A stretch of 39,511 nt of DNA from positions 1 through 39,511 of the forward strand of contig CAYFMJ010000007.1 in assembly GCA_964344235.1 (NCBI GenBank). The letters are read 5' to 3'. The translations under genes and the position numbers were made by a program. Within the stretch, counting starts at the first letter, position 1. The number at the start of each line of letters is the position of its first letter. Shown here in pieces: positions 1 to 39,511 of the stretch. The notes under the pieces were generated by a model, which was not told the DNA's origin, made no database searches, and saw only the letters and a list, made by a program, of their open reading frames with translations. The DNA comes from an uncultured Methanosarcinales archaeon. GTDB lineage: Archaea > Nanobdellota > Nanobdellia > Woesearchaeales > GW2011-AR9.

Positions 1-51
1 CTAAGAAATGTGTAGTAGTTTCGTGTTGTGTAGCAGTTTCGGGATATTAGA
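1..51 (+). repeat. Left copy of a 51-bp perfect inverted repeat; contains two 15-bp direct repeats (9-23, 27-41)
   Basis: 1-51 is the exact reverse complement of 39459-39509. Internal units TGTGTAGTAGTTTCG and TGTGTAGCAGTTTCG have an 18-bp period. Confidence 0.97.
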
Positions 52-79
52 GTAGGAATTCTTGGCCAATCAATGGAGA

Positions 80-622
80 TTAACAACAGCCGCCGCCCCG
101 ATACCCCCCGTCACGTCTTTCTCTACGGCGCCCCTCTTGAAAAGAGCGACCCCTTGCAGCAGCTTCTGCCCGTGCAGTACTTTCTGTCTGTCTCTGACAG
201 TCTTCGATAATTGCTTCAACCCGTGCAATTCTATCATCTCCTTCTAGATCTGCAAATAGTAATTGTCTCAGACCATACTCGGTAGGCTCTTTGGGTACAG
301 CCTTCGCAACCCAGATATCTCCCCGATGAATGTAACTATATCCTTGGATCCCAGTACCACGAATTTGGCCTTCACGGAAGACTGCTACCCCTCCAGAAAA
401 TAAAATTTCTCGACTTGGTTCATTGTTAGAACAACTAAAATTCAACCGAACAATGTCCGCGAGATACATTGCTGCTTGTGCATGAACTTTGTAAACACCA
501 ACGGTCTCCTCAACACTATCAAAACCTCTGCCTTCGACCAATGTTGTTGATCCGAGGTTGCCAAGCTCCCGCCACCAACTCAACACGCCCGACTCGGTTA
601 GGTAAAAAGTATGTTCATCCAT
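80..622 (-). CDS. Hypothetical protein, 180 aa, Arg/Gly-rich C-terminus
   Basis: ATG-initiated ORF co-oriented with, and 23 bp downstream of, the JAB-like gene. No family recognised. Confidence 0.7.
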   Translation of the reverse strand: MDEHTFYLTESGVLSWWRELGNLGSTTLVEGRGFDSVEETVGVYKVHAQAAMYLADIVRLNFSCSNNEPSREILFSGGVAVFREGQIRGTGIQGYSYIHRGDIWVAKAVPKEPTEYGLRQLLFADLEGDDRIARVEAIIEDCQRQTESTARAEAAARGRSFQEGRRRERRDGGYRGGGCC

Positions 623-645
623 GAAGAAGGTTCATTAAAGGTTCC

Positions 646-1194
646 TTATAAGAATTGTGGTACTAAGAAGTAAAATGACGATGTTTGATATCCTAAGCTT
701 CGTGCTACCTGCTTAAGTTCTCTCTCAATAATCCTCTGATGCTGAATGAATCCAGAGGGATCTGGGATTGTTTCTAATGTTATTCTTTCCCGACCGTAGA
801 GGATTTTTCGTGTTGGAGAAACCATCATGCCAATAAAGCGCCCATCGTGCTCAAGTTGGGCTTCATAGGAATCAATATCTTGTTGGGATAATCTATCAAA
901 CCACACTTCGCCCGTGCCCCGACAATGGGTATGCCATTTTACACTACGAACATCAGGATGCCGGCGGAAGTATTCGTTAGCAGTTCTCATTCGTTCTGGA
1001 TCTGCTTGAACGTGCGTTGCAGTTCCAATACCTGTAAGATATAATGCTTCTACAGAGCAATCAATTTGGGAATCACTAACGGGTTCTTGTGAGTATAGTA
1101 ATATCCCGTTCGTTTCCCATTCCAGCTCTGCAAGTCGTTGTAGTTTACGATCTAGTGTACGAGGAAGTAATATTCTTCGATAAACTCGTGCCAT
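646..1194 (-). CDS. JAB/MPN+ (JAMM)-like metalloprotease domain protein
   Basis: WETNGILL (catalytic Glu) followed by WHTH and LSQQD, matching E...HxH...SxxD. ATG at 1194 is preferred over GTG 1209 because an AGGTG SD-like motif lies upstream. Confidence 0.65.
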   Translation of the reverse strand: MARVYRRILLPRTLDRKLQRLAELEWETNGILLYSQEPVSDSQIDCSVEALYLTGIGTATHVQADPERMRTANEYFRRHPDVRSVKWHTHCRGTGEVWFDRLSQQDIDSYEAQLEHDGRFIGMMVSPTRKILYGRERITLETIPDPSGFIQHQRIIERELKQVARSLGYQTSSFYFLVPQFL

Positions 1195-1263
1195 TGTATC
1201 AAGAAACACCTAGAAAACCAATTATAATGGTGAATAAGGGGATTTTTATAAAAAACTTGCTTG

Positions 1264-1584
1264 TTATTCTTCAGATTCTTTCGTTTTACCTTCTTTCAAT
1301 TCCTTAACCACTTTCTTGAAGGCTTCTACTTGTTTCTCTGACAAATTGCCGAAGCGGAGGTAATTGCTCTTAATACTGCGGAGAAATGAAGATTCTTCGT
1401 ACAATTTTGTAGGAACGTCAAGCAGTTTTTTCATCTTGGAATTGGTGATGGGGTTTTCTGCTTCCAGTGTAGCAATACCTTTCATATCACATTCAACACA
1501 TTTAGGGAATTGACGAGATGAGAACATAATTACCATATTTTTTTTGCATAACGCACAACGTTGTTTAAATTTTGGTTTCGCCAT
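1264..1584 (-). CDS. Small Zn-ribbon-containing hypothetical protein
   Basis: CALC...CVEC pairs in the N-terminal half; basic, charged tail. Confidence 0.8.
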   Translation of the reverse strand: MAKPKFKQRCALCKKNMVIMFSSRQFPKCVECDMKGIATLEAENPITNSKMKKLLDVPTKLYEESSFLRSIKSNYLRFGNLSEKQVEAFKKVVKELKEGKTKESEE

Positions 1585-1668
1585 GGGAATGTTGTATGAA
1601 GTGGTGTTTATAATACCTGCGTTTTTGATTAATAATATTTTTATAAAAATAAAGGGCAGAGATTATTT

Positions 1669-2496
1669 ATGAGTAGTAAATTACATGATATTGTCATAGA
1701 ACGACACAAAGGTAAAGAGACTGTTGAAACGTTTCGAACGAGATTGCAGCCTGGGTTAACGTGGTTAGTTAAAGGGAAAGGAAGAACGAGAGTCCTTGCA
1801 AGAGAAGAAATCGAAGATGATGATTTCAGGAATAGTTTCGGTGTAGGTGAGCAAATAGTCGCTTTAGCAGGAGGGAAAGGGTTCTCCAAAAAACAAGGAG
1901 TCGTACGCTATACTGAAAGTGGAGGTATTGTGTACATAAACTTGGGGACTAACAGGCCATTTTATTTTGGGTCTGCTAAGCCCGCATTTTTTGACCATAA
2001 TGATATTGATCTGACAGAGGAAGCTTTCAACTTGATGATAGAAAGAGGTCAATGGTATCGGGTTTCAGTAGAGGAAAGAGTGAGACAAGGTATAGGAATA
2101 TCTTTGCTCATTAATTGTTATGACTATTCCTCGGGTGCAGTGAAACGTCCTGGGCAAGAAACACTTGCAGTGCAAAAGTGGTATCACCTTACAGAAGCAG
2201 ATGAAGTTATTGATTTGGGACGAACTCCTGCAAATTGTGATGAAGATATTATTGCAGCCGATGGAGTTATTCGATTAAGTGATCCTGCGATCTCACGGAG
2301 GCATGGGAACTTCTCTTTAACTGAAGATGGACTACAGTATGAGGATTTGGGCAGTTCGAACGGGACCGTACTGAACGGAGGTGGTTTAGGTAGTAGAATA
2401 CCAGTAACGTTACAGCACAGGGACACTATAGAGCTTGGGACTAAGTATGGAGAAAGATTCAGTTATATGATTGAAGTTGTTATGCAAAAGCCCTAA
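1669..2496 (+). CDS. FHA domain-containing protein (C-terminal FHA)
   Basis: LGR...ISRRHG...DLGSSNGTVLNG, the hallmark FHA motifs. Confidence 0.88.
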   Translation: MSSKLHDIVIERHKGKETVETFRTRLQPGLTWLVKGKGRTRVLAREEIEDDDFRNSFGVGEQIVALAGGKGFSKKQGVVRYTESGGIVYINLGTNRPFYFGSAKPAFFDHNDIDLTEEAFNLMIERGQWYRVSVEERVRQGIGISLLINCYDYSSGAVKRPGQETLAVQKWYHLTEADEVIDLGRTPANCDEDIIAADGVIRLSDPAISRRHGNFSLTEDGLQYEDLGSSNGTVLNGGGLGSRIPVTLQHRDTIELGTKYGERFSYMIEVVMQKP

Positions 2497-3599
2497 CCAA
2501 ATATCTTCTTCAGAAAACTTTTGTAGGGTTTTTCTTCTTTCAACTGTTTAATCAAGTCTTTCTGCTTCTTGGTAACTTTCTTCGGAACGGTAATATTGAC
2601 TTTCACCATTTGGTCACCATCGGAACCATGTAACGATGGAAGTCCTTTCCCACGCATTCGAAAGATTGTTTCGGATTGCGTGCCCGCAGGAATCTTAAGA
2701 TCTGCTTTGCCATTAATGGTAGGCACTTCAATCTCATCTCCCAATACAGCTTCTGTATATGAGATAGGAACTGTGATGTGTAGATCGCTACCGTTTCGAG
2801 AGAAGTATTTATGTTCTTTGACATGGACATGAATAAATAAGTCACCAGCAGGTCCACCGTTCTGGCCAACTTCTCCTTCTCCTCTTAACCGTAAGCGCAT
2901 GCCGTCCTCAACACCAGCAGGGATATTTGCTTCCAACTCTTTCTTCTTTCTCAGAAGACCTTCACCATGACACTTCTTACAGGAGTCCTGAGGTAATTCA
3001 CCTTTTCCATGGCAATATGGACATGGTCCTGTTTGTTGGAATAGTCCGAAAGCAGTTCGTTGCGTTCTTCGCACTTGCCCAGAACCGTTACAGTGATGGC
3101 ACTGCTCAAACTTGTGTGCTCCTTTACCGGAACAGTTCTCACAATGTTCTAATTTGTTGAGATGGATCTCTTTCGTTGTACCTTTCGCAACGTCTTCGAG
3201 GCCAATTGTTACTTCATATAATAAGTCGGAACCTCTTCTGGCTCGTGATCTTCTTCTACCCCCTCCGCCAAATAATGCATCAAAGATATCGTCGCCGCCT
3301 TCAAACATTCCCGAACGGAATTGGGACATGATATCAGAGAAATCAAATCCTGAAAAGCCTTGTCCTCCCTGGAATCCAGCACTGCCAAACTGATCATATT
3401 GCTGTCGTTTCTTATCATCTCCTAAAACAGCAGCTGCTTCACTGATTTCTTTGAATTTTTCTTCGTACTCTTTCTTTTTGTCCTCCGGCGCTCGGTCTGG
3501 ATGAAATTTCATCGCTAGCTTTTTGTAGGCTTTCTTGATCTGCTCTTTCGTTGCGCCTTTTTCTAGTCCAAGTAATTTGTAATAATCTTTATTGCTCAT
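2493..3599 (-). CDS. dnaJ: Chaperone DnaJ
   Basis: J-domain with HPD, G/F-rich region, four CxxCxGxG repeats, C-terminal substrate domain. Confidence 0.98.
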   Translation of the reverse strand: MSNKDYYKLLGLEKGATKEQIKKAYKKLAMKFHPDRAPEDKKKEYEEKFKEISEAAAVLGDDKKRQQYDQFGSAGFQGGQGFSGFDFSDIMSQFRSGMFEGGDDIFDALFGGGGRRRSRARRGSDLLYEVTIGLEDVAKGTTKEIHLNKLEHCENCSGKGAHKFEQCHHCNGSGQVRRTQRTAFGLFQQTGPCPYCHGKGELPQDSCKKCHGEGLLRKKKELEANIPAGVEDGMRLRLRGEGEVGQNGGPAGDLFIHVHVKEHKYFSRNGSDLHITVPISYTEAVLGDEIEVPTINGKADLKIPAGTQSETIFRMRGKGLPSLHGSDGDQMVKVNITVPKKVTKKQKDLIKQLKEEKPYKSFLKKIFG

Positions 3600-4203
3600 T
3601 GTCTAATTTCTCTTTCAGTTGTTCAGGAGTGAATGGTAAATGGGAGAAGATTTTTTGTTCGTCCCCTTTGATTACAGAGGAATATTCATCCCATGCGTTA
3701 TCTGTACGAGGATATCTTTCTTTCAAATATGCTAACCGTTTATCCAAGACTATTATTTGTTCGCCGGAGATACGCCAGTCAGCGTAATGGACGATTAATT
3801 CTTCCCACGTTTTATTTCTGTTCTTGGGATCGCTTGAATTTTTTACAACTAATGCTAATTTTGGGAATTCATCTTTAAAGATTTCATATGCAACTTCCGA
3901 TTCATACATATTAGGATATTTCTGACGGAGTTCACGCCACATAACAAGCTCTTCTTCACTATATGGTTCTGGGTGGTATTGTTCGCACGGTTCTAATTTT
4001 TCCAATACAACAACTTTAAACAAGTCGTGCATTAAAGCGGCACATGTAACTAAGTGAGCATTTACGGGTAACCCTTTTTGCTGTAATCTTTTCGCCAAAA
4101 AAACTGCAACTTCAGTTACTTTCAGGCAATGGGATTTGATATTACTCGGTACTTTATACTGTTCAAAATACCCTAAACATTCCTGTTGAGTTGGTAGGTT
4201 CAT
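3589..4203 (-). CDS. HD-domain metal-dependent phosphohydrolase
   Basis: H (KSHC)...LMHDL...HYAD pattern. Lies between dnaK and dnaJ and overlaps the dnaJ start. Confidence 0.85.
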   Translation of the reverse strand: MNLPTQQECLGYFEQYKVPSNIKSHCLKVTEVAVFLAKRLQQKGLPVNAHLVTCAALMHDLFKVVVLEKLEPCEQYHPEPYSEEELVMWRELRQKYPNMYESEVAYEIFKDEFPKLALVVKNSSDPKNRNKTWEELIVHYADWRISGEQIIVLDKRLAYLKERYPRTDNAWDEYSSVIKGDEQKIFSHLPFTPEQLKEKLDNEQ

Positions 4204-4238
4204 AGAAAAAAAGTAAAAAGAAAGGTTTGAAAAACCTT
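4204..4238 (-). terminator. Hairpin plus U-tract after dnaK
   Basis: On the minus strand AAGGTTT-TTC-AAACCTT (4222-4238) is followed by TCTTTTTACTTTTTT. Confidence 0.5.
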
Positions 4239-6123
4239 ATGCTTTCTCTCCTTCTTTCTTTTCAGTAAACTCTGCATCAACGACTTTCTCAGCGTTGTCA
4301 GTTGCTTCCGCTTTAGCATCGCCGGTCTTTGCTTGCTCTGCCTGTGCTTTCTGCGCAGCTTCCGCATAGACTTTCTGACCGATTTCCTGCACAATCTTGT
4401 TGAGGGATTCGATTTCGGCGTTGATTTTTTCTGGTTCACCAGTTTTACGAGCTTCCTCTACTGCTTTGATGCCATCTTCGATTTTTTTCTTGGTTGCGTC
4501 ATCGATTTTGTCTTTGAATTCTTCCAGCATCTTCTTTGTTTGGAAGACAACGGATTCAGCATTGTTTTCTGCTTCGATCTTCGCTTTCTTTTTCTCATCC
4601 TCTGCAGCGTGTTTCTCAGCTTCCTGACGCATTCTTTCAACTTCGTCTTTGTTCAAGTTACCAGAACCAGTGATTTTAATGTTCTGTTCTTTGCCTGTAC
4701 CAAGATCTTTTGCAGAAACTTGTAAGATACCGTTTGCGTCGATGTCGAAGGTAACTTCAATCTGTGGCACGCCACGTGGTGCAGGAGGTAAACCAACTAA
4801 ATCAAACTGGCCTAGTGTTTTATTGTCGGGGAACATTGGCCGCTCTCCCTGTGCAACACGAATCGTTACAGCAGGTTGGTTATCTGCTGCAGTTGAGAAG
4901 ACTTGCGTTTTCTTAGTTGGGATGGTTGTGTTTCTCTCGATTAGTTTTGTAAAGACACCACCAAGAGTTTCGATACCTAAACTTAGAGGTGTTACATCCA
5001 ATAGTAAGACGTCTTTAATATCTCCTGCTAAGACACCTGCCTGGACTGTAGCGCCAACTGCAACTGCTTCATCTGGGTTTACAGATTTATCAGGGTCTTT
5101 TCCTGTTAACCGCCTTACAAGTTCCTGTACTGCAGGAATTCTGGTAGAACCGCCAACAAGTAAGATGTGTTGTAATTTATCTGCAGTCAAGTTAGCATCT
5201 TTAATTGCTTGTTTTACTGGAGCTTCTAATCGTTTTAAGATATCGGAAAGCAATTCTTCAAACTTTGCTCGTGTCAATTCTTCTTTGATATGTTTCGGCC
5301 CGTTCTGATCAGCGGTGATGAACGGAATGCTAATTTCTACTTTTGTTTTTGTTGAGAGTTCGATCTTCGCTTTTTCCGCTGCTTCTTTCAATCGCTGCAT
5401 TGCAGTTGCGTCGTTTTGTAAATCAATTCCAGTAGAATTTTTGAACGAGGCAATAAGATGGTTAATGATTAATTCATCAACATCATCTCCACCTAACTGG
5501 TTATCTCCAGAGGTAGACTTTACTTCAAAGATACCATCGCCTAACTCTAATACTGAAACGTCAAATGTTCCACCACCAAAGTCAAAGACCAAGATTGTTT
5601 TTTCTTGATCTTGTTTCTCTAAACCGTATGCTAAAGATGCTGCGGTTGGTTCGTTAATAATTCGGAGAACGTTAAGACCTGCGATTTCTCCTGCGTTTTT
5701 AGTTGCTTGCCGTTCTGCGTCGTTAAAATATGCTGGAACGGTAATAACAGCATTCTTTACAGGCTGGCCAAGATACGCTTCTGCATCTCGCTTTAATTTC
5801 TGTAAAATCATTGCGGATAATTGTTCAGGCGTGTATTCTTTGCCATCAACTGAAATCTTTTCATTTGTTCCCATTTTCCGTTTAATAGAACGAATGGTGT
5901 GGGAAGGGTCAACGATTGCTTGGTTTCTAGCCACCTGCCCGACGATTACTTCATCTCCTTTAATGTGAATCACACTTGGAGTAGTTCGTGTTCCTTCTGC
6001 GTTGGTAATTATTGTTGGTTTTCCTGCTTCCAGTACGGCCATTGCACTGAATGTAGTTCCTAAATCGATTCCGATTGTTGCTCCAGATACGTTTTGTTTT
6101 TTGCCATCTTTAGTGTTTGTCAT
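4237..6123 (-). CDS. dnaK: Chaperone DnaK (Hsp70)
   Basis: [32 protein letters not shown] motifs. Lacks the N-terminal Gram-negative-type insert. Confidence 0.99.
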
Positions 6124-6147
6124 TTTATTTTATTCCTCCGTTAAGTG

Positions 6148-6618
6148 TTATTGTGTTCCAGCGCTAAGCTTTACTTTTGCATGCCGAATGACGATGTCGT
6201 TAAGCATGTAGCCTTTCTGGAATTCTTCGATTATTGTATTCTCAGGTTTGTCTGACGGTGTTTTCATCAATGCTTCATGAAGATGTGGGTCAAATGTTTC
6301 GTTTTCTGTTTTGATTGTTTCTATTCCGTTATCTTCTAACAGTTGATGAAATTGGGAGTGAATTAACACAATTCCTTTGGTGAACTCATTCTCTTCCGTT
6401 GGTGCGTTTTTCAACGCTAATTCAAGATTGTCTAAGATTGGCAAGAGTTGTATGATAACTCTCTTGGAAGCCATTTCCTGGATATCTTCAATTCTCTTTT
6501 CCGTCTGTTTCTTATAGTTCTCAAAGCCTGCTTGGGTTCTTTGTAAGAGTTCTTTGAGCTCCGCTTCCGCAGAGGGTTTCGGTTTTTTCTTGCTGTCTTT
6601 TGGTTGTTTTTTGGTCAT
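6148..6618 (-). CDS. grpE: Nucleotide exchange factor GrpE
   Basis: RTQAGFENYKK, FDPHLHEA, QKGYML..IRHAKVKL motifs; directly upstream of dnaK. Confidence 0.95.
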   Translation of the reverse strand: MTKKQPKDSKKKPKPSAEAELKELLQRTQAGFENYKKQTEKRIEDIQEMASKRVIIQLLPILDNLELALKNAPTEENEFTKGIVLIHSQFHQLLEDNGIETIKTENETFDPHLHEALMKTPSDKPENTIIEEFQKGYMLNDIVIRHAKVKLSAGTQ

Positions 6619-6639
6619 GATAGATCACTTCTTTGTTGG

Positions 6640-6666
6640 CCTTAAGTCAACTTAGTTGCTTTAAGG
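6640..6666. promoter_or_regulatory. Imperfect palindrome over the predicted grpE transcription start (candidate operator)
   Basis: CCTTAAGTCAAC-TTA-GTTGCTTTAAGG, 10 of 12 arm positions complementary, just downstream of the grpE TATA box. Confidence 0.55.
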
Positions 6667-6675
6667 TGCATTCTT

Positions 6676-6683
6676 TATATAAA
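6676..6683 (-). promoter_or_regulatory. TATA box of the grpE-dnaK operon
   Basis: TTTATATA on the minus strand, preceded by an A-rich BRE-like stretch. Confidence 0.65.
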
Positions 6684-6726
6684 TCTTTTGGAAAAAGTTT
6701 AAATTTAGCAAGAATATTACGGTTGT

Positions 6727-7122
6727 ATGGCTAGCCGCATCACTATCGTGAAAGTCCGCAGGAAGAGCGGAGAGGATGTTAATAGAGAGCTGCAATGGCT
6801 CGGGAATTCGTTAGGGTTATTCAATCAGAGAGATCGAGACAGCAGCTGCTTTAGGGTGTTTATTACATTAGTACGAAAAGCGAAGAACAATCAAGTAGTT
6901 TCGTCCGATGCGATTGCGGAAAGGTTGAGCTTGAGTCGAGGGACGGTGGTGCACCATTTGAATAAGTTAATAAACTCAGGTATTGTGATTCGTGAGAAAG
7001 AGGGATATTTATTACGGGAAACGAATTTACGACGAGTGATTAAAGACATTCAGCAGGACATGAATGCGATGTTTGCTGAGATTGAAGAAGTTGCGAAGGA
7101 AATTGATGAGAAGTTGGGGTAA
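6727..7122 (+). CDS. Winged-helix transcriptional regulator, divergent from grpE
   Basis: SSDAIAERLSLSRGTVVHHLNKLINSGIV HTH plus wing. Confidence 0.85.
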   Translation: MASRITIVKVRRKSGEDVNRELQWLGNSLGLFNQRDRDSSCFRVFITLVRKAKNNQVVSSDAIAERLSLSRGTVVHHLNKLINSGIVIREKEGYLLRETNLRRVIKDIQQDMNAMFAEIEEVAKEIDEKLG

Positions 7123-7959
7123 CTATTTCTCTTTAAATCCCCAGTTAATGAAAAAGACAATAAATAATCCTACGAAGCCTGCGAGGAAGGCGTAGAAAGA
7201 CATGCCACCTGCTTCTGTGATGTGAATAATAGGAACTCTGAGAGAGCCAACCATCAATCCGATGAGGAAGGCAATAGTAATGGCTTTGAAATTCTTGAGT
7301 AATGTGGAGATTAAATGGGAGAACGTGAATAAACCAAATAATGCACCCACAAGAAATGTTCCGACAACAGCGAGGTTATAGGAGTGAAGTGATTGGATTA
7401 AGTATTGGTATTGTCCTAATAAAAGCAGGATAAATGCACCAGAAATTCCCGGAAGAATCATTGCGGCAATCGCTACTGCACCAGCAAGAAAGATGACAGG
7501 AAGCGTGTGAGTTGCTTGCAATGCAGGTAAACCGGCAAGAGTGTAGGCTACGACAAAGCCCAAAGCTGCGAAGACAGCTTTCTCAGCAGAAACTGCACCT
7601 GCTTGTTTCAGCAATACAAGAGCAGACGCAATAATCAAACCAAAAAAGAACGCAAAGGTTGCAGCAGGATAATTGGTAAGTAAAGAGTCAATCGTTTTCG
7701 ATAAAAAGAATATTGCTAAGCCAATTCCAATAAACAAAGGGAGTAAAAAGGAAAAGTCAATTTTCTGAAAGGCTTGTTTCCATTTGAGTTTAAGCAATAG
7801 AGGAATAGCGGCAAACGCTCCGTTGATTGATTTTAACAACCGAGTGTAGATTCCAGTGATAAATGCGATCGTTCCTCCCGAAACACCAGGAATAGTATCG
7901 GCAATACCCATTGCTAGTCCCCTGAGAAAAAAGAGGAATCGTGCTTTGAATGTGTCCAT
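7123..7959 (-). CDS. DUF368-family integral membrane protein
   Basis: GIADTIPGVSGGTIAFITGIY and AMILPGISGAFILLLLG repeats typical of DUF368. Confidence 0.9.
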   Translation of the reverse strand: MDTFKARFLFFLRGLAMGIADTIPGVSGGTIAFITGIYTRLLKSINGAFAAIPLLLKLKWKQAFQKIDFSFLLPLFIGIGLAIFFLSKTIDSLLTNYPAATFAFFFGLIIASALVLLKQAGAVSAEKAVFAALGFVVAYTLAGLPALQATHTLPVIFLAGAVAIAAMILPGISGAFILLLLGQYQYLIQSLHSYNLAVVGTFLVGALFGLFTFSHLISTLLKNFKAITIAFLIGLMVGSLRVPIIHITEAGGMSFYAFLAGFVGLFIVFFINWGFKEK

Positions 7960-7983
7960 AATATAGAAAGAAAGAACGCCCCT

Positions 7984-8106
7984 TTAAAGCTTTATGCAAT
8001 TGTCACAGAAAGGACAGCAGACCCCTTGCATACTAGAGAAAATAAAAGAAATAAACTTGTGTTTACAGTACGGACATTCTTGTGCTTGTCGTTTGATGTG
8101 GCTCAC
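7984..8106 (-). CDS. Unannotated 40-aa Zn-ribbon microprotein
   Basis: GTG start; translates to MSHIKRQAQECPYCKHKFISFIFSSMQGVCCPFCDNCIKL* with CPYC...CPFC. Fills an otherwise empty gap; below the ORF-track cutoff. Confidence 0.6.
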   Translation of the reverse strand: MSHIKRQAQECPYCKHKFISFIFSSMQGVCCPFCDNCIKL

Positions 8107-8130
8107 CCCAACCGTATCAATACTGCCTTC

Positions 8131-8511
8131 CTAATCGGAAGCTAGCTTCCAAATAGCTTTCATACTGACGATGATTGCTCCTGGAACTACAAAGACAACG
8201 ATGTTACTTAAGATTGCTCGTAAATATAACCCAACACCCGGAATTAACCCCAAATTAACGATACCTGCTAACATTAACGCGATAGCAGCTATTAGGAAAG
8301 GGGTCGTTTCCTGTGCGGTTAAGTTGAAAAGACCTACGATAATTCCCAAAATAACTAACGTCGTTACTAATATCTCTGGACTAACGATTGTGCGAAATAA
8401 TCCTGCAACAATCGCCACCAATAATCCTACAAAGAACGTATAATGTGCAACTTTATGAAGTTCCATAGATTTTTTTGACTTGGAACTGGACGCTGACCTC
8501 TTTTTTGCCAT
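8131..8511 (-). CDS. Small membrane protein (3-4 TM helices)
   Basis: Hydrophobic segments; ATG 8511 follows a GAGGTG SD motif. Confidence 0.8.
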   Translation of the reverse strand: MAKKRSASSSKSKKSMELHKVAHYTFFVGLLVAIVAGLFRTIVSPEILVTTLVILGIIVGLFNLTAQETTPFLIAAIALMLAGIVNLGLIPGVGLYLRAILSNIVVFVVPGAIIVSMKAIWKLASD

Positions 8512-8602
8512 TGTAATAATCACCTCTTATGATGTGTGGATTAAAGATTTGTAGTATATAAAATCTTCGTTTTTGTCTTATAAGCAAATCGTAACTAACT
8601 AA

Positions 8603-14566: not shown

Positions 14567-17086
14567 TTAACAGAAGTTTATATGAGAAGTATCTGCAAGG
14601 GCTGTTTGACTTGCACCGAGCGAGGTAAGGAATTCTGTGGGATCCATTATGTTCGGTGACTTTGTAGCAAGATAATTATCACGACAGTAATTTGAGACTG
14701 CTGGCACAGACTGTCCGCTAGGAGGATACCATCTCTCCGAATCGTCAACTTTTCCTTCATATAGTTCAAAGTGAAGCATACCGCAATAACTTGCAATCCC
14801 CAGTTCTTGACCTTTTGATATAGATTGGCCAATAGTAACGGCGGCCATTTTATTGGCATCTATCTCTCCATAGTTCACTGTTTTACCAAGAGAAGGATGA
14901 TAGACCACAATTTTCCCTGCTTCACCAGATGAAAGCCCCTCATTGGAAATACCCCACCCATCATCACACGTAAGGAAACTGGTAGAAGTAGCTACAACAG
15001 TTCCATCTGCGATGGCAATCACCTTGCCTGGTGCGTTGGTGTAAATATCAATACCCACGTGGCACCTTGCACCGCCACCCCTTCGATCCCCAAAATTCCA
15101 ACTGACATGGTCGAAACTATCTTGCTTCAGTGGGAAGCAGAGCCCTGTTGATGGAGTGAGCGTTGGCGTTGTGCCAGGGGTGCTTACAGTCGTAGTCGCA
15201 CCAGTTCCATACGCAGCATTCGCTTTCGGCACCCAACCAATTGTCGGTACAAAAACGTTACCAACACCTAAGCCAACAAAAGGACTAATTTTATGCCATA
15301 CTTGATCAATATTACTACACCGTTCAGAGTTTTGACAATTCAGTGCTGCGTTATAGGTTATTTTTGTTGTGCCATAAGCTGGGGAGAAAGAAGCTGAAGA
15401 GGAAACAATCCCACTTGTCCCGAAGACCTCCGTTGCTATTTTTTGAGCAACTTTTCCTGCACCTTCTTTATTCCAGTGAAGTTGATCGTTTTCTATACAG
15501 AAACCACATCGCCCTGGCTGCGAAGGGTCTTCTAGGAGAGAATAGGTGTCAACAACATGGGTTAAAGGACTGTTAAGATTCGTTGAAATTAGATGATCAG
15601 TCCACTGCTTGGCACAGTAAGCTTGGCCATTGTCCCTTGGGTGAACCGCAATTACTGCGACTTTTTCAACTCCCGCATTGCGGGCTTCTGTAATCATCGT
15701 CTTAACTGAATTTTCATAGGATGAAGGCCAACAAGGAACGGAGCCACTTTGGTAAGAGATGCCATTCCCCGATGGAGAGATAATTAGAGCATCAAGCTCA
15801 GTTAGGTCGAATTTTGGGAAATCATTGTTTTTTAGATAGGTTGGCCCTTTGGCTCCAGTGGCATGAACGATTATTTCCGAACTAGGACATAATTGCTTTA
15901 GTTTAGTAGTCATCCTATCTGCTTCGTTTGGTAAAACGGTGCCAACAATGTTAGAAGCCCCAATGATTCCTATTTTTGCTGGGCAAGAACCAGAAGTAGC
16001 ACTAGCGCTACCAGGAGTTGCTGTTGAAGAAGGTAAAGAAGCTGGTGAAGCAGATGCAGCACCAACTGACAAAGGACCAACTATCGACGTACATTGAGCA
16101 TTTACTCCTTTGTGTTTTCCAGTTGTTCTCTCTGACAGAACTGTAGTGGGGAAGTTTGCGTTGTCAAATATTTCAAAAGCTCCATTGTTGTACACATAGA
16201 ACTCAGTCTCAAGTGAAAGAACCCCCGGGGTTGAGCTGTCTGTGACGGTGATTAGAGCGAAAGCTTGGCCATGGAAATCTTCATCGAGGCCTTTTGTATA
16301 CCCAAGAAGTCTCTTCCCTAAAGTCCCCGTGTTAACGAAGCGTACATTGTTACAGAGACCATCATAGTACGCATGGTTATGACCAGAGAATAAAGCAGCG
16401 ATGTTTTTTGTTTGTAATGAGAGGAATAAACTATCAACAAGGTTTTCTGGTCCCTCTACTGCAAAATTACAACTCCCATCATCAACAAAGCAGGAAGTGG
16501 CCAGCAAATTAACATGACGGAACACTAAATCGTTCGGTTGCACATTCGCTTGTACCCAATCAATCTCTTCCTGCTTCACTCCATTAATTCCGTACCAATC
16601 AATGATTGAGAAACCGGCGCCTTTGTGATTAAATTTATAACTGTAAGGGAAGCCTGGAAACGCACCGTTTTGATAGACTTGATCGGCGTTAGAAGACCAA
16701 AATAATTCCCATTCTTGCCGTGAACCAGGCGCGTTCAATAAGTCGTGGTTCCCTCCAACCGGGACGAAAGGAACGGTTAATTCGTCGAGGATTTTATTTT
16801 TGAATTCTGCAAGTTGAGCTTCATTATTCTTTGCATCGGTACATTGATCATCACCACCTGCAATCAGGTCCCCCACACCGACAACAAAGTCAGGGTTTAA
16901 GTCATTAATGATTGGAATTGCGTCATCAACCCAGTGACCTTGTTGAATGTTACATTTGTTAACATCGTGTGTATCTGAGATGACAACAAACGAAAAAGGG
17001 TCAACTGCTAATGCTGAGAACGATAGAAAAGCTGTTACGGCTAACAGTAGTACAACGAATTGTATTCTTCTATCCCTCATATTCAA
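14567..17086 (-). CDS. Secreted tri-domain enzyme: calcineurin-like phosphoesterase + SGNH hydrolase + M23 peptidase
   Basis: Signal peptide; DTH/GDL/GNHD/GHNH; GASN...GNG...DQLH; HVGID...MLHFELY. Domains are separated by Ser/Thr/Pro linkers. The start could be the next Met (17080). Confidence 0.85.
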   Translation of the reverse strand: MNMRDRRIQFVVLLLAVTAFLSFSALAVDPFSFVVISDTHDVNKCNIQQGHWVDDAIPIINDLNPDFVVGVGDLIAGGDDQCTDAKNNEAQLAEFKNKILDELTVPFVPVGGNHDLLNAPGSRQEWELFWSSNADQVYQNGAFPGFPYSYKFNHKGAGFSIIDWYGINGVKQEEIDWVQANVQPNDLVFRHVNLLATSCFVDDGSCNFAVEGPENLVDSLFLSLQTKNIAALFSGHNHAYYDGLCNNVRFVNTGTLGKRLLGYTKGLDEDFHGQAFALITVTDSSTPGVLSLETEFYVYNNGAFEIFDNANFPTTVLSERTTGKHKGVNAQCTSIVGPLSVGAASASPASLPSSTATPGSASATSGSCPAKIGIIGASNIVGTVLPNEADRMTTKLKQLCPSSEIIVHATGAKGPTYLKNNDFPKFDLTELDALIISPSGNGISYQSGSVPCWPSSYENSVKTMITEARNAGVEKVAVIAVHPRDNGQAYCAKQWTDHLISTNLNSPLTHVVDTYSLLEDPSQPGRCGFCIENDQLHWNKEGAGKVAQKIATEVFGTSGIVSSSASFSPAYGTTKITYNAALNCQNSERCSNIDQVWHKISPFVGLGVGNVFVPTIGWVPKANAAYGTGATTTVSTPGTTPTLTPSTGLCFPLKQDSFDHVSWNFGDRRGGGARCHVGIDIYTNAPGKVIAIADGTVVATSTSFLTCDDGWGISNEGLSSGEAGKIVVYHPSLGKTVNYGEIDANKMAAVTIGQSISKGQELGIASYCGMLHFELYEGKVDDSERWYPPSGQSVPAVSNYCRDNYLATKSPNIMDPTEFLTSLGASQTALADTSHINFC

Positions 17087-17645
17087 AGACCTCTGCTTCT
17101 GTTATTAAAAACGTTTGCGAAAGTGTTGTTTGTTTATTCAATAATGGGTTTTCTAATACTAGATCGAGCGTGTACTCTCCCGTCAGAGAACCAGGATTGA
17201 TCGTAAAGAAGTCTTTAACGGTGATGAGCTCTTTGGTTTCTTTACTTGATAGATCAAAATTAAAGTTATCTTTTTGGTTTACATCTAAGATCGTGTTTCC
17301 TGAAGGGTCTTTTATCCGATAATTCTCCACAATAATAACTTGCCCTTGGTATGTGCTTGTTTCCACTACAAATAGAAAGTGAACTTCTTGTCCCATAGCA
17401 AATTGGTTTGTTGGTGTGAGGCAGTTATAGAAGTTATCGATAAATGTACAAAAATCAAATTCTTTAATTGCTAGAGAGCCAGCTCGGCCGGAAGGGATGA
17501 ATTCTGCATTTAAGACAGATTGTTGTGGTGCGTCTGCTTTCACGCTAATAACACCGGTTGTGATTAGGACAAGAATTGTTGCTGAGGTAAAGACTACCAA
17601 AATGAGGAGTGCGAGTATTTCCATTGCTATTTTTCCTGATTTCAT
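17070..17645 (-). CDS. Pilin-like N-terminus plus Ig-like domain protein
   Basis: MKSG|KIAMEILALLIL with Glu at +5, then a beta-rich domain. Overlaps both neighbours. Confidence 0.7.
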   Translation of the reverse strand: MKSGKIAMEILALLILVVFTSATILVLITTGVISVKADAPQQSVLNAEFIPSGRAGSLAIKEFDFCTFIDNFYNCLTPTNQFAMGQEVHFLFVVETSTYQGQVIIVENYRIKDPSGNTILDVNQKDNFNFDLSSKETKELITVKDFFTINPGSLTGEYTLDLVLENPLLNKQTTLSQTFLITEAEVFEYEG

Positions 17646-20600
17646 TTGTTATGGTGTTGTAAGCATGTGTTGAAGACTTTCTGAAGGTCCGGAAGTTTGT
17701 GGCCACCTTGCCCATAATAGCTTGTTCCCGTTGGGCTGTAAGGGATAGAGGCCCATTCTTTTGCAAGTTTATCCCACATTGGAACGAAATTACCAGTACT
17801 TGCTGCAGTTTCAATATCAGCAAGTGAGACGCCACGTAATTCCACTTTCTTAAGTGCTGCTCTATCTTGTTCTGAGGGAATAAAGCCAGCTGAGAATTGA
17901 CCATGATTATTTTTCAAACCTTCATATGTGCTACCTAAGAATTGGTATCTTCCCGCAGCGGTAGAACATCCATCTGGACAAGGTTCTTTCCTATTAAAGT
18001 GAATAAGGATTTTCGGATGCTGTTCAAATCCAGTGAAATAATTCTTCCCACTTTCTACTTTCAATTTATTAAGATCATCTCGAATAAGGGAACCATCGAC
18101 AACTCGGTCATACCTATTGCTAGCTCCTTCCGCCCAGGCAATCGTGTCGAGTAACGCTCTCTGTGCGGCAGTAGTTCCGCCACTTGCAACACAATGAACT
18201 GTTTTCGAACCTTTTGAAACGTCAACGTTATAGGATCCCGGTGCCACTTGAGTTACGGTCGTAGGGATGCTAGGGGTACCTGGAGTCACTTGCTGTGTTG
18301 TAGCTGCGATATTTGTCACTGCATATATGCCGCCACATTCACTAGCGTGAGAACCACCTAAATTCTGATCAACGGCACAGAGGTAGGCTTTAATTTTTTG
18401 GAATTCTCCGGAGCTCGTTACAAATGGAGGATATGGTGCTAGGGTCTCTCCTAAGAAGTTCCTGTCAAAGAATAAATCTAGTAAACTTTTAATTTCACCA
18501 TCATCAACACCAGAATCTTGCATAATAAATGAAGCAATCCAATAATATAATGCAATCACATGATCGAGATCATTCTCTTTTAACTGCACGACTGCTTGCG
18601 CTTTTGATTGTACAAGATTATAATTTCCAGTGATGAAATCGTTATGAAGATCTTCCTTGGCAACTACTTCTGATACTTTCTCTGCCTGCACTCGGATTGG
18701 TTGTGTGTGAGTGTTCTTTCCTAGGTTGCTTTGCGCAACTGGAATAGAAGCGGTTGTACATAAACCAGCTTCATCTCCCTGGAGAAGTTGTGCCGTTAAT
18801 TGTATTGTGTTAAACTTCCCACCCGTTCCATGAGCCCCCTCTCCCGGTGGAATTGTTTGGAATTTACAGACGCCAGCGGACGAAGTTGCTGTGCTTTGTA
18901 AAAGTTTATTGAATACAAAACCGTCAATGGAGAATTTTGCGTTGTTAACTTGTTCTAGCGTTAATTCGCTCTCGCCGTTTAATGTTAGAATAACACCAAG
19001 AGTATCATAACCATTATTTTTATCAACAGTCACGCCGTTAGGGATTTCAACTTGATATTTGCCGTTCTCTTTGAAGGCATACTTGAATTGAAGTTGTTTT
19101 GGCTTTTCCGTACTGGAGGAAGGGCGTTTATCAACAAAGACGCTGCCTGCATTCCCACCGCAGCCGATGGAAGTTTCAGAATCTTGTAGTGTTACGATGT
19201 TCGCTAAACCACTCCCAGCCAACATTGTTTCTGTAACGGTAGCAAGAAGAACTCGTGGAGAGTATGGGCCGGAATGACCCTGCGGGAGAGGGATGGTCAT
19301 TTGAATTTGGTTTCTGTTATCTGTTAGCTTTAAACATGCAGGAGAACCGTCCATGAAGATATATGGTTTCACAACTATTTGGTCATTGAGTAGGAAGTTG
19401 TTTGGTCTTTCACAATCAACAAACTCGTCCGTTTCTTTGTTGTAACAGTGTAAGAATGGGTGCTCGAAATACGTTCCCCCAGCACCAACTAATGAAGCTA
19501 GCTGAGGACACGTTAACCTCCCTGAATTAGGATCTGGAGTACAACCTTCTTCTCCAGGAGTCATGATGTGAGTGATTGGAGTGTAAAAAACACCACCTGT
19601 TGCCGTTTGATATTCAGAATCGAAACATAAACTTGGATCTTCACCCTGCGCTAAGTAGAGTTCCATCACCATGTGATCATATCGGAAGTGGCTGCTGATT
19701 TTCTGGGGCGAAGGAATTGGCATATCCAACATTTGGTTTCGAGGAACACCCGTGAAGCTTGAACCGCCATCAACTTGTTTAACTCTCTCACCGGCAAAGG
19801 GTGTTTGAGCGTTGTTGATGTTCATACAATCGCAATTCTGTTGCGTACAGTCAATGTTAGGGTTACCCAGATCTTCTGGACCAACACATTTCAGATATGT
19901 TTTGTACCCTCGTAATTTACAACCAGGTAAGATGACTCCAGCAAGATTATAGTTGAATGTTGGAGTGCCAGCGATTGGGTTAAATGTTGTCATTTCTCTC
20001 TCTGCAAACATAAAGACATCTGTTCTTCCAGGAACAGAGTATGCTGTATCTAGGATAAAGTCAGTATCCATTGGGAAGTCATAGCCAAAGGCAGCTAAAC
20101 AAATAGATTCTGAGAAGCCCTGTGCTCCAGTGGCAAAGAATTGTTCTAAGTTAGCGTTGCCATAATCATCTTGGATCTCATTAATAGAAGTGTCCATTGC
20201 TTGGTCGATTGCTTTGAAACCAGCATCGAAGTATTCTCCAACTCCAACATCGTCATCGCCAGCATAGGCATCGGCATCTTTTAGGTTAAGAGGCGAACAG
20301 GAACTTGATAAGTAGGAAATCCCTTTGTAAATTAATCCACAGACATATTGCGTGAAAATTGTTTTACACATGCCGGCATCTTGGAAGCCAGTAAACTTCG
20401 CTTGCACAATACAGTTTCGTAACCCAATGAGGATGCTTTGCAGTAATTCTAAACGAGCATTAATTTGTGGGATACACATCGTTTGGAACGCACTGAGTGT
20501 TTGAGTGTGTGGATTTACTTCTGCAGTACTTGGTTTGTCCGGGTTAATATAATCAGGGATGTAGTTCAAACCAAATGCTCCTGAGAGATCGCGGCCTTGG

Positions 20601-23600
20601 TAATATCGCCAGTCTGGGTAATAGGTTCCCTGTTGCTTATTAGATTCTGAATAGATTCTTGCTTGTCGGTATTGCCATGGTTCGTCGTTACCATTGTCAT
20701 CTGTTTTCACTGCAGTTCGTACTTTTGGTCCTTCTGCTTTCTCTTCTTCTGGGTTTGGTCGCTGGCAGACACATTGATATTTGCTCCCATCATCACCAAT
20801 GAAACAATCTCGTGTGTGTCCTGCAGCAATCGTTTTGACACCGTCAACTCCCTGGTTGTTTTTGCCTTTCAAGATGACTTCATTCCCATCAGGAACTTCT
20901 TTGTAACACGCTCCGGAGCCACCTTCCATACTGTAGCCGTCGGTTGTTGCTTTATGGCCAGTTGTTCTCGCACATAAGGCGTTACAAGAAACATCGGGAG
21001 CGACACATAACTGACTTGAACCGGGTTCTTTTTCGTAGGCAAATTTTTTCACAGTGGAATATTCCCCAACTTCTCCGACCCTCTCAGGAACTGCTTTTAG
21101 TTTCCAAATGCCTTTAACTTCTGAATTTAATTCACCTTCCACCACATAATATTGATCAGTATACCCATCAGTAGGATCTTGATAACAGGTACGGACATTT
21201 TCGTTTGCATCAAAGTATTTTTTCAATGCAGGGTTTTTCTTTAATGGACAATTCTCTACTTTAATTAGCGGCGAACAACTTCCGGTAGCGGAACAGGATG
21301 CTTGCTCCGCAATAACAGTTTGTACTTCTTTCCAATCTTTATCCTCAGTCCATCTAGCAGGTACGGGACGACATAAGAAACGGTCACACGTCCATCGATA
21401 TAACTGGTCAATAGAAGATTCAAAGTCCCATGCTCCTGCGGAATCAGGACAGCGAGCATCAAAGGAATCTTTCTCAGGATCTAGTTTGTCTAATGTTTTC
21501 TTGGGGAAGGTCATATCTTTGATGCTATTGGCAAACTCTGGGTTTTGTCCGGCTAACTCTTCCCATTCTTCAATCGTGTCCTCGGAAAGAAGTGCTTGCC
21601 GCTCTGAAACGTCTTCAGGACAGGATTCAACATCTTCCTCCTGTTGTGACACTTTCGTTGTGATTGGTTCTAAATTTTCCATGAAGAATCGAAAGAAACG
21701 AGCAGCCATTTTGGTTAAGAACGAGCCCATACAACTTACACCAGTTACTAACATCACTGTTCTCATATACGGTTTAATTTCTTCAATGGCATTGATGGTG
21801 GCGTTGAGAGCGTCAACTCCTTCATTCGCTAGGAAATCTGGAACGAGTTCGGAACTTTCAATTGGAACGTCAACGAAATAGCCAAGATCGTAACACATCA
21901 CTTGTGTCTTTGTAGTACCCCACGCACCGTTAGTATCTTTTTCTTGATAATTGATTAAGATCTTAAGAGGCATCTTTAACTGCCGGTCTTGGAAGTCTTG
22001 CCAGAGATCTTCATCTCTCTCAACAAATTCATCAGCTCTTACAAGGTTTGAGGTGATGTAATATGATGTTTTTTCATCATTAATTGGCTGTGCATTTAGG
22101 GTAGGAGGAAGTAATTTACAGCCAGTAGCATAATCATCACTCTCTGTCTGTTGTTTTGTGCAAGCTTTCTGTACTCTTACTGTCGAGACACGGTAGCCCG
22201 ATTCAGGTTGTTTTGTGACTTGGTTGATGGTTTCCACAGCTGCACCACGATAGGAAAAGTTGAACACGGATTGTACTTGTTCTCTGCCTTCTTCCATGAG
22301 TTGTGGGTCTAGACGGAACGGTGCTTGGAATTCTATCAATGGATGGATGTCAAAGTCTTGATTTGCCGAGAAGCAGGTGTTAACGTTCACGGTCCGTTGC
22401 GCGTAGCCAGACTTCCCGGTAGCATCCTCTGCGATAATGTAGACGTGATACGATTTTGTTTGATCAGAGCTTAGTGAGGAAAGAGGTGAAATGAGGACTG
22501 ATTGTAAGCCAGACGGCACTTCACGTGGCGCAAGCTGTTCCAAACTGGAGAACGCAGGTGGGGGGAATGAAACATCGCTAAAGGTAAAGTTCCCTCCTTC
22601 ATCAGCAGTGGTTGAAGCAATAGCATATTGGAAATCTGCTTGATAATCATCAGCTCTTGGTTGGTACACAAAGAGGTAAAGAGTAGCTCCCGGTTCCGTC
22701 TCTCCAGTGATGTCCGTGTCAGCTCTGCCTTCATAGTATTCACTTCCTTTTGTCAATTCAAACTTCACTTGTGGCGGTTGTGTGTCGGAAAGTGTTGTCA
22801 GGGTTCTTAGGCTTTCCCAACCAACTGCATCAATAGCTTTAATTTCTATGATATTCGCCCCTTCTGTTAGTTGTACAGTATGTTCAAACGTGGTACCGTC
22901 TGTTTGTGCTTGAGATTTATTGTTAATGAGAATTTCAATGGAACTTTCCTCGGAGATGGTTCCAGAAAGAGTGATAGTTGTTTCTTCAATAAGATCTGGG
23001 AGGTTGTCAATGGTAATTGTAGGTTTGGTATTATCGGAGATTACCGTGAATTGTTTTTCGGCAGTGTTACCGGAAGGATCAACTGCTTGGACTGTGATGG
23101 TATTTGAGGTGTCTGCGATAATTTGGATTGTTGAAAATAAGAATGTGCCTGATTCGTCAACCGTTATGCCGGCAACAGGGTCGTTGTTGAGGATGACATT
23201 GACAAAAGCTCCAACTTCGGCGGAACCTTCAATCGAAAGAGTGTTCCCTTGTATTGTTGTAGGAAGTTCTACTGTTAGCTGGGGTGCTTCTGTATCGAGA
23301 GGGAGTGTTGAAAAGGAATAGAAGTTGCCGTTATCATCATCTGTTTGGCCATTGCTTTCAACAGAATAAGAGTAGGAAGTTTCTGGGTTAAGATTGTTGA
23401 GGGTAACTGAGTGTTCTGTTACGAGAGTTCCATGACCTTCTGTTTGGAAGTTAGATTCATCAGCACTATAGGAAACGAAACCATCAGCTGGTTCATCAGT
23501 TTCCCAGACAACTGTGGCAGAAGTGTCAGTAACATCAATAGTGTGAACATTAGAGATTTCTAACGCGCTTGCTACTGGAAGCATGATGAATAAAGCGAGG

Positions 23601-23644
23601 ACTAGTAAAACCGTTACTTGTTTGAGTTTTGTGTGTTGGTTCAT
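17642..23644 (-). CDS. Giant 2000-aa surface protein: FN3 + Ig-like repeats + Cys-rich core + C-terminal lambda-R-type lytic transglycosylase/lysozyme
   Basis: Signal peptide; SATVVWET...HSVTLNNLNPETSY (FN3); DTxxP Ig-like units; C-terminal RALLDTIAWAEG...STAAGRYQFL...QDRAAL...EWASIP...YYGQ, matching lambda R motifs. Confidence 0.88.
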   Translation of the reverse strand: MNQHTKLKQVTVLLVLALFIMLPVASALEISNVHTIDVTDTSATVVWETDEPADGFVSYSADESNFQTEGHGTLVTEHSVTLNNLNPETSYSYSVESNGQTDDDNGNFYSFSTLPLDTEAPQLTVELPTTIQGNTLSIEGSAEVGAFVNVILNNDPVAGITVDESGTFLFSTIQIIADTSNTITVQAVDPSGNTAEKQFTVISDNTKPTITIDNLPDLIEETTITLSGTISEESSIEILINNKSQAQTDGTTFEHTVQLTEGANIIEIKAIDAVGWESLRTLTTLSDTQPPQVKFELTKGSEYYEGRADTDITGETEPGATLYLFVYQPRADDYQADFQYAIASTTADEGGNFTFSDVSFPPPAFSSLEQLAPREVPSGLQSVLISPLSSLSSDQTKSYHVYIIAEDATGKSGYAQRTVNVNTCFSANQDFDIHPLIEFQAPFRLDPQLMEEGREQVQSVFNFSYRGAAVETINQVTKQPESGYRVSTVRVQKACTKQQTESDDYATGCKLLPPTLNAQPINDEKTSYYITSNLVRADEFVERDEDLWQDFQDRQLKMPLKILINYQEKDTNGAWGTTKTQVMCYDLGYFVDVPIESSELVPDFLANEGVDALNATINAIEEIKPYMRTVMLVTGVSCMGSFLTKMAARFFRFFMENLEPITTKVSQQEEDVESCPEDVSERQALLSEDTIEEWEELAGQNPEFANSIKDMTFPKKTLDKLDPEKDSFDARCPDSAGAWDFESSIDQLYRWTCDRFLCRPVPARWTEDKDWKEVQTVIAEQASCSATGSCSPLIKVENCPLKKNPALKKYFDANENVRTCYQDPTDGYTDQYYVVEGELNSEVKGIWKLKAVPERVGEVGEYSTVKKFAYEKEPGSSQLCVAPDVSCNALCARTTGHKATTDGYSMEGGSGACYKEVPDGNEVILKGKNNQGVDGVKTIAAGHTRDCFIGDDGSKYQCVCQRPNPEEEKAEGPKVRTAVKTDDNGNDEPWQYRQARIYSESNKQQGTYYPDWRYYQGRDLSGAFGLNYIPDYINPDKPSTAEVNPHTQTLSAFQTMCIPQINARLELLQSILIGLRNCIVQAKFTGFQDAGMCKTIFTQYVCGLIYKGISYLSSSCSPLNLKDADAYAGDDDVGVGEYFDAGFKAIDQAMDTSINEIQDDYGNANLEQFFATGAQGFSESICLAAFGYDFPMDTDFILDTAYSVPGRTDVFMFAEREMTTFNPIAGTPTFNYNLAGVILPGCKLRGYKTYLKCVGPEDLGNPNIDCTQQNCDCMNINNAQTPFAGERVKQVDGGSSFTGVPRNQMLDMPIPSPQKISSHFRYDHMVMELYLAQGEDPSLCFDSEYQTATGGVFYTPITHIMTPGEEGCTPDPNSGRLTCPQLASLVGAGGTYFEHPFLHCYNKETDEFVDCERPNNFLLNDQIVVKPYIFMDGSPACLKLTDNRNQIQMTIPLPQGHSGPYSPRVLLATVTETMLAGSGLANIVTLQDSETSIGCGGNAGSVFVDKRPSSSTEKPKQLQFKYAFKENGKYQVEIPNGVTVDKNNGYDTLGVILTLNGESELTLEQVNNAKFSIDGFVFNKLLQSTATSSAGVCKFQTIPPGEGAHGTGGKFNTIQLTAQLLQGDEAGLCTTASIPVAQSNLGKNTHTQPIRVQAEKVSEVVAKEDLHNDFITGNYNLVQSKAQAVVQLKENDLDHVIALYYWIASFIMQDSGVDDGEIKSLLDLFFDRNFLGETLAPYPPFVTSSGEFQKIKAYLCAVDQNLGGSHASECGGIYAVTNIAATTQQVTPGTPSIPTTVTQVAPGSYNVDVSKGSKTVHCVASGGTTAAQRALLDTIAWAEGASNRYDRVVDGSLIRDDLNKLKVESGKNYFTGFEQHPKILIHFNRKEPCPDGCSTAAGRYQFLGSTYEGLKNNHGQFSAGFIPSEQDRAALKKVELRGVSLADIETAASTGNFVPMWDKLAKEWASIPYSPTGTSYYGQGGHKLPDLQKVFNTCLQHHNK

Positions 23645-23670
23645 GGTTTATTTTTCGTTTGTTATGTATT

Positions 23671-25659
23671 CTATTCAAATTCCGGCAGCGGAACAAGTGT
23701 ACTTTTTGCGTCAATATCTGTTAACAATGTAAAGAGATCATCTTGGCTGCCACTTTCTTCAGAGACGACGTGGAATGTTAACTGTTGGGCATTTTGAAGT
23801 TGTGAAAATGGAACTGTCCAGTTGGTTGCATATGCCCCTGTTAACTGTTGATTATCAAAGACACGCACTTCTAGTTGGTACGTAAAGTCAGCATCAGCGA
23901 GGAATTCCATTTTTTGGAAACTCTGTACTTGCTCATCTGTTGCTGAGGCAATGACCAGCGTTTCATCGTGGAATGGCTGACCAGATAGTTGGGAGAGTGT
24001 TGTGTTCTTATCAAAGCTAATGCGGATGGAAACGGTTTCATCTGTGTCAAGTATAACGCCCGGCAAAGGAGTGTTACCAGCAAGTTCATGTTTGAGTACT
24101 TTGATCTTGGAGGCAGGGAATTCGTATAATGGTGCTAAATTAAGTTCAAAAAGGCTGCCATCTTTAGTGACGACTCTCTGCCAGTCTTCTTTGTAGCCTT
24201 CTTTTTCTGCTCTCAGGATACCACCGACACAGTAGGGGATGTTAATGGAAGAACCGGCTTGATAGCCCGAGTTAGCAAAGTTAAATTCAGTGTTGCCGAG
24301 AGCACATTCATATTTGATACACGTCATACTAAGGTCTGCTTCACTAAGGGGTTGTTGATCGTACGTTCCTTCCAGATTGTCTATAGTTTCCCACGTTAAG
24401 ATTGTAACGGGGACTGTTTTTTTACCACAATACACATCATCATCAATAAAGCTTAAGGAAGAACCAGGTCTTGCTACTAGCGGAGTTTCTCGGTTTGGTA
24501 AATTACGAATAAGATGAACGGAAAAAGCTAAGTTAAATGTGTAATCACTATCTTCATCATATACTTGCACAAGAACAGGGTAGACAACATCATAGGTAAA
24601 TTTCCATGACTGGAGGCAAAGTGCAGAGAGAAGTTGTTGGCCCCCTAAAGTTCCTGATTGCATCTTGTTACCTTGCGTTGGCGTTACCTGGAAAACCATA
24701 GGGTAATTGTTATACTTGAACTGCACGCTTAGATCAGGGGAGGTAAATTCGTTGCCAAGATTCCAAACATAATGGTTTTCGTAGTAGGGAAATTCTTCGG
24801 GGAATTCTACGAACTCCGTTCCTTGCACTTTAAGTTGGTTGAGGTTTACTCGAATTAAATCTTGCAGGGTTTCTTTTGTTTCAGTAACTTTCCATGTTTT
24901 CTTGGAGCAGGAAAGGTCTAGGCCAGAGACAGGTACTTTTGGATGTTCTAGTGCAATTAAGTCCTGGGTAATGTCTTCAAATTTTAATTCTGCTAATTCT
25001 TGTTCGATGATGGCCGTGCCCAGTTCATGAATTTTTTTGAGTTTGACAGGGGATTCAGCATTATGTTGGAGAAGCTGGGAAACGGTTTCACCTTCTTTTG
25101 TTCGCACGTCAAGATGCCATTCTACATTGAATTGCACGGAGTTGTCAATAATTTGTGTATCTGCAGTGATGTCGCTCTTCTCAACGAAGTCATATGTTTC
25201 GGCAAATGCTCCCTCTCCAAAGACACAGGAGCGTAGGTTGTTTTCGATGTATTGGTCAATCCGCTGTTTGATATCCTGCAATGGCGGGATGTTGGTGGTA
25301 GTACCATACGCCCAGAACGGTACGACATGTGCCGGGGAAACGCGTAAGGAAGAGCTGGCGTCATTAGCGATGATGGAAGGTACGGTTAAATAACCTCCCT
25401 GCAAGCCAATTTGGAAGAGAGCGTCATTACCAAGTTGTTCAATACAGGCGGAGATAAGACTTTCCACGGAGCCTTTCTTTGTTGGTGAGAGTTCTCCTGG
25501 CGTAAATGTGAAGATTTCTGAGCGGAGAGCGATTAGGAGGATAACTGCAAGAAGGATAACAATACCTAAAATTATGAAGAGTGTTACTTGACCTTGTTTG
25601 TTCTTGAAAGTATTAGAAATAGCACTATTTTTAGACTGTAAACACCTCTTTTTGTACAT
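23671..25659 (-). CDS. Membrane-anchored 662-aa protein with class III-like signal peptide; first gene of the surface operon
   Basis: NKQG|QVTLFIILGIVILL. The N-terminal ~250 aa are paralogous to 10897-11796. TATA box ~23 nt upstream. Confidence 0.82.
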   Translation of the reverse strand: MYKKRCLQSKNSAISNTFKNKQGQVTLFIILGIVILLAVILLIALRSEIFTFTPGELSPTKKGSVESLISACIEQLGNDALFQIGLQGGYLTVPSIIANDASSSLRVSPAHVVPFWAYGTTTNIPPLQDIKQRIDQYIENNLRSCVFGEGAFAETYDFVEKSDITADTQIIDNSVQFNVEWHLDVRTKEGETVSQLLQHNAESPVKLKKIHELGTAIIEQELAELKFEDITQDLIALEHPKVPVSGLDLSCSKKTWKVTETKETLQDLIRVNLNQLKVQGTEFVEFPEEFPYYENHYVWNLGNEFTSPDLSVQFKYNNYPMVFQVTPTQGNKMQSGTLGGQQLLSALCLQSWKFTYDVVYPVLVQVYDEDSDYTFNLAFSVHLIRNLPNRETPLVARPGSSLSFIDDDVYCGKKTVPVTILTWETIDNLEGTYDQQPLSEADLSMTCIKYECALGNTEFNFANSGYQAGSSINIPYCVGGILRAEKEGYKEDWQRVVTKDGSLFELNLAPLYEFPASKIKVLKHELAGNTPLPGVILDTDETVSIRISFDKNTTLSQLSGQPFHDETLVIASATDEQVQSFQKMEFLADADFTYQLEVRVFDNQQLTGAYATNWTVPFSQLQNAQQLTFHVVSEESGSQDDLFTLLTDIDAKSTLVPLPEFE

Positions 25660-25681
25660 GGTTTCTAGGATAGTTAGATGG

Positions 25682-25689
25682 TTTATAAA
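25682..25689 (-). promoter_or_regulatory. TATA box of the 25659-14567 surface-protein operon
   Basis: TTTATAAA on the minus strand, ~23 nt before ATG 25659 (leaderless spacing). Confidence 0.6.
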
Positions 25690-25736
25690 GCTTTGGATGC
25701 GTTATCGAGGAGAAAAAGAGGGAAAATGGAGAAGAG

Positions 25737-26546
25737 CTATCCAATATAACTCGCTTCTTTTTTCTTTGCTTGTGCGCCGGCTTGTGCATGGGATAAATTT
25801 TCAGAAACCCATTCCTGTGTTTTTTGCATCATTTCCTGTTCTGCAGCGATGATTTCTTTACTCATTTTCTTTAAGTTTAAACACCAACCGAATTTCTTTT
25901 CTAAAACGCGGAGAAGTTCTTTGGCACCTTTAATGCCAAGGTACATCGGATGACCAAATGTTTCCGCAAGAAGTGATACTGCGTTAACGTGCCGCTTCTT
26001 TCCCAACCCCAGTAGAACGCCGGATGCTCCAACAATTGGACCAACAACGCCAAAGATCTCTTGCTGTGTGTTGAGGTTCTTTTTAACGTATTGTGAATAG
26101 GTTTTTTCGTTGTTTGCAGTTACATACACTTGCGGTTTTTCAGGAACATGTTGTAAGCCGATTCCCCCCGTTGTAATAATTTCAGAGCACTTGAAGTGTT
26201 TCGCGATTTTAAGAATTTCTTCGCAGAAAAGGTAGCAACTCTCTTCGTCAATTGGTTGGATGTCTCCTGTTAACAAAAGAAGATCGCGTTTTTTAGATCC
26301 GTTAAATTTTTTGTAATATAATTCAATTTTGGGCATCTCAACTAAATTTTTTTCATTGACAAACACAGAGTGAGGAAATTTGTGTGAGAAGAAAGAATAG
26401 AGTTTCTTTGCTTTCAATTCTTCAATAAAGAAGTCAACAGCTATTTTTCCAACATTACCAATACCGGGAAGCCCTTCAATAAGTAGGGGTTTGTTGAGTT
26501 TTGGGAGTGTCTTAAGCTCCTGTGTTACTTCCCACCCTGTTTTCAT
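25737..26546 (-). CDS. PAC2-family proteasome assembly chaperone-like protein
   Basis: LIEGLPGIGNVGKIA, LLTGDIQP, TTGG, GPIVGASGVLLG motifs. Confidence 0.9.
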   Translation of the reverse strand: MKTGWEVTQELKTLPKLNKPLLIEGLPGIGNVGKIAVDFFIEELKAKKLYSFFSHKFPHSVFVNEKNLVEMPKIELYYKKFNGSKKRDLLLLTGDIQPIDEESCYLFCEEILKIAKHFKCSEIITTGGIGLQHVPEKPQVYVTANNEKTYSQYVKKNLNTQQEIFGVVGPIVGASGVLLGLGKKRHVNAVSLLAETFGHPMYLGIKGAKELLRVLEKKFGWCLNLKKMSKEIIAAEQEMMQKTQEWVSENLSHAQAGAQAKKKEASYIG

Positions 26547-26733
26547 AGTATTCTGAAATGTTTATTGTTTATAAGAGTTTGTGTTGAAAGAAAATCTGCC
26601 CACATCCGAAGTCAACAAACATCTGAATCACTTAACCGAAGTCAAGATCAACAAATGCAAATCAATTCTTCTGTAGGCAGAGCGCTATGGGAAGTTGCTC
26701 TATTTAAATAATTTTAGGACTCTTTGAAAGTGA

Positions 26734-27216
26734 TCAAATTGTGAATCGCCACAATAAATATGTGTCCTCTTTGATGCCGATTCTAGGTGTTTCTTGTATT
26801 GTTTTAGCTATATATCCATCGTCAAAGACGCTTATTGTATCACCAACAAGAGTGCCATTATGTTGCTGTTTTGTAATGTTAAACTCTCGACATAATTTTC
26901 CCGGGCCGTCTGTTTTTCCCGAAGTGTTGAGCGGTTCAACCGCTCGAATTAAGACTGCTCCTGGTTCTGTGCTAGAGGTGAAGTTAAGACAATGGTAGAT
27001 ACCGTAAATGATGTACACGTACACATAACCATGAGTGTCGTGCATTAATGCGCTTCGCTCTGTCCGAGTTCTGGCGTGCGATGCTTTGTCTTGTTTGTAC
27101 GCTTCGGTTTCAATGATTCTTCCCCGAAAACCATTAACTTCAATGATTTTTCCGAGTAGTTGTTTTGCAACGGTAAGTGTATCTTGTGCAAAGAATGACG
27201 GCGGGAGTGGTTGCAT
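26734..27216 (-). CDS. mpg: DNA-3-methyladenine glycosylase (AAG/Mpg family)
   Basis: IIETEAY, YVY.IYG.YHCLN, AVLIRAVEP, GPGKLC, PRIGI motifs. Confidence 0.93.
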   Translation of the reverse strand: MQPLPPSFFAQDTLTVAKQLLGKIIEVNGFRGRIIETEAYKQDKASHARTRTERSALMHDTHGYVYVYIIYGIYHCLNFTSSTEPGAVLIRAVEPLNTSGKTDGPGKLCREFNITKQQHNGTLVGDTISVFDDGYIAKTIQETPRIGIKEDTYLLWRFTI

Positions 27217-27252
27217 GAAATATAAGAAAAGAATGAGAATAAAAAACTATTG

Positions 27253-27462
27253 TTAGATTCCTCTTTGGATAACATTGCCGATGTGGTAATGGCCAACACC
27301 TTCGGATCCAGGGAAAACCATAACTGGCCGAATGCTCTCCGCTGGTTCCGGTCGGTCGTGAACTTGCGGAGGATACGAAGCAGGGATTTCCAATCGTTGA
27401 GCAAGACCAGAATCATAGTCTCTCTGTAGTTGAGGCGCTTCTAAAGCAATATAAGGTCTCAT
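27253..27462 (-). CDS. Small hypothetical protein, 69 aa
   Basis: ATG start with TTTAAATA about 22 nt upstream; fills the intergenic gap. No family recognised. Confidence 0.5.
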   Translation of the reverse strand: MRPYIALEAPQLQRDYDSGLAQRLEIPASYPPQVHDRPEPAESIRPVMVFPGSEGVGHYHIGNVIQRGI

Positions 27463-27526
27463 CCAGAGGGAATAGTATTGAACTATTTAAATGTTTTCCA
27501 ATAATTGTCACTCTAAAGAGATAAAA

Positions 27527-28216
27527 TCAGGAGAATAGGCGTAACAGCCAACCCACAAGATAACCAATAATCGCTGCGCCGATACCGACAAGAACTATTT
27601 CTAACCCAGATTTGAACCAATTACGATTTGTGTAGATTGTTTTAGCAAAACCAACGGCAAATAAAACAAGTACAGTTAACGTTGTTGCAATGAGGACGGC
27701 AGTCATATTGGAGAAGAGGATAAACGGTAGGACGGGGAATAAAGAACCAACGAAGAACGAAAAGAACATGGTTAAGGCATTCTTTACAGGGTGTTCTAAT
27801 TTATGTTCGGAGATGCCGACTTTTTTTTGGATATAGTTTGTTACAAAGGTACTATGATTATGATGTTCGAAGTGATGTAAAAGAGTAGAGATTTCATCTT
27901 TATCGAAACCTTCTTTCTTAAGCATTTTACCCATCTCTTTGAGATATTTTTTAGGGTGTTTTTTGAGAGCTTCTTCCGCTTCTGCAATCTCACATTCATA
28001 GACTTCCCTCTGAGATTTTGAGGAGAGGTAACTGCCAGCGGCCATGGAGAATGCACCAGCGAACATACTTGCTAGTCCTGCGAGAACGACAGCAAAATGA
28101 CCTGCACCACCAAAATATACCCCCAAGACAAGGCCGAGGTTAGACACTAAACCATCTTCCATGCCAAAGACAAAGTCTCGGATGACTCGGCTGAATGCCG
28201 GTTTTTCTTGCACCAT
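27527..28216 (-). CDS. VIT1/CCC1-family Fe/Mn transporter
   Basis: RDFVFGMEDGLVSN, AGAFSMAAGSYLS, SFFVGSLFPVLPF motifs. Confidence 0.92.
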   Translation of the reverse strand: MVQEKPAFSRVIRDFVFGMEDGLVSNLGLVLGVYFGGAGHFAVVLAGLASMFAGAFSMAAGSYLSSKSQREVYECEIAEAEEALKKHPKKYLKEMGKMLKKEGFDKDEISTLLHHFEHHNHSTFVTNYIQKKVGISEHKLEHPVKNALTMFFSFFVGSLFPVLPFILFSNMTAVLIATTLTVLVLFAVGFAKTIYTNRNWFKSGLEIVLVGIGAAIIGYLVGWLLRLFS

Positions 28217-28491
28217 TATGTGTTAATCACCGCTGTACATTTATTTTCGAGACATTTAATCTGCCCCTGGCCACAATCAAGTGTATTTGGTTCACAGTTT
28301 AATGTACACAGAGCGCCAGCACAATCTGGAGCGAAGTCTTTGTTCACAGCACTTGTGGGATGGCAACATTGTGCAGGAACACAGTCTGCATCCGTGGTGC
28401 AGGCGGTTTCTGGAGAAAGTGTTGTTGCCGGTGTACAGGCAGTTGTTATTAGCAGCAGCGTAAGTAAAAGTACAAGTATTGTGTGTTTCAT
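28216..28491 (-). CDS. Small Cys-rich putative lipoprotein
   Basis: ATG 28491 follows GAGGTG. Hydrophobic leader ends in LITTAC (lipobox-like); eight further Cys (C..DADC...CC...C....C...C.....C......C....C). Confidence 0.75.
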   Translation of the reverse strand: MKHTILVLLLTLLLITTACTPATTLSPETACTTDADCVPAQCCHPTSAVNKDFAPDCAGALCTLNCEPNTLDCGQGQIKCLENKCTAVINT

Positions 28492-28495
28492 TCTA

Positions 28496-28966
28496 TCACC
28501 TCTTAAAGCCAACATCTAACATATTTTTTCCATAGGGGATAAGCCATTCCCTACCCCAAGGATCGACGCTAATCCATTTACCTCCCACTTTGACTTGGGA
28601 AAAGTTATGGATCATTCTCTCTCCAAGTTCCCAAATCCAGACATCTTTCACGTCTCTCCGGGAAAATCGTAAGTACAAAGCATGACGGAATAAAGTGTTT
28701 TGCACATGACACGGAAGTGCTTTCCCTTTCATACCCCAAATATTACCAATGTAAAAGTCCCGTAAAGGGTATTTCACCCATGTCAAATTTCCACTGCGAA
28801 AGCGTCGTGTGATTAAGTCGTAACACGCTTTCACGAATTCTTTGTCGGAAAGCTTTTTGGGAATTTTTTTTGCCGCAGCACGGACGTGGAATACTGCCCG
28901 ATATTTTCCTGCATAGACTATAACGAGGAAGGCTGCGATGATGATTAACGTTGTGGTTAGTGCCAT
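28496..28966 (-). CDS. Membrane-anchored transglutaminase-like (Cys-His-Asp) protein
   Basis: N-terminal TM helix; LPCHVQN...IHNFSQVKVGGKWISVDPW. Confidence 0.65.
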   Translation of the reverse strand: MALTTTLIIIAAFLVIVYAGKYRAVFHVRAAAKKIPKKLSDKEFVKACYDLITRRFRSGNLTWVKYPLRDFYIGNIWGMKGKALPCHVQNTLFRHALYLRFSRRDVKDVWIWELGERMIHNFSQVKVGGKWISVDPWGREWLIPYGKNMLDVGFKR

Positions 28967-28967
28967 A

Positions 28968-30266
28968 TTATTTCGTTACAAATGGTTCTTCGTATGAGAG
29001 TTGCTCGTTGATTTCTCCCCTAAGATTTTGTTGTAATAATGTTGGAATCTCTTCCTTTGTATGATTGGCAAGAAGCCAGGATAATTTTACTAAGGCAGTG
29101 TTCGCAAGCATGTCTCTTCCAGGAATGACCCCGAGTTCCATGAGGTCACGACCTTTACTATACACGTTCATATTAACGCTGCCAAATAAACATTGTGTGG
29201 TCATGACGATAGTGCAACCGGCGTCGATAACTTTTCTGATTGCGGGATAAATTTTTTTGTGGATTTTTGCAATATCATTTGGAACTTGCCCCGGTGTCTG
29301 GCCTAAACCAGTGCCTTCAATCACTAATCCTTTATAGCTCTTAAAGAATTCAAATTGTTCTGGTTGCATATTAATGTGGATTTTAAGCATAGCAACTTTA
29401 TCTTCCATGTTTGGCTTGATGGTGAGTTTGTCTGACGGTTTCGTGTACTCCTCTGTTTCAAAGACAACTTTCCTGTCAGTATAACCTACACGTGCGATAG
29501 GAGCTGCGTTAATTGCCTGGAACGCATCTCTTCTACTGGAATGAAGTTTATACGTTTTTGTCGCAGGGAGGATGTTACAGTATTGGTCTTCGGAAGAAGC
29601 GTGCATGCAGATAGCAACGCCAGCAAAGTCTGTTTGTGTGATAAACTCTGCCGCACAAATAATATTCATGGCAGCATCAGAAGAGCCCCTATCAGAAGAA
29701 CGTTGTGCGCCAACAAAGATTATGGGGATTGGTGTTTTTTCTATGATAAATGAAAGGGCTGCAGCGGCTACGGCTAAATTATCTGTGCCCATGCCAATGA
29801 TAATGCCTTTGGGTTTATGCTGTTTGTAATGTTTCTCAATAGTTTCTGCGAGAAGTTTGAAGTGAGGAAAGCGAAGATCATCCGACCACATTTGTGCAAC
29901 AAGTTCCGATTCAACATTTGCTATCTCTTTGAGTTCAGGGAACAGTGCGATGAGTTCCTCGGGAGAAAAGTCAGAGGTAACACCACCAGTTCGGTAATCT
30001 ACTTTTGATGCGATCGTTCCGCCAGTATGGAGAATAGAGATTGTTGGAAGGTCTTCCGCTTTTTTGATGGGCTTTTTCTGTTTTGTTTCCGGTTCTTTTG
30101 CTGATTTTGTTACGGTAAGATCTTTAATTTGAGTGTTGGGAAAGCCAACGTTATAACCGTTATCGAGTTTGAGAATAGTGATTTCTTTCTTGGGAGAAGG
30201 AATAAGTGTACCCTCCACTGTTTCTGATTCTGTTGTGATAGTTACAAGATCACCTGGATTTGGCAT
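28968..30266 (-). CDS. gatD: Glu-tRNA(Gln) amidotransferase subunit D
   Basis: N-terminal GatD domain (LKLDNGYNVG), TGGTIASKVDYRTGGV, GAQRSSDRGSSD, HSSRRDAF. True start is ATG 30266 (MPNPGD). Confidence 0.95.
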   Translation of the reverse strand: MPNPGDLVTITTESETVEGTLIPSPKKEITILKLDNGYNVGFPNTQIKDLTVTKSAKEPETKQKKPIKKAEDLPTISILHTGGTIASKVDYRTGGVTSDFSPEELIALFPELKEIANVESELVAQMWSDDLRFPHFKLLAETIEKHYKQHKPKGIIIGMGTDNLAVAAAALSFIIEKTPIPIIFVGAQRSSDRGSSDAAMNIICAAEFITQTDFAGVAICMHASSEDQYCNILPATKTYKLHSSRRDAFQAINAAPIARVGYTDRKVVFETEEYTKPSDKLTIKPNMEDKVAMLKIHINMQPEQFEFFKSYKGLVIEGTGLGQTPGQVPNDIAKIHKKIYPAIRKVIDAGCTIVMTTQCLFGSVNMNVYSKGRDLMELGVIPGRDMLANTALVKLSWLLANHTKEEIPTLLQQNLRGEINEQLSYEEPFVTK

Positions 30267-30317
30267 GGAGATATGATTTCCTAAATATTTATATAGATTT
30301 TGATAGAGAAATGAGGG

Positions 30318-31331
30318 ATGGAGATTAAGGAGATAATTGAGAATCTTTCGAAAAAAGAAGCATATCCGCACCAAGTGGGAGAGATTAGCCACATAATTAC
30401 TGCAGTTTCAGTTGTCTTTTTGACAGGGGAAGTGGGGTATAAATTTAATAAGCCCCTTAATTTAGGTTTTCTAGATTTTTCTACATTAGAGAAACGGAAA
30501 GAACAATGTGAGAAAGAGGTTGCACATAATTCCCTTATCTCACCGGAGTTATATCTTGGTGTTGTGCCGATTACATTAGAAGAGGATGGGTCGATCGTTG
30601 TGCATGGAAATGGAGAAGTGATTGAGTATGCAGTTAAAATGAAACAGATGGATCCAGAAAGTATTATGACAGAGACTCTGGTGGAAGGAAAAGTCACTGA
30701 AACACACGTTAGGGATTTAGCAAGAAAATTGTTTGCATTCCACCAAATTGCTCCAACAAATGAACACATTAGTTCGTTTGGGAAAGAGGAGACGATTCAA
30801 TTCAACTGGGACGAGAATTTTGAACAGACAGAGAAGTACGTTGACCAATTAATTACACCAGAAGATTTTGATTTTATAAAAGAAAAAGTAAACGCATTTA
30901 TTCAATCACACAAAACGTTATGGGAAGTTAGAGTTAGTGAAAACAACATAAAGCATTGTCACGGGGACTTCCACTCCGGAAATGTGTTTATGACGGAAAG
31001 GGGTCCCGTTATTTTTGATGGAATTGTGTTTAATGAGCGATTTCCGTGTTGTGATGTGATCTCAGAGGTTGCATTTATGGCAATGGATTTAGTGTTTCAT
31101 GGCTACAAAGAGTTAGCAGATGCGTTTGTTACAGAGTATGAGACCGTAAGTGGCGATACAAGAATGAAAGATTTGTTGAATTTCTATATTTGTTACCGTG
31201 CATATATTCGAGGGAAAATCGCTTGTTTTACATTTGAAGATACAAATCTTTCTGAAGAAAAGAAAAGAGAAGTGAAAGAAGAAGCACAGAACTATTTTGC
31301 ATTAGCAAAGAAATATTCAGAGTTGTTCTAA
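30318..31331 (+). CDS. Aminoglycoside-phosphotransferase/kinase-like protein (standalone)
   Basis: YKFNKPLNLGFLDFSTLEKRK, HGDFHSGN, IFDG.VFNERF, DVISEVAFMAMDL motifs. Confidence 0.85.
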   Translation: MEIKEIIENLSKKEAYPHQVGEISHIITAVSVVFLTGEVGYKFNKPLNLGFLDFSTLEKRKEQCEKEVAHNSLISPELYLGVVPITLEEDGSIVVHGNGEVIEYAVKMKQMDPESIMTETLVEGKVTETHVRDLARKLFAFHQIAPTNEHISSFGKEETIQFNWDENFEQTEKYVDQLITPEDFDFIKEKVNAFIQSHKTLWEVRVSENNIKHCHGDFHSGNVFMTERGPVIFDGIVFNERFPCCDVISEVAFMAMDLVFHGYKELADAFVTEYETVSGDTRMKDLLNFYICYRAYIRGKIACFTFEDTNLSEEKKREVKEEAQNYFALAKKYSELF

Positions 31332-32276
31332 AAATTCTCCTAGCCGTGCTGTTACGTATGCTTTGTCTGCTGCATATGTTTCTGGCGTTACAGCATGGTC
31401 TAAGACAAAACCACCGCCATGTCCACGGCCACCACCACCATTTAGTTGGCAGAAGTCTGGAATTCTTTTGCCAACCCCACGACCTTTTCGGCCATAGATG
31501 ATTACATTTGGTAAGCCATCGTACATTACAACTATTATGTCTTGTTCAGGATGGGCGGTTGGGAGATAGTCCGGAGCATCTTTCATGTAAAGAATTTTAG
31601 GAGAGAAAGCGAATGTGACGTTATACCGGCCAACAGGTTCATGCTCGACTGTTGACTCAAGCTCATGATATGCTTGCTGTTTTCGTTCTGCAAAAATGCC
31701 CAGAACTTCTTGATACGGTGGTGTAAACGCACTCTTGCCCACTAACACTCTCTCCTCTGCAAGATCGCCAACAAGTGTTAGTAAATCAAAGCCGGAGGCA
31801 ATGATATCTTGGAGACCATATGCTTGCACTGCAAGAGGACTTTTTTTCCTCTCAAAGTCATGAGCATGACCCAAAGCTGCGAGATGTTGTGAATGGGGAT
31901 CATCTGCCGCATACCTACCAACTACTAATTCAGCGCCACACTTTCCCATATCTATAACGACACGGTCGCAATGTCTTTCAAGCGTTGGCAACCACTCTTG
32001 TGATCCTTTATGGTGGTCATACCATTCTAACTCCTCATGGCGATCTTTAATAGATCGGAAAAGAGCCTCATCACGGTTGTCACTCTGAATTGCAATGTCT
32101 GCAACAATAACTTTCCCTGGGTCAGCTTGTAATAATGCTTCAAACGTCTCTGGCAAGTCACCGTATTCAGCGAAGTAATGTTCCAAACGGTGATCGGCAG
32201 CAAGAGCTCTACGGAGAATTGCGTGTGAGACAATACCGTCGGGATCTGCTCTATGTGCAACTATATGGTGTAACAT
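31317..32276 (-). CDS. DHH-family phosphoesterase (nanoRNase-like)
   Basis: HRADPDG, VADI, YDHH, C-terminal GGGRGHGGG. Confidence 0.85.
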   Translation of the reverse strand: MLHHIVAHRADPDGIVSHAILRRALAADHRLEHYFAEYGDLPETFEALLQADPGKVIVADIAIQSDNRDEALFRSIKDRHEELEWYDHHKGSQEWLPTLERHCDRVVIDMGKCGAELVVGRYAADDPHSQHLAALGHAHDFERKKSPLAVQAYGLQDIIASGFDLLTLVGDLAEERVLVGKSAFTPPYQEVLGIFAERKQQAYHELESTVEHEPVGRYNVTFAFSPKILYMKDAPDYLPTAHPEQDIIVVMYDGLPNVIIYGRKGRGVGKRIPDFCQLNGGGGRGHGGGFVLDHAVTPETYAADKAYVTARLGEFLEQL

Positions 32277-32309
32277 TTTAATTTGATTTTATCTTGGTTT
32301 TATAACTAT

Positions 32310-39511: not shown

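Follow-up and report, generated by a model that had tools for sequence, protein, structure and literature searches.

A lambda-type lytic transglycosylase domain at the C-terminus of a giant, predicted secreted protein of a conserved Woesearchaeal operon

The 39,511-nucleotide stretch of archaeal DNA analysed here (hereafter, the window) encodes a protein of 2000 amino acids, the giant, whose C-terminal tip belongs by sequence, fold and catalytic glutamate to the lambda R enzyme family. The giant lies in an operon whose gene order, namely a protein of ~670 aa, the giant, a protein of ~190 aa and a variable murein-hydrolase gene, recurs in about 70 species-level genomes and is conserved across 78 species-level loci. 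It is probable (roughly 0.6, in our estimate) that the giant is the secreted subunit of a conserved Woesearchaeal surface module, and that in this organism the glycan cutter is carried by the C-terminus of the giant and not by gene 4. The host genome (1.19 Mb, 96% complete) is that of a Woesearchaeota-type DPANN archaeon. The archaeal origin of the protein, claimed in an earlier note on this DNA, agrees with the neighbouring genes in the window, which include GatD and PAC2, and with the names carried by homologs of the giant, Woesearchaeota or Nanoarchaeota.

Layout of the giant protein and its terminal domain

The gene of the giant and its parts are as follows:

17642..23644, minus strand: ORF of the giant, 2000 aa; its TGA end overlaps the start of gene 3
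23558..23644, minus strand: signal peptide, aa 1–29, ending in PVASA before LE (hydrophobicity and homolog pattern)
22793..23557, minus strand: three Ig-like domains (FN3, Big_6/Big_13, Glucodextran_B), aa 30–284 (Pfam, PDB profile)
18335..22792, minus strand: Cys-rich core, aa 285–1770, ending at the invariant-class Cys1770 (homolog alignment)
18239..18334, minus strand: Thr/Pro/Gln-rich linker, aa 1771–1802, where homologs end or switch tail
17645..18238, minus strand: lambda-R / GH104-type lytic transglycosylase domain (the tip), aa 1803–2000 (PDB, PHROG_90, AF2, Foldseek)
18191..18193, minus strand: Cys1818 (VHCVAS), N-terminal half of a putative disulfide (co-occurrence)
18128..18130, minus strand: codon GAA of the catalytic Glu1839 (read on the DNA; aligns to lambda Glu19)
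17663..17665, minus strand: Cys1994 (FNTCLQ), C-terminal half of the putative disulfide (co-occurrence)

Residues 1–29 are the only strongly hydrophobic stretch of the giant (Kyte-Doolittle 2.69), and a hydrophobicity scan found no second transmembrane-grade segment past the N-terminus. The pattern P-x-x-x-A-L-E at the signal peptide is close to invariant in 31 homologs, and the peptide is probably cleaved. Behind it, Pfam matches fn3 (4e-6), Big_6 (2.9e-7) and Glucodextran_B (2.3e-10), and a PDB profile search with the alignment of the giant matches Ig/FN3 chains at these N-terminal domains only. The core has 97 homologs at 25–50% identity, with ~40 invariant cysteines, and is without a match in Pfam, NCBIfam, PDB or the ESM Atlas; the literature likewise yielded, on searching, no relevant account of a Cys-rich surface protein from Woesearchaeota. 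An AF2 model of aa 580–1770 (pLDDT 80.5) consists of long helical bundles and beta-sandwich arrays. Its Foldseek matches are confined to chains of integrins, adhesins and pilins, with TM 0.05–0.10, which indicates generic beta-sandwich arrays and assigns no fold, so that a scaffold role for the core is suggested by its context. The earlier note had placed the enzyme on an FN3/Ig stalk, from which it would cut the murein of another cell. Since the FN3/Ig domains are confined to aa 30–284, beside the signal peptide, and a Cys-rich core of ~1480 aa lies between them and the tip, the stalk that would hold the tip outward is not supported; the part of the claim that concerns foreign murein stands, as discussed below.

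The core alignments of 90 homologs end at aa ~1760–1773 of the giant (P0001). The linker that follows reads TTQQVTPGTPSIPTTVTQ at aa 1782–1799, and the folded tip begins at aa ~1803 (window ~18238), slightly upstream of the start given earlier, so as to include a beta-hairpin with Cys1818. The tip contains the motifs ALLDTIAWAEG, YDRVVDG, HP, STAAGRYQFL, EQDRAAL, WASIP and YYGQ in the order of the lambda enzyme. A phmmer search of the PDB retrieves lambda lysozyme only (3D3D and 1AM7, E 1e-8), and PHROG_90 "endolysin" matches the tip at E 9.1e-26. Glu1839 lies opposite lambda Glu19 in the phmmer alignment, in a column where 155 of the 158 relatives also have Glu. The AF2 model of the tip (pLDDT 94.2, pTM 0.91) has the lambda-lysozyme fold, with 3D3D and 1AM7 at Foldseek ranks 1 and 2 (probability 1.00, TM 0.78/0.67 by target length). 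The identification made earlier, its intact catalytic glutamate and the structural comparison proposed with it have thus all been borne out. The lytic activity of the tip is predicted from these features.

Pfam (E up to 10) and NCBIfam gave no match with the tip. One relative (P0181) bears the NCBI name "glycoside hydrolase family 104 protein", and GH104 is the CAZy family of the lambda R endolysin. It had also been stated that this family is normally a small phage endolysin. The phage connection holds, with the PHROG_90 match and 349 phage records retrieved by tblastn with the tip, which are mainly annotated endolysins adjoining holins; but the majority of the 150 best relatives have several domains and a length of 200–2400 aa, and the closest ones are Woesearchaeal wall-hydrolase fusions. 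The tip falls inside a clade of 67 domains with 99% support, all 13 members of known origin being Woesearchaeota or Nanoarchaeota. A recent capture from a phage was considered and rejected, as the tip nests in this archaeal clade and is only ~30% identical to the phage enzymes. Nor does the tip have the setting of an endolysin, which is a free-standing small protein encoded beside a holin in a lysis cassette; the tip instead forms part of a 2000-aa archaeal protein from a conserved cellular operon.

The cysteines that bracket the domain had been read as the sign of a disulfide-closed module. Among the 158 relatives, both are present in 47, one in 11 and neither in 100, and this co-occurrence fits a putative disulfide. 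The pair is also present in the tip of P0130, a distant giant. The bracket is a trait of the whole archaeal clade, internal copies included, and is thus not special to the tip position.

The operon and the location of its wall-cutting modules

The three other genes of the operon in the window are:

23671..25659, minus strand: gene 1, 662 aa, with an N-terminal KQGQ and a hydrophobic helix, upstream of the giant
17070..17645, minus strand: gene 3, 191 aa, hydrophobic helix at the N-terminus; start ATG and the TGA of the giant overlap (ATGA)
14567..17086, minus strand: gene 4, 839 aa, a fusion of metallophosphoesterase and M23 peptidase (Pfam)

Loci of the operon were found with an alignment as query; a single-protein query of the genome contigs found no relative. 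Gene 1, which has no match in Pfam or NCBIfam, immediately precedes the giant in almost all loci with upstream DNA, and its N-terminus may be either class-III-signal-like or a membrane anchor. Homologs of gene 3 are present in 70 loci (mean column identity 43%) and come after the giant irrespective of its tail type. Gene 4 of the window combines Metallophos (2.5e-11) and Peptidase_M23 (2.3e-5) without a glycan-cutting domain, and within the window the lambda-LT HMM (for the lambda-type lytic transglycosylase) matches the giant alone. The genes around the operon are constant and of the housekeeping type (PAC2, enolase and RelA).

Position 4 was scanned in 57 ORFs (56 species and the window). 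The domains at this position are SLT (13), Phage_lysozyme2 (4), Hydrolase_2 (4) and Glucosaminidase (2), along with GDSL (17), DUF2272 (9), Amidase_2 (4), M15_4 (3), M23 (3) and M74 (1); in five of the 57 the ORF at this position is enolase, i.e., gene 4 is absent. The lambda-LT HMM identified 12 further loci, which represent 11 distinct species (L003 and L033 are one contig), and in all of them the module is downstream of the giant. In ten of the 11 species it is in gene 4, and in the remaining one (L073) in an ORF past enolase.

The C-terminus of the giant is itself variable. Among 71 species-level giants, 46 have no tail past Cys1770, and the other 25 carry unrelated tails past this same junction: an M74 murein endopeptidase (Pfam 2.8e-14), SH3b (SH3_3), lectin-like domains and small Cys-rich modules. 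Most tails are small Cys-rich or binding-type modules. The proposal that the tip is swappable is therefore upheld by the C-termini of the homologs, as well as by the presence of the same module in other proteins. The exchange of wall-cutting modules between two genes within one conserved operon points to a dedicated surface apparatus, not to stray transfers.

Fusion of the lambda-type module to a giant is limited to the window and P0130; the fused tip is absent from 97 family homologs, 78 species loci and 40 related genomes. Within the giant family of the window it amounts to one contig and one cluster member, so that it may have arisen recently and may matter little. GC over 17,600–18,450 resembles that of the remainder of the giant gene, the reading frame is open across the tip, and the giant still overlaps gene 3 by the 4 nt ATGA. 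In a genome of the same family (G016), the giant is followed by gene 3 and by a gene 4 that joins the transglycosylase to Metallophos. This transglycosylase is 37% identical to the tip of the window, less than the 48–50% reached by gene-4 domains from Woesearchaeota that are further removed, and a simple move from the gene 4 of the same family was rejected on these grounds.

Source of the murein and weighing of the possible roles

Searches of the 96%-complete host genome detected neither a Mur ligase (PF08245) nor FtsW/RodA (PF01098), while bacterial control genomes were positive. The host does not synthesize its own murein, and the substrate must therefore be foreign murein. The genome contains one copy of the lambda-type module and no SLT (PF01464) anywhere, which makes the tip the only glycan cutter detectable in it.

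In the reading that we favour, the giant would be exported by the Sec pathway, folding with many disulfides, and would reside at the cell surface, probably held by the two anchored partners encoded by genes 1 and 3. There it would display the lambda-type transglycosylase, probably closed by the Cys1818–Cys1994 disulfide. With Glu1839 as single acid catalyst, the enzyme would cut the MurNAc-beta-1,4-GlcNAc bonds of bacterial peptidoglycan and leave 1,6-anhydro-MurNAc ends; in concert with the product of gene 4 (M23 endopeptidase, phosphoesterase), the tip would breach or break down the wall of an adjacent bacterium. We infer from the context that the products form a surface complex, that a living partner is the target and that the end with the tip may be the one facing outward. 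A bolder version, which we put forward tentatively and with some doubt, is that the operon encodes an undescribed Woesearchaeal organelle for breaching bacterial walls, with the C-terminus of the giant and the gene-4 protein at one working site. A shared site would account for the free exchange of catalytic modules between the two. If this were true, nearly all operon-bearing Woesearchaeales would live on bacteria, and the Cys-rich core would be a new class of host-contact scaffold.

Foreign murein could also be food. The operon may obtain amino sugars and peptides by digesting loose remains of peptidoglycan (necromass), in which case the giant would serve only as a scaffold for retention or adhesion and no specific host would be breached. 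An esterase, a deacetylase, an amidase, peptidases and several glycan cutters do resemble a complete degradation set, the fixed housekeeping neighbourhood is not that of a mobile island, and the window contains neither a pore-former nor an injection device. However, the SH3b, lectin-like and many small Cys-rich tails suggest binding to intact surfaces, and the enzymes are coupled to a structural protein of 2000 aa and to two anchored partners instead of being released in small, soluble form; we therefore regard scavenging as rather unlikely. The variable tails also recall polymorphic toxins of the Rhs/CDI type, in which a large conserved body is followed, past a fixed junction, by unrelated C-terminal domains. 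The giant would then deliver an exchangeable weapon of competition, with the lysozyme as one payload, in keeping with the independent gain of the same tip by two unrelated giants (that of the window and P0130) and with the many different hydrolase ends of the P0130 family. Such systems are expected to have a cognate immunity gene, whereas the ~190-aa gene after the giant is invariant in 70 loci whatever the tail, which argues that no matching immunity gene is present. In addition, there are no orphan tip cassettes downstream in the operon loci, and the tails of the giants are mostly absent or of the binding type, not toxins. This explanation is accordingly improbable.

It is likewise improbable that the tip binds murein without any catalytic activity, or that the fusion is neutral or an artefact (such as a chimeric assembly or a recent read-through). 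The uniqueness of the fusion to one contig would suit this view, but every family motif is intact along with the catalytic Glu, the GC is like that of the rest of the gene, the frame is open and the overlap preserved, the tip groups with an archaeal clade and not with a contaminating phage or bacterium, and P0130 has independently the same architecture. The window also encodes a 1468-aa protein with GT51 and transpeptidase domains and a YkuD-domain protein, and these class A PBP-like and YkuD-like proteins could be taken to build a murein-like wall for which the tip would be the autolysin. The lack of Mur ligase and FtsW/RodA, set against the positive bacterial controls, leaves this idea barely credible.

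Comparison with known systems

The lambda R endolysin (1AM7, 3D3D) has its fold, motif order and single catalytic Glu in common with the tip, which differs by an extra insertion of ~25 aa, an N-terminal beta-hairpin and two Cys pairs. The lambda protein is a free enzyme of ~158 aa encoded beside a holin, whereas the tip is the end of a 2000-aa secreted archaeal protein and falls in a separate clade, common to Woesearchaeal multidomain hydrolases. The third-best fold match of the tip (E 8.6e-5, probability 1.00) is a virion-associated lysin, the baseplate protein of cyanophage A-1(L) (8KEA). As in the giant, its lambda-lysozyme-like domain is contained in a large structural protein, which in this case crosses the bacterial wall; but it is a component of a phage tail and not a cellular surface protein, and there is no sequence relation beyond the lysozyme domain.

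The idea that Woesearchaeota-type DPANN live on or prey on bacteria is long-standing and hypothetical, and the tip (aa ~1800–2000, Glu1839) gives it a concrete candidate enzyme. Murein-free archaea encode hydrolases of bacterial walls, which are especially common in Nanoarchaeota and have been read as a sign of antagonism or predation (Strock et al., 2025, PMC12352652; Vigneron et al., 2022, PMC9723730). The transglycosylases that Vigneron et al. give for Woesearchaeota are GH23 only (PMC9723730). The text of the 2025 survey contains neither lambda nor GH104 as a term (PMC12352652), and the four-gene operon goes unmentioned in the passages of both papers covered here (PMC12352652, PMC9723730). 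Since Pfam and NCBIfam are blind to the archaeal GH104 clade, counts based on Pfam models would miss it, and it may be absent from the domain-based tallies of archaeal peptidoglycan hydrolases published so far.

Giant secreted DPANN proteins of 2000–3000 aa with a murein lytic transglycosylase (fam00969) have been described in Woesearchaeota and Pacearchaeota and interpreted as a device that binds or degrades bacterial walls (Castelle, 2021; PMC8204110). Because giant extracellular transglycosylase proteins were already published in 2021 (PMC8204110), the giant of the window is an unusual variant of a published idea, and the surprise is limited. It shares with fam00969 its large size, a predicted extracellular location and a lytic transglycosylase domain. 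It differs in that its transglycosylase is of the lambda/GH104 type, undetected by Pfam, and not SLT/GH23, and in that its family is normally enzyme-free, the enzymes being in the separate gene 4. The P0130 family looks like the published fam00969: its members have 2000–3000 aa and SLT and other hydrolase ends. In hhalign it matches the family of the window over the central 188 columns only (probability 92%, E 5.7e-7), and both families have in common an upstream partner of ~650 aa.

The lambda-type domain at the tip of the giant

The 2000-aa giant is encoded by a minus-strand ORF (17642..23644) with the following layout:

aa 1-29 (-): signal peptide, the sole strongly hydrophobic stretch (Kyte-Doolittle 2.69 versus <=1.43 elsewhere)
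aa 30-284 (-): three Ig-like domains (Pfam fn3, Big_6/Big_13, Glucodextran_B)
between the Ig-like domains and the linker (-): Cys-rich region of ~1480 aa
between the Cys-rich region and the C-terminal domain (-): Thr/Pro/Gln linker
after the linker (-): C-terminal domain of ~200 aa

The C-terminal domain, or tip, is by sequence and modeled fold a lambda-type lytic transglycosylase domain. All of the motifs on which the earlier note had relied were found in the order listed there, with the Glu codon at exactly 18128-18130, and in a phmmer alignment this residue, Glu1839, pairs with the catalytic Glu19 of lambda lysozyme. Among all PDB sequences, phmmer returned lambda lysozyme alone (3D3D, 1AM7; E 1e-8). 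Similarly, the tip matches PHROG_90 'endolysin' (E 9e-26) and 349 phage genomes at ~30% identity, mostly through annotated endolysins beside holins. The lambda lysozyme fold was borne out by an AF2 model (pLDDT 94.2, with a 32-sequence alignment as input), whose top fold matches are two lambda lysozyme entries (prob 1.00), followed by a cyanophage baseplate protein containing the same fold. The tip has no match in Pfam, even at E 10, or in NCBIfam; a cyanobacterial relative in the same search bears the NCBI name 'glycoside hydrolase family 104 protein'.

Among 158 relatives of the domain, the two bracketing Cys residues occur together in 47, singly in 11 and not at all in 100, a co-occurrence that fits a putative disulfide tying the N-terminal hairpin to the C-terminal helix. 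This fits the disulfide-closed module suggested earlier. The bracket is a trait of the whole clade, internal domain copies included, and thus marks such a module rather than a device special to the tip.

Searches of Pfam, NCBIfam, PDB sequences and the ESM Atlas found nothing that matches the Cys-rich region. An AF2 model of the core (aa 580-1770, 63 sequences; pLDDT 80.5, pTM 0.63) contains helical bundles, one helix of 64 residues and a row of beta-sandwich domains. With this model, Foldseek returned integrin alpha legs, adhesins and pilins and nothing else, all at low TM; as modeled, the core resembles a scaffold or adhesin. The proposal that an FN3/Ig stalk holds the tip away from the cell is not supported by this layout, because the Ig-like domains are N-terminal and adjoin a signal peptide that is probably cleaved; its AxA-type site is conserved among giant homologs. 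A hydrophobicity scan of the whole protein revealed no second anchor, so retention at the cell would need gene 1 and/or gene 3 of the operon, whose products both begin with a short charged stretch followed by a ~20-residue hydrophobic helix.

Variation at the C-terminus and in gene 4

A database search with the core returned 97 homologs (25-50% identity, 1100-2400 aa), whose alignments to the giant end at aa ~1760-1773, directly past a nearly invariant Cys. Among the 90 complete-ended homologs, 54 stop at this junction and 36 continue into unrelated tails, which upholds the swappable tip suggested previously; with each GTDB species represented by one genome, 46/71 giants have no tail and 25/71 have one. 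Among the tails are enzyme-like ones, namely an M74 murein endopeptidase (Pfam 2.8e-14) and a GxSxG hydrolase-like domain, along with a lectin-like repeat, a bacterial SH3 domain and small Cys-rich modules of several kinds. Most tips are binding-type modules or absent, and enzyme tips are rare; a domain HMM search of the family found the lambda-type domain on no other member.

At locus L081 (8849-9679, +), the giant of another species has a terminal extension of 277 aa whose GxSxG motif (HSFGG) suggests an alpha/beta-hydrolase; nothing in Pfam matches this tail. At locus L012 (15458-16057, +), the tail consists of three ~60-aa repeats (ITLKSAH..YCSSW..CTRP..WE.F.IE) that weakly match an alpha-galactosyl-binding lectin family and may form a carbohydrate-binding tip.

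Where flanking DNA suffices, essentially all loci show the giant as gene 2 of a cassette that encodes, in order, a protein of ~670 aa, the giant, a protein of ~190 aa and a protein of 400-1370 aa, commonly with PAC2 upstream and enolase plus RelA/SpoT downstream. Gene 3, present in 70 loci and well conserved, often overlaps the giant's stop. From its domains, gene 4 is a predicted combinatorial murein-hydrolase fusion. The 57 position-4 ORFs scanned with Pfam (56 other species and the window) carry SLT (13), Phage_lysozyme2 (4), Hydrolase_2 (4), Glucosaminidase (2), GDSL (17), FGE-sulfatase-like (14), DUF2272 (9), Metallophos (6), Amidase_2 (4), M15_4 (3) and M23 (3) domains, as well as M74 and a polysaccharide deacetylase. 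Gene 4 is absent where enolase holds position 4 (5/57); at loci L021, L022, L024, L029 and L073, it is missing and enolase directly follows gene 3.

The lambda-type HMM matched 12 further loci, which represent 11 distinct species, L003 and L033 being one contig. Each match is encoded downstream of the giant; gene 4 carries it in 10 species, and at L073 it is part of a 649-aa protein encoded beyond enolase. The window's own gene 4 carries Metallophos and M23 and no glycan cutter, the glycan cutter being on the giant instead; in G016, a same-family genome, the giant and gene 3 are followed by a gene 4 that combines LT with Metallophos. The Metallophos part of the window's gene 4 (14567-17086, -), joined there to the M23 peptidase, is a calcineurin-like metallophosphoesterase; in wall degradation it might act on phosphodiester links, those of teichoic acid or others.

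Origin of the tip

In a FastTree analysis of 158 domains, the window tip falls inside a clade of 67 (99% support), which takes in the tip of P0130 (a distant giant), three copies from related genomes and all eight gene-4 copies entered; the clade rows of known origin are Woesearchaeota/Nanoarchaeota in 13/13 cases. The tip's closest relatives, at 48-50% identity, have multidomain architectures, among them DUF2272-LT-FGE and GDSL-LT-M23; P0250, which belongs to this group, is apparently gene 4 of locus L080, as the two contigs are equally long. This position indicates recruitment from within the Woesearchaeal pool. Recent capture of the tip from a phage is rejected on the same placement and on the identity of only ~30% to phage enzymes. 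The fused protein is known from one contig only, and the fused form was found in 0/40 related genomes. GC over the giant/tip junction is like that of the remainder of the gene, which has an open reading frame and a preserved ATGA overlap with gene 3.

The same lambda-type domain, Cys bracket included, forms the C-terminal end of P0130 (2091 aa), whose gene is immediately preceded by one for 653 aa. In the tree, this tip and the window tip are not sisters, and the fusion is a second, independent one. In the P0130 family (2000-3000 aa, Woesearchaeota/Pacearchaeota), hydrolase domains are routinely part of the giant (SLT, NlpC/P60, M15_4, Amidase_3, GDSL, Metallophos, YkuD), and a ~190-column Cys-containing helical segment is in common with the window family (hhalign prob 92%). 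The P0130 family resembles the published giant family fam00969 (Castelle 2021) and may be identical to it.

Large LT-bearing proteins of these archaea (Castelle 2021, PMC8204110), GH23 transglycosylases in Woesearchaeota (PMC9723730) and archaeal peptidoglycan hydrolases in general (PMC12352652) have been published. Specific here are a lambda/GH104-type module missed by Pfam and NCBIfam, its unique position on the window's giant family, and evidence of modules moving between the giant's end and gene 4. Overall, the observation in the earlier note is confirmed and its interpretation partly supported.

The organism and the target wall

The neighboring genes in the window are archaeal (GatD, PAC2), and the giant homologs come from Woesearchaeota/Nanoarchaeota MAGs. 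Searches that were positive in bacterial control genomes detected no Mur ligase, FtsW/RodA or SLT domain in this genome (1.19 Mb, 37 contigs, 96% complete), where the lambda-type domain is single-copy and the tip is the only glycan-strand cutter detected. Since Mur ligases and FtsW/RodA are lacking, the substrate must be foreign murein, in line with the suggestion that the target is another cell's wall.

The window also encodes a 1468-aa protein (32310-36716, -) that combines a GT51 transglycosylase domain (Pfam 4.8e-32) with a weak match to a transpeptidase. It is a predicted class A PBP-like murein synthase, encoded by a genome that lacks Mur ligases and FtsW/RodA. A second, two-gene unit (8603-11817, -) encodes a 306-aa protein, whose gene overlaps the next, and a 765-aa protein with a YkuD L,D-transpeptidase domain (Pfam 1.8e-6). 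No part of the window, 12253-12357 included, gave a tRNA with ARAGORN or an RNA family with Rfam at gathering thresholds. Finally, the records of L004, L007, L009 and ~25 other operon loci are titled 'uncultured Methanosarcinales archaeon'; these titles look like mislabels, because the gene content matches Woesearchaeota/Nanoarchaeota MAGs.
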